Shown here: one piece after another, positions 1 to 53,869 of the stretch
How the letters are laid out: each line of letters opens with the position of its first letter
Numbering within the stretch: the first letter of the stretch is position 1
IMG/VR virus record: IMGVR_UViG_3300014156_000002
Location: 1-53,869 of that record
Source: a virus
Taxonomy: Duplodnaviria > Caudoviricetes
Length of the DNA: 53,869 nucleotides
Reading direction: 5' to 3' (one strand)
Notes under the pieces: model-generated
Databases searched by the model: none
What the model was told of the DNA's origin: nothing
Seen by the model: only the letters and a program-made list of their open reading frames with translations
Translations under genes and position numbers: made by a program

Positions 1-76
1 CCGCGCACAGCGCCGCCCACAGCGCCGCGCACAGCGTCGCGCACAGCGCCGCCCACAGCGCCGTCCACAGCGCCGC
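1..76. repeat. 76-bp terminal direct overlap, identical to 53794-53869 (circular assembly signature)
   Basis: Base-by-base comparison of the first and last 76 nt shows identity. Removing one copy restores the reading frame across the junction. Confidence 0.9.
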
Positions 77-727
77 CCACAGCGCCGCGCACAGCGCCGC
101 CCACAGCGCCGCGCACAGCGTCGCGCACAGCGCCGCCCACAGCGCCGCCCACAGCGCCGCGCACAGCGCCGCCCACAGCGCCGCTCACAGCGTCGCGCAC
201 AGCGTCGCCCACAGCGTCGCGCACAGCGCCGCCCACAGCGTCGTCCACAGCGTCGCCCACAGCGCCGCTCACAGCGTCGCCCACAGCGCCGCCCACAGCG
301 CCGCTCACAGCGTCGTCCACAGCGTCGTCCACAGCGTCGCGCACAGCGCCGCCCACAGCGCCGCGCACAGCGTCGCTCACAGCGTCGCGCACAGCGCCGC
401 TCACAGCGCCGCGCACAGCGCCGCCCACAGCGCCGCGCACAGCGTCGCGCACAGCGCCGCCCACAGCGCCGCTCACAGCGTCGCGCACAGCGTCGCCCAC
501 AGCGTCGCTCACAGCGCCGCCCACAGCGTCGTCCACAGCGTCGCGCACAGCGCCGCCCACAGCGCCGCGCACAGCGTCGCTCACAGCGTCGCTCACAGCG
601 CCGCCCACAGCGTCGCGCACAGCGCCGCCCACAGCGCCGCTCACAGCGTCGCCCACAGCGCCGCGCACAGCGTCGCGCACAGCGTCGTCCACAGCGCCGC
701 GCACAGCGTCGTCCACAGCGCCGCGCA
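1..727. repeat. Coding 12-bp tandem repeat, consensus CACAGCG(C/T)CG(C/T)N
   Basis: About 60 contiguous units. The minus strand reads (G/D)-A-V-(G/R/S/D). The array continues at 53619-53869. Confidence 0.97.
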
Positions 728-995
728 AATTTTTCCGCGAAGCGACCATTGTTCGCTTCGCTATCTCGATCAGCAACGCAGCAATCGGTCCAGCGAGAGA
801 GACGGCAAGAGGCGAGGTTGTCCAAACGATGACCTTTGGTGATTCCAGGCCGGCGAAACGATAGCACTCGCACACTGCGGCCGCAAACTTCTTTCGGTCA
901 GAGTCTCCGGTGCGCAGCCCGATTTCTATCCACCTGTCGGCCCACTCTTCACAGCGCGCCTTTTGCGCCTCTGTCAGCTTGTCGACTCGTTTCAT
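1..995 (-). CDS. N-terminal part of a DUF6745-like repeat protein (continues across the origin into 53793-52773; 671 aa joined)
   Basis: Not in the ORF track. ATG at 995 overlaps the ParB stop (ATGA). Reads MKRVDKLTEAQKARCEEWADRWIEIGLRTGDSDRKKF..., then the GAV/DAV repeat, open to the window edge. Confidence 0.85.
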   Translation of the reverse strand, partial: MKRVDKLTEAQKARCEEWADRWIEIGLRTGDSDRKKFAAAVCECYRFAGLESPKVIVWTTSPLAVSLAGPIAALLIEIAKRTMVASRKNLRGAVDDAVRGAVDDAVRDAVRGAVGDAVSGAVGGAVRDAVGGAVSDAVSDAVRGAVGGAVRDAVDDAVGGAVSDAVGDAVRDAVSGAVGGAVRDAVRGAVGGAVRGAVSGAVRDAVSDAVRGAVGGAVRDAVDDAVDDAVSGAVGGAVGDAVSGAVGDAVDDAVGGAVRDAVGDAVRDAVSGAVGGAVRGAVGGAVGGAVRDAVRGAVGGAVRGAVGGAVDGAVGGAVRDAVRGAVGGAVR

Positions 996-1771
996 ATTTT
1001 CTCTCCCGCCGCTTCAAGAACCTGTTGTGCCAGTGCTTCCATTTTCTCAAATACCAAATCGTCCTTGATGACGTGACGAGCCAAGTCTACAGCGAGAGCA
1101 GAAAGAGTTTTCGATGGCGAGGCGGGCTTCGGCCGCTTCCCTGTCTCGCGGTCGATGTCGGCCTTGGTAACTTTGCCTTTCGTCTCGGCGACGGCAGCCA
1201 GGTTGCGCTGATGCTCTTTGCCTAGCTTGGCGATTTCCTTTGCGGCGGGGCCTTTGATTTTGCCGGCGCGAATCTGCTTCTCGACTTCCGGCGTGGCTTC
1301 GATGAGCGCGAGTCTGCCCTTGACCCATGACTTCGATGTGCGGTACGCCTCGGCGCAATCGTCCTCGGTCATCTGGTAGACATTGATGAGCTGTTGGAGA
1401 TTGTAGGCGTCGTCCATCGGCGTCGTGGGGTTGCGGACGCGGTTCTCTTCGATATTGGCGAGGAAGGCTTGCTGCTCGGTCAGTTGCGTATAAGAGCAGC
1501 GCAGCTCGAGCGGTTCCTTCTCATAGAGCTTGCGCTTGTTAATCTCAGACACCGGCCGCCAGCGGGAGAACCCGGCGACTAGCACGGGCTTGCCCCCGGT
1601 GCGCCGGATCGTCACAGGCTGTAGCTGCCCGTGGCGAAGAATCGAGTCGATGATCCACTGAATATCCGGCAGATCGTGACGCCCGTTCAGCTTCGGATCG
1701 ACATCGATGTGTTGGGGCAGGAAGCGATTCTCGCTTGTGCGGTGACCAGGTACGGTAAATTCGACAGCCAT
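992..1771 (-). CDS. ParB/Srx N-terminal domain protein with HTH-like region
   Basis: SILRHGQLQPVTIR, LVAGFSRWR and ENRVR motifs typical of ParB-like domains; AAGGAA RBS upstream. Confidence 0.85.
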   Translation of the reverse strand: MAVEFTVPGHRTSENRFLPQHIDVDPKLNGRHDLPDIQWIIDSILRHGQLQPVTIRRTGGKPVLVAGFSRWRPVSEINKRKLYEKEPLELRCSYTQLTEQQAFLANIEENRVRNPTTPMDDAYNLQQLINVYQMTEDDCAEAYRTSKSWVKGRLALIEATPEVEKQIRAGKIKGPAAKEIAKLGKEHQRNLAAVAETKGKVTKADIDRETGKRPKPASPSKTLSALAVDLARHVIKDDLVFEKMEALAQQVLEAAGEKI

Positions 1772-1804
1772 GTGGTTCCTTTCGGAGTCTCGGCAGAGAC
1801 TTAT

Positions 1805-1993
1805 CTACTTGGTAAACAGTTGGCGAAGCTCCTCATCGGTGAGCGTGGGACGCCGCCTATCGGCTGGGCCAGAGAGCAGCGCGTCTTCCATACGATCGAT
1901 GAATCGGCTATCCCGGCGAGCTCGCATGAGGCGCAGGACGGAGCCCACGAGGGCGATGGTGGCGAGGGCGACGAGTATCCAGGCGAGGGTCAT
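1805..1993 (-). CDS. Small single-pass membrane protein
   Basis: Hydrophobic N-terminus. Its ATG overlaps the reconstructed native stop of the upstream ATPase. Confidence 0.7.
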   Translation of the reverse strand: MTLAWILVALATIALVGSVLRLMRARRDSRFIDRMEDALLSGPADRRRPTLTDEELRQLFTK

Positions 1994-2000
1994 TGTGTTT

Positions 2001-3178
2001 GGGATTTATATACATGACTCCCTGGGGGTAGCCAGTATACAATTTTGTTTTGAGGCAGCGCTCTCCCCGAGCGCAAGGATGTTGATTGCGGCGTTGTGGT
2101 CGCGGCCCAAAGATAGCCCACAGTGAGGACATTCATGCTGCCGTTGCGCCAACGTCTTTGGGACCTTTTCGCCGCATCCTGAACAGGTTTTGGTTGTGTT
2201 GCGTGGATCGACCGGCACTACCCATTTCCCAGCCTTCTCAGCTTCGGAGTTGAGTGTTTTAACCAGTTGCGCCCACGCAGCGTCAAGAATTGATTTGGCA
2301 AAGCGGGATTGAGCCATGCCACGGATGTTGAGTTTTTCGTGCGCGATTAGGTCGTATTCGGCCACCAGTTGCTTCGCTACGCCCGTCAGATAGGACAAAC
2401 GCAGTCCAGCGATTCGCTGATGGACGCGGCGTACACGCTCCCGGCTATTGGCCCTGTTCTTGCTTCCTTTGACCTTTCTTGCCAAGTCTTGATTGGCAGC
2501 GGCCAATCTATCCTCTTCCTGTTTTGTCCAGCGTGGATTGGCAATCTCCGACCCGTCACTCAATGTAGCGAGTGTTGTCAATCCAACGTCGATGCCGATC
2601 GCGTTGCGCACGGCGATCCTCTCAGGCGCGGGACCGATGTCGCAAACCACTTGCGCCTGCCACTTGGAGCCGCAGCGTTTTACCCGAATCTCTAACGGAT
2701 CGCCTTTGATCTTGCACTTGGTCTTCGTGCGGAAGGTGCCGAGGCGAGTGAGTTTTAACATCCCACCGGAGAAACTGAAACTCCCAGTCGGTACATTGAA
2801 TGAATCGTATCGATCTCGGCTGCGAAAACGAGGGAATCCTGGTTTTTCGCCGCTTTTGATCCTGCGGAAGAATGCTTTGAAGGCGCGGTCGAGACGGCGC
2901 AATGGATCGCGCTGAATCGCCACAGGGAAATTCCCATACTCCTCAATCCCGCCACGCAATTCGGTAAGTTGCGTCTGCTGATTGAGATAGTTCACTGAGA
3001 ATCGTAACTCTCGATAAGCGTTCCGCCTCTGCTGCAACGCCATGTTATACAATTCGCACAACTGCGCAAGAAGACGATGGAGCGTCTCATCTTGCCGCTT
3101 CGTTACTTTCATGCGCATTGTGTATGTCCGGATCACTGGTTTATCGTACCTCAAAAGGGAGTCAAGTATATAAGTCCC
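2001..3178 (-). mobile_element. Non-autonomous TIR-bounded element carrying tnpB, with 8-bp target-site duplication
   Basis: IR 2001-2023 GGGATTTATATACATGACTCCCT vs reverse complement of 3156-3178 GGGACTTATATACTTGACTCCCT (21/23). TTGTGTTT is directly repeated at 1993-2000 and 3179-3186. Confidence 0.9.
2006..3136 (-). CDS. tnpB: TnpB RNA-guided endonuclease (376 aa from GTG 3136), in frame with the upstream ATPase
   Basis: RTYTMRM..LCELYNMALQQR N-terminus, KPGFPRFRS, RuvC-I IGIDVGL, RuvC-II IAHEKLNI, zinc finger CSGC..CPHC, RuvC-III RDHNAAINI. Confidence 0.95.
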   Translation of the reverse strand: MIRTYTMRMKVTKRQDETLHRLLAQLCELYNMALQQRRNAYRELRFSVNYLNQQTQLTELRGGIEEYGNFPVAIQRDPLRRLDRAFKAFFRRIKSGEKPGFPRFRSRDRYDSFNVPTGSFSFSGGMLKLTRLGTFRTKTKCKIKGDPLEIRVKRCGSKWQAQVVCDIGPAPERIAVRNAIGIDVGLTTLATLSDGSEIANPRWTKQEEDRLAAANQDLARKVKGSKNRANSRERVRRVHQRIAGLRLSYLTGVAKQLVAEYDLIAHEKLNIRGMAQSRFAKSILDAAWAQLVKTLNSEAEKAGKWVVPVDPRNTTKTCSGCGEKVPKTLAQRQHECPHCGLSLGRDHNAAINILALGESAASKQNCILATPRESCI

Positions 3179-3850
3179 TTGTGTTTCTCCCATGAGGCGC
3201 ATTTCAAGTTCCATAAGCGCGGCGCGGACGTTTCCGTTCGTTTGCTTGATAATGCGCGCGCAATTCGGGACCGGAGATTCGGATTCGCTCTGCCACACGC
3301 TTTCGAGCAGACGCGCTGCGTCGGGTTGTATTCCGTAGGTTGTGAAGTTGAGCACGCGATTCCGGCTCAGGAACGCCTCGGAGAGCCGGTCTGTATCGGT
3401 GCAAGTGAACACCCAAACGGTGTCGGGAATCGTCTCAGTTCCGTCCAAATAGCTCAGAATCTCAAGCTGGGCAGCTTCGCTCATCTTATGCGCCTCATCG
3501 ATCACGATTACATGGCGCTCGAAGCCTTTTGGCGCGACGTACCAGCACGAATAGGCCACATCGCGGATAGCATCGACTGTACAGCGTCCAGCTCGGATGT
3601 GATGCACGAATCCTTGTACTTCCCGCGCCAGGGAGAGAGCCATCGAAGTCTTCCCCGTGCCAGCCGAGCCCAGGAACACAAACCCGGCATTCGAGGGGCG
3701 CGCAACGAATCCACCCAGCACGCGCTTTACTTCGCTCAAGCCAGCAAAGTCGGCGATGCGCTGGGGCCTGTAACGCTCGGATATCGGCTCAGGGAAAGCG
3801 AGCAGCGGATCAGGTTCCATCTCGGCAAAGAGTAGGGTTTGAGCGCTCAT
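3179..3850 (-). CDS. Clamp-loader/RarA-like AAA+ ATPase; stop codon displaced by the insertion, reads through into TnpB (2006-3850, 614 aa)
   Basis: ERYRPQRIADFAG, Walker A GSAGTGKTS, Walker B IVIDEAH, LSR arginine finger, GNVRAAL sensor 2. Confidence 0.88.
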
Positions 3851-4191
3851 GCGGCCCTCCCGGTGCAGTCGTCGCCATAGTGACCGCAGATCGGACAGAG
3901 ACCAGCGCCGCGCTTAACGTGCTCAGTTGTCGATTGTGTGGGGACGCGGAAATTACGCGAACGGTTGAGCAGCGACCCATCGGCTATCGATCCGATGGTT
4001 CTCCACACTCTAGCATTGTGAGAGATAGGCAGCGTGTCTAGAATGGCCACGATGCCACTGAGTTCGTTCAGGATGGAATCGAAGCGACCTGCGGACAGTT
4101 CCCCGGCTTCGACCTCATTTACAAATCCCCGTAGCCGCGCTTCGCACAGCTTCAGGGACGCTTTCTCTTTGGCTGTCAGTAAAGGGTGCAT
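3847..4191 (-). CDS. Hypothetical protein (114 aa from ATG 4191) with C-terminal CxxC
   Basis: AAGGAG RBS before ATG 4191; stop overlaps the ATPase start. Confidence 0.7.
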   Translation of the reverse strand: MHPLLTAKEKASLKLCEARLRGFVNEVEAGELSAGRFDSILNELSGIVAILDTLPISHNARVWRTIGSIADGSLLNRSRNFRVPTQSTTEHVKRGAGLCPICGHYGDDCTGRAA

Positions 4192-4299
4192 AAGGTGCTC
4201 TCCTTTTCGCTTTCTACTCTGCCACAAGCGCAACGTAGTTACAAGATCACCTTGGTAACATGATTGCTTTTTTTTTCGCAGTGCATCATAGTTACATCC
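4192..4299. promoter_or_regulatory. Divergent promoter/operator region
   Basis: AT-rich gap between divergent genes. Rightward TTGCTT-17-CATAGT (4264-4292), leftward TTGTAA-17-CAGAGT, TAGTTACA present twice. Confidence 0.5.
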
Positions 4300-4611
4300 A
4301 TGCGCGACGTGTTGGCTACATCCACCCCCCCTCTCTCGCCTCTGGAGTTTCGTGAGTATCTGCTTCAGGAGCGTGCGCGGGGCTGCAAATTGCAGGCAAT
4401 TGGCGTGCGATTCGGCGTGTCGCACGTAGCTGTGGGCCACTGGATCGCCGGAAGCCGCAAGCCGAGCAGGACAGCGCTGATCCTGGCTGGCTACTTGGCG
4501 CGCGAGTCTGCCGGCGAGTGGCCGATGGGCGGGAACTTGTCCGTGAAGGGCGGAGGCGACGGCTTTGACGTGCAGGTGACCAAGGTCGGAAAAAATAAAA
4601 AATCTGGTTGA
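4300..4611 (+). CDS. Cro/XRE-like HTH regulator
   Basis: LQAIGVRFGVSHVAVGHWIAGSRKPS helix-turn-helix pattern; located at the divergence point. Confidence 0.75.
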   Translation: MRDVLATSTPPLSPLEFREYLLQERARGCKLQAIGVRFGVSHVAVGHWIAGSRKPSRTALILAGYLARESAGEWPMGGNLSVKGGGDGFDVQVTKVGKNKKSG

Positions 4612-4636
4612 CAAAGCTATGATTATGCACTATGAT
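4608..4636 (+). promoter_or_regulatory. Near-consensus sigma70 promoter with overlapping CTATGATTA direct repeats
   Basis: TTGACA (4608-4613), 17-nt spacer, TATGAT (4631-4636). Confidence 0.8.
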
Positions 4637-4647
4637 TACGTTAAGCT

Positions 4648-4980
4648 ATGAACATCTGCAAAAGGTGCGGGCATGAGTGGCGAGCGAGAAAAGACGGCAA
4701 GCCGGTGCAGTGTCCCGGGTGCAAGAGTCCTTACTGGGACCGGGAGAGAAAGCATGGTAGTGGTGAAGGTGTTGTGCCGGGGGTGCCTGAAGGAGTTGCC
4801 AATTCGGGCCGAAGTTCGTGTAGCGGGAGACGGAAACCTGATGGTGGAGCTACGGGGAGACGAGAGTCAGGAATCGGTTCTAGTCCTCATCGCTTGGCCT
4901 GTCCACGATGCGGAAAAACCGAGTCTGTAAGGCCGTGGGGAAACCAGCACAGGTGCCTCGACTGCAAAACCAATTTCTGA
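4648..4980 (+). CDS. Zinc-ribbon protein
   Basis: CKRCGHEW..CPGCKSPYW and CPRC..CLDC; directly after the promoter. Confidence 0.7.
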   Translation: MNICKRCGHEWRARKDGKPVQCPGCKSPYWDRERKHGSGEGVVPGVPEGVANSGRSSCSGRRKPDGGATGRRESGIGSSPHRLACPRCGKTESVRPWGNQHRCLDCKTNF

Positions 4981-5247
4981 CCGTAAGGGGAGTCATAGGT
5001 GATGGCCAGAGTGTTGCCGATCTAGGGAGAGAAGAGCGAGAACAGGTGGCCGAGCTTAAGGCTGACAACGAGCGGCTTCGCTAACTACTGGCTGAGTATG
5101 CGGATTACCTCGGCGAGCACTGCTGCATCCCAAACACGCCTGCCGGGAAAAGGGCTTGGATGGATGGCGAGATTTCCCATCGAAAAGTGAGTGAGGTCTG
5201 AGCAGAACGTAACACTTTTCCGCATCCAACCAGAGTAGGATATTCGC

Positions 5248-5733
5248 ATGTCTCATCACCACGAGCCCGAGCAGATCAAAAACCATCAGCTTTCCGAATT
5301 GATCTGCCAGAATAAGATCATCATTCGCCTGCTCTCAATCATCGCAGCCGAAGATGCTCCGCCAATCCTCAGCTCCATCCAAATCCAGTTCCAGGAGAAC
5401 ACTATGGCAGCAGTCGCAGGTCCAGTTACACTCACTACCGCAGGCCAGCAGGTCACAGCCTCAGTCCTCGGCTTCGATCAGTTCGGCAATCCATTCACCG
5501 GCACCATGCCCACAGCTACGCTCTCCTCGAGCGACACCGCGCAGGCCGTAGTGACGTTCGATCCCACGACCGGCCTGACCGCGGCGGTTGCCAACGGCAC
5601 AGCCAACATCACCGCTTCGCTGACCACCGCCGAAGGGTTGGCCCTCACCGACACGGAGACGGTCACGGTGGCGATCCCCGTCGTGCCACCTCCCAATCCT
5701 GTTCTGTCGAGCATTAAGGTGGCGTTCGCGTAA
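5248..5733 (+). CDS. Ig-like (Big_2-type) protein with probable second in-frame start at 5404
   Basis: DQFGNP..SSSDTAQAVVT..GLTAAVANGTANITAS pattern. AGGAG RBS before ATG 5404; TAGGAT 6 nt before ATG 5248. Confidence 0.75.
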   Translation: MSHHHEPEQIKNHQLSELICQNKIIIRLLSIIAAEDAPPILSSIQIQFQENTMAAVAGPVTLTTAGQQVTASVLGFDQFGNPFTGTMPTATLSSSDTAQAVVTFDPTTGLTAAVANGTANITASLTTAEGLALTDTETVTVAIPVVPPPNPVLSSIKVAFA

Positions 5734-5766
5734 AACGGTTCCGCATCAGCGGTTCCTGCTCTGCGG

Positions 5767-5800
5767 AAAAAAAGAGGCCCCGGCTATCAACCGGGGCCTT
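5767..5800 (-). terminator. Rho-independent terminator (U tract on the minus strand; possibly bidirectional)
   Basis: AGGCCCCGG-7nt-CCGGGGCCT stem preceded by A7; a second hairpin at about 5739-5768. Confidence 0.65.
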
Positions 5801-6423
5801 GCCTGTGTTTGGGGTAAAGGTGCGGGGCTGCTCCCGAGACGGCTTGGAAGGCCACTGGGAGCGACGGGGATGTGTCGCAGCCCACGGCCCCGCATTGACA
5901 GAATATCCCCCCTGTGCTTCAATTGCAACTGTCGCCGCTCACATTCATGGAAATTTCCCCGACAATTCGGTACGAAAGTTTCCCCGTTAGTTCGTGCGCC
6001 TCGACATCCTGCACGAAAGGCAGGCGGCGGGGGAAGACGTGGTTCGAGCGTCAGTGGACCGCTGGTAGAATCGGGACCAATCGCCTAAATCCGCGAGGAT
6101 AAGCTGAGTGCGCGGGTTCAGCGGTGCTGGCCTGCGTGGTGGTTAAGGCGTCAAACCCATCCACGGCACGAACCCGCCCCCAGGGGAGACTCTGGCCCGT
6201 CGCCCGGCTCCGGCCACGCATGGGAAAAGGCGCTTGGCGATAGCCAGCGGCTAAAGTGCGGCTAACTTCGTGAAAACGGGTTAACCACACCCTTGCCCAT
6301 CACCCTCACCAGCACCGCATAGGCTAGAAATAAAGGTCTTTGAGTGTAAGTGAGACTATTTACTCTTTAGTAAAATCTCTGTCTGGACATGCGGGACCGG
6401 GTTTGGTGGTAATATTTGGGTTC

Positions 6424-6861
6424 ATGGATGACATCTCTCCCGTTCGGGACATCACAGGCCAAAAGCTCCGAATCCTCCGCAAGCGGGCCAGATTGACGCA
6501 GAACGCGGTTGTCGCCATGTGCGGGGTGTCCGAGACCACGATTTGCTACCTCGAAAAGGGCCTCAGAAAGCCACAGTCCGGCACACTGCAAAAGCTCCTC
6601 AACCTCTACGCCCAGAGGATTCGCTACTGGGAACAGATCGCACAAGCTGTGAACGGAGAATCCCATGCCCAAGGAAAAATCGATAGCCAAGCGCCTGAGT
6701 GGAGACGAGGCTCTGGACTCGCTGCTCAACCGCGTCCATCGGCAACTGTCCAAGCAGTTCGCGGACCCGGACCCACTGCTGCGCCAGATTTACACCCGCC
6801 TCTGCGCTCACGGTCATTTCCACTCGCACAAGGCGTACCACGGGTACAGCGCAACGGTTGA
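6424..6861 (+). CDS. XRE-family HTH regulator
   Basis: GQKLRILRKRARLTQ..CGVSETTICYLEKGLRKPQ; start chosen at ATG 6424; the C-terminus overlaps the next gene. Confidence 0.8.
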   Translation: MDDISPVRDITGQKLRILRKRARLTQNAVVAMCGVSETTICYLEKGLRKPQSGTLQKLLNLYAQRIRYWEQIAQAVNGESHAQGKIDSQAPEWRRGSGLAAQPRPSATVQAVRGPGPTAAPDLHPPLRSRSFPLAQGVPRVQRNG

Positions 6862-7240
6862 GATTTCGTTCCACGGTGCCGATGCCGATGTGAGGCTGGT
6901 CTTCAAACCGGCCATGAGTTTCGCGCCGCCGCTGACCGACGAATTTCACGTCGAGAACGCTGGGATGGGAGTGCTCGTCGGTGGCCCGGTCGAGATCAAG
7001 GTAGAGATTCCCGTGCGGCCTCCGAACGCGGTCAGGGAAGATTGCGGCATGGATATGCCGGTCCAGGTCGAGGAAAACGGCGTGCTTGTCGAAAAGATGG
7101 TGCCCGCGGCAAGGTACAAGACGAAGCTGAAGGCTGGGCAGTCGTACCCGCGCGTCGCCAACATGGACGTTCCTGCGTTTCAGGGCAAGTTCGACGTGAG
7201 CGACGATCTGGTAGCCGATTACGGGCTTCAAACGAGGTAG
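6665..7240 (+). CDS. Hypothetical protein
   Basis: GGAG RBS; colinear with the packaging operon. Confidence 0.7.
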   Translation: MPKEKSIAKRLSGDEALDSLLNRVHRQLSKQFADPDPLLRQIYTRLCAHGHFHSHKAYHGYSATVEISFHGADADVRLVFKPAMSFAPPLTDEFHVENAGMGVLVGGPVEIKVEIPVRPPNAVREDCGMDMPVQVEENGVLVEKMVPAARYKTKLKAGQSYPRVANMDVPAFQGKFDVSDDLVADYGLQTR

Positions 7241-7242
7241 CG

Positions 7243-7995
7243 ATGCCACCGGCGAAGTTCAAACCGAAGCGCGACAAATCGAATGCGGCGAAAACTGCCG
7301 CCGCGCTCGCACGCCTCAAAGCGCGATGGGAGGTTGACCATGAAGACGAAGACTGGGAGCCGGAAAAAGAGCCGATCATCACGCCCATGCTCAAAGGAGT
7401 CGAGGGAGGAATCGCTCATGTACTTGAGGCGCTGCGGGCTCACGACGACGACGACGCGCATGCGTTCATCAGTGTTTACGACGAACTTACGGCGAGCGAT
7501 AGAAAAGTGCTCGGAGTCGAATCTGTTGCGTTTGCAGCGGGATTGTCTTCTCTTAGGCTTGCCGAGGTAGCTCAGACTGCACTTTTTCTTCACGGCCAGA
7601 TGAAAACCAAAATGCTGCTTTCATCGGCGATGCCGAAGGTCATGCGCTCAACCATCAAAGCCGCAACGGATGAGGTTCCCATCACCGCCTACGACTTCGA
7701 CCTGGGCGCGAACACGGTAGTGGGCAAGACGAACGGCGACATTCGCGCGATGGAGATGTTCCACAAGATGAGCGGAATGATGCCGATTCCGAAGGGGTCG
7801 CAGATCGCCATCCAGGTGAACGCCGCCGAAAAGGAACCCAAGACAATTGAAGCCGGCCACACATGGAAGTACCCCGAGGAGCGCCTGAAGGAGATTGTGG
7901 GCATCACCAACCCGAAGCAGCTTGATGCCCCGCGCACCGTGGCTTCCGATCACATCCACTTCGACGCGAACCGACCGATGGTCTTCGAGAGGTAG
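7243..7995 (+). CDS. Hypothetical protein, positional candidate for terminase small subunit
   Basis: GAGGT RBS before ATG 7243; helical protein immediately upstream of the large terminase. Confidence 0.5.
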   Translation: MPPAKFKPKRDKSNAAKTAAALARLKARWEVDHEDEDWEPEKEPIITPMLKGVEGGIAHVLEALRAHDDDDAHAFISVYDELTASDRKVLGVESVAFAAGLSSLRLAEVAQTALFLHGQMKTKMLLSSAMPKVMRSTIKAATDEVPITAYDFDLGANTVVGKTNGDIRAMEMFHKMSGMMPIPKGSQIAIQVNAAEKEPKTIEAGHTWKYPEERLKEIVGITNPKQLDAPRTVASDHIHFDANRPMVFER

Positions 7996-7997
7996 CC

Positions 7998-10943
7998 GTG
8001 TTTTCTAAGCGATTGGCTACCGAACAGCTTTCGCTTCTCTCCGAGGCGTCGGCGAAGTCCGAGACCGGCCTCTGGATACCCGAGTACCACTCCATTTCAC
8101 AGATTGACTCGTTCAACTCCCACTTCAGAGCTCTCGCCGAAAAATCCATCTACGATAACACCGATGTCGAAGATGCGCTCGGTCCCGAGGAGCTTGCATG
8201 GATCGCCAACGAGTATCAGATTTGCGCCTGCGATGACCGCTACTGGTTCGAGAGCTACTTCTACATCAACGATGACTCGAACATCATCCGCTTCAACCCG
8301 CGCTTTTCGCAGGCCATGCTTATCGACATGTGGGCAGAGCGCGAAGAGGCTGGGTTGCCGATCGAGCAGCAAATACTTAAAGCCAGGCAGCAAGGGACAT
8401 GCCTTGAGCCCAGTACTCCCGTTTTAACTTCTGATTTGCGATGGGTCCCTGTTGGGGAGATTAAGATAGGCGAATCAATTTTGGCTGTCGATGAATTTCC
8501 GCCCGGAGGAAAAGGTGCCGGACGAAAAATGCGCAAGGGAATTGTCGAAGCAAAGACTGAAGTCTTGGAGATCGCTTTCAGGCTTACATTCGAGAACGGC
8601 GACGTTCTACTATCGACTCCCTCGCACAGATGGTTGGCGAACAAATGCCGGAATAGTCCCGAGACGGCATGGAAGCAAACGAGACAATTGCGCATCGGGG
8701 ATTCTGTTCGATTTATCACAGAGAAGTGGCTTGACTCTGACTACGAGGACGGATGGTTCGGTGGGTTCCTTGACGGTGAGGCTACTTTGAGGCCAAAGAC
8801 TCGCGCCGGTGTGGAACTAACGATGCATCAGGTAGAGGGCAACGTTCTTCGTAGAGCGCGAAAATATCTTGCCGAAAACGGGTACAACTTCCGCGAAGAA
8901 ATAGACAATCGGAATGTCTTGAATAGCACTCGCGTTGGCAATAAACCTGTGCATAGGCTAATTGTTGGACGACTGGATCAAATCATCAGGTTGATTGGAA
9001 AGACGCGTCCAGTGAGATTCCCGCAGGAGTGGTGGGATGGCAAAGAACTTCCCGGCAAAAAAGTAGGCGGAGGATGGCGAACCATCATTGCGGCCGAAAT
9101 GCTTCCCCATCAGCGCATGATTGATCTGCAAACCTCAACGAAGACATTCATCGCCAACGGGTACGTCTCACATAATTCAACCGTGGTCGAGGGCGCCATC
9201 GCCAAAAAGGTAAATTTCGGCATCGGCGTGAAGGCGGCGGTGGCCTCCTACGATCAGGACGCCGGCGAGCGCATGGGCGGCATGATGGAGCTCGCCTTCA
9301 ATGAGATGCCTAGCTGGATGAAGGCCAATCCCACCTCCGATCGCGCCGGATCGCTCAAGGCGTTCGCCGCGACAAATACGCGCCTGACAATTTATTCCGG
9401 CAAGAAAGCGGCCGGGATCGCCCGTGGCGATACGCCATCGGTCATTCACATCTCCGAGGTGTCCACTTTCCCCGACGCATCGAACGTCATCGAAAAGTCG
9501 CTCTTCAACGCGGTCCATCCGACGCGCAACACGTTCATGATCCTTGAATCGACCGGCAACGGGAACACGGACTGGTGGGCGCGGACATGGTATTCGAGCC
9601 GCGACTACTGGGCCTCTGGCGGGGCCAGGTTGCAGCCGGTGTTCTTCCCCTGGTTCATCGCCATTGACCTCTTCCCGACGCCCACATGGAGGCAGGAGCA
9701 CCCCGTGCCGCGCGACTGGGAGCCCCTGGGCGAGACGCGCCGCATGATGGCGAAGGCGGCAGCCTACGTGCATCAGACTCCGCTCATCAGGAAGTACGCC
9801 GGTGACGATTGGCGGATGCAGGATTTTCAGGCTTACTACTGGGAGCAACAGCTACTAGAAGCGCGGCGCAAGGGAGACGAGAACGCCTGGTATCAGGAAA
9901 TGCCGATGGACGACATGGAGGCGTTGCGCCCGAAAAAGGATCTCGTCTTCAATCTTCTCGAAGTCCAGAAGCAGGAAGAAACCCGGTCTCCCTACACGGT
10001 CTGGTCGATCATCGGTGAGCAAATTCAGGAGAGGTATTATCCAGATGAAACAGAAATTGATCGCAGTGTCGAACCCTTCAGGGTCAGCTACGACGGCAAT
10101 ATCACGGACCTTCGCGGGCGCGTGCAAAAGACGTTCTGGTGGGAGTTTGTGCCACTCAAACAGCCAAAGGAATCAGGCATCGACATCTTCGAGGCCGAGC
10201 GGCGGTGCCTCATTTTCAAGTGGCCGGAGGCCGGATACACCTATGGCATCGGGGTGGACAACTCCGGGGGGACCGGGAAAGACGGCAGCTACATCAGCGT
10301 GAACGCGAAGTCGATCTATTCGAGCGAGCCGGATTTTCAGGCGGCGTGCTTCTGGTCGAACAAGGTTGACCCGTCTCTAATTCACCCGTACATCATGGCG
10401 CTGGTCGCGCTCTACAAGATCGAGATGCCCGAAGGCAATGAGCCGATGGTGGGAATCGAGCAGGTATACGGCCTCGGCGACACGCCACAGATTCAGATGC
10501 TGTCGATGGGGTTTAACAAGCGAAATCTGTACCACTTTTCGCGGTTGGATGGAAGGAACCCGGAGGCCGACAAGAAGAGGTCGAAGCGCCTCGGCTGGTA
10601 CACGACGGAGTGGAGCCGCAACTTCATGCTATCGATGTACAAGACGGCAGTCGAAAACCACTGGCGCAAGGTGAATGACCCGTTTTTGCTCAAGCAGGAG
10701 ATTCCGGCGTTTCAGGTGGATAAGACGGAAAGCGGTAAGACACGGTGGGATCACGAGGACGGCAAGCGCGATGATCGCATCTTCGGAGACGGCATTTCCT
10801 ACATCATCCTGAACGACACAGAATCGATGACCCGGCGCGTACAATCGAAATTCGAGGGCGAAGAAGAGGAAATTGAGCTTAATATGAATTATCCAGTCGG
10901 GATCAACTCGACGATGGAAGAGATGTTCGGAGCCGAGCTATGA
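7998..10943 (+). CDS. terL: Terminase large subunit, intein-containing
   Basis: ILKARQQGT|ST Walker A split by an intein, IHISEV Walker B, ILESTGNG, YGIGVD and DDRIFGD nuclease motifs. Confidence 0.92.
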   Translation: MFSKRLATEQLSLLSEASAKSETGLWIPEYHSISQIDSFNSHFRALAEKSIYDNTDVEDALGPEELAWIANEYQICACDDRYWFESYFYINDDSNIIRFNPRFSQAMLIDMWAEREEAGLPIEQQILKARQQGTCLEPSTPVLTSDLRWVPVGEIKIGESILAVDEFPPGGKGAGRKMRKGIVEAKTEVLEIAFRLTFENGDVLLSTPSHRWLANKCRNSPETAWKQTRQLRIGDSVRFITEKWLDSDYEDGWFGGFLDGEATLRPKTRAGVELTMHQVEGNVLRRARKYLAENGYNFREEIDNRNVLNSTRVGNKPVHRLIVGRLDQIIRLIGKTRPVRFPQEWWDGKELPGKKVGGGWRTIIAAEMLPHQRMIDLQTSTKTFIANGYVSHNSTVVEGAIAKKVNFGIGVKAAVASYDQDAGERMGGMMELAFNEMPSWMKANPTSDRAGSLKAFAATNTRLTIYSGKKAAGIARGDTPSVIHISEVSTFPDASNVIEKSLFNAVHPTRNTFMILESTGNGNTDWWARTWYSSRDYWASGGARLQPVFFPWFIAIDLFPTPTWRQEHPVPRDWEPLGETRRMMAKAAAYVHQTPLIRKYAGDDWRMQDFQAYYWEQQLLEARRKGDENAWYQEMPMDDMEALRPKKDLVFNLLEVQKQEETRSPYTVWSIIGEQIQERYYPDETEIDRSVEPFRVSYDGNITDLRGRVQKTFWWEFVPLKQPKESGIDIFEAERRCLIFKWPEAGYTYGIGVDNSGGTGKDGSYISVNAKSIYSSEPDFQAACFWSNKVDPSLIHPYIMALVALYKIEMPEGNEPMVGIEQVYGLGDTPQIQMLSMGFNKRNLYHFSRLDGRNPEADKKRSKRLGWYTTEWSRNFMLSMYKTAVENHWRKVNDPFLLKQEIPAFQVDKTESGKTRWDHEDGKRDDRIFGDGISYIILNDTESMTRRVQSKFEGEEEEIELNMNYPVGINSTMEEMFGAEL
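8400..9176 (+). mobile_element. Intein (259 aa) in terminase Walker A with one LAGLIDADG-like motif
   Basis: Starts CLEPSTPV, block B TPSHRW, GWFGGFLDGEA, ends FIANGYVSHN followed by Ser. Confidence 0.93.
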
Positions 10944-11404
10944 GCCTCATTATTCTCCCCGGCGCGAAAAAGCCCAATGAGAACTGGGCCTACGAGAACG
11001 GCAAAGAAGTATTGTGGTGGGATGAGAATCCTTTCACGAAGCGCGTCATTCTCACTTCGCCGATGTCACCGCGCCGCCACGGGTTCAACCGGCACAAGAC
11101 GGTAAGCCCGAAAGAGATGGACCGCGTGTTCGCCCAGCTCAACGCTCAGGAACACGAAGAGAACGAGAAGCTGGTCGAGAAAATCTACAATCGTGGACGG
11201 GATTACTACCTTGCGGCTCGCAGCCGGTTGACGCAGCGGCTTCTATCTGCTGATTGCAAGGAGTGGGAGAAGGCATTCATCCGCGAGTCGCTGCGCCTGA
11301 TGGATGAGCGCGACCACAAGATGCAGCAAAACACGGTTTACGGTGTCAGCGCGATGCAGGAAACCGAAGCACCGATTGAAGCGCCGCGCACGAGGGTGAA
11401 CTAA
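10940..11404 (+). CDS. Hypothetical protein between terminase and portal
   Basis: Translationally coupled on both sides. Confidence 0.75.
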   Translation: MSLIILPGAKKPNENWAYENGKEVLWWDENPFTKRVILTSPMSPRRHGFNRHKTVSPKEMDRVFAQLNAQEHEENEKLVEKIYNRGRDYYLAARSRLTQRLLSADCKEWEKAFIRESLRLMDERDHKMQQNTVYGVSAMQETEAPIEAPRTRVN

Positions 11405-14304
11405 TGGCCGGTGAAAGAGAAGTTAGCTGGCAATGTCCGTTCTTTGAGGCGGAAGATTCTGCCAAGCTCGGCTTCCTCAAGCGTTGCGTGTCTCAGGGCA
11501 TCGCGTGGCAGCAAGAGAACTGCAACACAACCGACATGCAGCGGGCGATGGATATTCTCGCGGGCAAGTCGGGCTCGAAGGTCTCCTCGAAGTGGTCGAA
11601 ATTCACAACCGGCGACCTGAAACGCGGCATCCTCGAAATCGTTGAAACGCTTTCCGACATCCGGCCCTACTGGGGATACTCGACCGACAACAAGGCTTTC
11701 AAAGCGCAATCGGCCATGATGTCGAAGGTGGCGAAGGCGGTTTACCTCGAAGGTTTTGTTGATCGCGCCATCAAGGACGCTCTGCAATACGCGGCGGTAT
11801 CTGGAGCGGGATTCATCTATCCCTACTACTCGCGGTCGATGTACGGCGCCGGGGATGGAGAGTTTGTATTCCAGGCGCTTGGCCAACCCGAAGTGCTTCC
11901 GATTCAGCTAGGCCGCGACAAGAACTATCAGAAAGCCTACATCGTGACGCTGGTCATTCCGATGGGCGTGGCCGAGGCGCACTCTCGCTTTCCCGATTAC
12001 CAAAAGCATCTGACGCCGTTCGCTAACAAGCGGTACGGGCGCACCAAGGGCGGCGGCGAGGAGCGGGCCTACGATCAGAATCGCTGGCGGATGCACAAGC
12101 TCGAAGGCAAGTTGGAGCAGTACTGCGTACCTTTGAATTCGGAAATTCTGACTCGTGACGGATGGAAGAAATACAACGAAATTACTGTCGGTCAAGAGGT
12201 CATGGGCTACAACAGAGACACGCAGCTTTGTGAGTGGACAACTCTGGAAGGCGTAAATCTGTTTCAGGGCAGGGAGATTTACGAGTACGGCACCAAGGGA
12301 TTTACCGTCAGATGCACCAAGGATCATCGATGGGTAGTTAGGAAGAGAACCGGGAAATACAAAAAGGACTCCTATAAAAAGGAACCAGAATTGCTGACTC
12401 TAGATGAATGCACCAAACAGAAAACTATTTTGGTGCAGTCCGCCCAAGCGCCAGATGGTCCGGGTCTACCTGTTATGGAAGTTGACGGGTATCTCAATCG
12501 CGGTCAGGGCGTGGATATGGTCCTGAAGATGACTTCAGGCGAGAGGAGAGCGTTCATTTTAGGGATGCTCTACGGAGAGGGGAATAAGCGGGTTCATCCC
12601 GAGAATTCTGAATGGAAAACGACTGAATTCTCTCAGAATCCCGGCCCTGTCTATGACGCAATGAAACTAGCGTGTGCTCTTGAGGGTATCGCAACTTCCG
12701 CGCGAACCAATGTAAAAAAGGAAAGTCCATGCCAGAGATTCACGCTGTTTCAAAACTCATATAGGGGACTCCAGAATTTCAGGAAAAAGTTAATTTCCAC
12801 TGGAGAGGTTTGGTGTCCCACCACTGGTCTAGGAACGTGGGTCATGCGGCAAGGTGACGTCATCACAATCACCGGCAACTGCGATCTTTATTATTCCTAC
12901 GTGCTCGATCTCCGGGTGAACCGCGGCGAAGTCGATGAACAGGGCAAGCCGATTCTGGACAAGGAAGGCAACGCCATCGGCAAAGAGTTGGAGATGGGCG
13001 AGGTTGGGACAAGCTGGTACTACAAGGTTCCCTATCTCGGCCAAAAGATCACGCGCTTCGAGGGCGGCAAGACCGTAGAGCGTGAGGCCACAGAGGACGA
13101 TTGCCGCGTGTATCCGCAGAGGCGCTTGCTGATTCACTGCGAGAACGCGCTGATGTACGACGGCCCTGCATTCGACTGGCACGGCATGGTGCCGCTGGTT
13201 CCGTTCTATCTCGACGAGTGGGCATGGGAGCCGACTGGGTACTCGCTCTTCAATGGGACTGCGAACACTCAGGATGCAATCGATGACCTGGTGCGCTCGG
13301 TTTATCGCGTAGCGATGGCGCGTGCGCGCCCTGGCAAGGTCTATAACATCGACATCACTACGGGAGACAAGCAAGGAAAGCTGACATCGCGGCAGGCAGA
13401 AGGCATGGACCCGTTCGACCCCGGCGTGACATGGGGCATCGACGGCGAAGTGAAAGAACCGGTGTTACGGCCTCCGATGCCGGAGTGGTGCTACAACGTT
13501 CCCGAATGGGTGATGAAGGTGGTCGAGTTCTTGCAGGCGTCGATTCTGCGGCAACTCGGCCACGACCAGATCAAGGCGCTTGAAAAGTTGCGTGGCAATA
13601 TCTCGGACCCCGAAAAACTGCTGGACGCGGAAGGTCCGACAGTGCTGGGCACGTCGCGCACGATGGAGCGCAGCTTCCGAGACTTCGGCAATATGGTGAA
13701 ATTCCTGATCTTGCAATACATGACGGTTGCCGAGGTGATGCAGATCGTGGGCGCGGACGGGATAGCGCCGGAGGTATTCGATTACGCGCCGGAGATGGTG
13801 ATTCCCTCGCACATGCCAGGTGAGCCCACGACGCGCATCGGAGCCAACGGGCAGCCTCAGCCGGTGTCGTCGAGCGTGAGCGTATTCGACCGCGCGAAGA
13901 CATTCGCGAAGAATCTCAAGTTCTTCATCACGCCGCACTCGATTCACTACATCGCGCAGGCGAAGCAGAGGCTTGACCTCTTGGCGCTGCTTGGTAAGGG
14001 TGTGCCGGTCGATCCTGAGACCATTGCGAATCAGTTCGATCTTCCCAACTGGGGATCGATTGACGGCGCGACGATTCAGGAGAAGGTGTTCAACTGGGCG
14101 AAGATGCAACTGGCGGAAAAGGCGAAGCTCGCGAAGCTCGAACTGTCGCTCGGCCTTGCTCCTCCCCCAGAGCCGGGAGACAAGCCCGGTCCCAAGCCAG
14201 GCCAAGCCGGAAGCGGCGCACCTCCCAAGAAACCCGGACAAGGTAAGGTGAAGCAAAAGGGGACAGCTAGCGGCGGCAGGGCAGTAGTCGCAACCACAAA
14301 GTGA
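11404..14304 (+). CDS. Portal protein, intein-containing
   Basis: Position after terL, about 714-aa extein, PLVPFY..GYSLF..TQDAIDDL pattern seen in podovirus-type portals. Confidence 0.8.
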   Translation: MAGEREVSWQCPFFEAEDSAKLGFLKRCVSQGIAWQQENCNTTDMQRAMDILAGKSGSKVSSKWSKFTTGDLKRGILEIVETLSDIRPYWGYSTDNKAFKAQSAMMSKVAKAVYLEGFVDRAIKDALQYAAVSGAGFIYPYYSRSMYGAGDGEFVFQALGQPEVLPIQLGRDKNYQKAYIVTLVIPMGVAEAHSRFPDYQKHLTPFANKRYGRTKGGGEERAYDQNRWRMHKLEGKLEQYCVPLNSEILTRDGWKKYNEITVGQEVMGYNRDTQLCEWTTLEGVNLFQGREIYEYGTKGFTVRCTKDHRWVVRKRTGKYKKDSYKKEPELLTLDECTKQKTILVQSAQAPDGPGLPVMEVDGYLNRGQGVDMVLKMTSGERRAFILGMLYGEGNKRVHPENSEWKTTEFSQNPGPVYDAMKLACALEGIATSARTNVKKESPCQRFTLFQNSYRGLQNFRKKLISTGEVWCPTTGLGTWVMRQGDVITITGNCDLYYSYVLDLRVNRGEVDEQGKPILDKEGNAIGKELEMGEVGTSWYYKVPYLGQKITRFEGGKTVEREATEDDCRVYPQRRLLIHCENALMYDGPAFDWHGMVPLVPFYLDEWAWEPTGYSLFNGTANTQDAIDDLVRSVYRVAMARARPGKVYNIDITTGDKQGKLTSRQAEGMDPFDPGVTWGIDGEVKEPVLRPPMPEWCYNVPEWVMKVVEFLQASILRQLGHDQIKALEKLRGNISDPEKLLDAEGPTVLGTSRTMERSFRDFGNMVKFLILQYMTVAEVMQIVGADGIAPEVFDYAPEMVIPSHMPGEPTTRIGANGQPQPVSSSVSVFDRAKTFAKNLKFFITPHSIHYIAQAKQRLDLLALLGKGVPVDPETIANQFDLPNWGSIDGATIQEKVFNWAKMQLAEKAKLAKLELSLGLAPPPEPGDKPGPKPGQAGSGAPPKKPGQGKVKQKGTASGGRAVVATTK
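12124..12879 (+). mobile_element. Intein (252 aa) in portal
   Basis: Starts CVPLNSEILTRDGWK, TKDHRW, AFILGMLYGEG, VWCPTT, ends ITITGN followed by Cys. Confidence 0.92.
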
Positions 14305-14313
14305 AGGAGACCT

Positions 14314-14541
14314 ATGAAGACGGAAACGCGCAGCCAGGTTGTACACAAAACAACAATCACCGCAGACGAGAAGAAGCCGGATGGAGGACGAGCGTTGCTG
14401 ATTGAGGCGTTTGACTTCATTCGCTCAGAGCGGCAGGTAGGCAAGCTCACGGCGCAATTTGGCATCGGCGGGTCGATTTCCTCGCTCGTGTTTGAGGAGA
14501 CGGACGCCATCGCGCAGAAAGACATCGAAGTCGCGGAATAA
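14314..14541 (+). CDS. Hypothetical protein
   Basis: AAGGAG RBS, in operon. Confidence 0.7.
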   Translation: MKTETRSQVVHKTTITADEKKPDGGRALLIEAFDFIRSERQVGKLTAQFGIGGSISSLVFEETDAIAQKDIEVAE

Positions 14542-14705
14542 GGCCGGAAACCCAAACTCTACCCTTAACAATCAAAGAAAAAACACCAACTCATCTAGAT
14601 TTTGTGGAAGTGGACGATTCTGTGTGTCTATAGTTCCAACAGGATTACCGCCCCACTGATGCACATGGTTAGCGGCTCCTCAAATCCAAACTGAGGAGAA
14701 TCATC

Positions 14706-14828
14706 ATGGCAAAAAAGCGTAGTCGCAAAAAGCTGACCGTCGTTGGCCCGCATCTGGGTGGAAAGCACAAGATGCACAAGGCCAAGGGCCGTGGCGGACG
14801 CAAGCGCGGTCGCCGGAAGAGTGCCTAA
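14706..14828 (+). CDS. 40-aa highly basic peptide
   Basis: Not in the ORF track. GAGGAG RBS; MAKKRSRKKLTVVGPHLGGKHKMHKAKGRGGRKRGRRKSA. Confidence 0.7.
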   Translation: MAKKRSRKKLTVVGPHLGGKHKMHKAKGRGGRKRGRRKSA

Positions 14829-14829
14829 C

Positions 14830-15066
14830 GTGGGATCGTTCCCGCCAGCCGTAACGCAGCAACCTCCGCAAGGTGGAGCCCCGCCGCAAGGCGGGGCCTC
14901 CCCCATCATCAAACTGACCATGCTCGGACAGGCGATTCAGGGACTCGCGAGAGACTTCCCCGGCGCGCAGGAAGGCATTCAGATGATGATGCAGGGATTG
15001 CAGAAGGTCCAAGCGTCGGCATCGGCTCAATCGTCCCCGCAGCAATCCGCAGCGCCGCCCCGGTAA
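14830..15066 (+). CDS. Small Q/P-rich head-region protein
   Basis: GTG 1 nt after the preceding stop, in the frame of ORF 14743-15066. Confidence 0.6.
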   Translation: MGSFPPAVTQQPPQGGAPPQGGASPIIKLTMLGQAIQGLARDFPGAQEGIQMMMQGLQKVQASASAQSSPQQSAAPPR

Positions 15067-15085
15067 TCCTGACTAGGAGATTTCA

Positions 15086-15937
15086 ATGACCGAACTCGAA
15101 TGGTTGAAGCAACAGTCGGGACTCACGGACGACGAGCTGAAGACTTACGAAGCCGTGCTGGGCGACGGCAAGTTCAAGGCGATGCTCAAAAAGCTCGCCG
15201 ATGCGAACGTGAACGCCGAGGCCGCGAAGAAGAAGGCCGAGGACGAACTGAAACAGTTCACCGACCGCTACAACAACGAATTTGTACCCACCCTGGCGGA
15301 TGTGACGAAACAATCCATCGCCGACGCGGGCAAAGTTGCGGCTCTCGAAGCGAAGCTGGCTAAGGCGAAGGAGTACGGGATTGCCTTGGACGACGCGCCG
15401 AACCCGAATCCCAACCCCAACCCGAATCCAGCCGCGCCGCGTGCGCCGGGATCGCCAGACCCGAACTTGGTCACGCGCGACGATTTTGGCCGCTTCTCTT
15501 CGGCGCAGGCCAGCACGCTCGTCATGCTCCAAGACCTCAATGCCGAGCACTTCGCCCTGTACGAAGCGCCACTCGGAAACACGCAGGAGCTTGTGGACGA
15601 AGCGAATCGGCAGCGGCTCCTGGGCAATAAGACCTTCTCCGTCAAGAACGCATGGGAAGCGAAGTACAACGTCGCCGCCAAGCGCCAGGAAGTGGCGGAT
15701 GCGGCGGCAAAGAAGCACGATGACGAGATTCGGGAAGCGACTCGCAAGGAAGAGCGCCAGCGTCACAGCGCGAACCCGAATACCCGCTCTGGAAACACGA
15801 GCCGCTTTTCGACGTACAAGCCATCGGAGGCGGCGGGCGACAAGAAGCCGTGGCAGGCTCCCGTTGGCAAGAGGGAGCGGAACACGCCTTGGCGCGAGAG
15901 TGCAAAACAGAAGTTGCGTGAGGCGGTTGCTGCTTAA
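15086..15937 (+). CDS. Putative capsid scaffolding protein
   Basis: Charged coiled-coil composition, NP repeat linker, upstream of capsid, AGGAG RBS. Confidence 0.7.
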   Translation: MTELEWLKQQSGLTDDELKTYEAVLGDGKFKAMLKKLADANVNAEAAKKKAEDELKQFTDRYNNEFVPTLADVTKQSIADAGKVAALEAKLAKAKEYGIALDDAPNPNPNPNPNPAAPRAPGSPDPNLVTRDDFGRFSSAQASTLVMLQDLNAEHFALYEAPLGNTQELVDEANRQRLLGNKTFSVKNAWEAKYNVAAKRQEVADAAAKKHDDEIREATRKEERQRHSANPNTRSGNTSRFSTYKPSEAAGDKKPWQAPVGKRERNTPWRESAKQKLREAVAA

Positions 15938-15956
15938 CGCTCGATAAGGAGAATCT

Positions 15957-16559
15957 TTGGGACGCTGGAAACAAGAACCGCAATCGCTAATGCCGACGGC
16001 AACGCCGACAGAAGCGGACGTGCAATTCTTTGCCGGGTTCTATGAAGGCGAAGGATCGGCGTGCAAGCACGGAAAGCGGAGCATTGTGGTTCAAGTTCCA
16101 CAGAAAGATCCCGAAATTCTCTACCGTGCCCGTAATTTGTGGGGCGGTTCTATAAGGACGAATTCAATTGGAATATCTGCTTGGGTGATGAGTGGTGACC
16201 GAGCCCGGCGCTTCCTGATTGCGGTTTACCCGTACTTAAGTTCTCGACGCAAGGAACAAATCGAACGCGCGGGAGGACTTACTCTGAGCGGGAAAAAGTC
16301 TGCGGAAGTAGGCGGTATTTCACGGGAGAGGCAAATTGCCCGCGCTTCGATGACGAATGCCGAACGCCATCAGGAGAGCGTTTATCAATACTACCTGCGC
16401 AATAAGGAAAAGATGAACGAAAATGCCCGACGTTGGCAAAAGGAAAATCGTGGGCGCAAGAACGCCACTACGAGGGCATGGCGGCGCAGAGTAAGAGAGC
16501 AGGAAACTGTCGCTCAGATGGGCGCGGAAATTTCTGAAAGGAGTCCGCTGATTCAATAG
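15957..16559 (+). CDS. Free-standing single-motif LAGLIDADG endonuclease-like protein
   Basis: FFAGFYEGEGS..QKDPEIL..WGGSI..YPYL; lower GC; TAAGGAG RBS. Confidence 0.75.
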   Translation: MGRWKQEPQSLMPTATPTEADVQFFAGFYEGEGSACKHGKRSIVVQVPQKDPEILYRARNLWGGSIRTNSIGISAWVMSGDRARRFLIAVYPYLSSRRKEQIERAGGLTLSGKKSAEVGGISRERQIARASMTNAERHQESVYQYYLRNKEKMNENARRWQKENRGRKNATTRAWRRRVREQETVAQMGAEISERSPLIQ

Positions 16560-16570
16560 CGGAAAACACT

Positions 16571-17800
16571 ATGCCGACCCCCTTCGGGCCTTTGTTCCCT
16601 GAGGTTACAGCGACCACATTGAATGAAATTGTGGATTCGTATATCTACCAGAACAGCTACGTCGGGACCGCTTTTCAGCGGTACTTCCGCGCGTCGGGAG
16701 CATATGACCCGTTCTCGGGCGGCGCTGCTATGCAGGTGCCGCAGCTCTATCAGGGCGCACCTGGTGGCGCGATGTTCCCCGGCGAGGACGTGACCATCGT
16801 CCAGCAGCAGATGATTACGGCCAGCGTGTTCCAGCCGAAGTCCTACGGCAAGTATGTGTTGGTGAACGAATTCATCACTGAGGTCCAGAACAAGGGTCCG
16901 GAAGCGCGCGTCGGAATTCTGGAGTCCTACCTGAATCAGTTGATGGAGGGCATCGACTTCCAGCTTGAAGGCGATATGTTCCGCCACGGGCAAGCTGCCG
17001 GCAACGGAGTGAGCGACAACCGCCTCGCCTCGATCAACGGCATCTCCGAAGCGTTGAACGACGGCATCACGCCTTCGTGGGACGGCAACGTGTTCCCGAC
17101 TTACGGCGGTCAGGCTCGCAACGGTTCGCTTGACGGCTCGATCAACTCGACTCCGATTTGGCTGGGCGACCAGAACGGCAACCCCGCGCCGCCGAACTAC
17201 CAGACGCTGCTCAAGACCTACCTGACTCCGATTCAGAACGCTGGATCGAAGCTGGGCGTTACTTCGTACATCGGCTACTCGGCGATCAGCGCGAACTTCC
17301 AGCGCCAGCAGCGGTACGAGGAGCGCGACGATCACAACATCAACTGGCGCGGCATCAAGTTTGAGGATGCGACGATCTTCCAGGACGACATCGTTCCCTC
17401 AAGCTCGCCGAAGCCTTCGATTGCCGGCCTGTTTACCACGGTCAACGGAACGGCTCCTGCGCCGGGAGCGATTCAGACCGGGCAATTCACGCTCACCACG
17501 GCCATGCTTGGCAATCAGGGCATCAGCCAGTTGCCGAATCTCGGCTTCACGTCGAACGCCACCAAGAACGGGCTCTCCGGTGGGCTGAACACCATCGTGG
17601 TTGGCGAGCCGTTGTTCTGGCTGACCCCGGATGTGTGGAAGTACCGCGAGGCTGATGGCGCTCCGGTGAACTACTACATGATGGACCCGGCCCGTTGGCC
17701 TGAGAATCCCTGGCTGTACGTGCAGTGGCTCCGTCACGTTCTGAATTTCTACAACCCGACGCCGCGTGAAGATCAGCAGTGCTTCGGAATCCTAGGTTAA
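16571..17800 (+). CDS. Major capsid protein
   Basis: 409 aa after scaffold, strong codon bias, ATTLNEIVD..INGISEALNDG. Confidence 0.8.
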   Translation: MPTPFGPLFPEVTATTLNEIVDSYIYQNSYVGTAFQRYFRASGAYDPFSGGAAMQVPQLYQGAPGGAMFPGEDVTIVQQQMITASVFQPKSYGKYVLVNEFITEVQNKGPEARVGILESYLNQLMEGIDFQLEGDMFRHGQAAGNGVSDNRLASINGISEALNDGITPSWDGNVFPTYGGQARNGSLDGSINSTPIWLGDQNGNPAPPNYQTLLKTYLTPIQNAGSKLGVTSYIGYSAISANFQRQQRYEERDDHNINWRGIKFEDATIFQDDIVPSSSPKPSIAGLFTTVNGTAPAPGAIQTGQFTLTTAMLGNQGISQLPNLGFTSNATKNGLSGGLNTIVVGEPLFWLTPDVWKYREADGAPVNYYMMDPARWPENPWLYVQWLRHVLNFYNPTPREDQQCFGILG

Positions 17801-18360
17801 GGCTTGGGAGTTGAGGGAAGGTTGAGATGAGCGAACTTGCCATGAACACGGACGGCTTCACCATCGTAAGCGGCAGCAGCCGCCTCCGGTGTGTCGAAGT
17901 ATCCAAGGAAGCGGTTGCTTCTGCGTCCATCGATTCGTGTGCAAAGTTGAGCCATCCACTTTCCGTTGCGCGGGTAAAAAGTCACCCCCTTGTACCCAGA
18001 AGTGTTGTCAACGCGCTTGCGCCGATTCGCGGCGTTTTGCTTAACAGAAGCAATTCGCAGATTCGCCCTTCTATTATCGAGCGTATTTCCGGTCTCTATG
18101 TGGTCAACTTGTTCTTCTGGAGTCACGCCCATAATCTCGCGGTGCATAGCGATACGTCTGGTTTTTCCTTCGGCGCTCGTCATTCGGACTGCGTAGTGAG
18201 CTTTGGCGTTGGGGTTCCAATGAGCGAGCCAATTCCATTGCATGAGCCACTCGTAATCGGAAGCGTCAACCGTGGCGTTAAGTCCTTTGGTAAGTGGAAT
18301 GAGTTTAACGGACTTATCCTCAGGTTGCTGGACAGCATGACGTTCAACAGTTATTTTCAT
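17797..18360 (-). CDS. HNH-AP2 homing endonuclease, antisense inside the head operon
   Basis: IPLTKG..VDASDY, MHREIM, VDHI..LDNRRANLR, NTSGYKGV, LGYFDTPEAAAAAYD; start at ATG 18360 after TGCTACAAT. Confidence 0.92.
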   Translation of the reverse strand: MKITVERHAVQQPEDKSVKLIPLTKGLNATVDASDYEWLMQWNWLAHWNPNAKAHYAVRMTSAEGKTRRIAMHREIMGVTPEEQVDHIETGNTLDNRRANLRIASVKQNAANRRKRVDNTSGYKGVTFYPRNGKWMAQLCTRIDGRRSNRFLGYFDTPEAAAAAYDGEAVRVHGKFAHLNLPSTPKP

Positions 18361-18389
18361 AGTGCTATTGTAGCACTGTAGGAGACAAC

Positions 18390-19055
18390 ATGGCAAGGAT
18401 TTCGACACCGGCAATCTGGCTTCCGGGCTTTTTGAACGCCTGCAGCAGTGCCACCTCGACAGGCGCGGGCGCGGATGTAGCAGGCAATCCCTACTATCAG
18501 GGATTGAACCCCGGCAAGATGATTGTGCTCGGCACCAACGAGGCGCAGAACGCTGCGGCTCCCGGCACCACGCTCTATGACGGCTCCTATCAGTGGGTGC
18601 AACTTGACTCGGGTGCGACCGCCGCGAACGCGACGCTCGGTATGCCGGCGTTCATCTTGCTCGACTCGGGCGCGACTCAGGGAGCGCAGCCGGAGACTGC
18701 CTACAACGTGCCCACGGTGACAACTGCGGATCGCGCGAACACGCTTGGATTGAACCCGCTGTTCTGCGGCGTGTTCATCAACCCGGCTACCATCAGCGGC
18801 GTGGCGAACGGCCCGACTCCGGGCAACTGGACGATGATCTTCGTCGGCGCGGGCCGGGTCCAGTGCAATTACGCCGGGGCAGCGACCCTGGCGCACGTTG
18901 CGGCTCCAACCGGAGGCGGCGCGGCGACGTTCACCGATTCGGCTACCGCTCCGACCAATGGGAGCGAATGGGGGCAGAACGTGCAGGCAATCGGTGCTGC
19001 AGGCCTTGGCCTCGTGTACTTCCCCGAAATCATCTTCCGCTTCGGCGGGTTCTAA
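18390..19055 (+). CDS. Putative capsid decoration/structural protein
   Basis: Follows capsid, AGGAG RBS, G/A/T-rich. Confidence 0.6.
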   Translation: MARISTPAIWLPGFLNACSSATSTGAGADVAGNPYYQGLNPGKMIVLGTNEAQNAAAPGTTLYDGSYQWVQLDSGATAANATLGMPAFILLDSGATQGAQPETAYNVPTVTTADRANTLGLNPLFCGVFINPATISGVANGPTPGNWTMIFVGAGRVQCNYAGAATLAHVAAPTGGGAATFTDSATAPTNGSEWGQNVQAIGAAGLGLVYFPEIIFRFGGF

Positions 19056-19067
19056 CGGAGAACGACA

Positions 19068-19406
19068 ATGGCGCAGGGACTCGGTTCGTATCAGAAAATA
19101 CTCGGCGCGGTGGACACGTTCGGGGGCCACTTCTGGTCCCCCGTGCTCTACAGCGGTCCCGCGAGCTACGTGCAGGGCGGGGATGGTCCTATCGACCCCA
19201 AGGCATTCGGGTTCAATAGCTCGATCTTCACCCTGATCGGATCGATTGATACAACCAACACGTACTGGGCGGTGCCGAGGCTTGTGAGCGGCGGCGTGAA
19301 TCCGGTGTGGCAGATCGTGTGGCTTGTGCAGGCGACGGGACTTGAAGTGGGGGCGGGCGTGAATCTTTCGGCGGTCACCGCTGGGTTGAGTGCGATCGGG
19401 TACTAG
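19068..19406 (+). CDS. Putative virion structural protein
   Basis: GGAG RBS, beta-rich, last gene before a terminator. Confidence 0.6.
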   Translation: MAQGLGSYQKILGAVDTFGGHFWSPVLYSGPASYVQGGDGPIDPKAFGFNSSIFTLIGSIDTTNTYWAVPRLVSGGVNPVWQIVWLVQATGLEVGAGVNLSAVTAGLSAIGY

Positions 19407-19430
19407 GCTGGTTCTTGGGGAAGTAAGCTG

Positions 19431-19465
19431 GGGCGGCGGCCACAAACCGCCGCCCTTTTTGTTTT
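19431..19465 (+). terminator. Rho-independent terminator after the head genes
   Basis: GGGCGGCGG..CCGCCGCCC followed by TTTTTGTTTT. Confidence 0.85.
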
Positions 19466-19475
19466 GGAGAGCAAA

Positions 19476-20483
19476 TTGGCACTGATTGACATGGTGAGCG
19501 AAGTTACGGAGCTTGTTCCGGCGATGAGCCGCATTCGCGCCCGCACGCTTATCAATCGCTCGTGGAAGTATGTGCAGGATTCAATGCTCTGGAGCTTCCA
19601 ACTGTCGCAGGGCGGCTTCTCGACACCGAACATCTCGACTGCCGGCTCGATCACCTGCGCTCTCGGGTCGAATCAGATCACGGGCGACGCGGCGGCATCG
19701 GCGCAGTGGCTTTCTCTTCCGCTCTACTGGTCACCCACAACGCAGCAGATCCGGGCGCAGGGGTATTCGGTCTACTCGATCATCGCGCTCGACGCGACCA
19801 ATCCGAACGCGGTGGTGCTCACGCTTGACCGGCCGTTCGTTGACCCGCTGCCGTTCTTCTCGGGGGTTGGCTACCAGATGTACGGGGCTTACATACCAGC
19901 GCCGAAGGGCTTCAAACGGTGGCTCACTGTGGCGGATATGTTCGACCAATGGACGATGGATATCTGGACTTCGCGGCGCACAGAAGACCTGGTGGACCCG
20001 GCGCGGCAGATCGCATCGAATCCGTGGGCTATGCTTCCGCTCGGAGCCGACCGGCGCGGGGCTGGAACTACTACGCCATCGGCGACGCTCGGCCAGCAGC
20101 TTTACGAGCTGTACCCCTATCCGACCACGGAGATTGCCTACCAGTGGTACGCGGTTGTCGAGTGGCCTTACCTGATGAACAACTCCGACACGCTGCCGCC
20201 GCAGGTGACGGAAGAAGTAGTGACGCAGAAGGCGCTCACATGGGCGTACCGGGACGCGGAGGCGCGCAAAGACATCATGGCGGCAAAGGGAGCGGGCGCG
20301 AATTTCCTTGGGCTGAAGAAGGATGCCGAAGCGGACTTTTTGGCGCGGCTCAAAACGCTCAGGTTGCTCGATCGCGATGCGGTGGATTCGTACATGGTGA
20401 ATATGAAGGCCGCGACGAATGCTTTCAGGGGACCGTTCTTCAACTCGCAGACGGGAACCTCTGGGATGGGGAGGTATCAGTAA
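19476..20483 (+). CDS. Putative head-tail adaptor protein
   Basis: RTLINRSWKYVQ..WSF and ELYPYP..Y patterns resembling podovirus adaptors; TTG 19476 after GGAG. Confidence 0.55.
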   Translation: MALIDMVSEVTELVPAMSRIRARTLINRSWKYVQDSMLWSFQLSQGGFSTPNISTAGSITCALGSNQITGDAAASAQWLSLPLYWSPTTQQIRAQGYSVYSIIALDATNPNAVVLTLDRPFVDPLPFFSGVGYQMYGAYIPAPKGFKRWLTVADMFDQWTMDIWTSRRTEDLVDPARQIASNPWAMLPLGADRRGAGTTTPSATLGQQLYELYPYPTTEIAYQWYAVVEWPYLMNNSDTLPPQVTEEVVTQKALTWAYRDAEARKDIMAAKGAGANFLGLKKDAEADFLARLKTLRLLDRDAVDSYMVNMKAATNAFRGPFFNSQTGTSGMGRYQ

Positions 20484-20674
20484 TGCCGATACTCAAGGGG
20501 AAGAAGAACGAAAAACGCAACTGGCATGAGTTTCGACACGGCAAGACTTTCAAAAAGACGGCTGCGAAGTTCGGAAAGCGGCGGGCGCTTAAACAGATGC
20601 AGGCCGTAGTGCTCGGCGCGGCGCGCGGCGGCAAGAAGAAGCCAGCGAAAAAGCGTGCCAGAAAGAGGGCGTGA
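20483..20674 (+). CDS. Small Lys/Arg-rich protein (63 aa)
   Basis: ATG overlaps the previous stop; GGAGGT RBS. Confidence 0.7.
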   Translation: MPILKGKKNEKRNWHEFRHGKTFKKTAAKFGKRRALKQMQAVVLGAARGGKKKPAKKRARKRA

Positions 20675-20898
20675 TGGGACAGTCGCCGTTTGAGGGCTGG
20701 CGCGACAAAGTGATTGACTGGGCGCGAAAGATTGAGGACTGGGACAAGCCCGCTCCGAAGAAGGGTCCGGCTACGGCCAAGCAGCTCGGCTGGGCCGATC
20801 AGACTGAGATGCGCAAACTCACTCCCGAAGGCCCGAAGCTCGGCCAGAAGAAAAAGACCGCGGCGGCAAAGAAGAAGGCGGCGGCAAAGAAGCGGTAA
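20671..20898 (+). CDS. Small basic protein with KKKAAAKKR tail
   Basis: Coupled to the previous gene. Confidence 0.65.
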   Translation: MMGQSPFEGWRDKVIDWARKIEDWDKPAPKKGPATAKQLGWADQTEMRKLTPEGPKLGQKKKTAAAKKKAAAKKR

Positions 20899-20901
20899 TC
20901 G

Positions 20902-22239
20902 ATGGGTGCGTATTCCTTCATCACATTCGGTGCGCTCAAGGCGGAGTTACTCTCCCGCCTGCAAGACCCGTCCGCCCAATTCACGTCCAATGCCGAGGTT
21001 GGCGCATATCTGACCGAGGGCCTGCGTGTCATCAATGCGCTCACGTTCATCTGGAATGTTGATTTTGAGTTTGCGTTCAACTCGGGCGACACATGGAAGT
21101 CGCTTAACTATCCCGGCTCTCCTCGGCAACGCACGGTAACCGATACCGCGCTCTACTCGCAGATGGAAGCGATGCTGCTGGAGCCGGTGTCCGGCCCGGT
21201 CTGGACCGGAACTGACCAATTCAACATCGGCTTGCTCTCAAACGCTCTCCAGTACCGGCGCGATGAGTTGCTTCTCCAGTCGGCGGCGAACCCCGTCAAC
21301 CTGCTCCAGCCTTCGCCCGTGCTCTCGCAGCGCACGCTTCTCCCCGACTCGACGCTCGACCTTTTCCGTGTGCGCTGGATTCAGGCTGACTCTTCGCTCT
21401 CGCCCTACGTCCTCGGACGCGAGGACTTGACGACGGCCAACGCCTTCGGGCCCCAACTCGGCCTCGAGCCAGGTGAGCCTGATTCGTGGATGATCACCGC
21501 GAACGCGCCTCTGGCCTTCGATGTGTCTTGCCCGCCCAGCGTGAATGGCACATGGGACATGATTCTCTCGTTTGCTGGAGTGGCCTTTGCGCCTCCGGTT
21601 TCCGCGCCCGTGGGCCTGCCGGATGACTGGACATGGGTCTCGCTCTACGGGGCGCTTGCGGACGTGCTGGCGAACGCGCCAGAGGGCCGGGACAGCCTCC
21701 GGGCGAAATACTGCCTTGAGCGGTACGAGCAGGGCAGGAAGGCCATGCTGAAGCTTCCATGGCTGCTCGACGCTACCGTGGCATCGGTTACCGTGGACAC
21801 GCCCTCGTACAAGGAAATCGACTCGTGGGAGCAGAACTGGGAAGAGGTTCACCCCGCCGATGACCCGCAGATCGTGGTCGGGGGCGTAGACCTCGTGGCG
21901 CTGGCCCCGTTCGTGGTGGACTCAGGCGCAACGGTTTCCTCCGTGCTGACCGTGGTCGGCAACGCGCCGATTCCGGTGCTCGATTCGGACTTGGTGCAAC
22001 TGAGCCGGGACGGGGTTGACGCGCTCCTTAATTATGCCCAGCACGTCGCTTCGTTCAAGATGGGCGGCCAGGACTTCCTCGTGACCATGCCGCTCTATGA
22101 GCAGTTCGAGGCTTACTGCCGCCAGAAGAACGCTCAATATGCGGCGCTCAGCATCTTCAGGCCGCAGCTTGTGTCGGAAGGCAATCGCCGGGATGAAATA
22201 GACCCCCGTTTTGAGGTGGATCATGGCCCAGCGTCCTGA
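20902..22239 (+). CDS. Putative head-tail connector/tail protein
   Basis: TFGALKAELLSRLQD..YLTEG N-terminus resembling connector helices; position. Confidence 0.55.
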   Translation: MGAYSFITFGALKAELLSRLQDPSAQFTSNAEVGAYLTEGLRVINALTFIWNVDFEFAFNSGDTWKSLNYPGSPRQRTVTDTALYSQMEAMLLEPVSGPVWTGTDQFNIGLLSNALQYRRDELLLQSAANPVNLLQPSPVLSQRTLLPDSTLDLFRVRWIQADSSLSPYVLGREDLTTANAFGPQLGLEPGEPDSWMITANAPLAFDVSCPPSVNGTWDMILSFAGVAFAPPVSAPVGLPDDWTWVSLYGALADVLANAPEGRDSLRAKYCLERYEQGRKAMLKLPWLLDATVASVTVDTPSYKEIDSWEQNWEEVHPADDPQIVVGGVDLVALAPFVVDSGATVSSVLTVVGNAPIPVLDSDLVQLSRDGVDALLNYAQHVASFKMGGQDFLVTMPLYEQFEAYCRQKNAQYAALSIFRPQLVSEGNRRDEIDPRFEVDHGPAS

Positions 22240-25200
22240 TTCCTTCAAAGGCATGGACCTAACCTCGCCGGTGAATCGCATCGCGGCAGGGAAAGCGGCG
22301 CTTGCGGTTAATACCCGCGCATATACAGAGGGCGGTTTTGCCCTGCGCAACGGCCTGAGTGCGCCGATCATCACAGTCGATAGCGGCATCGTGTCGCTAC
22401 TGAGGATGAACGATACGACGCCTGCCGGTCCCGCAGACGGGTTCTGCTACATCATCGTCACCGATTCTGGCTCGGTATATGTCAATGCGGAGCAAGTGGC
22501 CAGTGGACTGAGCGGCGACCCGGTTTCCATCGTCCCATTTCGCCCAAACGCAAGCGTCCAGCCGTGGGCCTACATCGCCGATTCTTCGATGAGCGCGGTG
22601 CTCCAGACCAAGTACGCGCTAAACGATTCCTCGGCAACTTTCAGCTGCTTCGGGAATATCAAGGTGCGCTCGGACGGCTTGGTTTACAAAACAGGCATCA
22701 GGGAGCCCGCGCTTGCGCCTACGGTGTCCACCCAGAACAGCATCGTGACGGACTCAGGGGCGCTGCTTGCAACAGCGATCCCGTGGACCAACTACGCCGG
22801 ACAGAACCCGAATTACAACTTCGGCGAGACGAACGGCCAGCCTTCGCCAACGCCTGACGGCACCGCCCCGTTCATCGTCAACGTGGCGAACGCCTCGACG
22901 GTCACGATTACCGCCCTGAGTGGCGTGGCTAATATCAACGGCAACCCCGCAGCTACGCCGGCCACGCTCGGCCCGTCTACAGGGGCTTCGACCAACCCCG
23001 GCCACTACATCCAGATTGCGGGCTCGGGCGGTACGCCGGCGACGGCTACCGTCGTAACCGGCGCGTTTACGGACGGCGCAGGAAACGTGATCCCGGCAGG
23101 CGTTTCCCCACTGTGGGTGCCTTCGGTTGTGGACGTGGGCGCGGCGTTCTCGGGTGCTACGACAATTCAGGTTCCGTTCGGAGCGAAGTCGTTCCAAATC
23201 GGCATCAACTCGACCGGCAACACGTTTTCAGCCAATGCAGGGCAATTTCTGATCACCGTGCAAGTAACCACGGATGCGCTTCCTCCGTTCCTCGGCGTGC
23301 TTGGATCGATGTCGCTCTTCTACTGGGGTGACTCGCCAACCTCGGGAGGCGTGGCTTCGTATCTCTGGAAGAATCCAGATGACCCTGGGGGAGGCATCCC
23401 GCGCTCGACTTCAAACGCTGTCGGGAGCACGTCTGGTAATTCGTTCATCTTCGATGCCACATTTACCGCTGGCCTTCCTGGGTTGCCGGGGACGGGCACC
23501 GAAGATATTCCGATGCAGTGGTTCGCGCTCTCACCCGAGAGCGCAGTTATCGGCTCAGCTCCGGTGTTCCCGTCGCCCATCACAGCGACTTATCCATCGA
23601 ACAAGAGCTACAACAATTTCAACTTCGTTATGTTTGGACAGATTTATATTCCCGCGCCGGGTCAATACACGTTCGTGCTGACCAATCACGACGATTGCAT
23701 GTGGGGCATCCAGAACGCGACGCTCATCTCCGCCGTGGCATCGGGGAGCGGAGAAGGCGGCGCGGTCGGACTCTCGAACGCGGGTCAGACGATCACCGTG
23801 GCGCAGGGATACCCGCTTCTCCCGAGGCAGAATTACACCGATGGAGAAGGCGGTGACTACGCGCAAACGACGGTGGTCCTAGCTTTCGCGGCGGCTGGCA
23901 TCTACGGCATCGAAGTCGATTACGACTACTGGTTCCACTCGGGACGTATCCTACTCATCGAAGCGTCGCCAACACCGGGTGCCTCGCCGACGATCATTCC
24001 GCCGCTCACTGCTGCGGTGCGGACAGGCGTTTCCTATGCCGGGAAGTATCGCTCATCGCTGACCGGGGCGCAATCGAATCCGAGTCCCACTACCACACCG
24101 CAGACAACTCCGGTTCTCGCAAACACCGTCGCGCTTCCCTACTCGCCTGACCCGCAGGTGGACAAGTGCGACTACTACCGGCAGGACGAGGGTTTACCGA
24201 ACTACACCTATGTGGCCACGGGACCGAACACGAATCCGCCCACGCCGATTACCGACGCCCTGACAGACCTCGAAGCGGCGAACAATCCGCAGATGACGTT
24301 CACTGATTATGAGCCGGTCCCATCGATCGATCTGCCACGCTCTGGCACGGTCAACGTATCGGGCGGAGTGATTACATGGGTGTCGGGCGATAAGTTCAAT
24401 CTGCGCTGGCTGCCCGGTACGACGATGCTCATCGGCTACCCGACGCAGCTCCCCTACACCTTCATTTCGCGGCCGGTTTCGGCAACGCAGGTCAACATCC
24501 CCGGTGTGCCGGACGGGACGAATCTCGTTTACAACATCGCGGAGCCGGTTCTCGCCAATCAGCCGCTCGCGTACATGTTCGGCCCGACCGACAACATCAA
24601 CTATGTCTTCGCGGTTGGCGACCCACTGAGGCCGGGAACGCTCTACTGGTGCAACGGGTCTAACCTCGATAGCTGGTCCCAAACCAATCAATTCGACGTG
24701 ACTGACCCATCCGAGGCTCTGGTCAACGGTGCCATGTCGAGCGGGCGCGGCGTGCTGTTTTCGATCAAGCGGGCGTGGCTCATCATGCCCAACGAGTTCA
24801 ATGCGCTGGCTACGGTCACGGGGACTAGCGGGAGTACGTGGACCCTTGAAGCCACGAAGATCGACCGCGGCCTCTTCATCCCGCGTTGCGTGGCGGTAGA
24901 GGGCGGCGGAAACATCTTCTTCCGTGTGGATGACGGGATTCACTGGAGCCGCAGCGGAGCCGCTTCGGTCTCGATCACCGATGAAGACTTGTACCCGCTC
25001 TTCGTGCATGAAGGATCTACTCCGCAGCCGGTGACGCGCAACGGAGTGACGATCTATCCGCCAGATGACTCGCAGCCCGAAGCGCAGCAATTCTCGATTC
25101 AGAATGGCTATCTCTACTACGACTACGCCTATAGCTTTGGCGGGACGGTAACGGCGGAGGTCAGCTTCGTTCCTGACAGCGGAGCGACGGTGGGCGCGGG

Positions 25201-26950
25201 AATCGCGTGGCAGCAACCGGGTGAGGCTACGGCCACGGGTTCTCCAGTCCAGGCTATCATCACCGGATGGTCGGTGTCGGGCAACGTGTACACCTTCTAC
25301 GCCGTGAATAGCTTCACGGCTAACGAGTTGGTGGCGATTGCAGGACTGAGCGCGGGTCTCGCGCCATCGGCAAACGGCCTCACTTTCCCGGTCTTGGCGA
25401 GTGGACTGAGCAGCACACAGTTCGAAATTTCTCTCCCGGCTTTCGACGCGGGGTTCACGCCCGATTCCGGTACGGCAACTCCGGCATTGCCGAACTATGC
25501 TTCCGTGGCGCTCCCTGCGCCGCCGTTCACGCCTGACCCCAGCGAGTTCGTCGCATACTCGCTCCCGACGAGTTTCTTGCCCCCCGAGACGGCCTTCGCA
25601 CTGTTCGGCGGTACGCCGGTCGCGGCGGCGGCGGCAAGCTGGATCGCGGGGGGCGCAATCGGAGCGAGCGGCGGTAACCCATTTCTCTCAGAAGTGAACT
25701 GTGGCTGGTCGAACTTCGCGCTTCCGTCGCTTCCTCCGGGCGCAGTCATTACGCGCATTTATCCGGTGATCCAAGTTGCAAACGTCATCGGCAATCCGAG
25801 CGCGGCAATGATCTTTAGCGCCGGGGTGGGAGCCTCGCAGGTCTGGGGTAATCAGTACGTCGGCGGCAACGGTGCGTATACGGCTCCATCGGCGGGGCAG
25901 TCTCTTGGCAACTCGACCGCAGACATCACAGGCGCATATGTCAACCTGAATCTCGAATCGAGTTCGGCGACGCGCTACGAGGTCAACGCGGACATGACTT
26001 CGGTTGCGCTTGCGGTCTATTACACACTGCCGAGCGGTGCTCCCTCTGGGAACCAATCGCAGACGCTCGCTTTGACAGGAACGAATCTCACGCTTCCCGC
26101 GCTGACCGTGGTGACCGGAGTCGAGGTCAATCTCGAAAGCGGCTTGGTCTTCGGAAGCGCAGGCGTTGTGACGGCGCAACTGACGGTGAACGGTACGCCT
26201 GTCGGGAGCACGAAGGCATTCAATCCAGACGCATGGCCATCCGCTGTACCTCCGCTCGGTGGCGATGGTGACCTGTGGGGTCAGGGCGGGATGAGCGGTG
26301 CACAGGCCAATCAGCTTGGCGTGAACTTTGTCGGCGTGCTCAATCCTGGCTCGCAGTTAAATCTGAACGGCGTGTCGGTGACTGTGTTCTACGAAACTGC
26401 GGTGCATCAAATAGGCACGGCGACACTGGTATACGATATCCGCGCGAAGGGATTCATTCTCGATCAGTACGCCGGATCGAAGCCCACAGTCCATGCGCCG
26501 AACGAAGGAGAGAGCCAGCAGGGAACGCTTGCCGGGTGTTCCGATGGAACGCTGCGCCTGATGCAGTCGAACGCGCCGGAGACGGTGACGGGAATTGTGT
26601 TGACTGCGGCGATTGGCGGCGTCGGATGGTTGAGCGCCTACGAAGCGACTTTCGAGTATGCTGCGGATTCCGGGGCGATGGTTTCATTCATTGCTGCAGA
26701 TGTGGGCAATGGAAGCTATGCGCCGGGTCCGATCATTTTGCCGGGGACGGGCGGCGAGATCACGAAGTACACCACAAAAGTGACGCCAAATAAGTGGAAG
26801 CTACTACAAGCTCAATTCGAGTCTCAGGATGATTCGCTCGAAGTTTATCTCGAAGGATGCGTGCTTGAAGCGAAGGCATGGGGCGATGAGGGGCTTTACA
26901 GGCCGGTTGGATTGTTCCGTCCGAACGGCGGGAAGGGAGCGCAGCCCTGA
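22223..26950 (+). CDS. Large tail (nozzle/stabilisation-like) protein with inserted beta domains, including a PA14-like segment
   Basis: FKGMDL N-terminus, LYWCNG..DSW propeller-like segment, GQIYIPAPGQYTFVLTNHDD. Confidence 0.65.
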   Translation: MAQRPDSFKGMDLTSPVNRIAAGKAALAVNTRAYTEGGFALRNGLSAPIITVDSGIVSLLRMNDTTPAGPADGFCYIIVTDSGSVYVNAEQVASGLSGDPVSIVPFRPNASVQPWAYIADSSMSAVLQTKYALNDSSATFSCFGNIKVRSDGLVYKTGIREPALAPTVSTQNSIVTDSGALLATAIPWTNYAGQNPNYNFGETNGQPSPTPDGTAPFIVNVANASTVTITALSGVANINGNPAATPATLGPSTGASTNPGHYIQIAGSGGTPATATVVTGAFTDGAGNVIPAGVSPLWVPSVVDVGAAFSGATTIQVPFGAKSFQIGINSTGNTFSANAGQFLITVQVTTDALPPFLGVLGSMSLFYWGDSPTSGGVASYLWKNPDDPGGGIPRSTSNAVGSTSGNSFIFDATFTAGLPGLPGTGTEDIPMQWFALSPESAVIGSAPVFPSPITATYPSNKSYNNFNFVMFGQIYIPAPGQYTFVLTNHDDCMWGIQNATLISAVASGSGEGGAVGLSNAGQTITVAQGYPLLPRQNYTDGEGGDYAQTTVVLAFAAAGIYGIEVDYDYWFHSGRILLIEASPTPGASPTIIPPLTAAVRTGVSYAGKYRSSLTGAQSNPSPTTTPQTTPVLANTVALPYSPDPQVDKCDYYRQDEGLPNYTYVATGPNTNPPTPITDALTDLEAANNPQMTFTDYEPVPSIDLPRSGTVNVSGGVITWVSGDKFNLRWLPGTTMLIGYPTQLPYTFISRPVSATQVNIPGVPDGTNLVYNIAEPVLANQPLAYMFGPTDNINYVFAVGDPLRPGTLYWCNGSNLDSWSQTNQFDVTDPSEALVNGAMSSGRGVLFSIKRAWLIMPNEFNALATVTGTSGSTWTLEATKIDRGLFIPRCVAVEGGGNIFFRVDDGIHWSRSGAASVSITDEDLYPLFVHEGSTPQPVTRNGVTIYPPDDSQPEAQQFSIQNGYLYYDYAYSFGGTVTAEVSFVPDSGATVGAGIAWQQPGEATATGSPVQAIITGWSVSGNVYTFYAVNSFTANELVAIAGLSAGLAPSANGLTFPVLASGLSSTQFEISLPAFDAGFTPDSGTATPALPNYASVALPAPPFTPDPSEFVAYSLPTSFLPPETAFALFGGTPVAAAAASWIAGGAIGASGGNPFLSEVNCGWSNFALPSLPPGAVITRIYPVIQVANVIGNPSAAMIFSAGVGASQVWGNQYVGGNGAYTAPSAGQSLGNSTADITGAYVNLNLESSSATRYEVNADMTSVALAVYYTLPSGAPSGNQSQTLALTGTNLTLPALTVVTGVEVNLESGLVFGSAGVVTAQLTVNGTPVGSTKAFNPDAWPSAVPPLGGDGDLWGQGGMSGAQANQLGVNFVGVLNPGSQLNLNGVSVTVFYETAVHQIGTATLVYDIRAKGFILDQYAGSKPTVHAPNEGESQQGTLAGCSDGTLRLMQSNAPETVTGIVLTAAIGGVGWLSAYEATFEYAADSGAMVSFIAADVGNGSYAPGPIILPGTGGEITKYTTKVTPNKWKLLQAQFESQDDSLEVYLEGCVLEAKAWGDEGLYRPVGLFRPNGGKGAQP

Positions 26951-27726
26951 TGCCGTGGCCGGGAACTCCCAAGAGCCAGCAGTCGCCGCCGATCAATGCG
27001 CCCTCGGTGCGCTTTCCCGCGACGCTCAATGAAAACTCGTCGATGGCGGACGTGGCAGATGCGATGCGGACGGCATTCAACGGCCTTACGGTGCATGAGC
27101 AGGCGTTTGCGAATCTGCCGGAGCAGGTAGCAGCACAGGCGAAGGCGGCGGCTACACAGGTGCTCGAAACGATCTCCGCGCAGACGGTAGCGGGGGTTAC
27201 TTCGTTCAATACGCAGACAGGCGCGGTGATCTACTTCCCCGGCCTCGGCACAGTGAATAACCAGCTTGGTCAGGCGAGTTACGAGACGCAGCAGAGCGAT
27301 GCGGGGGCGAAGATTCTGGTAGGTGATTCTGGGCCGGTTACGGTGACCCTCGGTCCAGTGAACGCGCCGTGGTTCGCATTCATCGGCAACGATTCGAGCG
27401 CTACCGTGATTTTGATGCCGGATTCGGGGGCGCTGTACGGGTTGCAGTCGATTTATCCTGGCGGCTTCGCAATCATCTTCTTTGACGGCACTAACTGGTG
27501 GTCTGAGGGAGTGGCGATTGCGACGGATTCAAGCCTTGGGGTGGTCGAGCCTGACGGGGTGACCATCGGCATAGATTCAGGAATGATCTACACCCAAGTG
27601 TCAGCCGGAACCGGAGCACCGTCCAGTCACCCAGCGACACCGGGTAACCCGTTTTATTTCGATTCGGGAGCATCGCCGTGGCACGGATACGTTTGGTTTC
27701 AAAATGCGTGGAATCGCTTCAGTTAG
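26950..27726 (+). CDS. Putative tail-associated protein
   Basis: Coupled; GVTSFNTQTGAV motif shared with the fibre-like gene at 37737 (GVLSFNGRTGAV). Confidence 0.6.
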   Translation: MPWPGTPKSQQSPPINAPSVRFPATLNENSSMADVADAMRTAFNGLTVHEQAFANLPEQVAAQAKAAATQVLETISAQTVAGVTSFNTQTGAVIYFPGLGTVNNQLGQASYETQQSDAGAKILVGDSGPVTVTLGPVNAPWFAFIGNDSSATVILMPDSGALYGLQSIYPGGFAIIFFDGTNWWSEGVAIATDSSLGVVEPDGVTIGIDSGMIYTQVSAGTGAPSSHPATPGNPFYFDSGASPWHGYVWFQNAWNRFS

Positions 27727-27744
27727 AGGTATGATGGAGGGGAT

Positions 27745-28371
27745 ATGGCAAGCCTGGTTCCGGCAATATTCGACCTTGCGGCGGGTGACCCAGCCGCCAA
27801 AGAGCAGGCGCAGTTCGGAGCGCTTGGCGATTACTCGACCGGCACCGGAGAAGCTCTGACCACGGCGGGCGCAGGCGAAGAGCTTGGCATCCTGTCCGGT
27901 GATCCCACAAAGATTGCCCAGGTAGAGGCTCCTGCTATCAATGCGGGGCAGGGCCAGGTGGAGCAGCAGATGCTCACCAATGCGAATTTTGGCAACCGTG
28001 GTGGCGGCACGAACGCATCGACGCAGAACGCAGAGGGTGCGAACCGCGCGAACATCATCGACCTCACCGGGAACCTCATCGAAAACACGGCAGGCGCAGC
28101 GGTGGGGCAGGGAACAGGGCTGCTCTCGCAGGCGGGTTCGGACATTGGCAACGAAGCGCAGCTGGCTGAGCAGCGCCGCTCTCAGGTGAATCAGGACGTT
28201 GGTGGAATCGCCACGGGCGCGGCCGAGATTGTGACTGGATTGTTTGGCGGCGGACTCGGAGGCGGGGAAGGCATCGACCCCGGCACCTTCGATAGCCTGA
28301 TGAAGTCGGGAACCGTGCAGCCCGAGCAACTTGATTTGAGCACGGCGCAGCCTACAGAAATACCGATGTAG
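27745..28371 (+). CDS. Putative internal virion (ejection) protein
   Basis: G/A/Q-rich helical protein after the tail genes. Confidence 0.5.
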   Translation: MASLVPAIFDLAAGDPAAKEQAQFGALGDYSTGTGEALTTAGAGEELGILSGDPTKIAQVEAPAINAGQGQVEQQMLTNANFGNRGGGTNASTQNAEGANRANIIDLTGNLIENTAGAAVGQGTGLLSQAGSDIGNEAQLAEQRRSQVNQDVGGIATGAAEIVTGLFGGGLGGGEGIDPGTFDSLMKSGTVQPEQLDLSTAQPTEIPM

Positions 28372-28376
28372 AAGGA

Positions 28377-28745
28377 GTGGTCATGGCATTTCAGAAAGTC
28401 AATCGAGCGATCGGCGGAATCACGCCCCTCGGCAAGTTCACCATCACCCCCGGCACTCCGCAGAACATCCTTGCCAATACCGCGCTATCGACCATCCGGT
28501 ACGCTTTCCAGTGCCGCCAGTTGGGATTCAGCGTGTCGAGCACGGTGGTCGGGGAAGTGTACGTGAACTACGGAAACATCGCTGGACTGGGGAACCAGAC
28601 GGCGCTCATCGTTCAATCCGCGCAAGAGGCTGGGCTTCCGCTGACATCCCGAACCACGGACTCGATGATCGATGCTTCCGAGTATTGGCTGGACGGGAGC
28701 GCCGCGTGCGTGGTGACTGTGTACGCTTTGGACGGAAGCTCGTAA
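28377..28745 (+). CDS. Hypothetical virion-region protein
   Basis: AAGGAG RBS, in operon. Confidence 0.65.
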   Translation: MVMAFQKVNRAIGGITPLGKFTITPGTPQNILANTALSTIRYAFQCRQLGFSVSSTVVGEVYVNYGNIAGLGNQTALIVQSAQEAGLPLTSRTTDSMIDASEYWLDGSAACVVTVYALDGSS

Positions 28746-28756
28746 GGCGGTGAATC

Positions 28757-30496
28757 GTGGCTGTGGCCGATCTGCTCGAAAAAATCGGGAAAGGTGCCGA
28801 GACGGTTGGCCGCGTGGCCGGAGATGTGCTTGAGCCGGTTGCCAAGCGCACCGCCGAAGTCATCTCCGGGGAAGCGCCTGAGATCGATGCCGAGCGCCGC
28901 CAGCAGCAGCAATCGCATGAAGAACAATCCCTCGCCGCAAGAGCGCAGGAACTCGAATCGCAGCTTGAGACGGGCCGCAAATATGGCACGCTGACCCCGC
29001 AGCAGCAGCAGGAGTACGTGGATGCCATCACGAAGCTCTACTCGCATCCGAGCCAGATGAAGACGCTGGTCGAGAAGCTGCACAAGGCCGTCCATCCGAA
29101 CGGCGCGGTTTACCAGCCGTATACCGCTCCGCTTGCGAACGCTACGCCAGCAGGTGGAACCGCAGCGGTCGATGCACAGCGGGCGTTGGAGTTGGCATCC
29201 GCGCGCCGCCCGATGAAGGAATACCAAAGCCCTGACGGAAAGAGTCGTGACTGGTTTCTTCCTGGTTCTGAGCCGGAAGGTTGGCAGGCCACTCAGGGCG
29301 GTGGAACGACGCGCCCAGTTCCCTACTACGCGGGCGCGATGAATCTCCAGACAGCGACATCCATGCAGCAGCAGGGTATGGCGTTCCAAGGTGCCGATGG
29401 GGAGCCTTACGACCTCTCAAAACTTCCTCAAGGCTCGGTTCTGATTCCGGTCTATGAGAGCGGAGGAAAGCACTACTGGTCGGTCGGAACAGACAAGGGG
29501 CGCTACGAGACTGCGAACAATCAACGCCTGCTCGAGCCAGCGGTAGGAGGTCCGAATCCAGCAGCTCCGTCGCTTGGCGCGGCGCGGGTGGGCACTACGA
29601 CGACGCAGACGGCACCGGGCGGTGGCCAAGTGGTCACCGGAACGACACGGCCCACGGTTTCAGGCGCGCTCACCGGCGCACAGCCTGTGGCGGCTGCTCC
29701 CCCTTCTACCGGCGCACAGCCTGTGTCTTCGGGGAGTATCCTTCGCGCGCATCCACAGGCAGCGAAGCCGGTCTCTGGCCAGCCTGAAAGCATCCTGCCG
29801 AACATTCAGGGGATGACGCCCCATAACGCAGCGATGGCACAGAAAGCGCAGCCGGCAGTGACGGCGCTGCTCGGTCTCTACGGTGACCCGGCGAACCCCG
29901 GAACGCCTTCGATGGTCGATTACGCGAAGCTGGCCGATGACCCACACGCGCAGAAGACGCTGGGCGAAGCGTTCAAGCTGCTCGATCAGCAGATGGGCGA
30001 GATTTCAGATCCCGGAGTGATCCAGACGCTTGGCACGGCGGCGGGCTGGGCTAACTTCCGCGCGAGAGCCGAGGCAGGAGCGCAGCAGAGCGCTGGCACG
30101 CAGATGACGCCGCAGGAGCGGGCCTACTTCGATGCCGCGATTGCTTCGATGGCCGACATTATCGGCTCACGCTCTGCCACTGGCCAGTCTGCGGCGCGTT
30201 TCAGCGTGCGGGCGATTCAAAACGAATTGCCGCTTATCGGTCTTTCCGGCACTCCCGACTCGGCGAGTTACCTGACCAAAATGCAGACGATTGGCAGGCA
30301 GATTCGCGTCGGATTGAACGGGATGCCTGACAACTCGCGGGCGCTGGCATGGCTCACGAAGCGCGAGGCGGAGATCGCAAAGCAAAAGGGCGGTGTTGGC
30401 GCGGCGCTCGGTGGACAGCATACGCTCGGCGAGCGCAAAACATTTCCGAACGGCAAGACCGGCGCCTGGGACGGAACCGGATGGGTGAAGCAGTAA
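28757..30496 (+). CDS. Putative internal virion (ejection) protein
   Basis: A/Q/G-rich, ends GERKTFPNGKTGAWDGTGW. Confidence 0.55.
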   Translation: MAVADLLEKIGKGAETVGRVAGDVLEPVAKRTAEVISGEAPEIDAERRQQQQSHEEQSLAARAQELESQLETGRKYGTLTPQQQQEYVDAITKLYSHPSQMKTLVEKLHKAVHPNGAVYQPYTAPLANATPAGGTAAVDAQRALELASARRPMKEYQSPDGKSRDWFLPGSEPEGWQATQGGGTTRPVPYYAGAMNLQTATSMQQQGMAFQGADGEPYDLSKLPQGSVLIPVYESGGKHYWSVGTDKGRYETANNQRLLEPAVGGPNPAAPSLGAARVGTTTTQTAPGGGQVVTGTTRPTVSGALTGAQPVAAAPPSTGAQPVSSGSILRAHPQAAKPVSGQPESILPNIQGMTPHNAAMAQKAQPAVTALLGLYGDPANPGTPSMVDYAKLADDPHAQKTLGEAFKLLDQQMGEISDPGVIQTLGTAAGWANFRARAEAGAQQSAGTQMTPQERAYFDAAIASMADIIGSRSATGQSAARFSVRAIQNELPLIGLSGTPDSASYLTKMQTIGRQIRVGLNGMPDNSRALAWLTKREAEIAKQKGGVGAALGGQHTLGERKTFPNGKTGAWDGTGWVKQ

Positions 30497-31830
30497 TGGC
30501 CAAGGAATATCTCGACGAAAACGGCAATCCGGTAGATGCCCCCACGAGGCCGGAGGCGACTGTCGAGGCCGCTCCGCCTGCGCTCTCATGGCGCGGCCTC
30601 AAAGATAAGGCGCTCACCCTGCGCGACAAGGCCATCAATCAGCTTCCCACCGTTGGCGGGATTCTTGGAGGGGTTCTGGGCGGTGGCGCGGGCTTAGAGA
30701 GTGGTCCTGGTGCTGTCGGAACTGCGGCTTTGGGCGCGGGCGCGGGCGGCGTGTTGGGCGAGGATGCGCGGCAGACGCTCACTGAGCATTTCCATCCCGA
30801 AGACAAGAAAATGAAACCCGGCGAGGCTCTCAAGGGGTTGGCTCTTGAAGGTGCTGGGCAGGCGGCGGGCGAGGCGACCGGACAGATGCTGGGCCGCTGG
30901 TTCCGGCCATCGCTTGAAAGCAGCATCAACAAGCTCTGGTTCGCGGCCGATCTTGGACCGAAGACCGATCTCGATGCGGTAATGCCTGAGATCATGGCAG
31001 CAGAGAAGGCTAACCCGGCAAAGACCGTGGGCGACTTCGTGGACGTGGTCGATACGGCGAAGAAGAAGATTGCGCTTGAGGTCGATACCGCGCTCAAAAA
31101 TCAGGTCAGCGTTGGCGGCAAGATGGTTCTGCTTGGCGGTGTCGAGGCCGATGTAACGCCGATTGGAGATGGCATCTGGAAAGCGGCAACGCAGCATCCA
31201 TCGGATGTGCTGGCGAACCCGGCAAAGGCGGCGGCGGCAAAGAATCGCGTGGCCAAGCTCTACGCGACTCCGAAAACCTACGCCTGGCTGAATGACCGGC
31301 GCACCGTGCTCAACCGCGAACTGAATCGCTTCTACGCGATGAAGACGCCGGAAGCGCAGGCGCAGTACCTCTTCCAGCATCCTGACTTCGAGATTGACAA
31401 GGCCGAGGCCGATGCGATCCGCGACGTCGTTTACCCGCAGATGGATAAAGCCGCTGGAAAGCCTGCCGGATACTTTGAGGGGCTGCAACGGAAGCGCGGT
31501 GCCCTGATGTCGATTGAGGACCAGACGCGGGAGCATGTGGACGCTCTGGCTGCGAAGTCGCGCAAGGTGAAAGGCGCTCCGATGGTTGATCCGGTTCGCG
31601 CCTACGGGAGCACTTCGGGGCATGGCGGGTTCACGACGCGCGTGGGGGCGATTCTCGGTCCTCCGAACCCCGAGAGAGCCGCGAACAAGCAAGTAGCGCG
31701 GGCCTTTGAGCACACGCCCAAGACGGCGGTTGGGAAGCTGCTCGGCACACGCCCCGGCATGGAGATCATGAGCCTGCCGCTCAGGGAGCTATTCACGCCA
31801 AGCGAGCCTCAGCCTGCCGCAACGCAATGA
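30496..31830 (+). CDS. Putative internal virion (ejection) protein
   Basis: ATG overlaps the previous stop; YLDENGNP start and a glycine-zipper segment. Confidence 0.55.
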   Translation: MAKEYLDENGNPVDAPTRPEATVEAAPPALSWRGLKDKALTLRDKAINQLPTVGGILGGVLGGGAGLESGPGAVGTAALGAGAGGVLGEDARQTLTEHFHPEDKKMKPGEALKGLALEGAGQAAGEATGQMLGRWFRPSLESSINKLWFAADLGPKTDLDAVMPEIMAAEKANPAKTVGDFVDVVDTAKKKIALEVDTALKNQVSVGGKMVLLGGVEADVTPIGDGIWKAATQHPSDVLANPAKAAAAKNRVAKLYATPKTYAWLNDRRTVLNRELNRFYAMKTPEAQAQYLFQHPDFEIDKAEADAIRDVVYPQMDKAAGKPAGYFEGLQRKRGALMSIEDQTREHVDALAAKSRKVKGAPMVDPVRAYGSTSGHGGFTTRVGAILGPPNPERAANKQVARAFEHTPKTAVGKLLGTRPGMEIMSLPLRELFTPSEPQPAATQ

Positions 31831-32771
31831 TTCTCACGGCCCACTTATTCGACACGATGGATCGCTGCCCGCTCCGTGTGGCCGAGGAGCGCGAATACGA
31901 GCCGCGCAGCATCTCCCCGCTTGGCCTGCTCTACGCCGCCATTGAAGCGGCGCTGACCGGCGCTGACCCCGTACAGGCGTCGAAGGACGCCATTCTCGAC
32001 ATCACGCAACGGCTGGACGTGACTGCCGGCGAACTCAGCCCCATCTCCGTCATCCGGCATGTGGACGCGATGGCCGAAGTGATCGCTCTCGCGCTCAGGG
32101 CTAAATTCAGCCGCATGGCCAAGCCGGACCTGATTCCCTTCGGCGACCATCAGTGGCGGTCCAATCTCTTTGAGGGACGCTCCGGTGACCTCCACAGGCT
32201 CATCCTGGCCTCGCACATGGACGATGACTCCCTACGGTCCTACGCTCACTCGTGGGGCACCATAGGCGAGCTTGCGGCGCTGGAGCGGCCTCTGGCGCTC
32301 ACAGTGGTCATTATCGGGCCACAACGGGGCGGCAGGCGGCACTCAGCATGGGCGAAGGGGTTTCAGCATCCGATTCAGAAAGTGCTGAGGTTCCAGCAGC
32401 GGAAGAAGGCGGACGGGTTCACGACGGGCTGGAAGGAAGTCTGGCGCGAGCAGACCGACATCGCGGCACAGGTGTGGCTTGACCGGATGCGGATGGACGA
32501 CATTCTGCCGGACCTGATCGTCTCGCGGCAGATCGCCTATCGCGCCGATGACGCACGAATGATGCGGGCGCGTAGCGATATGATGACGCTGATTCCAAAG
32601 ATTGAATCGGTGACGCGGGATGAGCCGATGCGGCGGAGTTCGTGTGATGAGCTAGGGCATGGGGCTTGCCCCTATCAGCCGGTGTGCTACTCGCCTACTC
32701 CGGTGACGCCGGGGGAGTTGGAGCATCTGTACCGACGCCGCGAAACGCTTCTTGTAGCGATAACAAGATGA
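31827..32771 (+). CDS. Cas4/AddB-like Cys-pattern protein, possibly a degenerate PD-(D/E)XK nuclease
   Basis: N-terminal RCP plus C-terminal C-x7-CPY-x3-C. Confidence 0.45.
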   Translation: MILTAHLFDTMDRCPLRVAEEREYEPRSISPLGLLYAAIEAALTGADPVQASKDAILDITQRLDVTAGELSPISVIRHVDAMAEVIALALRAKFSRMAKPDLIPFGDHQWRSNLFEGRSGDLHRLILASHMDDDSLRSYAHSWGTIGELAALERPLALTVVIIGPQRGGRRHSAWAKGFQHPIQKVLRFQQRKKADGFTTGWKEVWREQTDIAAQVWLDRMRMDDILPDLIVSRQIAYRADDARMMRARSDMMTLIPKIESVTRDEPMRRSSCDELGHGACPYQPVCYSPTPVTPGELEHLYRRRETLLVAITR

Positions 32772-32892
32772 ACGTCGAAATATCGTAGCGCCGGTCGAAG
32801 GCCATCGCTTCCAAACGCTCAAACAAAGCCACATCCTCCGGGCGCACGAAGCTCAACTGGACGCGCTTCTCACCGGGCTTGAGTTTTGCCAT
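32695..32892 (-). CDS. Small possible ribbon-helix-helix DNA-binding protein
   Basis: RVQLSF strand followed by two helices; GAGG RBS. Confidence 0.45.
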   Translation of the reverse strand: MAKLKPGEKRVQLSFVRPEDVALFERLEAMAFDRRYDISTFILLSLQEAFRGVGTDAPTPPASPE

Positions 32893-33079
32893 TGTCAGCC
32901 TCAATCATCGCTTTCCACCGTTGGGGGAAGTTCCCCTCGCATCCTTCCGTCGAGCAGGCGTGTCCGCTCACTGTGCGAAAGCCGCCGCCGATGGCGAATT
33001 CCTGCCACTCTGCGCGCTTCAATTCTTCCCCGCACACGCACGGGTGGGTAACTGCGTCCAGCCGTATATCTTCGCTCAT
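32870..33079 (-). CDS. Small Cys-containing hypothetical protein
   Basis: AGGAG RBS, coupled to the radical SAM gene. Confidence 0.6.
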   Translation of the reverse strand: MSEDIRLDAVTHPCVCGEELKRAEWQEFAIGGGFRTVSGHACSTEGCEGNFPQRWKAMIEADNGKTQAR

Positions 33080-34485
33080 TGCGTGCTCCTTAGAATCTGT
33101 GTTGGCAATTGCTGCCCCATAGAATGCTCGTAGAGGACTGCGGAGGCGGCGGACGGATATGGGATGCTCAACTCGGTTCTCACGTCACGCTCCAATTCGT
33201 CACGCATCACAGCGATGCGCTTGCGGTCGATGTAATCGGACCACACGAAGGCGCTGTACTCCCCAGGCTTTCCCTTGTAATAGGCTTCCTCGGTCATAAA
33301 ATCCACATCTTCCGAGTAGAGTTTGTCGCCGTGTGTCTCGAAGCAATACGTCCCATCGTTAAGCCTCGCAGCGCGGTCGTAGTAGGGCGTACCCGGATAC
33401 ACGGTGATTACCGTCGCATCGAAGTCATCCGGCTTCTCGGCGATGAGCCACTCTCGGATTGCGAGGATGGTTTCCTCGGACTCTGCCGGGTGGCCGATGG
33501 ACATGAGAGCTTTCACTTTGAGGCCATGCTTATGCGCCGTTCGGAGCATTTTGGTGTTATCTTCGACGGTCGCCTTTTTGTTGATGTTGCGGAGGATGCG
33601 TGGATGCGCTGCCTCGAATCCGCACAGGAGCCAACGGAACCCTGCCGCGTACATTGCCTCGGCCTGTTCGTCGGTGAATAGTTCGGACTTCACAAAGCCG
33701 CGCAGTCTCCAGTCGATTCCCGTGGCCCTGATCTTGTGCATCAGGTCAACCATGCCGCGATTGACGTTTAACTCGTCATCGTAGAACATCATGCCGGTAA
33801 CGCCGTATCGTTCATGGAGAGAAACGAGTTCTCCCACAACTGAATCCGCTGATCGAGTACGGATGCGGCGCAGCATTGCGGAATTTCTTCCTCCGCAAAA
33901 GGCGCACTCGAATGGGCATCCCAATTGAGATACGAGAGAGAGGGCTCGCCGCCCATCGACGGTGTAATGGTAAGAGTCCACGTCCACCAGCGATCGTTCG
34001 GGCCACGCTGACAACTCAAAATCTCCAGATGACTGCCACAGGTCGCACAGCGGATTGTCGGCATCGACTACTCCCTTGCTGTGGAGCGCCGCGAAGACGG
34101 CTTTTTCGCCATCGCCGGCCACCACCGTGTCGAACACTTCCAGCAGCCTCGCCAAGTCCCGTTTGGCTCTTTCCGAGCCCTGCCGAGCGCCTGCGTGAAC
34201 CAGAGTTGCATGGGGACCACCGAGGATCGCTCTCCCGCCGAGCAGCTTGCGGACTCGAATTGCTGCGGGGAGCTGCGGAGTGGTAGCGGTAAATGCGTAA
34301 ACCTCAGCTTGACCACGATAGTCTTTGGCCGCTTGCTCATAATTCGCCACTCCAGAGAGGTCCAGGTGATCGACCGTATGACCGGCTTGCCGGAGAACCG
34401 CGCCCACCTTGAGGATGCCGAGGGTCACGAATACGCGCTCGTCCAGGAGGAACCCGGAGGGCGGCGTGATCAAACACACTTTCAT
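33076..34485 (-). CDS. Cobalamin-binding radical SAM protein
   Basis: N-terminal B12-binding-like domain (LGILKVG, ILGGPHAT, GDGE), GCPFECAFC motif, FYDDEL, GFEA. Confidence 0.92.
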   Translation of the reverse strand: MKVCLITPPSGFLLDERVFVTLGILKVGAVLRQAGHTVDHLDLSGVANYEQAAKDYRGQAEVYAFTATTPQLPAAIRVRKLLGGRAILGGPHATLVHAGARQGSERAKRDLARLLEVFDTVVAGDGEKAVFAALHSKGVVDADNPLCDLWQSSGDFELSAWPERSLVDVDSYHYTVDGRRALSLVSQLGCPFECAFCGGRNSAMLRRIRTRSADSVVGELVSLHERYGVTGMMFYDDELNVNRGMVDLMHKIRATGIDWRLRGFVKSELFTDEQAEAMYAAGFRWLLCGFEAAHPRILRNINKKATVEDNTKMLRTAHKHGLKVKALMSIGHPAESEETILAIREWLIAEKPDDFDATVITVYPGTPYYDRAARLNDGTYCFETHGDKLYSEDVDFMTEEAYYKGKPGEYSAFVWSDYIDRKRIAVMRDELERDVRTELSIPYPSAASAVLYEHSMGQQLPTQILRSTQ

Positions 34486-34670
34486 TGGATATGTGCCCAC
34501 CGTTTCCCGTTGGTGGTTTCGTAGGCTGTCAGGTAACTCACCCCATGCTTTTCAGCTATCTCTCGATAGAGCATACCGCTTTGGCGGTGGTATCTTGAAC
34601 TTGGGGATGTCATATGCGCTCCTTGAAAGCGTGTAGGCTTCGCCGGTGCAATCAACACCGACATCCCCAT
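34482..34670 (-). pseudogene. Possible remnant of an HNH endonuclease C-terminal HTH
   Basis: YREIAEKHGVSYLTAYETTNGKRWAHI resembles HNH-associated terminal HTH; no nuclease domain upstream. Confidence 0.4.
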
Positions 34671-34676
34671 TATATA

Positions 34677-35243
34677 TCAGGCAAATGTGCATGGCTCAGT
34701 CGTCCAGATTGTATCAACAACCCCGAATCTGGCGACGAGCTGATCGACGGCGCGAATGACAGCTTCGTGGTGCGCCACATAGTCGTGGCCGCACAGGACT
34801 CCGCCCGGGGCAAGCAGTGGCCGCCAGGATTCGATGTCTGCAATCACGTCCTCGTAGTTGTGGCCAGCGTCGATAAAGATGAGGTCCAATTTGAGACCGA
34901 GCGATTGTGCTTTTTTCGCCCCATCGACCGATGGCATCCTCCAGCAAGTGAGTTTGTCCCCGATGCGGTCGGAAAGGTTTCTTCTGAACTCAGACCACAG
35001 CCAATCCCGATGCTGGCATAGGTCGGGCGCATCGCCGGGGAATACGGCTCCGTAGGCGTCATCGGCCCATGTGTCAACGCAGAGGACAGTTCCCGGCGTA
35101 TTGTCCGAGAATGCGCGCGCGCTGCGGCCTCTCCAGCTACCGATCTCGGCGATGGCGCTGTGCTGTTGGGCAAGGAATGCAAGATAGGACAACTCCCTGT
35201 CGCTCATCCATCCCGGTATGGTCAGTGCGCGCTCGATGTTCAT
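34677..35243 (-). CDS. Class I SAM-dependent methyltransferase (Methyltransf_24-like)
   Basis: EIGSWRGRS, VDTW, DLIFIDAGHNYE, GGVLCGHDY. Confidence 0.9.
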   Translation of the reverse strand: MNIERALTIPGWMSDRELSYLAFLAQQHSAIAEIGSWRGRSARAFSDNTPGTVLCVDTWADDAYGAVFPGDAPDLCQHRDWLWSEFRRNLSDRIGDKLTCWRMPSVDGAKKAQSLGLKLDLIFIDAGHNYEDVIADIESWRPLLAPGGVLCGHDYVAHHEAVIRAVDQLVARFGVVDTIWTTEPCTFA

Positions 35244-35875
35244 TGGTTGAACGGCGTCAGGAAGGTCTCATGACCTCCGTCGCCTCCCCACTTCGCCCGG
35301 TAATAGTGGCCCCGATAGGGAACCTGAAGCCCGATAAGCCGACTGATGGCGGGGTCAGAATTAAGGCTTGCGCTGCCCTCGTGCTTGACCTCGATTCCCG
35401 ATTCCAGCCTTGAGTAGCCAGCGAGATCGAGACGCCGGTAGGCATCGATGTCAGAACAGTAATCAAAAAAAGCGGTGTCGTATCCCCCGATGGCATCAAA
35501 GGCTGCGGTGTTGTACGCGCAAAGAATGTCGTAAAAGGTGAAGATCACCCCCCACTTTGTACCTACCGAGCACTCGTGCATCGCCCGCTCGTAGAGCCTC
35601 TCGACCGCATCCGGCGCAGGCTCCGCGTCGCAGTGCATCCACATGTAAAACGGCACCCTGCGTTCCTTGGCGATCTTGAGCATGAGGTTTTGAGATTGCG
35701 TGAACGTGAGCGGGACTGGAGGGTGGACCGTCGTGCATGGGGCAACAAACTTCGGGTCGCCGGAATTGTCGATGACGATAGGTTCGGTTGTTAGGCGTCG
35801 CGGGACCAGAGAGACAGCACGCCGCAACAGGTCCAGACGGTTGATGTAGGGGATAAAAACCGGGATTGTGCTCAT
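35240..35875 (-). CDS. GT2-like glycosyltransferase
   Basis: VIDNS, HCDAE, IGGYDTAF..YCSDID. Confidence 0.8.
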   Translation of the reverse strand: MSTIPVFIPYINRLDLLRRAVSLVPRRLTTEPIVIDNSGDPKFVAPCTTVHPPVPLTFTQSQNLMLKIAKERRVPFYMWMHCDAEPAPDAVERLYERAMHECSVGTKWGVIFTFYDILCAYNTAAFDAIGGYDTAFFDYCSDIDAYRRLDLAGYSRLESGIEVKHEGSASLNSDPAISRLIGLQVPYRGHYYRAKWGGDGGHETFLTPFNQ

Positions 35876-35882
35876 CGTGTCC

Positions 35883-36449
35883 TCATTTGCAGAAGTTGGT
35901 TGTGGGCATCACCATCAGCGGCTTCGCGTTCGGGAATGCCCTGTAGGGGTGTTTCAGGAGTGTCGCCGTGAGCCAGATGGCGTCGGAGGCGTAGTCATCG
36001 ACGTTCGGCCATTGCGCGATTTCCTTGCGCACCATCGCGTTTCCGGTGTCGAAGTAGCACGGTTGAGGCGGGTCGAAAAAGAACCGGTTGCCGTGCCGGA
36101 AAATAGGGAAGAGAGCCCACTTTTCCTCGATGCTATCAAGGACTGCTGCGGCATCGGCCAAGGCGTCCGGGTGCGCCAGGTAGTTGTCGTCGTCGAGGTA
36201 GTAGACCCAGTCGCCAGCGGCTATCTCCCAGCCCGCGCGGCGGCAGTTATTGCCATGGTTCCGGCGTGACTCTCCAGACATCCCAAAGACGCGCTGGTCG
36301 GCACTGATCCTTGTGAGGACACCTTGGTCTTCCGGCGAGTCATCGATGACGATGTGCTGCCAATCGCTGAACGTCTGCTCGTCTACCGAGGCACAACATT
36401 TTAGCAGGCTCTCGCGCTGGAGAGTCGGGGTGATGATCGAAAATCTCAT
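35883..36449 (-). CDS. GT2 glycosyltransferase
   Basis: FSIITPT, SVDEQTF, IVIDD, YLDDDN. Confidence 0.9.
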   Translation of the reverse strand: MRFSIITPTLQRESLLKCCASVDEQTFSDWQHIVIDDSPEDQGVLTRISADQRVFGMSGESRRNHGNNCRRAGWEIAAGDWVYYLDDDNYLAHPDALADAAAVLDSIEEKWALFPIFRHGNRFFFDPPQPCYFDTGNAMVRKEIAQWPNVDDYASDAIWLTATLLKHPYRAFPNAKPLMVMPTTNFCK

Positions 36450-36492
36450 CTAGCTGGCGGTGTCTCCTTTTTGTGTGTGGTGATGTTCGTTG

Positions 36493-37665
36493 TTATTGTA
36501 GCCCTTCCCTAAACCATTTCTCCCAAGCCGGCCACAGCGTATCTCCCTGCCAGTCCACATGCTCCGGCAACAGGCTCACGCTCGATTGCTGTTTCCGTTG
36601 CAGCGCCGCTGCCTCTGCCGCGTCCGCCCACTTCGCCGGGTCATGCACCGGCCGCTTCGAGCAGAACGCGCCCTCGTAGAAGTACGCCACGGGATCAATC
36701 TGCGTCTCCTTCGGCACGAACTCAGCCTGCGCCCCGTAGCTCCCGGCAATGGTAGGCACGCCACAGGCCAGTGACTCCCCAGAGGCATATCCGAAGCCCT
36801 CCGGGGCGATTGAGAGCGTCACATCGCAGGCCGAGTACATCCACGCCATCTGCTCGTCGCTGAAGCGATTGAGGGTCACCGCAGCGCGCCCCTGTAGCCC
36901 GTAATCGACGATCAGGTTGCCAATGGACCAGTAGCGGTCGAGAACGTCCGTGTGGCACCACACGCGAATGTCGAGGCCACGGTCAAGCAGAATCTTCGAG
37001 ACCTCCATGCCAAGCTGCCAGTTCTTTCGCGCCTGGTTCGTGGCTACAATGCCGATGAGCAGAGAGTCTTTCTTGAGTCCCTGAAACCCTTGCTGTATGA
37101 ATAGCTCGCGTGCCTCTTTGTGGGGGCGCGGGTAGAACATGCTTGTGTCGATGCCGTGCGGAAGATGCTCGGGGTTGCCGGTGATCCGCGAAGAGAAGGC
37201 GCTATAGTCGAGCACGCGGTCAAAGCCCTTCATGGTCTGCGCGATGCGATGGGAAAGATGGCCGTTCGGCCCCTCGGCATCGATGGCGTGGTAGGCCCAC
37301 TTCTTCATGCTGGCCTTTTCGACCCACTGGCGAAGCTGCGGGTTCGGGCACGTCGCCGGGATGCCCATCCAGTAGAGGCGCGACATATCCCAGACGCAGA
37401 ATAAAATTCCTTCCTCGTCGCCCACAAAATCATTCCAGATCAGAGGCAGTTCCGGTACGAGCCAGTTATCGACCGTGTGCGTGTGGAACTCCTTGAAGGG
37501 GATGGAACGGGAGCCGTTGCCGCCGTAGCCGACTGAGCCGACCTCGTACACGTCGCCAAGATGTTCATGAACGCGCAGGGCGAGATCGCGGGTGATGCGG
37601 GCAAGACCGGAGGTTGTGGACACGGAATCGGACAGTAAGAGAATTTTCTTGCGAGAACTCGGCAT
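36493..37665 (-). CDS. GT4 (GT-B) glycosyltransferase
   Basis: TSGLARIT, PHGID..F, NQARKN, EGFG..ESLACGVP. Confidence 0.9.
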   Translation of the reverse strand: MPSSRKKILLLSDSVSTTSGLARITRDLALRVHEHLGDVYEVGSVGYGGNGSRSIPFKEFHTHTVDNWLVPELPLIWNDFVGDEEGILFCVWDMSRLYWMGIPATCPNPQLRQWVEKASMKKWAYHAIDAEGPNGHLSHRIAQTMKGFDRVLDYSAFSSRITGNPEHLPHGIDTSMFYPRPHKEARELFIQQGFQGLKKDSLLIGIVATNQARKNWQLGMEVSKILLDRGLDIRVWCHTDVLDRYWSIGNLIVDYGLQGRAAVTLNRFSDEQMAWMYSACDVTLSIAPEGFGYASGESLACGVPTIAGSYGAQAEFVPKETQIDPVAYFYEGAFCSKRPVHDPAKWADAAEAAALQRKQQSSVSLLPEHVDWQGDTLWPAWEKWFREGLQ

Positions 37666-37736
37666 TTCCACAATATACCCCCTCATTCCGCCCCTCTCAA
37701 ACATTACTTTTGCGCGTTACGCTGTATCATGGCCAC
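37666..37736. promoter_or_regulatory. Divergent promoters, both probably leaderless
   Basis: Minus strand: TTGAGA-17-TATATT then 6 nt to ATG 37665. Plus strand: TATCAT then 6 nt to ATG 37737. Confidence 0.65.
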
Positions 37737-40205
37737 ATGAAGCGCCTCGCTGTGGCTATCGCCTTGTTTCTCGCACCCTTATGTGCCTTCGCCCAGACTA
37801 CAGGCGCGGTGCAAGGGTTCGCCACGCAGGGCGGCGTTCCTGCGAAGACTTCCGGACTCAACTCGACGAACACACTTCAAGGGGTAATCCCGGGCGCGAC
37901 GATCACCGTCTACCTGCACGGAACGACCACGCTGGCAACGATCTACAAAGACGGGAACAACACTCCACTGAGCAACCCGTTCACCGCGAACGCGGCCAAT
38001 GTCACTAACCCCGGAGGCTGGATTTTCTGGGCGGCGACGAGTCAGGGACTCGACATCTTCGGGAGCGGGGGCGTCTGCCCGAATTGCTACAGCGTATCGA
38101 CAGCGCTTGCCGTGGCGGTGTACCCCTCGACCGCGATTACGGTCGTAACCGGCGTGCTTTCGTTCAACGGCAGAACCGGGGCGGTGAACCTGACTACCGC
38201 CGATGTCAATGGCGTGGGGACGATCAGCAACAACACTACCGGCAATTCCAACACGGCCTCCGCATTGGCGGCACTACCGACGCCTTGCACTGCTGGGGAA
38301 GCTCCTTTGGGCATCTTGGCCAATGGCAACTCGACCGGATGCTTCACGCCCGCTGGAGGAATGACACAGCTTACCAGCGATGTGACGGCTGGCCCCGGAA
38401 GCGGATCGCAAGCGGCTACCGTGAACGGGCTTAAGAGCGTGCCATTCTGTACGGGCTACACGCCCACAAACGGGCAAGCGGTGACGCTGACGACGGCTAG
38501 TTCTCCGAACCCCTGCTATACGGCGGTGACACCGGCATCGGCGGGAATTACGGCACTCACGGGAGATGTGGGGGCTGGCCCAGGCAGCGGGTCACAAGCG
38601 GCTACGCTTGCCACGGTGAACAGCAATATCGGGGCGTGCGGGGATGCGACCCACGTGGGGCAAGTCACCCTAAACGCCAAAGGGCTGACCACGGGCTGCA
38701 CGCCGGTATCGATCACATCTAGCGGTTCCGGGATTACGGCGCTCACCGGTGACGTAACTGCCAGCGGGCCAGGAAGCGCGGCGGCAACGCTGGCGACGGT
38801 TAACGTTTCGCCGGGAAGCTACACGACCGCCAATATTACCGTGAACGCAAAAGGGCTTATAACAAGCGCCTCCAATGGCAGTGGCGGGGGCGGGAGTAGT
38901 TCGATCGCGCCCATCCTGGTCCAATGGAACTGCGCGACGATTATCGCAGCGGTGAGCCCGTGCGTGCTGGGAACCGGCTCGGCTATCGCCACCCTGAGTA
39001 ACACGACGGCTGGATCGTGCATTCTGGTGAAAGCATTTCATGGCAACGGATCAGCGGGAAGTGCCGTTCCCACCGATGGGCAAAGCAACGTTTATACGCT
39101 CTACAACTACCAGCAGATCACCGGCGAGTTCGATTTTTATGAGTGGGTCGCCACGAATATCGCCGGAGGGCCGCTGACGGTGACCATCACCGGCGATACC
39201 CCGATCAACGTGATGGTGGTTGAAGAGATAGTCAACTGCGGCGGGGTGGATGTTTATAGCTCGGCGCAGGCGTCGCCCTCGAACCCGCCAAGCTACACGC
39301 TCTCGACCGGGAGCGCGACGACTACGACGACTTACGATCTGATCGATGTGGCCGGGGCCATCCGCAACGGCAGCGGGCTCGGGACGTTCTCCGAGACCAA
39401 CGGCTACACGAGCACGATCACAAACCTGGCCGAAGGCGTCGCGCTTGTCTACAACGGCTGGACCGGCATTGCGCCGACCACCGGCTCTCTTTCCGATACG
39501 TTAACTTTCACAGGGACGGTCGGGGCGATGTATTCGAGCTTCATCGCGTTCGCGCCGCGCGTGGCGGTCGGAGCGGTAACGGCGAGCGCGCCCATCGTGG
39601 CGACGCCGACCGGGAAGAATGTGAATCTCACTTGTCCGGCATGTGTGGGAAGCGCTGCAAACTATTTCAACATCGGGCCATCGGTGACTGCTTCGGGTTG
39701 CACAATGAGCGGATCGGCCCCATATGTCTGCACGGTAGGCGGCGGGGGTGCTTCGAGCATCACGCTTTCTAGCATTCCCGGCGCCTACCTGAATCTGGAA
39801 ATAGCAATTTTTGGGACTAACACTTCCGGCTCGGCGCAGCAGGTTCGATTGCAGTTTAATGGCGATTCCGGGCTGAATTATGATTGGAGCACCGTCTACG
39901 CGTACGCATCGGCTGGCCCTGCCAAATTAACCGGGAATGGGGACTCATCGGCCAGTGGTTGTATGACAGGCCAAGGGAGCTTTGGCGGTGGTGGGACGAT
40001 CCTTATACCGCAGTACGCGAACACACATTTTTACAAAATCTACAATTCCCCGTGCGGAGCAGATCAGGCATCATCTATTTACCAGTACGTTTGGACAGCG
40101 GCAGGATCGTGGAGGAACACGGCGGCAATTACCAGCGTGACTTTAACCTCTAACAGCGGCAACTTCAGCGCCAACGACACAGTGACAATTTACGGAACAA
40201 ACTAA
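37737..40205 (+). CDS. Tail/head fibre-like protein with N-terminal signal-peptide-like sequence
   Basis: MKRLAVAIALFLAPLCAFA-Q; ITVY..GTTTLATIY..PLSNPFTA attachment-like motif; three LT(S/G)DV..PGS..AAT repeats; C-terminal WRNTAAITSVTL..TIYG. Confidence 0.7.
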   Translation: MKRLAVAIALFLAPLCAFAQTTGAVQGFATQGGVPAKTSGLNSTNTLQGVIPGATITVYLHGTTTLATIYKDGNNTPLSNPFTANAANVTNPGGWIFWAATSQGLDIFGSGGVCPNCYSVSTALAVAVYPSTAITVVTGVLSFNGRTGAVNLTTADVNGVGTISNNTTGNSNTASALAALPTPCTAGEAPLGILANGNSTGCFTPAGGMTQLTSDVTAGPGSGSQAATVNGLKSVPFCTGYTPTNGQAVTLTTASSPNPCYTAVTPASAGITALTGDVGAGPGSGSQAATLATVNSNIGACGDATHVGQVTLNAKGLTTGCTPVSITSSGSGITALTGDVTASGPGSAAATLATVNVSPGSYTTANITVNAKGLITSASNGSGGGGSSSIAPILVQWNCATIIAAVSPCVLGTGSAIATLSNTTAGSCILVKAFHGNGSAGSAVPTDGQSNVYTLYNYQQITGEFDFYEWVATNIAGGPLTVTITGDTPINVMVVEEIVNCGGVDVYSSAQASPSNPPSYTLSTGSATTTTTYDLIDVAGAIRNGSGLGTFSETNGYTSTITNLAEGVALVYNGWTGIAPTTGSLSDTLTFTGTVGAMYSSFIAFAPRVAVGAVTASAPIVATPTGKNVNLTCPACVGSAANYFNIGPSVTASGCTMSGSAPYVCTVGGGGASSITLSSIPGAYLNLEIAIFGTNTSGSAQQVRLQFNGDSGLNYDWSTVYAYASAGPAKLTGNGDSSASGCMTGQGSFGGGGTILIPQYANTHFYKIYNSPCGADQASSIYQYVWTAAGSWRNTAAITSVTLTSNSGNFSANDTVTIYGTN

Positions 40206-40216
40206 GGAGAGAACGC

Positions 40217-40738
40217 ATGAACCGCAGATTCGCAGCACTCGCAATTCTGGCGCTCGGCCTCGGAGCCGGGTGTCGCGCGCAGGTTCCGCCTGCATCGAAC
40301 GGCTACAAGGTTACGCTGACTGCCACCGCGCCGGTCGCCAGCGGCAACTGGGCCGGATGTACGGTTTCGGCCCCATGCACATACGCCTTCTATGCCGAGA
40401 CGGTGACAGGAGCGTGCGATCCGACCACGAGCACGAACTACAAAGAGATCACGACTCCGACTGCGCGGCCTAGCACGCCGAACTTCACAGACCCAAACAC
40501 GACCGGCCTGACGCGCTGCTATGACGTGGAGACAGTACAAGGCGCAGAAAACAGCGGCCCATCGAATGTAGCCGGACCTGTAGTCTCGCCGGGAGTTCCT
40601 CTCGCGCCCGCGTTGGCTACGCCTACGCCGCAGTCGGCTGAGGTGGTCAATCCGGTACTGCCGAACGCCGCGCCTGCGACTCAACTGGCAAAGAAGCTGC
40701 CCGCGCCAAGCGGCCTGATGGCAATGGCGAAGCGGTAA
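40217..40738 (+). CDS. Secreted or lipid-anchored FN3-like protein
   Basis: Signal-like N-terminus (..LGAGC), FTD..G.T.CY.VE..G.ENSGPSN pattern; AAGGAG RBS. Confidence 0.65.
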   Translation: MNRRFAALAILALGLGAGCRAQVPPASNGYKVTLTATAPVASGNWAGCTVSAPCTYAFYAETVTGACDPTTSTNYKEITTPTARPSTPNFTDPNTTGLTRCYDVETVQGAENSGPSNVAGPVVSPGVPLAPALATPTPQSAEVVNPVLPNAAPATQLAKKLPAPSGLMAMAKR

Positions 40739-40910
40739 CTGCATCTAACTCTGCATGGGGAAGGGCCTTGGGGATGGCAAGCGAGATCGTTTGGCCGCGC
40801 GCACGTCAGGTCCAGCAGCATTTGCTGAACCCGCCGCAATTTCATTCGCAGAGCAGCCCGCAGAACGCGCAAGCTGGCAGAGAACTCGCATACTGAAAAG
40901 GAGATGAATC

Positions 40911-41024
40911 ATGGGACTTGATCCGTATCCACCACCGAACCCTCAGCCGGGCGACCCGCGCGCGCCGAAGAATCCACCTGTGCCGACAGACAAGCCAAAG
41001 CCACCTGAGCAGTCTGCCCAGTGA
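40911..41024 (+). CDS. 37-aa proline-rich peptide
   Basis: AAGGAG upstream; stop overlaps the next GTG. Confidence 0.4.
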   Translation: MGLDPYPPPNPQPGDPRAPKNPPVPTDKPKPPEQSAQ

Positions 41025-41227
41025 CTCCGTACCTATGGGCCATGATCATTGCCGCCACGCCGCCAACAATTGCGGCTGGCGGGGCGCTCTTGCTTGGCTG
41101 GCTCAACAGGCAGAAGTTGACGCAGATTCACGTTGACGTGAATAGCCGCATCACGCAATTGCTGAAGCTCACGAAGAAGTCGAGCTATGCCGAGGGTATC
41201 AAGGACCAGAAGGACAACGGGAGTTAG
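41021..41227 (+). CDS. Small membrane protein (holin-like)
   Basis: Hydrophobic N-terminus, IHVDVNSR coiled tail, near the lysis genes. Confidence 0.55.
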   Translation: MTPYLWAMIIAATPPTIAAGGALLLGWLNRQKLTQIHVDVNSRITQLLKLTKKSSYAEGIKDQKDNGS

Positions 41228-41424
41228 CGCAGCGGGTAGGGATGCCCGAATCCGCCGCCAATCATCGGCAGGAGCAGATAGATGATCCAGATGATAAAGA
41301 TGATCGCGCAAACGACACGGGCCACCTGACCGAATGGAGCCGCGAGCGGAATAAGCGAAATCAGCCACCAAATCAGCCCGAAGATCAGGCACATGATGAG
41401 AATGGTGATGAGGATCGAGAGCAT
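41224..41424 (-). CDS. Small two-TM membrane protein (Thivi_2564-like)
   Basis: LIFGLIWWLISLIPLAAPF..IIFIIWIIYLL. Confidence 0.7.
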   Translation of the reverse strand: MLSILITILIMCLIFGLIWWLISLIPLAAPFGQVARVVCAIIFIIWIIYLLLPMIGGGFGHPYPLR

Positions 41425-41831
41425 TTGAGGTACCTCGATTAGATCAGATGCTAAAACGCAAGCCCAAGGCTGTTCAGAAACGCACACCCAGGAAGACCAA
41501 GCCCTCGCAGCGCCCTCTGACCGGCCCCGAACTGGACCGCAAGTGGCAACCGGGACTTTTGGGATTCCAGAATCAGGAAGGGCTGAATGCGCTGGGCGGG
41601 ACCTACACCTGCTCTCGGCGCAATATCGCGATTCAGGGGCAATAAAAGGCTTGCCAACCGTCCCGGAGGCGGTAAGATGTCAGGCATGGGGCTTCTCTGG
41701 ACACTGCTCGGCGTTGTGGCGCTCTCGGTGGCAGGTGCAGTGGTCCCGTTTTGCCGATGGCTGTCCGAACGTGACCAGACACAGCGGAGCGCATCCGAGA
41801 AGCTATTCTGGAAATGAACTGAGGAAGCACG

Positions 41832-42083
41832 ATGAACGTCAGAACGTGGATGTACACTCTCATTGCCGCGGGGATAGGCGGCGCATCGAACGCGCTCTTG
41901 GGCGCAATTGCCATGCCGGATACGTTCAACTTCACCCATCAGGGACTCGTGAACCTCGGCAAGATCGCGCTGGTAGGGGCGCTCGTTCCGATGCTTACCT
42001 ACCTCAAGCAAAGCCCTCTCCCGGCAACAACCGTGACCGCAACGCAAACCACTTCCGTCACCCAGGAAGTGACCAAGAACTAG
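41832..42083 (+). CDS. Putative holin
   Basis: Two hydrophobic segments, YLKQSPLP, GAGGA RBS, lysis context. Confidence 0.65.
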   Translation: MNVRTWMYTLIAAGIGGASNALLGAIAMPDTFNFTHQGLVNLGKIALVGALVPMLTYLKQSPLPATTVTATQTTSVTQEVTKN

Positions 42084-42090
42084 GAGAACC

Positions 42091-42516
42091 ATGAAACGAC
42101 TCGCGCTACTCGCCATCTTCCTTGCGCTGCCTCTGACGGGATGCCCGTCACTCAATACCACGCAGCAGCAAGCTCTCGCCAATGCCTCCGACAATGCCGC
42201 AAAAATTGTCGGCGCGGCGCAGCAGGTTGAGATCACCGCGCACAACAACACGCTGATCTCAGACGCGGATCACCAGTTCATCGAGACGCAATTCAACAAT
42301 CTCGGCCAGTTGGGACTTGCAACCGATTCCTGCATCGGCAAAGCCTCCACCAAAACGGCTGCGATTGCGTGCCTTCAGGCGTACACGACCGGCGCACAGA
42401 ACATCGGCGCACAGAGTGTGGGCATCAAATCGGCTCAGGCTCAAGCGGAGTTCAACCTGACCATTACCAGTGTCGAAGGCGTGCTGGACGCGCTCCAGAC
42501 AGAATTGGGGAACTAG
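42091..42516 (+). CDS. Lipoprotein (possible spanin component)
   Basis: Lipobox LTGC after a signal peptide; AGGAG RBS. Confidence 0.75.
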   Translation: MKRLALLAIFLALPLTGCPSLNTTQQQALANASDNAAKIVGAAQQVEITAHNNTLISDADHQFIETQFNNLGQLGLATDSCIGKASTKTAAIACLQAYTTGAQNIGAQSVGIKSAQAQAEFNLTITSVEGVLDALQTELGN

Positions 42517-42517
42517 C

Positions 42518-42700
42518 ATGGTAGCTCTGGCGAACATGATCGGGCAGATCATCCTTCAGGCAATCACCGTCTACAACCAACTCAAGGCGCAGGATGCCAA
42601 TGTGCCTCCGCTGGCAACGATTCTCGCCCAGGCCGACACGGACTGGAACGAAGTCATCGCTACCGCCAAGGCGCAGTTGAATCCGCCGGCCGCGAGCTAG
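42518..42700 (+). CDS. Small amphipathic protein in the lysis module
   Basis: ATG 1 nt after the lipoprotein stop. Confidence 0.6.
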   Translation: MVALANMIGQIILQAITVYNQLKAQDANVPPLATILAQADTDWNEVIATAKAQLNPPAAS

Positions 42701-42703
42701 GCC

Positions 42704-43069
42704 ATGACGATCATCCAAGCCATCGGCCAGATGGAAGGCTTCGGCATCCCCCACAGCCGCGCTACGCGCAATAACAACCCCGGCAATATCAACTTCGCGC
42801 CGTGGACGAAGGATTACGGGGCGGTGCTTGAAACCATCCCGGATGGCATCAAAGAAGAGCCACGCTTCGCCGCGTTCCCGAGCGTCGATCAGGGATGGGC
42901 TGCGCTGCGTTACCTACTCACGAGCCGGTACATGGGAATGACGGTCGCAGCCGCGTTCAATAAGTACGCGCCGCCTGTCGAAAATAACACGAACGCTTAC
43001 ACGGCTTTCGTATGTAAAGAGACAGGACTCGCTCCGGAAGATGTGCTGACGGCTGAGAACATCGGATAG
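42704..43069 (+). CDS. Putative endolysin, lysozyme-like
   Basis: EG..RNNNPGNI..FAAF..G..KYAPPVENNT..Y motifs. Confidence 0.75.
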   Translation: MTIIQAIGQMEGFGIPHSRATRNNNPGNINFAPWTKDYGAVLETIPDGIKEEPRFAAFPSVDQGWAALRYLLTSRYMGMTVAAAFNKYAPPVENNTNAYTAFVCKETGLAPEDVLTAENIG

Positions 43070-43070
43070 A

Positions 43071-43268
43071 TCAGACGCCGCCTCGATGGCACGGGCACAC
43101 GCAATGCCGATTCACGCAATGCGACCGATGCTTGCCCGCCGCGCATTTCGCGCTGACCTTCCCCTCGAACTGGCTTCGCTTGCGTGCTGGACGCGCGAGA
43201 GTTTCCGCCCATGTGGATGCCTTGACGTGAACGTCGACTCCCCGCGTGCTGTTGTGGCCTAAACTCAT
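43071..43268 (-). CDS. Small Cys/His-rich protein
   Basis: GAGGAG RBS, ATGA coupling, C..H..C..C.C.CH. Confidence 0.55.
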   Translation of the reverse strand: MSLGHNSTRGVDVHVKASTWAETLARPARKRSQFEGKVSAKCAAGKHRSHCVNRHCVCPCHRGGV

Positions 43269-43552
43269 TGCGCTCTCCTCACTGATTTTGGGTTGTGCTC
43301 CCCTACCAAATGGCAATCCCCACACTTCGCGCGCGTGTTCTCCAACGTGTCGCTCCCGCCTGCGCCTAGGCTTAGGACATGAGCCAGGTGGCCGCTCGCC
43401 CATGACACCGTAGCGCCGCAGTCTACGCACTTCCAGTGGTCCATAACAAAGCGGGAACGGCGCAACGCGGCCAAGGCGGGGCCGCGTAACCGGATAATGC
43501 CCGTTTTTCCTACGACTCCGGATCGGATCACTTCACGCGCCTCTCGCACCAT
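43265..43552 (-). CDS. Small HNH endonuclease
   Basis: CVDC..HLAHV..GGSD..ENTRAKCGDCH. Confidence 0.8.
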   Translation of the reverse strand: MVREAREVIRSGVVGKTGIIRLRGPALAALRRSRFVMDHWKCVDCGATVSWASGHLAHVLSLGAGGSDTLENTRAKCGDCHLVGEHNPKSVRRAQ

Positions 43553-43980
43553 GCCAGTATCGCGGCCCGGTCAACATCCATCATGGCAGGAAGGCCAATG
43601 AGAGCGCACGCGACGATGAAGTTCTCTTCGACGAGGAAGGCAGGGTGGATGCCTAGGGCATTACCTATTCGGCAAGCGCTGTCGCCGTGGTAGGACGCCA
43701 CAATACCATTCTCTATTTTGCTCAACCAGGTACATGGGCGATTTAATCGGGTCGCTATTTGCTTCTGTGTAAGGCGGAGCATCTTCCGGGCTTGGAGTAA
43801 ACGCCTCGAAATGACAGGCAACAGCACATCTTCTTCGCGGGTCGGGAGAGAGGGCTGGGTTTCCTCGGTGGCCTCTGGCTCAACAATCAGCGAGACCTTG
43901 CACCGTCTGCACCGATCGCTGGCATACTGATTCAGGCCGCACTTCGGGCAGCGCGTGACGGGCCTACTGGAGTCTGCCAT
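43528..43980 (-). CDS. Zinc ribbon plus XRE HTH regulator
   Basis: CPKC..CRRC; ARKMLRLTQKQIA..LSKIENG. Confidence 0.8.
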   Translation of the reverse strand: MADSSRPVTRCPKCGLNQYASDRCRRCKVSLIVEPEATEETQPSLPTREEDVLLPVISRRLLQARKMLRLTQKQIATRLNRPCTWLSKIENGIVASYHGDSACRIGNALGIHPAFLVEENFIVACALIGLPAMMDVDRAAILAWCERRVK

Positions 43981-44308
43981 CCCGCCTCCCTAGTAGTTCG
44001 ATCACATCGTCCAGGCTGGTGATGATGCAATAAGTATGTCCCTCAGCCTCGACTTTCTCTTGGAAGGATCTCTGCGATTCGCTCTGGCGGGTACCAGCTT
44101 TAATCTCCAGCCAGACGGGATGAGGACGGCCAAGAGAGACGGGAAACGCGAGAATGTCCGCCGTGCCTTCGATCCCAAAGCGCACCGGGCGGTTCGCAGC
44201 ATTGCGCATCACGCCCACGTTCATGCGGAGCGAAAAGATATGCTCGGCACTGAGCCAGTCCATGACCAGCCGCAGGAGAGCGCCTTCGGGAGTAGCTTTG
44301 CGCTTCAT
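43964..44308 (-). CDS. VRR-NUC domain nuclease
   Basis: GTADI..WLEIKA..QSESQRSFQ. Confidence 0.85.
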   Translation of the reverse strand: MKRKATPEGALLRLVMDWLSAEHIFSLRMNVGVMRNAANRPVRFGIEGTADILAFPVSLGRPHPVWLEIKAGTRQSESQRSFQEKVEAEGHTYCIITSLDDVIELLGRRDGRLQ

Positions 44309-44393
44309 CGGTTCTCCTCGTCATCGTGGGGACACAAGTTTCTCCAGATCAGCGCGAACACAAACACACATGCAAGATACTCGCCAACACCGA

Positions 44394-45164
44394 TCAGCCA
44401 GAGCATGTCTCGTCCTCCGGCGCATCGCTGACAGCCGCCATTGCCCGATCTATCTCCAACTCCTCCTGCTTGAACCTGAGCCAATCCATTGCCCACCCGC
44501 TCACCCATTCGAGCGCCTCTTCCCGGTTGCGCGCCCCGCGCCGCTCCGCCTCTTCAAGCGCCTCCTCGATCTTCTGCGCCGCCGATTCCTCCGGCTTGAA
44601 CCGGAGCAGCTTGCGGTGCTCGATATGTTGCGAAGGATGGTGCGTGCGGATGTGCTCTACCAGCTCCTCGGTGTGCTGCGTCTTGGCCGCTTCGAGCACT
44701 TGCGGGTCGTTGCGGACTTCGGTCGAAAGCTGCAACATCACTGGAAAATTCGAGGGCGGAATCTCTGCCACATCCTCGGCTGGCACATCTTTGAGCGCCT
44801 CCACATCGCGCATCGCCTTGTGCACCGTCGCGTAGCTCCACGGGGACGATAGCCGCACCCAGCGCGTGAACGTGCATGGATTGCCTGTCTCGGGATCGTC
44901 GCGCTTCTTGTGCAGCATGTAGTTCTGTACTTGGCGGCATATCAGGCCGCGCTCCGCATACGACAGCTTGTCTTGGCGGTCGAGATGACGGAGCCGGTCG
45001 AAAAGCACCGCCTCAGCCTGGTCATCGGGGAGATTCAATATCTCGACCATGCGGTGAGGGGTTATTGACTGAGTGGTAATGTCTCTGTCTGGACTTTTCA
45101 TGCCGACCTCCGCAAAGTTCCCCAGAGCGGTGCGAGTGGGTGGCGGGATAGACAGGTGGGCCAT
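44394..45164 (-). CDS. Hypothetical protein
   Basis: Long ORF colinear with the early arm. Confidence 0.7.
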   Translation of the reverse strand: MAHLSIPPPTRTALGNFAEVGMKSPDRDITTQSITPHRMVEILNLPDDQAEAVLFDRLRHLDRQDKLSYAERGLICRQVQNYMLHKKRDDPETGNPCTFTRWVRLSSPWSYATVHKAMRDVEALKDVPAEDVAEIPPSNFPVMLQLSTEVRNDPQVLEAAKTQHTEELVEHIRTHHPSQHIEHRKLLRFKPEESAAQKIEEALEEAERRGARNREEALEWVSGWAMDWLRFKQEELEIDRAMAAVSDAPEDETCSG

Positions 45165-45240
45165 GTTCGCAGGGGGTTAGTACGGGGCATTGATTCGTAA
45201 ACATTAGGCACGCACGCGCTCTGGGAGTAGTAAAGTGAGG

Positions 45241-45741
45241 TCATTGTATCTCTCCCGGTATATTTGCAGGATGGAAAAATGGCCGGATAGCGGCCTGCGC
45301 CGTCCGGCTCCGGTCCAGTGCCCAGTGAAGTTGCTTGGCAAGTTTAACGCTGTCGAAGTCCTCCGCCAAGAGCTTTCCGATGCGATAGACCTCCCCCTCC
45401 CAGTACCGCGCCTGATCGATCATCTTGCCCTTCCTGCGCCTCTCCGCCTTGCGGTGGGCTTCCTCTCTCGCCCGCTGCGCCTCGCCCTCCCGGATGGCCT
45501 TGAGGCTCATTTGTGGCCCATCAGGGGCGAGACTGCGCACGTGTAGCCCCATTGCGGCCAGAATCTCGTCCGTCGTGCATCCGGTGTGACAGTTGACACA
45601 TGTCCAGCCATCGGGGGCGTCCCACATTACCAGAGAGAGGCTACGATTGCCGTGACGGTGTAGAGGCCCCGGACAACGGCTGCGAAATCGCTTGCCTTCC
45701 TTCCTTCCGTGCAGCATTCGAGCTAAATCTGATGCCGTCAA
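45241..45741 (-). CDS. Primase-type zinc-binding domain protein
   Basis: CPGPLH..SLSL..CHTGC..EILAAMGL; no TOPRIM or AEP domain. Confidence 0.7.
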   Translation of the reverse strand: MTASDLARMLHGRKEGKRFRSRCPGPLHRHGNRSLSLVMWDAPDGWTCVNCHTGCTTDEILAAMGLHVRSLAPDGPQMSLKAIREGEAQRAREEAHRKAERRRKGKMIDQARYWEGEVYRIGKLLAEDFDSVKLAKQLHWALDRSRTAQAAIRPFFHPANIPGEIQ

Positions 45742-45843
45742 ATTAACCGCCCAGTTAACCAGTCGTATGCTACCCTTGATGCAGCATCAGCGGAACCAAC
45801 ACAAAAACCAAAAGCCATCGGAAGTGAATGTGTGTTTCTCTTT

Positions 45844-46170
45844 TCACTTCTGAGCCTTACTTCGATGGCGTTCCCGGGTGATGCTTCCCAAAGACAACTG
45901 CAACCGCAACGGCACTTCTCCCAATTGAAAGCTGCGCGTTGTGTTCCTATGCCTCATCTGCCCCCCCCCCCCCCCAATCAGGGGAAGCTGCTTCGGATAC
46001 TGTCCACGCTTGCGATGCAGAATCGGTCGCCAGCCAAGGATGCGCGCCAAGCGTATCGTGATCCTGCCGCGCCCTCTGCACAGCTCGCACGGATCGACGA
46101 TGGTGGGCGTGCGGTAGAACCATCCCCGCCCAGTGCATACGCGGCATTGTTGTGAGGGGCGGTTAGGCAT
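45844..46170 (-). CDS. Small DnaJ-type zinc-finger protein containing a G15 tract
   Basis: CRVCTGRG..CELCRGRG; GGAG RBS. Confidence 0.5.
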   Translation of the reverse strand: MPNRPSQQCRVCTGRGWFYRTPTIVDPCELCRGRGRITIRLARILGWRPILHRKRGQYPKQLPLIGGGGGQMRHRNTTRSFQLGEVPLRLQLSLGSITRERHRSKAQK

Positions 46171-48826
46171 TGGCCGGCGCTCCCTGCTTCGCCTTTGCGT
46201 ATCTAATCCTCAAATACTTGTCGTAACTCAGCATCTCCCGCGACGGAGCCGCTACGTCCCGGCGCAGGCCATTCGGCCAGTCCTTGAATTTTTCCTTAAA
46301 GCGCCATGCCGCCCAACCTTCCGAGTGACCGCGCTCCTTCGCAATCCACAGGAACCCGCTATACCAAGATTGGCGATCCTCGGGAGGCTTCTCTCGCTTC
46401 CTGCCGTCAGAGTGGAACTCGATAAGGTCGCCTTCGCGGTGCCGCGTGTGCGAGGTCGTTTTGAGCACCGCTCCGCACACCGGACACTTCGCGCGGCCGT
46501 AGGGAATGATGGCGTTGCAGTGGGGACACTTGTGCGGCTTCTTGGCCTTCTTGTCGCCAACAAACGCTTTGCTGCGGTCCCCTGGCGCTCGGCTATCCAG
46601 CCGCTCATGATGAATGTCGGTCACCATGCCCAGGCGCAGCGTGTTTCCGGCGTGGTCGAGGATCAGCAACTCTTTCCCGTCGCCGTTAGGATTACGCAGG
46701 CCGCGCCCGATCTCCTGCACGAACGCCATCTCTGAATTCTTCGGCTTGGCGTCGATGATAGCGTGGACATCCTCATCCACTCCCCGGCTGTTTCCAACCA
46801 CGCTTATTTTGCCACTGCGTCGAATGATAATTGCACCAGTGGGGGATTGAACGCACCATACTCGTTCTGGCTTGTATTCATTTTCAAATCTGAATCGATC
46901 TGAATATATTTCTCGGATGTTGGCTTCCCGGAAAGACATACAATGCATCAGCGTAGAACGACACATTTTCGATGATAGGTTAGTGACAATTTCACGCACG
47001 GAGCAAATCGACTGGAGAAGATCGAAGATTGCTTTATTCGCTCCAAAGATGCGAGTACCGCGCCCCGTTCCCTTCCCGTCTTTACCGTGGTTCCCATCAG
47101 CCATACGGAAGCCCTGCAATAGGGCGAGGAGCTGGGCCTTACTGAATCCCCAATACAAATCCGACCCATCTTTGTTGAGATAATCGTCGAGATGTGATAC
47201 GCCTTTACGTTTTTGGTATTCCCCTCCGCTGCCCCACGGAATGCGCCAAATCACCGTATCGGTTTTTCGGCTACCTTTTGGCGGCACAATACGGCGTGTT
47301 ACGTCGACGCCCAATCTCTCCACTAAATCATCGAACCATGCCACGACTCCATAATTAACTACAGATTGAGAAAAACTGACCACTCCGCTGGCGCGCGATC
47401 CATCACCGAGCCAAAAGCCGATAAAGAAACATTCATCCATCGTGAGCAAACCTGGCTCTTTGAGGAGGCAGGAACTCATCATTCTTTCTCTATAGTCCCC
47501 GGTAAGTTGGCGCGCTTCCCCCTTCGAGCGACCTCTTTTCATGTAGGCGTAGACTTGACCATGTTTCCATGACCGTTCCCTTTCTGGGTGCGCGCCGCGA
47601 AATATAAAGCGAGATGGCAAGGCGTCTCCGCTCGATGGAATAAAGCCTCTTTGGTTAATCACATCGGATGCAGAGCAGAACGAGAAATTTCCGCCTCGAA
47701 TGGCGGACCATAGCATCTTGTGACCTTCAGTTACGCGAACATCGATGTTCTTGCCCTTCGCAGCAACCATGCGCTCGTTGGGTAGTCGCTCGCGCTTGAA
47801 TATTTCTATTGGATGAACGAAGTCAACAAAACCGTTCCACCACGCGGCAATATGATGTTGCATGGTCATTTGATCGATTCCAACCCATCCTGACCCCGTT
47901 AGAATCTCTGTTCTTTCATCAAGGCAAAGGCATCCGACTGAAGCAATGCCTTTGATGCGGCACTGTCGGAACGCCTCAAACACCGGATCGCGCTCTTCCT
48001 GCTTCATGGTGCCATCGATGTATCCGAACGGAATCCCCGCCGCCTCGAACTTCGCTTGCTGCTCTCTGGCGTGCGCCCGGTCAACGCAAAACATGAACGT
48101 GCGGTCCTTGTTCCATCGTTCCTGCCATGTCTTCACCACATCGGCAACGATCCGCGCGTCCCGCATCACCACCGATGACTCGCCTTCGTCGTATTCGCCC
48201 TTCACGATGTGAACGTGCGAGAGGTCCACTTCCTCATTCGGCGCGTAGATGCGGAACCCGCAGAGGATCTTCTCGGCAATTAGTTCCTTGATCGTCGCCC
48301 CGATGATGAGCTTCGTCCAGTGGAGGCCCATGCCGCGCGCCCACGGCGTAGCCGACAGGCCGATGACGATCTTGTCAGCCCACACTGGACCGTCCAGAAT
48401 CTTGAGCAGCGCTTGGTACTGAACATGAACCTCGTCGATCACGATCAGGTCCGCATCAGGTAGTTCGCGCCGGATCAGCGTAGCAACACTGGCAATCTGT
48501 ACCTGAGCTTCGCGGTTCGTGCGCTCATGGTCAGCCTGAATCACGCCGATGTCGCGGATGCCCACATGCTCGAAGGAGCGAAGCGTCTGGTTGACAAGCG
48601 TGATGTCGGGAACGGTGAACACGGGGCGCTTGCCTTTGGCGATGGAGCCTCCGAAGAGGTGCGCACTTAGGAGAGTTTTTCCCGAACCTGTTGGACTTTG
48701 CACCACGATGCGCCTGTGGCCCTCGCGGACTGCCTGCCGTATCTCCTGAGCGCAGCGCTCCTGCCAGCGCCGCATCGGGGGCAGCGAGAGAGCGTTCTCG
48801 ACCGGGAATAGGGAGTATGTGGCCAA
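46163..48826 (-). CDS. SF2 helicase (RadD/YejH-like), intein-containing
   Basis: SPTGSGKT, DEVH, SAT, L|SRGVD, QEIGRGLR, ILDHAGN, CPHC..CPVC. Confidence 0.93.
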   Translation of the reverse strand: MATYSLFPVENALSLPPMRRWQERCAQEIRQAVREGHRRIVVQSPTGSGKTLLSAHLFGGSIAKGKRPVFTVPDITLVNQTLRSFEHVGIRDIGVIQADHERTNREAQVQIASVATLIRRELPDADLIVIDEVHVQYQALLKILDGPVWADKIVIGLSATPWARGMGLHWTKLIIGATIKELIAEKILCGFRIYAPNEEVDLSHVHIVKGEYDEGESSVVMRDARIVADVVKTWQERWNKDRTFMFCVDRAHAREQQAKFEAAGIPFGYIDGTMKQEERDPVFEAFRQCRIKGIASVGCLCLDERTEILTGSGWVGIDQMTMQHHIAAWWNGFVDFVHPIEIFKRERLPNERMVAAKGKNIDVRVTEGHKMLWSAIRGGNFSFCSASDVINQRGFIPSSGDALPSRFIFRGAHPERERSWKHGQVYAYMKRGRSKGEARQLTGDYRERMMSSCLLKEPGLLTMDECFFIGFWLGDGSRASGVVSFSQSVVNYGVVAWFDDLVERLGVDVTRRIVPPKGSRKTDTVIWRIPWGSGGEYQKRKGVSHLDDYLNKDGSDLYWGFSKAQLLALLQGFRMADGNHGKDGKGTGRGTRIFGANKAIFDLLQSICSVREIVTNLSSKMCRSTLMHCMSFREANIREIYSDRFRFENEYKPERVWCVQSPTGAIIIRRSGKISVVGNSRGVDEDVHAIIDAKPKNSEMAFVQEIGRGLRNPNGDGKELLILDHAGNTLRLGMVTDIHHERLDSRAPGDRSKAFVGDKKAKKPHKCPHCNAIIPYGRAKCPVCGAVLKTTSHTRHREGDLIEFHSDGRKREKPPEDRQSWYSGFLWIAKERGHSEGWAAWRFKEKFKDWPNGLRRDVAAPSREMLSYDKYLRIRYAKAKQGAPANA
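46790..47926 (-). mobile_element. Intein (379 aa) with two LAGLIDADG motifs in helicase motif V
   Basis: CLDERTEILT start, TEGH, FIGFWLGDG and LLQGFRMADG, VWCV, ends VVGN followed by Ser. Confidence 0.93.
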
Positions 48827-48828
48827 AG

Positions 48829-49011
48829 CTACTCCTGCGGCAACCCAAGCGCATCAAGGGCGCGGTCGATGGCCTCAACTTCGACGGCGGCTTTGTCGCG
48901 GATCGATATGGCCTTTTCCCGCTGCTCAATCAGGTGACGTGTTGCGATGGTGACGTGGCGCGGCGTCTTCGGTGTGGACTCAGGCTTTGGTGGCAAGTTC
49001 TGCGTGGTCAT
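48829..49011 (-). CDS. Small coiled-coil protein
   Basis: AAGGAG RBS before ATG 49011. Confidence 0.6.
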   Translation of the reverse strand: MTTQNLPPKPESTPKTPRHVTIATRHLIEQREKAISIRDKAAVEVEAIDRALDALGLPQE

Positions 49012-49165
49012 GCGTTTCTCCTTCGGTCGTGCGGTTGAGGATGCGGGATAGAACGAGCGTCTCGGAATGGCACAGCGGGCAGTCATGCAGATTGGTGACC
49101 GCATCGCAATCGGGACAGAGGAAGGCGGTGTCGAGGGGGATGACGGAGATGTGTTCGAGCTTCAT
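48980..49165 (-). CDS. Small zinc-ribbon protein
   Basis: AFLCPDC..CPLC; GGAGG RBS. Confidence 0.6.
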   Translation of the reverse strand: MKLEHISVIPLDTAFLCPDCDAVTNLHDCPLCHSETLVLSRILNRTTEGETHDHAELATKA

Positions 49166-49353
49166 GCCGCCTCCGGCTCCTCTTGCTCGAAGCACTCCGA
49201 GCAGAACGCGCGGCCTTCGTCGTCCACGAACTCTTCGTGCCATACTTCGGCCTCGGGCGGATCGCCCCCGCCGCCCTCTTCGCGCCGGTACTCGAGCCAC
49301 CATCCGACTTGCACGTCGCAGGATGGGTTCGCGCAGATGAGGGGGCTACGCAT
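49162..49353 (-). CDS. Small acidic Cys-containing protein
   Basis: Coupled ORF, C..C..CSEC. Confidence 0.55.
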   Translation of the reverse strand: MRSPLICANPSCDVQVGWWLEYRREEGGGGDPPEAEVWHEEFVDDEGRAFCSECFEQEEPEAA

Positions 49354-49702
49354 TGGCTAATGCCTGCTCTTCCTCCTCCGGACTCAGGATCGGGGGGCAG
49401 TGATACACGGCTGGCCTCGCCGGCTCGACGATCTCACAGATTGCAGAGCGGCGAATAGTGGCGATAAGAGAGATACCGGGAGTGTCATGCTCCAAGTAGA
49501 AGTCGGGATAAGCGTCGGTGTCCGGATCGACTCTCTTTGTCAATGGACGAGGGAGTAACTTGGCTAGTTCGACGAAGGTTCCCTTTTCTGACCCGTGATA
49601 AAAATACACAGTCGGCCTGGTAATTTCGAGTTCGGGGTTGACGGCGAGCGCATCGGCGAGGATGCGCAATTCGGATGCTACTGCTGCTGCGGTGGTTTTC
49701 AT
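49346..49702 (-). CDS. Hypothetical protein
   Basis: GGAGG RBS. Confidence 0.7.
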   Translation of the reverse strand: MKTTAAAVASELRILADALAVNPELEITRPTVYFYHGSEKGTFVELAKLLPRPLTKRVDPDTDAYPDFYLEHDTPGISLIATIRRSAICEIVEPARPAVYHCPPILSPEEEEQALANA

Positions 49703-49734
49703 TCATTCCTCCAAATGTCCAGACAAAGACTTTA

Positions 49735-50058
49735 CTACTTGATTACTGCGGCGAACACCTTGCAATCGCAGCCTTGGACCAGGCACATCCCGCCGTCCTC
49801 TCCGTGGTGCCAGAAGTGGCTGTGGCCGCACTGGCACACATCGTAGTCCATAGGCTTGCCATCGATGGCTTCGATAGCCATGACCGTCTGAGCAGCTGCG
49901 CGGGGGAGCTGGTGGGCCTTCCCGCTGAGGCTGCGCTCAGCTTCACGCAGGAACAGCCGCGCCCACGTCATCGCGGCGGTCAGCCGTTCGTTGCGGGATG
50001 ACCCTGATTCGACTGGACGCTCACTGTGAGCTACATATTGTTCTCTGCCGAAACTCAT
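49735..50058 (-). CDS. Hypothetical protein with Cys/His-rich C-terminus
   Basis: CQCGH..H..C..CDC; ATGA coupling. Confidence 0.6.
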   Translation of the reverse strand: MSFGREQYVAHSERPVESGSSRNERLTAAMTWARLFLREAERSLSGKAHQLPRAAAQTVMAIEAIDGKPMDYDVCQCGHSHFWHHGEDGGMCLVQGCDCKVFAAVIK

Positions 50059-50618
50059 GCTTCCCTCCGATCCCTGCGTAGTTTATTTTTCATCTTGCGG
50101 CATGTCCTACAGAAACGCATCCCTCTCCAAATGTAGGCGTCAGATAGGGCGTGACCACGTTTGCATTTGGTCATCCGCGCATTAACCGCCGGAGGGCTGA
50201 TTCCCCGCAGCACGTTGATCCGAGAAGTGACAGGTTCCAAATGCTGCGGGTTAACGCACTTCCTATTGCGACAAAGATGGTCGAGTTGCAAGCCCTTCGG
50301 AACTTTTCCGTTTGCCAGCGCCCATGAGACACGATGGGCTAATAGCGCCCTCTTCACTTGTGGACGACCAGAAATCTGTCCGTACCCCTGCGGAGTGAGA
50401 GAGCCGATCCATTCCCAGCACCCACGCGATTTCTTCACCATTTTCCAGAACCGCGTCTCTAGTGGCACATAGGGATGATTTTGGTGATAGCACTTACGAG
50501 AGCAGAAACGCCCCTGACCGATGTTGAGACGGTAAGAATTGGCCATAAACACAGCACCGCAAGCCTCGCAGTTTCTCTGGTACACGCCTTTGGGATATGC
50601 TTGTGTGGAAGGGGTCAC
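50055..50618 (-). CDS. HNH homing endonuclease with zinc fingers
   Basis: FCSRKC, CWEWIG, AHRVSW, DHLCRNRKCVNPQHL, CKRGH..CRTC. Confidence 0.92.
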   Translation of the reverse strand: MTPSTQAYPKGVYQRNCEACGAVFMANSYRLNIGQGRFCSRKCYHQNHPYVPLETRFWKMVKKSRGCWEWIGSLTPQGYGQISGRPQVKRALLAHRVSWALANGKVPKGLQLDHLCRNRKCVNPQHLEPVTSRINVLRGISPPAVNARMTKCKRGHALSDAYIWRGMRFCRTCRKMKNKLRRDRREA

Positions 50619-50627
50619 TTCGCTCTC

Positions 50628-51248
50628 CTATAGCGATTGGGCTTGTCCGGCGTTGACGCGCCTGACTCCTTCATTGTATCCCAACCTCTCCATAAAATCT
50701 TTGAAGTCATGCGCTAAACGAGCGCAATCTTCTTCGAGATCGGGATACCGATATTGAGTCAATAGATCGTGAGCATAGACTTCCCACTCGCAATGCCCGA
50801 TCTCTCTGCAACTCCAGATGTGCCACTTGAACACATCAGCCTCGAAAATGTCAAGATAAAAACAGTGCTGCATCTTGCCGAAATACTTCTCCGCATCGAA
50901 TTGCGAAGTGGTCTTGTCATCGGCGATCATGCGGCCCATGATCCGGTCGCACCGCGCTGTCACGATCACGCCGCCGTAGTCCTTCTCGCGCTTCTCTTCC
51001 CGGCACGGCCATGCTTCAATCTCGGCATCGCAGGTGAACGCGAACGTGTGACCATCGGCGCTGATGGTGGACTGCTCACCCAGGTTCGCGTGTTCCATTG
51101 CTTTGGCGAAAGCGCCGCCTCGTTCCATCGCGGGCGTGCGCGGCATCTCGCCGCGTAGCTGCGCAAGGAACACGCCAAGCTCGAATTCGTCGTCATCACG
51201 GAAGGCGCGGTAGAGATCGAGATTGGAGACTGAGACGCGGATCATCAC
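50628..51248 (-). CDS. PD-(D/E)XK exonuclease-like protein
   Basis: ARCD..IADDKTT..QHCFYL; adjacent to the recombinase-like ATPase. Confidence 0.65.
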   Translation of the reverse strand: MMIRVSVSNLDLYRAFRDDDEFELGVFLAQLRGEMPRTPAMERGGAFAKAMEHANLGEQSTISADGHTFAFTCDAEIEAWPCREEKREKDYGGVIVTARCDRIMGRMIADDKTTSQFDAEKYFGKMQHCFYLDIFEADVFKWHIWSCREIGHCEWEVYAHDLLTQYRYPDLEEDCARLAHDFKDFMERLGYNEGVRRVNAGQAQSL

Positions 51249-52153
51249 GCCACCTTCGCCGGTACGACATAAAGGCCGGTCACCTTGTCGAACTCAAAAC
51301 CAAGCGTCTTCGCCTTGTCTGCCAGCGGACCCTTCTGCGCCTTCGACAGCTTCAACCGCTTCGCCTCAGCAATGAGAAAGTTGATGTCAGCGAGGCTCTC
51401 TGCTCCGTCCACCTGCTCGGTGAACTCAACTGATTCTTTGACAGCCTCGGCCTGCTGCTCGGTCTGGCGATTAAGCGCGCCCTTGATCTGCGCAATGACG
51501 CCCGCGAGGAACGCGGGGCTGCTGGCCAGGTCGAGGATCGGTATCTTCGGCAGCTGCGCCGGATTCTTGCCGAAGCCTCCCTGCCGCGGATCGAAGTCGA
51601 GGAATCGCTGATCCCGCGCGTCCAGCCGGATGCGGCACATGGCATCGCTCGACTTGTAAATCTCATTCTTCGAGCTACCTTGCGCGTCGATGCGCTCTTG
51701 CGTGTCGTCGCCGTTTTTCTGCTCATCCATGTGGCAAACGAGGATGATGTCTTTGCCCTGCGACCGCAGAAACGCCTGCCACTGCGCGAACCTGCTCTTG
51801 AGCGCACCGAAGCCTTGCAATGTGAGCGATCCATCGGCGCGGCCCATCTTCGGGTTGCCTTCGATAATGTCCTGAGAAAGCGTGTCGAGCGCGCGGCCGG
51901 CAGTATCAATCACGATGGTTTTGTAGGGCGTCAAGTCTTCCGCCGTCATGCCAGACACATCGGCCCACTTCACGACCGGCACAGACGCCTTGCGATTGAA
52001 CGCGCGATGGATGCCTTTGTCGAAGTCAAGTGTGAGCGGAGCCTCGGCAGTCTGGGTAAGAGAGGTCTTCCACAAGCCGGGAGCGGCGTAGAGCGTCAGG
52101 ATGATGTTTGATATTGGAAGTGGTTCTGTGGCGGGAACGATTCTAAGTGGCAT
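51245..52153 (-). CDS. AAA_24 / Sak4-like ATPase
   Basis: YAAPGLWKTS, LDFDKG, TIVIDT, ILVCH; start ATG 52153 after GGAGG. Confidence 0.85.
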   Translation of the reverse strand: MPLRIVPATEPLPISNIILTLYAAPGLWKTSLTQTAEAPLTLDFDKGIHRAFNRKASVPVVKWADVSGMTAEDLTPYKTIVIDTAGRALDTLSQDIIEGNPKMGRADGSLTLQGFGALKSRFAQWQAFLRSQGKDIILVCHMDEQKNGDDTQERIDAQGSSKNEIYKSSDAMCRIRLDARDQRFLDFDPRQGGFGKNPAQLPKIPILDLASSPAFLAGVIAQIKGALNRQTEQQAEAVKESVEFTEQVDGAESLADINFLIAEAKRLKLSKAQKGPLADKAKTLGFEFDKVTGLYVVPAKVA

Positions 52154-52263
52154 TGTCAAGCGCCTCCGAGACGCTGGAATGAGAATAGGGGAGAGGCGCG
52201 GCCCGCGCAAGATAACGAAGGTAACAGCCGAGAGGCACTTACTTGCACCCCTCGGCTCCGTGC

Positions 52264-52560
52264 CTAATCGACTACGGGCTTTGCTCCCCAGTCGGTGTTT
52301 TCCTGCTGGATGGTGACCGAGTAGTCACCAGGAGGCACAACGTGCGCCTTGTGCTCCTGGTGAACGAGAGACACCGCGCCTTCGTCGCCCAGCACGCGCA
52401 CGTAGGTCATGCCGTTCTCTTCGTACATCTCAACCAGATCGGCCACGTCCACGTCTTCCACGTTCGACATGAAGCTGTGATGGTGGCCGGTGACTTCGCC
52501 AAGCGCCACGGGGCGCAGCGGCACGCGCTTTGCTGTTTTCGAAATTACGCTCTTCATCAT
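52264..52560 (-). CDS. Small His-motif protein of the type found beside DUF6745 genes
   Basis: ALGEVTGHHH, LVHQEH, PPGDYSV..QQE..VVD. Confidence 0.75.
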   Translation of the reverse strand: MMKSVISKTAKRVPLRPVALGEVTGHHHSFMSNVEDVDVADLVEMYEENGMTYVRVLGDEGAVSLVHQEHKAHVVPPGDYSVTIQQENTDWGAKPVVD

Positions 52561-52617
52561 GATGATCCTTTCGGGGTTGATGGTTGAGGTTGGGCACCGT
52601 AGCTATCGGCGCAGGAG

Positions 52618-52764
52618 CTAGAGACCTTTGTGCTTCTTGTAGCCAGCCCAGATACAAAAGTCATTGAGCATGAAGGCTGCTAACCACCACCAACTCGCAT
52701 GAGTGAATCCGAGCAACTGGCAGAAGACGAAAATCTCGGTCGTATAAGGAAAGTACAGGATCAT
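52618..52764 (-). CDS. 48-aa hydrophobic peptide
   Basis: Not in the ORF track. AGGAGG RBS; MILYFPYTTEIFVFCQLLGFTHASWWWLAAFML... Confidence 0.55.
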   Translation of the reverse strand: MILYFPYTTEIFVFCQLLGFTHASWWWLAAFMLNDFCIWAGYKKHKGL

Positions 52765-52772
52765 GGTTCCTC

Positions 52773-53869
52773 CTAACTGTGTGCTTGCTGTTCGGGTCCG
52801 CCCGAGAGCGGCTTCAAAAAAACATCGCCTTGCCTCAAAAATTTGCCTTCCTTGTACTCCTTCTCAGTGAGCCCGAAGGTCCAAGCCACGGCCTCGTAGC
52901 ACCGCTTATGGTTATGCCGGACGCGGATGGTGTACTTGCGATCGGTCGATGGGTCAGTGAGTCGAACGAAGCGCAGCGGGCGATCTTCAAAGTCCTTCAG
53001 ATCGGCAGCTTCAAGCAACTCCGCTGTTTCTGTGCCGGCGCGGTAAGTGGTGATGAGCCGGGCCCCCGGCTCAATCACATCCGACACCGGGATTGCGGGG
53101 AAGTTCGAGTGTAACTCATCGGCATGGATGATTTTCATGTTCGCCTGCTCACAGAATCGATCCCAGCCCATGCGCTCGACCATCACGCGGCGAACCTCGG
53201 CGTTTTGCTCGGCTGCGATTTGCTTGACGGTTATGGTCTCGGGCTCTTCAATGATCTGCCGCGTAACTCGCGTGCCATGCCATGACCAGACGCCCCAACC
53301 GTCGCGAAAACTCGCTGCGGCTTCGGTTTCTGAGTGAAGGCGATGAGACCCGAATCCGCGTGGTTTGGTTTCATCCACGAGTTCGCGGTGGATCTGTGAG
53401 GGGCGCTCGCTCACGATCACAAAATCGCGATGTGCAAACCACCAGCAAGCTGATTCCATCGTTGCCTCGTAAGCACGGCCACGATCCCATAGGTCGCCAT
53501 TGAGTTCCAGTTTGCAGACTTCGCGGAAGAATGAGGTCCATGCTCCGCCCCACCAGTATCCGCTCACCCAGAACTGACCACCGAATATCGAAGACCACAG
53601 TCTTTTTAGGACTTGTCTCACAGCGTCGTCCACAGCGCCGCCCACAGCGCCGTCCACAGCGCCGCCCACAGCGCCGCCCACAGCGCCGCCCACAGCGTCG
53701 CTCACAGCGCCGCTCACAGCGTCGTCCACAGCGCCGCGCACAGCGTCGCGCACAGCGCCGCGCACAGCGTCGCGCACAGCGCCGCCCACAGCGCCGCGCA
53801 CAGCGCCGCCCACAGCGCCGCGCACAGCGTCGCGCACAGCGCCGCCCACAGCGCCGTCCACAGCGCCGC
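52773..53869 (-). CDS. C-terminal part of the DUF6745-like repeat protein
   Basis: WWF..DFVIVSERP..RLHSE..FRDGWGVWSWHG..EQNAEVRRVMVERMG..DPST.RKY.IRV. Confidence 0.85.
   Translation of the reverse strand, partial: GAVDGAVGGAVRDAVRGAVGGAVRGAVGGAVRDAVRGAVRDAVRGAVDDAVSGAVSDAVGGAVGGAVGGAVDGAVGGAVDDAVRQVLKRLWSSIFGGQFWVSGYWWGGAWTSFFREVCKLELNGDLWDRGRAYEATMESACWWFAHRDFVIVSERPSQIHRELVDETKPRGFGSHRLHSETEAAASFRDGWGVWSWHGTRVTRQIIEEPETITVKQIAAEQNAEVRRVMVERMGWDRFCEQANMKIIHADELHSNFPAIPVSDVIEPGARLITTYRAGTETAELLEAADLKDFEDRPLRFVRLTDPSTDRKYTIRVRHNHKRCYEAVAWTFGLTEKEYKEGKFLRQGDVFLKPLSGGPEQQAHS
53619..53869. repeat. Continuation of the 12-bp coding tandem repeat
   Basis: Same unit as 1-727. Confidence 0.97.

Follow-up and report, generated by a model that had tools for sequence, protein, structure and literature searches.

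A TnpB gene on the inverted repeats of a probable non-autonomous IS1595-family element in a peat-soil phage

The unit at positions 2001-3178 of the window (the whole stretch of 53,869 nucleotides that was analysed) is probably a non-autonomous IS1595-family element with terminal inverted repeats (TIRs), which carries only TnpB, is moved in trans, and is predicted to cut empty sites under the guidance of an omega RNA. The element belongs to a large IS1595-family group, whose members occur in Acidobacteriota and in phages of peat and soil. TnpB has been thought to be tied to the scarless transposition of IS605 and IS607, and its pairing with cut-and-paste DDE transposons in prokaryotes has been described as rare. 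New here are a single TnpB clade of 51 members holding these ends, a right repeat that encodes the TnpB C-terminus and stop within a putative covarying RNA, a G at -9 as candidate TAM, sparse duplications (8/21), and a 346-bp loss flush with the element.

The repeat search gave a 1178-bp unit with inverted ends of 23 bp at 2001-2023 and 3156-3178, which were 91% complementary (21/23) and were the longest among the 47 inverted pairs in 1900-3300. Both arms started with GGGA and ended with TCCC, in agreement with the quasi-palindromic ends described in the sequence-only reading. The exact 8-bp duplication TTGTGTTT was located at 1993-2000 and 3179-3186 and abutted both arms on the outside, which sets the unit size at 1178 bp. 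Furthermore, with ≤2 mismatches allowed, the window had four occurrences of the 13-mer end motif where 0.61 were expected, and 0/100 shuffles reached this number. The sole gene of the unit was an intact ISDra2-like tnpB. The features of the element and its surroundings are as follows:

1805..1993, minus strand: downstream ORF of 62 aa, with no Pfam family
1993..2000: target-site duplication (TSD), copy at the right (tnpB-distal) end; minus-strand reading AAACACAA, whose final A also serves as the first base of the ATG of the following gene
2001..2023: right inverted repeat (RE, tnpB 3' end), encoding TnpB ...RESCI and the TAA stop, with an outward GGGAG...ATG
2006..3136, minus strand: tnpB, 376 aa from GTG 3136 (370 aa from ATG 3118), stop at 2006-2008
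3156..3178: left inverted repeat (LE, upstream of tnpB), from the repeat search and the comparison with L002/L003
3179..3186: TSD, LE-side copy, from the sequence
3179..3850, minus strand: AAA+ ATPase gene, clamp-loader-like (Pfam AAA; <30% identity to phage clamp loaders)

The element landed between the stop of the phage AAA+ ATPase and the start of the next gene, and the insertion cut the ATPase gene off from its own stop codon. The ATPase frame now passes without a stop through the left repeat into tnpB, forming a 614-aa ORF at 2006..3850. When 2001-3186 was deleted in silico, the minus strand read ATG GGA GAA ACA CAA TGA, and in this reconstructed empty site the ATPase stop overlapped the ATG of the 62-aa ORF (ATGA), as had been claimed before. 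The boundaries were independently confirmed by a 95.7% identical copy in L002/L003, whose similarity to the window spanned 3178..2000 and ended there with unrelated flanking DNA, and by peat and wetland runs, in which element-matching contigs broke at 2000 and 3178, one of them with a different, third flank. The earlier description of a 1178-bp TIR unit with 21/23 matched ends and an exact 8-bp TSD was thus borne out by the repeat search, the second copy and the metagenome contigs. The empty allele of the window's site was also sought. The search with the ATPase protein in viral contigs gave 13 pattern stretches and 0 confirmed relatives, the matches of the ATPase in 392 phage records were all <30% identical, and the exact 21-mer of window 1980-2000 gave 0 stretches in viral contigs. 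No element-skipping joint was observed in four metagenome runs, in which contigs spanned neither 1724-1966 nor, from the outside, the 2000 junction. This failure is an absence of data and no counter-evidence.

The end-motif scan of viral contigs gave at least 120 loci, and pairing of their ends gave 83 pairs, of which 80 were without TnpB. An exact 8-bp duplication, AT-rich and with the target consensus hWWnnWWd, was present in 55 of the 80 non-TnpB pairs, a set that was uncleaned, in which one locus stands twice (L040 = L124) and a few pairs overlap or are doubtful (L031 3053-6989, L049 7107-7602, L088 8377-9784, L051, and L076). An IS1595-family DDE transposase of near full length was enclosed by 24 of the 83 pairs (tblastn; Pfam PF12762 and PF12760; NCBIfam NF033547), 16 of them with an exact duplication. 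Autonomous DDE elements with the same ends, which had been sought since the first reading, therefore exist; in one of them, the transposase-encoding L066, each end was one base off each window arm, and the 8-bp duplication was AAAAACAA. Other pairs with the same ends carried DNA methylases as cargo. A group of 16 ORFs (179-579 aa) was rejected as a new passenger, because it is an antisense shadow frame of the transposase gene; four scanned representatives of it had no Pfam match.

No IS1595 transposase, a DDE enzyme with an N-terminal zinc ribbon, was encoded in the element or anywhere else in the window, which comprises the complete virus record, and therefore only movement in trans is possible, as had been stated for the window from the outset. 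The element shares the short TIRs (22-23 bp) and the 8-bp TSD of the IS1595 family and has no transposase of its own, so that it is a non-autonomous derivative and not an IS. Its standing as a non-autonomous IS1595-type cassette mobilised in trans is supported, because the same ends flank 8-bp-duplicated elements, IS1595 transposases and methylases. Like the IS1595 family, the group has partner transposases matching PF12762, PF12760 and NF033547, short TIRs beginning with GG, AT-rich 8-bp duplications, and derivatives with passengers such as DNA methylases; the window copy differs in being without a transposase. The end consensus of the ISNwi1 subgroup, which we take to be ggnnatTAT, compares with GGGAcTTAT here. 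A DDE gene and tnpB were not found together inside one pair of these ends. In L012, a DDE gene of 37% identity was located 1.7 kb from tnpB, with no repeat pair enclosing both. In addition, an Acidobacteriaceae genome with one TnpB copy had nine IS1595 transposase matches, one of them with related ends and the duplication TTTATTTT; the ends of the IS1595 copies in this single host genome examined differed at 5/22 positions.

The start of tnpB is most likely GTG 3136 rather than ATG 3118, to judge from its alignment with the first Met of the relatives, and the final five codons and the stop fall within the right repeat at 2001-2023. The protein matched Pfam PF01385 (E 2.9e-22) and PF07282 (E 1.9e-21), and the NCBIfam guided_TnpB model NF040570 at 247.8 bits against a cut-off of 100. 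It has the RuvC-like D-E-D domain and the C-terminal zinc-ribbon (TNB) of TnpB; the triad D177, E261 and D340 and the four Cys were invariant across 19 sequences (alignment A1), and the CxxC..CxxC zinc finger was intact. The dN/dS of tnpB was 0.27 (window vs L002). By these sequence data, TnpB is intact and evolves under purifying selection. Among solved structures, the nearest natural relative was ISDra2 TnpB (8bf8/8exa/8h1j; E 5e-49, nearly full length), whose catalytic triad and zinc finger are the same. The protein scored 218.7 bits with the IS200/IS605-type model NF038281 and 128.2 bits with IS607_TnpB, whose cut-off is 350. This proximity to IS200/IS605-type TnpB could suggest an ordinary IS200/IS605- or IS607-type tnpB element on which the repeats are coincidental, but the chance of this is practically negligible. 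IS200/IS605 elements have asymmetric hairpin ends and a Y1 TnpA, and IS607 elements have a serine-recombinase TnpA and ends in GG. Neither family has TIRs or TSDs (PMC13565253), whereas the window element has both; the same repeats and 8-bp duplications bound IS1595 transposase or methylase cargo in dozens of loci; and no motif was conserved abutting the left end (-5..-1) of the TnpB-bearing elements, which is the place of the IS605 TAM.

Other tnpB copies with the same ends and different 8-bp duplications had also been sought, and they were found at other sites (AATTAAAT, CTAAGAAT, CTAAAATA, ATTAACAA, and ATATTATA). Among the 21 TnpB-bearing copies, six had an exact 8-bp duplication, all distinct, and two matched at 7/8, vs 55/80 for other cargo. 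The TnpB phylogeny placed all TnpBs with these ends within one clade of 51 (SH-aLRT 96), whose identity to the window TnpB went down to about 50%. At least one recognisable end was present in 33/51 clade members vs 0/27 outside the clade; because ends were detected for the tree by a 13-mer at ≤2 mismatches, the rows scored as having none may hide diverged or other end types (L011, L020). The tree indicates that the association of TnpB with these ends is old and lineage-wide and not a one-off capture. Of the earlier idea that an IS1595-type cassette had captured TnpB, the non-autonomous IS1595-type cassette was therefore upheld, and the single capture was not.

Another reading is a relic or domesticated cassette, in which an old IS1595 arrival no longer transposes and the phage retains TnpB as a nuclease for homing or against competitors. 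The right repeat, with its multiple coding roles, would survive as a component of both the guide RNA and the TnpB frame; within the clade of 51, the right end alone was recognisable in 15 members and the left end alone in one. The single copy in this phage, which has no transposase, and the missing duplication in most TnpB copies would fit as well. This account is nevertheless unlikely. The 96% identical copy in L002/L003 has both repeats and exact boundaries in an unrelated phage context, the window arms are matched at 21/23 with a perfect duplication, the contigs in many peat and wetland runs break precisely at both ends, one having a third flank, and the six exact duplications are distinct. 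The preferred reading remains an element mobilised in trans.

The 3' region of tnpB was analysed as the possible source of an omega RNA, with the following features:

2001..2110, minus strand: candidate omega RNA scaffold, a conserved structured 3' region running into the right repeat
1979..2000, minus strand: putative guide flank of a read-through omega RNA, reading AAACACAATGACCCTCGCC..., assigned by analogy with IS605 TnpB

In alignment A4 (29 relatives), 85.1% of cells were paired in the RNAalifold structure vs 76.4% in shuffles (0/500), and covariation was 0.254 vs 0.125; the structure was derived from the same 29 sequences used to test it, with its strongest stem inside the coding part. 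The alignment supports a covarying RNA structure that would extend into the right repeat, as an alignment-wide result only. The single-sequence fold of the window at 1985-2150 had a z of -0.81, and 42/200 shuffles folded equally well. The hairpin of the right repeat with upstream sequence reached a shuffle P ≤0.05 in only 3/29 sequences, and Rfam gave 0 matches in the region 1800-3400 at E up to 1. The first flank base was A in 26/32 relatives.

The flanks of the left end differed between elements with and without TnpB, and one further feature was assigned:

3187, minus strand: candidate TAM base G, 5' of the duplicated 8-mer (-9 from LE), kept in 20/21 TnpB elements

The G at -9 was present in 20/21 TnpB-bearing vs 20/55 non-TnpB elements (Fisher p 2e-6), and A at -8 in 18/21 vs 18/55. 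Known TnpB TAMs are stronger than this signal of one or two bases. The left flank N-G-A-W resembles the 3' part of the ISDra2 TAM TTGAT (PMC11043419). However, ISDra2 is without TIRs and TSDs, is moved by the Y1 TnpA, and has its TAM abutting the left end, whereas the G conserved here is at a distance of nine bases from that end, directly beyond the duplicated 8-mer.

These results can be joined into a possible mode of action. The transposase would be supplied in trans by the host or a co-resident element. TnpB would be translated from the upstream host gene or in coupling with it, because the element leaves no space for a promoter and the frame coming from the ATPase is open. The promoter and terminator scan of 1700-3900 gave chance-level counts (1 vs 1.0 expected and 3 vs 2.4, respectively), with no promoter-like site oriented toward tnpB. 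A contig of RNA library X22 bridging 3015-3246 at 100% identity was set aside as a sign of expression, since DNA carry-over is possible. The 3' end of the tnpB mRNA may give rise to the omega RNA, with the right repeat included in the scaffold and the adjoining flank as the guide. The TnpB-RNA complex would then cut element-free alleles in competing genomes, which would favour copying or retention of the element. If the TAM includes the G before the duplicated 8-mer, the C that terminates the right repeat would take the place of this G at the occupied junction, and the carrier would be spared.

The general concept of prokaryotic TnpB on DDE/TIR transposons is already published. Altae-Tran et al. 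(PNAS 2023; PMC10691335) reported TnpBs with inverted ends that were either DDE-linked (branches DDE-1 to DDE-6) or solo, and for the solo copies movement in trans was proposed. As in those DDE-TnpB branches, TnpB is located here inside symmetrical DDE TIRs, with the tnpB 3' end near the transposon end (PMC10691335). In contrast, tnpB here overlaps the repeat itself, no copy with both DDE and tnpB was observed, and the family occurs largely in phages. The DDE partners named are IS630 in the main text of PMC10691335 and ISL2, IS630, and IS1031 in a 2026 review (PMC13565253). IS1595 had 0 mentions in the main text of PMC10691335, whose supplementary locus lists, beyond the search, may include such loci; in the literature searched, no IS1595-TnpB association was described and no paper on the ISNwi1 subgroup was found.

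Fanzor1 and Fanzor2* are similar in that a TnpB-family nuclease is the sole gene of a non-autonomous TIR element in a virus (PMC10711439). Yoon et al. (NAR 2023; PMC10711439) showed that Fanzor guide-RNA scaffolds take in the TIR and the TSD, including flank bases; the scaffold here, which would likewise contain the repeat, is a candidate from sequence alone, and since the 8-bp duplication is variable, at most its first bases could enter it. The present element differs from the Fanzors in its bacterial virus and its canonical compact TnpB of 376 aa. It would thus be a bacterial-virus counterpart of the Fanzors on eukaryotic inverted-repeat transposons, and the diversified TnpB clade, which resides on IS1595-type ends in soil bacteria as well as phages, offers a prokaryotic model of the way in which Fanzor-like nucleases deal with TIRs and TSDs. 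Moreover, the flank statistics suggest a testable rule for a TAM that coexists with a variable 8-bp duplication, and the element family moves DNA methylases between phages. The compact nucleases of 376 aa, with a guide-RNA end that would be set by a known repeat, may be candidate editing tools.

Losses of DNA were also observed at the right end. L002 carried the element where L310, a near-identical empty relative, had 346 bp; the lost 346 bp adjoined the right end and were flush with it, and both sites read G|A. The HNH gene adjoining the L017 element was N-terminally shorter than a 53% identical homologue, and the flush right-end deletion thus has one direct case (L002) and one indirect (L017). 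L247 and L249 shared, at 99.8% identity and in two contexts, a unit of 1172 bp that had the right end and no left repeat. Such right-end-flush junctions are common, and phage genomes are mosaic (L311 differed again upstream), which could mean that the element spreads mainly by recombination, through repair of TnpB breaks from the carrier genome or through right-end-only events, and not by the DDE enzyme. This is very unlikely, because clean 8-bp duplications flank both repeats in six copies, that of the window among them, which is the signature of DDE insertion. The left 8-mers of the duplication-less copies still matched the DDE target consensus (hand count), and homing copies flanks faithfully, so that no new right-side junctions would be expected. 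Recombinant flanks were likewise rejected for the duplication-less copies: by hand count, their right 8-mers had A/T at position 6 in 4/13 and at position 7 in 8/13, vs 49/55 and 53/55 in genuine duplications.

Within the preferred reading of DDE-mediated movement in trans, a closer interlock between TnpB and the transposon can be proposed only tentatively and is rather doubtful, namely a self-retargeting gene-drive cassette for phage populations. The TnpB TAM would straddle the strand-transfer site of the transposase (..G|A-W..), each insertion would make a guide matching the empty allele, and the terminal C of the repeat would break the carrier TAM. The right repeat would serve as transposase site, TnpB C-terminus and stop, omega RNA scaffold, and outward ribosome-binding site with ATG. 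Strand transfer at the right end only might produce the flush deletions, which would reset the guide and fuse the ATG of the repeat in frame with the truncated downstream gene. A 9-mer shared to the left of L002 and L229 (GAAAAGAAT) was rejected as part of the element, the chance expectation from column frequencies being roughly 0.4 pairs/210.

The tnpB unit with 23-bp inverted ends and an 8-bp target-site duplication, proposed in the sequence-only reading, was recovered with the following features:

1993-2000 and 3179-3186: two copies of the 8-mer TTGTGTTT, directly outside both arms
2001-2023 and 3156-3178: inverted arms of 23 nt, matching at 21/23 positions

The arms were the longest inverted pair found by a repeat search of window 1900-3300, and the 1178-bp unit contains one gene, on the minus strand. 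In silico excision of the unit together with one 8-mer gave, on the minus strand, ATG GGA GAA ACA CAA TGA, which is the 3' end of a clamp-loader-like AAA+ ATPase gene. The ATPase stop again overlaps the ATG of a 62-aa ORF, as the sequence-only reading had reconstructed. Furthermore, a 1178-bp copy with 95.7% identity is flanked by unrelated genes at one locus represented by two viral contigs (L002 and L003), and its resemblance to the window extends from 3178 to 2000 but no further. Part of the stretch was contained in 24/24 peat and wetland runs among the matches listed. In three DNA runs from peat or wetland, contigs span the element and end at positions 2000 and 3178, and the flank beyond 3178 differs in one of the three. 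The element boundaries are real. The window is the complete IMG/VR virus record (53,869 bp), which carries direct terminal repeats.

In the present state, the ATPase frame stays open across the left repeat and continues in tnpB as a single 614-aa ORF (window 2006-3850, minus strand), and window 3015-3246 was bridged by one RNA-library contig. This may reflect co-transcription with coupled or fused translation, or chance. The window and L002 elements showed 51 differences, concentrated in two patches, one at window 2072-2168 (element positions 1012-1121) and one at about 2840-2865 (element positions 315-339). The same diverged block was seen in peat contigs, which suggests exchange between element variants.

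The tnpB product matched the Pfam families OrfB_IS605 and Cas12f1-like_TNB, scored 247.8 bits on the NCBIfam model guided_TnpB (cut-off 100), and aligned with the solved ISDra2 TnpB along almost all of its length (E 5e-49). Counted from ATG 3118, the RuvC residues D177, E261, and D340 were invariant in an alignment of 19 relatives, as were the four zinc-finger cysteines; the start codon aligning with relatives is the GTG at 3136. The dN/dS against the closest copy was 0.27. The right repeat (2001-2023) codes for the last five TnpB codons (R-E-S-C-I) and the TAA stop, and several relatives likewise end in ..SCI or ..LCI.

The end motif was scanned against viral contigs and returned at least 120 stretches. 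Forward and reverse ends in the listed loci formed 83 pairs, 222 bp to 3.9 kb in size, the short ones being miniature elements. Among the matches listed, an exact 8-bp direct repeat lay directly outside 55/83 pairs (55/80 for pairs without tnpB), and the consensus of the duplicated 8-mers, hWWnnWWd, was palindromic and AT-rich. A near-full-length match to three transposases was contained in 24 of the listed pairs, with an exact duplication in 16/24. These transposases matched PF12762 (DDE_Tnp_IS1595) at E 5e-38 to 6e-47, plus PF12760, and scored 196-209 bits on NF033547 (cut-off 75). N6/N4 or C5 DNA methylase genes are the cargo of further pairs, some of which also enclose the transposase; examples are the viral loci L060, L068, L073, L103, L125, L129, and L139. 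The ends belong to an IS1595-type family, a cargo-shuttling transposon family in viruses that has methylase genes between such ends in phage contigs. The proposed search for autonomous DDE elements with the same ends was positive: the element at L066 encodes the transposase, each of its ends is one base off each window arm, and it is flanked by AAAAACAA. No IS1595-type transposase is encoded anywhere in the window, in agreement with the earlier statement. Since sibling elements with the same ends carry a transposase and the window has none, the reading of a non-autonomous cassette of IS1595 type, moved in trans and containing tnpB as the sole gene, is supported, and the observation behind it is confirmed. 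Long antisense ORFs (179-579 aa) at L036, L050, L067, L114, and 12 more loci were rejected as shadow frames of the IS1595 transposase gene. They cluster together and resemble a conserved unknown protein, and a scan of four representatives gave no Pfam match.

TnpB relatives were collected by protein-based scans of viral contigs (26 loci), species genomes (484/600 stretches confirmed; best 80 of 484 kept), and metagenomes (161/242 confirmed; best 80 of 161 kept). A tree of 78 sequences was built from all 53 distinct relatives with at least 44% identity, the window protein, and the 24 next best as an outgroup. Wherever an end of this type could be recognised, the TnpB belonged to a single clade of 51 rows (SH-aLRT 96): both ends were present in 17 of them, just the right end in 15, and just the left end in one. 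Such an end occurred in 0/27 tree rows outside the clade. The pairing of tnpB with IS1595-type ends is not a one-off. Clade identity to the window TnpB went down to about 50%, and the sources were viral and soil/peat contigs as well as Acidobacteriaceae and Terriglobia genomes (L149, L151). The Acidobacteriaceae genome bearing L149 had nine IS1595 transposase matches, one with related ends (17/22 positions) and the duplication TTTATTTT. No end of this type was found in the Verrucomicrobia row (L148), and some clade rows scored as having none possess inverted ends of another kind: in L011 (2896-2927 / 4072-4103) a perfect 32-bp pair starting GGGCAATAACATAC, and in L020 (2966-2981 / 4091-4106) a GTAGTGGGTC-type pair (GTAGTGGG-type) with the direct repeat (C)AACAACCA.

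Several variants were also observed. L233 1441-2826 is an L002-type element of 1386 bp against 1178 bp, owing to an internal tandem duplication of ~208 bp in tnpB. In L019 (3192-3290), one tnpB is followed by two right-end repeats with 86 bp between them, a duplicated right end. The tnpB of L004 (about 2940-4110; 70% identical) is without the left repeat, and by eye the 8-bp direct repeat AACAGGAG stands 3 nt upstream of the start codon and again immediately behind a ...GAGTCCC right end.

At the tnpB 3' end, nucleotide conservation goes past the conserved protein domain and reaches the right repeat; this region is a candidate guide RNA (omega RNA) scaffold. The four-helix structure, which was drawn and tested on the same alignment of 29 right ends, had 85.1% of cells paired, compared with 76.4% in shuffles (0/500 as high) and 30-51% when partners were slid. 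Two-sided changes numbered 53 cells (17.4 in shuffles), with a covariation score of 0.254 (0.125 in shuffles). The best stem, GCGCTC..GAGCGC, had compensatory changes also when the window was compared with the 96% identical copy, and is itself coding sequence. A separate per-sequence test was weak (3/29 sequences), and the window's own fold was unremarkable. In the last helix, upstream sequence is the partner of the right repeat's inner half. Yoon et al. (PMC10711439) describe Fanzors on TIR/TSD transposons in which the repeat, and even the duplication, is part of the guide-RNA scaffold; similarly, the right repeat here lies inside the predicted RNA structure.

The flanks of 21 distinct TnpB-bearing elements, oriented by tnpB, were compared with those of elements with other cargo. 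Position -9, just 5' of the left 8-mer, was G in 20/21 TnpB-bearing against 20/55 other-cargo elements (Fisher p 2e-6), and position -8 was A in 18/21 against 18/55. The first base past the right repeat was A in 26/32 distinct right flanks and G in 0/32. No C excess was found at right position +9 among TnpB-bearing elements. The one-sided G|A signal is therefore tied to tnpB orientation and not to a symmetric transposase target; judged from these flanks, it may be the TAM, the motif beside the TnpB target, or part of it. At an empty site, the guide-matching sequence (8-mer and flank) would be preceded by G, and at the occupied right junction by the terminal C of the right repeat. The candidate guide would start at flank base 1, or after A-W. 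The homologous ISDra2 TnpB has the TAM TTGAT in the text of PMC11043419, and N-G-A-W here resembles its 3' part.

The exact 8-bp duplication was present in 6/21 TnpB-bearing elements, with two more at 7/8, compared with 55/80 for other cargo (Fisher p 0.001). For L002, the reason for the missing duplication could be seen directly by comparison with L310, a relative of L002 without the element (99.7-99.9% identical). L002 1789-2940 equals L310 3-1154 and L002 4119-5929 equals L310 1501-3311; therefore, the element replaces 346 bp of L310. The left junction in L310, G|AAAAGAAT, is a good target. The right junction, TATCG|ATTCTG, is again G|A and lies inside signal-peptide codons of a pectate-lyase-like gene. 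The 346-bp loss is flush with the right repeat, which has an outward-facing GGGAGTCATG, and in L002 the ATG of this repeat shares its frame with the truncated gene (M-Y-I-N-P-I-L-L-C-C...). For the 13 elements without duplication, the ATG-position frame had the longest downstream ORF in 8/13 (binomial p 0.035), although the ATG itself is missing in two of those eight, L149 and L257. The in-frame gene of L017 codes for an HNH endonuclease, ~55 N-terminal residues short of a 53% identical homologue. Adjacent deletions might arise when only the right end undergoes strand transfer, or through some equivalent event, and in-frame fusions might be retained by selection. We infer such deletions and selected fusions from one direct case (L002) and one indirect case (L017). 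In addition, a 1172-bp tnpB unit, 99.8% identical, occurs in two unrelated contexts (L247 404-1575 and L249 968-2139) with the right repeat and a left end, CCCGTGGTGC..., without an inverted repeat.

According to a 2026 review (PMC13565253), TIRs and TSDs are both absent from IS200/IS605 and IS607, the usual carriers of TnpB. The main text of Altae-Tran et al. 2023 (PMC10691335) reported that TnpB forms six DDE-associated branches and that inverted terminal repeats are present in all six; tnpB 3' ends lie <250 bp from the transposon end, and movement in trans was proposed for solo TnpBs with near-identical ends. Accordingly, this kind of system is already known. IS630 is named in that study's section on DDE-associated TnpBs, and the review lists ISL2, IS630, and IS1031. 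IS1595 had 0 mentions in the PNAS main text (PMC10691335), and literature searches found no paper linking TnpB with IS1595; such loci may be listed in the supplements of PMC10691335. The features that appear new are the IS1595 partner with a phage-borne family whose cargo varies, a repeat that overlaps with both gene and RNA, the G|A rule seen in one flank, and the deletions flush with the right end.

Elsewhere in the window, a 981-aa ORF (7998-10943) gave no Pfam match with an E-value of 0.001 or lower. The record starts with a long, GC-rich, imperfect short-period repeat (1-995) in which several frames are open, and its 331-aa minus-strand ORF has GAVxDAV repeats and a weak Gly-zipper match.

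Follow-up and report, generated by a model that had tools for sequence, protein, structure and literature searches.

A 1178-bp element inserted between two phage genes is probably an IS1595-lineage carrier of the nuclease TnpB, whose omega-RNA would use the element's own terminal repeat as scaffold and the adjoining phage DNA as guide, so that copies of the site without the element would be cut. We analysed this element within its window, the whole stretch of 53,869 nucleotides of phage DNA. The initial annotation had taken the guide either from the flank, starting with the target-site duplication, or from the terminal repeat itself; the evidence below upholds the first of these options and goes against the second.

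A transposase-less IS1595-type element in a phage genome

The element occupies positions 2001-3178 on the minus strand, like every feature described below; tnpB and its predicted omega-RNA are its only cargo, with no second gene inside. A repeat search delimited its right and left terminal inverted repeats (2001-2023 and 3156-3178, the latter of IS1595 type), whose 23-nt arms are 91% complementary, and a perfect 8-bp direct repeat flanks them: the right copy of the target-site duplication, read from the sequence, lies at 1993-2000 and the left copy at 3179-3186 (TTGTGTTT on the plus strand, AAACACAA on the minus strand). At the left end, a contig from another sequencing run diverges exactly at 3178, which confirms this boundary, and L002 agrees. 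At the right end, unrelated DNA follows directly after ...AUCCC in a copy of the window subtype with a 97%-identical protein (L002/L003), whose left and right contexts both differ from those of the window, and in four relatives of the same subtype.

Judged by their repeat, the ends are those of a very widespread transposon of the IS1595 family, of which the window copy is a transposase-less member. Two loci, L049 and L056, combine the same repeat with proteins matching DDE_Tnp_IS1595 (E=6e-33 and 1e-41, respectively); transposase-bearing elements with the window-type repeat have 8-bp duplications and a Zn_ribbon_IS1595 match, and an 8-bp target duplication is typical of the IS1595 family. PF12762, the family's own transposase, has no match anywhere in the 53.9-kb record, and the element is thus non-autonomous; indeed, none of the repeat-family elements inspected has a transposase gene beside TnpB, and the family includes short derivatives of 170-450 bp. 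Both the IS1595-type ends and the non-autonomous nature of the element had escaped the initial annotation. IS200/IS605 elements, by comparison, have neither terminal inverted repeats nor a target duplication, bear subterminal hairpins at both ends and carry a Y1 TnpA, whereas here inverted ends and an 8-bp duplication enclose tnpB and no other gene. The scaffold-plus-repeat DNA pattern had no match in the collection genome_contigs, where repeat-family TnpBs were recovered through the repeat alone.

Upstream of the element lies a phage AAA+ ATPase gene (3179-3850; open reading frame list and domain search). The insertion splits the stop codon that this gene would have in the predicted empty site (..CAATGA), so that the AAA+ frame continues across the left end and forms a 614-aa open reading frame together with tnpB. 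On the other side, the right copy of the duplication rebuilds the ATG (1993-1991) of a 62-aa phage open reading frame (1805-1993) that begins 12 nt past the tnpB stop and matched no family in a Pfam search. The sequence GGGAG directly 5' of the left duplication copy (3187-3191) doubles as a Shine-Dalgarno-like sequence of the downstream frame in the predicted empty site; its G at 3187, position -9 from the left end, is the TAM-like base discussed below.

A megablast search with positions 1-6000 against a phage collection returned no sister phage; among viral contigs there was no confirmed relative of the AAA+ protein and no match to a predicted 20-mer spanning the empty site, and the contigs (as distinct from the reads) of four sequencing runs held no joint that skips the element. 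Contigs of run X2 hold the phage flanks and, in another context, the element, with neither junction crossed by a contig.

The TnpB protein

The tnpB gene (2006-3136) shares its frame with the AAA+ gene upstream and encodes 376 aa from a GTG start to a TAA stop at 2008-2006. As the initial annotation had it, the stop lies inside the right repeat; it is 5 nt short of the element end. The real start is probably this GTG at 3136 rather than the ATG at 3118, because homologues begin MIRTYTMRL or MMRTFQFRL. The likeness of the tnpB start to the duplication (ACACAATG) was considered as a signal and rejected, being explained by the conserved N-terminus MIRTYTM.

Two domains scored above their cut-offs, the RuvC domain OrfB_IS605 (PF01385; 79.5 bits against 30.5) and the zinc-ribbon domain Cas12f1-like_TNB (PF07282; 76.4 against 26.3). 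Residues 4-355 align with ISDra2 TnpB (E=5e-49): D183, E267 and D346 correspond to D191, E278 and D361 of ISDra2, and the CxxC...CxxC cysteines to C331, C334, C351 and C354, the zinc cysteines named by Nakagawa et al. The claim that the RuvC D/E/D residues and the zinc finger are intact is borne out at every one of these positions.

A flanking-base bias specific to TnpB-bearing elements

The base directly 5' of the left duplication is G in 54 of 63 TnpB-bearing elements, including elements that have no duplication (37 of the 63), a count to which six bacterial genomes contribute many copies and which, like the other flank-base counts given here, is not phylogenetically independent. (In a smaller sample the duplication was present in 3/10 TnpB-bearing and 8/11 other elements, numbers too few to use.) One script recovered 75 repeat-family elements with an exact 8-bp duplication, itself the requirement for detection, of which 60 are TnpB-free and 15 TnpB-bearing. 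The bias in the latter is strand-specific, with G on the left side in 13 of 15 and on the other side in 2 of 15, whereas the TnpB-free elements have G at 30/120 sides, 33 of them on neither side (Fisher p=5e-6). Throughout the window clade the G (11/11) is followed by A (11/11), and the window itself reads GGGAG|AAACACAA. Position +1 of the right flank, read by eye in 20 cases that leave out L017, L158 and L008, is A in 19, against 36 of 78 other ends (p=7e-5).

These biases suggest that the flanking G, or G-A, acts as the TAM. A guide taken from the flank had been said to require discrimination of upstream GGGAG in the empty site from ATCCC in the occupied one, and the observed bases fit this: the strand-specific G or G-A is on the empty-site side, where the base 5' of the target is G, while in the occupied site it is C. 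A TAM of one or two bases would be unusually short.

The same bias might instead arise at insertion, if TnpB or its RNA complex influenced the site and orientation of IS1595 insertion and G-A reflected target choice rather than later retention. The strength of the bias, its orientation and its absence from TnpB-free elements, presumably served by the same transposases, would all suit this explanation, yet we think it unlikely: at a new site TnpB would have no guide to match, stable DNA binding by TnpB without a guide is not known, no inspected element encodes a transposase beside TnpB, and retention through cutting of empty sites yields the same bias by known chemistry. We are similarly doubtful that the nuclease is an inert passenger, with TnpB and its RNA no longer working in the phage and the bias due to the transposase or to sampling. 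Such loss of function would agree with the missing second hairpin of the window subtype (see below), with a GTG start that has no clear ribosome-binding site and shares the frame of the upstream gene, and with RNA run X23, a metatranscriptome whose contigs cover some of tnpB as well as the left junction and leave 1996-2256 uncovered, a gap that in itself speaks neither for nor against transcription. Against it, the reading frame is intact with its catalytic and zinc residues complete, the subtype occurs beside five unrelated right flanks and in a 97%-identical protein copy in another context, the RNA structure covaries, and over half of the TnpB-free controls (the 33 mentioned above) have G on neither side.

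A predicted omega-RNA scaffold that ends with the element

A comparison of about 30 relatives, concerned with structure only, indicates that the omega-RNA scaffold extends to the final base of the element. The 76-nt sense RNA from 2076 to 2001 has a folding energy of -27.3 kcal/mol (z -3.13, 2/200 shuffles as good), against z -1.13 for the antisense strand of the same stretch. A search of Rfam over 1700-3400, at E up to 10, returned no omega-RNA-like family.

The first predicted structure, a stem-1-like hairpin GCGCUC-GGGGA-GAGCGC at 2058-2074 identified by fold and covariation, had been noticed in the initial annotation, which placed it in the last codons; it is present at those positions, which however lie 17-23 codons before the stop rather than at the very end. 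Across 19 relatives 97.4% of the cells of its helix are paired, and both sides change in 3 of 6 pairs; its GGGGA loop (2068-2064) supplies the 5' strand of the predicted pseudoknot described below. In alignment A1 an unpaired linker follows (UGCCUCAAAACAAAA, 2043-2057), at a position where most relatives have a second hairpin ending CAGAAU; this hairpin is absent from the window subtype, so its RNA could be impaired.

The scaffold would close with a stem-4-like terminal hairpin (2006-2042; fold and relatives), formed by the 5' arm UUGUAUACUGGCUACC and, opposite it, the inner portion of the right repeat (sense strand z -3.87, 0/200 shuffles as good). Pairing in its outer helix, counted over the outer 7 pairs, reaches 86.5% of cells, and the changes are A to G, with G-U pairs retained; the inner part of the hairpin, whose register in alignment A1 shifts from subtype to subtype, was judged from single folds. 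The hairpin is present in 18/19 repeat-bearing relatives with varying arm sequences, and its loop is GAAA or GCAA in four. It is not an adaptation specific to TnpB elements, a possibility that we considered and ruled out, since a hairpin beside the repeat is also found at the transposase-proximal end of the autonomous L049, L056 and L084, as well as in L086, which has neither TnpB nor transposase.

The last five nucleotides of the element and of its repeat, AUCCC (2001-2005), are complementary to the loop of hairpin 1 and form the 3' strand of the predicted pseudoknot. Across 29 relatives 132 of 145 loop-tail cells are paired, a count made with our own script (MAFFT alignment A2 had split the tails of relatives without the repeat) and partly circular, because in 10 relatives without the repeat the tail end was chosen by hand within about 1 nt; none of 10000 tail shuffles matched it. 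Only the repeat-bearing loci, L011 and the L010/L020 pair have boundaries that were set independently. Loop and tail change together, GGGAU occurring with AUCCC or GUCCC, GGUAG with CUACC, GGUGU with GCACC and GGCGA with CCGCC, and at a locus bearing a different 30-bp repeat a GGCAG loop accompanies a UUGCC tail. In distant clades (25-38% identity), a hairpin loop is complementary to the last 4 nt at 40/48 distinct right ends, the variable repeat base in the tail standing opposite the loop base as T-A 10, T-T 4, A/G-T 22, A-A 1 and A-C 3 times. Loop and terminal AUCCC covary and probably pair as a pseudoknot; a fully paired 5-nt hairpin loop is sterically tight, so the real pairing may be 3-4 bp.

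Could the scaffold instead stop at CAAAAU (about 2043), the next 16-20 nt (UGUAUACUGGCUACCCCCAG) being a fixed guide that travels with the element? Sequence conservation between subtypes does fall after CAGAAU/CAAAAU, and L004 and L005, close relatives without the repeat, look unrelated past CAGAAU. We nevertheless regard this as very improbable: in the 18 relatives noted above this stretch makes up the 5' side of the terminal hairpin, with differing arms and four GAAA/GCAA loops, relatives without the repeat also show a hairpin and then a tail matching their own hairpin-1 loop, and there is no reason for a guide to remain self-paired. Least credible is the second option of the initial annotation, in which the repeat would serve as guide against the ends of other elements, for although the repeat occupies the extreme 3' end, where a guide is expected, and the terminal hairpin has a 5' arm that looks like a degenerate left repeat, the last 5 nt covary with the hairpin-1 loop, the inner repeat is base-paired as a helix arm, such a guide would match both ends of its own element, and the flank-base bias would go unexplained.

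A flank-derived guide is the reading that we prefer. Since the repeat belongs to the scaffold it is not the guide, and since the last five bases of the element appear to be the guide-proximal pseudoknot strand, the guide would be the flank. It should begin at, or one base into, the right duplication (AAACACAAUGACC...), that is, at 2000 or 1999; the predicted guide, AAACACAAUGACCCUCGCCU (1981-2000), carries an uncertainty of 1-2 nt in its start, and the A at 2000 may be equivalent to the -1A of ISDra2. A guide taken from the flank and starting with the duplication accords with a scaffold that reaches the element's last base and with the five near-identical scaffolds that precede five unrelated right flanks.

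Comparison with known systems

Among the closest known systems is ISDra2 TnpB of the IS200/IS605 group (structures 8bf8, 8exa, 8h1j), with which the window protein shares its alignment, D/E/D residues and C4 zinc finger. In the ISDra2 omega-RNA as described by Nakagawa et al. (2023), stem 4 with its tetraloop leads to a pseudoknot strand at -6 to -2, then to -1A and the guide; the same order, a hairpin whose loop pairs with a guide-proximal strand, a last hairpin, a short tail and the guide, is predicted in the window. Besides its inverted ends, its 8-bp duplication and its lack of a Y1 transposase, the window element differs in that its pseudoknot strand is the terminal repeat of a transposon, in the length of its scaffold, about 75 nt from hairpin 1 onwards compared with 116 nt in ISDra2, and in its flank motif, an apparent G or G-A rather than TTGAT.

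DDE-associated branches of TnpB, named DDE-1 to DDE-6, have been described by Altae-Tran et al. (2023; PMC10691335), whose account resembles the window case in placing TnpB within an inverted-end transposon, with its 3' end <250 bp from the element end (5 nt from the stop in the window) and with solo TnpBs sharing ends with transposase-bearing copies. The main text of that paper does not name IS1595, which its supplements may list, and its main-text passages on these branches do not present a pseudoknot as repeat terminus or a natural flank-base bias; the families listed in a 2026 review are ISL2, IS630 and IS1031. Fanzor in eukaryotic DDE transposons is described in a review (PMC13565253, section 6.2): there the TAM is formed in part by the 5' duplication copy, and the RNA contains the 3' copy ahead of its guide. 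The first duplicated base of the window, A, would serve likewise, but the window case is prokaryotic and in a phage, its type of duplication is 8 bp and variable, with at most the first base usable, and it keeps a predicted pseudoknot that Fanzor1, according to this review, has lost.

Other IS1595 insertion sequences and their transposase-less derivatives share the repeat, the 8-bp duplications and the occurrence of short derivatives; the window cargo differs in being an RNA-guided nuclease whose RNA would fold using the repeat. The free-standing homing endonucleases of phages, known for intronless homing, are also similar, as a gene for a nuclease is placed between two conserved genes of the phage and the window TnpB would cut the allele without it and spread by repair during co-infection. 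They differ in that target recognition here would use RNA copied from the flank and in that the gene sits in a mobile transposon.

Discussion

The anatomy of the element, its shared ends, the covariation and the flank-base bias are observed; transcription and processing of the RNA, cleavage, the role of the G as TAM and homing are inferred from them. Taken together, our comparisons suggest the following course. An omega-RNA would be transcribed in the tnpB sense from the 3' end of the gene through the right repeat into phage DNA, and would fold on the ISDra2 plan, with hairpin 1 (2074-2058) followed by the terminal hairpin (2042-2006), whose 3' arm is the inner repeat, and with AUCCC (2005-2001) pairing with the GGGGA loop as guide-proximal pseudoknot. 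The guide would then be read from the flank as AAACACAAUGACCCUCGCC..., its first base at 2000 or 1999. No site but the uninterrupted one, ...GGGAG|AAACACAATGACC, would offer a matching target with a permissive 5' neighbour: the predicted target AAACACAATGACCCTCGCC would be preceded by GGGAG in the empty site and by AATCCC in the occupied one, the preferred neighbour being G, or G-A if the first duplicated base is counted. Because its neighbour in the occupied site is ...AUCCC, the element would be spared from its own nuclease. Element-free copies would be cut and then repaired from an occupied copy, keeping or spreading the element, and cleavage and homing into sister phages would be the outcome.

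TnpB is mainly understood from IS605 and IS607 elements, in which excision is scarless and the TAM is supplied by the insertion site. Its rarity in prokaryotic DDE transposons is attributed, in a 2026 review (PMC13565253), to rigid target recognition. The case described here offers a concrete anatomy for the pairing of TnpB with a DDE transposon, with the repeat in the scaffold and a guide starting in the duplication, and a very short 5' motif is visible as a natural footprint across dozens of insertions. Should this motif prove to be a true TAM, targeting by these compact nucleases (about 376 aa) would be unusually relaxed, a property of interest for genome editing, and the homing genes of phages would gain an RNA-guided member.

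A wider proposal, which we advance as possible rather than probable, is that TnpB and IS1595-type transposons have adapted to one another in phages and in many bacterial phyla: the terminal ..UCCC would have been fixed as guide-proximal pseudoknot strand, G would suffice for the nuclease, or G-A, where the first duplicated base serves both as TAM base and as RNA -1 nucleotide, and in phages the result would be an RNA-guided homing cassette able to jump. If true, this co-adaptation would be a way for an RNA-guided nuclease to cope with a DDE transposase able to insert at nearly any site.

Element anatomy and insertion site

The 53,869-bp phage sequence, an entire IMG/VR virus record, has direct repeats at its two termini and carries a single copy of a 1178-bp TnpB element (2001-3178, minus strand) that is bounded by 23-nt terminal inverted repeats (2001-2023 and 3156-3178, 91% complementary), with an 8-bp direct repeat, identical in both copies, on either side (3179-3186 and 1993-2000; AAACACAA in element sense). 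Its sole gene is tnpB, whose product matches Pfam OrfB_IS605 and Cas12f1-like_TNB, both over cut-off, and aligns with ISDra2 TnpB (E=5e-49, residues 4-355); D183, E267 and D346 align with ISDra2 D191, E278 and D361, and the four zinc cysteines with C331, C334, C351 and C354, bearing out the initial annotation of an intact RuvC D/E/D triad and zinc finger. Because homologues open with MIRTYTMRL or MMRTFQFRL, the start is most likely the GTG at 3136 (376 aa) rather than the ATG at 3118; the TAA stop (2008-2006) lies, as had been annotated, within the right repeat, 5 nt short of the element end.

Removing the element and one duplication copy in silico gave a predicted uninterrupted site, ...ATGGGAGAAACACAATGACC..., in which the TGA of an AAA+ ATPase gene (3850-3179, minus strand; Pfam AAA) overlaps the ATG of a 62-aa ORF (1993-1805, minus strand), for which GGGAG would serve as the ribosome-binding site. 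With the element inserted, the ATPase frame continues via the left end, on the tnpB start side, into tnpB as a 614-aa ORF (2006-3850, minus strand). The insertion parts the 62-aa ORF from GGGAG, and its ATG now lies 12 nt past the tnpB stop. Neither the viral contigs searched nor the contigs of four sequencing runs, the latter screened for an element-skipping joint, yielded the empty site. The record itself starts with ~730 bp (1-730) of 15-nt tandem units, CACAGCGYCGY-like, that encode a repeated GAV(G/R/S/D)(G/D)AV peptide, the C-terminal part of an open-ended 331-aa ORF (3-995, minus strand).

Transposon family

A 15-base repeat pattern scanned over viral contigs matched at least 118 stretches, and the matches listed include at least 11 complete two-ended elements with varied cargo, miniature elements of 338 bp and 434 bp among them. 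Two loci encode full-length proteins (L049, 289 aa; L056, 311 aa) matching DDE_Tnp_IS1595 (E=6e-33 and 1e-41, respectively) and Zn_ribbon_IS1595; a 104-aa fragment (L092) matches Zn_ribbon_IS1595 only, and L070 and L084 have apparent N-terminal look-alikes. An 18-base version of the repeat matched at least 120 stretches in genomes of bacteria from many phyla and of one archaeon. Since the repeat is common to transposase-bearing elements, and a profile search found no IS1595-type transposase encoded anywhere in the 53,869-bp window, the element belongs to the IS1595 family, is non-autonomous and has TnpB as its cargo; it is not a member of IS200/IS605. TnpB in DDE transposons with inverted ends is an already published class, covered in general terms by Altae-Tran et al. 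2023 (PMC10691335), whose main text does not name IS1595; in the papers retrieved that mention both IS1595 and TnpB, titles and abstract openings gave no link between the two.

In longer versions of the element (L014, L015, L016, L019) a 47-56-aa ORF follows the left end and precedes tnpB. It has a canonical TTGACA-N17 promoter, and its end overlaps tnpB in TGAATG; two of these small ORFs are cysteine-rich (weak C2HC zinc-finger match) and one matches NikA-like/RHH. The left, transposase-proximal ends of autonomous IS1595 elements of this family (L049, L056, L084) contain, immediately inward, the inner repeat again in inverted orientation; this extra copy forms a hairpin with a TTGACA promoter box in its loop, and the outward-reading strand pairs better.

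Predicted omega-RNA scaffold

For RNA comparison we took 26 TnpB loci from viral contigs, to which a scaffold-plus-repeat pattern added 10 viral stretches and a further 16 from metagenomes, 4 being chance matches. Three helices were counted in an alignment of 19 distinct repeat-bearing 3' ends. Helix 1 (2074-2058) is the GCGCTC-GGGGA-GAGCGC hairpin first noticed from the sequence alone, here recovered as a covarying helix: 97.4% of its cells are paired (n=19), with both-sided changes in 3/6 pairs despite its position in coding sequence. Helix 2, which most relatives have (73.1% paired; both-sided changes in 2 pairs), is absent from the window's subtype (the window's own locus, L002, L155, L160 and L166), which has UGCCUCAAAACAAAA in its place. 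Helix 3 pairs the inner repeat with the stretch after CAGAAU/CAAAAU; counted over the outer 7 pairs, pairing stands at 86.5%, and A-to-G variation in the 5' arm preserves G-U pairs. None of 500 shuffles matched the observed pairing or covariation score of the three helices jointly. The window's terminal hairpin (2042-2006) has a fold z of -3.87, with 0/200 shuffles as good. The 76-nt sense RNA from 2076 to 2001 scores -3.13, whereas its antisense strand scores -1.13; no Rfam family matches the element region. Contigs of one metatranscriptome span parts of tnpB and the left junction but leave out 1996-2256, and no RNA ends were found. In four relatives the terminal hairpin is closed by a GAAA or GCAA loop. 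This hairpin may originate with the transposon instead of TnpB, because a repeat-adjacent hairpin is also seen in three autonomous elements, at the end nearest the transposase, and in L086, a transposase-less element, at one of its ends.

A solo, gene-less omega-RNA 3' part (L019:3205-3290; same DNA in L111 and L147), with hairpins 1-3 and the repeat, begins ten bases beyond a TnpB element's right end and looks like a tandem guide-RNA-end pair or an older-copy remnant. In a 56-nt contig (record 15 of sequencing run X3), the DNA flanking the L002 insertion on its left is joined directly to the element's last ~65 nt at a shared GCCT, possibly a deletion derivative retaining just the terminal hairpin and repeat.

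The helix-1 loop, five bases long, is complementary to the element's final five bases. Across 29 relatives, 132/145 cells pair, a value that 0/10000 shuffles of tails among sequences reached. Repeat-bearing loci pair loop GGGAU with AUCCC or GUCCC tails; elsewhere loop GGUAG meets CUACC (L010, L020, L021) or UUACC (L018), GGUGU meets GCACC (L007), GGCGA meets CCGCC (L005), and GGCAG meets UUGCC in L011, which is bounded by a different 30-bp repeat. Tail ends in ten repeat-less loci were set by us, to within ~1 base, and boundaries are independent only for the repeat-bearing loci, L011 and L010/L020 (whose sequences part directly after ACTACCC). The rule extends to TnpBs of distant clades (25-38% identity) that sit within the window's type of repeat in six bacterial genomes: 40/48 distinct right ends have a hairpin loop that complements their final four bases. 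In these sequences the repeat's variable base and the loop covary: T tails accompany an A loop in 10 cases and a T loop in 4, and A or G tails a T loop in 22, beside one A/A and three A/C. The literature searched, as far as it was seen, contained no repeat terminus serving as a pseudoknot strand.

Eight viral loci (L010, L018, L020, L021, L004, L005, L007, L012) hold close phage TnpB relatives whose RNA is laid out alike and whose loop and tail match; inverted repeats are lacking, no left end is visible, and the start codon abuts the upstream gene. In L004 an 8-bp direct repeat, AACAGGAG, surrounds the TnpB module. The L011 element (~2890-4105) has its own 30-bp inverted repeat (GGGCAATAACATACC...), whose terminus matches its hairpin-1 loop.

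Predicted guide position

In the published ISDra2 omega-RNA numbering (Nakagawa et al. 2023), the pseudoknot 5' strand (-102 to -106) sits, by our reading, within stem 1, flanked by its strands at -116 to -111 and -91 to -86, stem 4 bears a tetraloop, and the pseudoknot 3' strand (-6 to -2) is followed by -1A and then the guide. The window's predicted omega-RNA matches this plan: a loop-tail pseudoknot, the last hairpin, then the guide. Because of the loop-tail pairing and this match, the repeat is probably scaffold and the guide would begin at the flank; within the window's subtype, five near-identical scaffolds are followed by five unrelated flanks. The opposite proposal, that the terminal repeat is itself the guide, can be set aside as highly improbable: its terminal bases covary with the helix-1 loop and its inner part lies in helix 3. 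A guide internal to the element is very doubtful too.

According to a review (PMC13565253), in Fanzors the 5' duplication belongs to the TAM and the 3' copy lies within the scaffold; by comparison, the first duplicated A in the window could act as both a TAM base and the -1A equivalent, in which case the first guide base would be 1999.

A TAM-like flank-base footprint

If the guide comprises the right duplication and flank, the empty-site target directly follows the base preceding the left duplication copy. Of the 15 TnpB-bearing elements whose 8-bp duplication is exact, 13 have G at that base, and 2 have G at its counterpart on the opposite side. Among 60 TnpB-free elements with the same repeat and exact duplications, G occupies 30/120 sides (Fisher p=5e-6). 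A hidden one-sided G preference of the transposase is unlikely, because 33 of those 60 have G on neither side; that TnpB biases insertion itself we also consider improbable. Over all left ends, with motifs taken from the window, G stands in 54/63 (24/26 with a duplication, 30/37 without), and one of the nine non-G cases (L004) is a false left end. By identity to the window TnpB, the clade at >=48% has G, then A, in 11/11; that at 33-40% has each in 12/13; and that below 33% has G in 31/38, followed by a mixed base. The first right-flank base is A in 19/20 right ends of the window's clade, read by eye with L017, L158 and L008 left out, and in 36/78 other ends (p=7e-5). These counts are not phylogenetically independent, many coming from multi-copy genomes. 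In the window, GGGAG precedes AAACACAA on the empty-site side and AAAUCCC precedes it on the occupied side. No such footprint was found in the literature searched, as far as it was seen.

A duplication is missing at 37/63 TnpB-bearing elements, our guess being recombination between copies. The two flanks are mutually reverse complementary for 5 bases in L002 and for 9 in L086, as if the element were centred in a palindrome; the flanks of L146 were grouped with these. One 3-Mb bacterial genome (G001, containing L215) matches a TnpB element with ends of this type 60 times (74-100% identity), ~25 of the matches spanning most of the element, and two copies (L176/L225) lie tail to tail across one 8-bp sequence.

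Proposed mechanism

We consider a flank-derived guide the probable reading for the window TnpB, and an inert cargo improbable. The initial annotation had offered such a guide, starting with the duplication, as one option; the scaffold extending to the last base, the five unrelated flanks and the flank-base bias favour that part, and the homing attached to it we infer. Transcripts in tnpB sense would read through the terminal repeat, which would be folded away in the last hairpin and pseudoknot, and TnpB would be loaded with ~16-20 nt of phage sequence, from 2000 or 1999. Element-free copies of the site would then be cut where G, or G-A, precedes the target, and repair from an occupied genome would restore the element or spread it.
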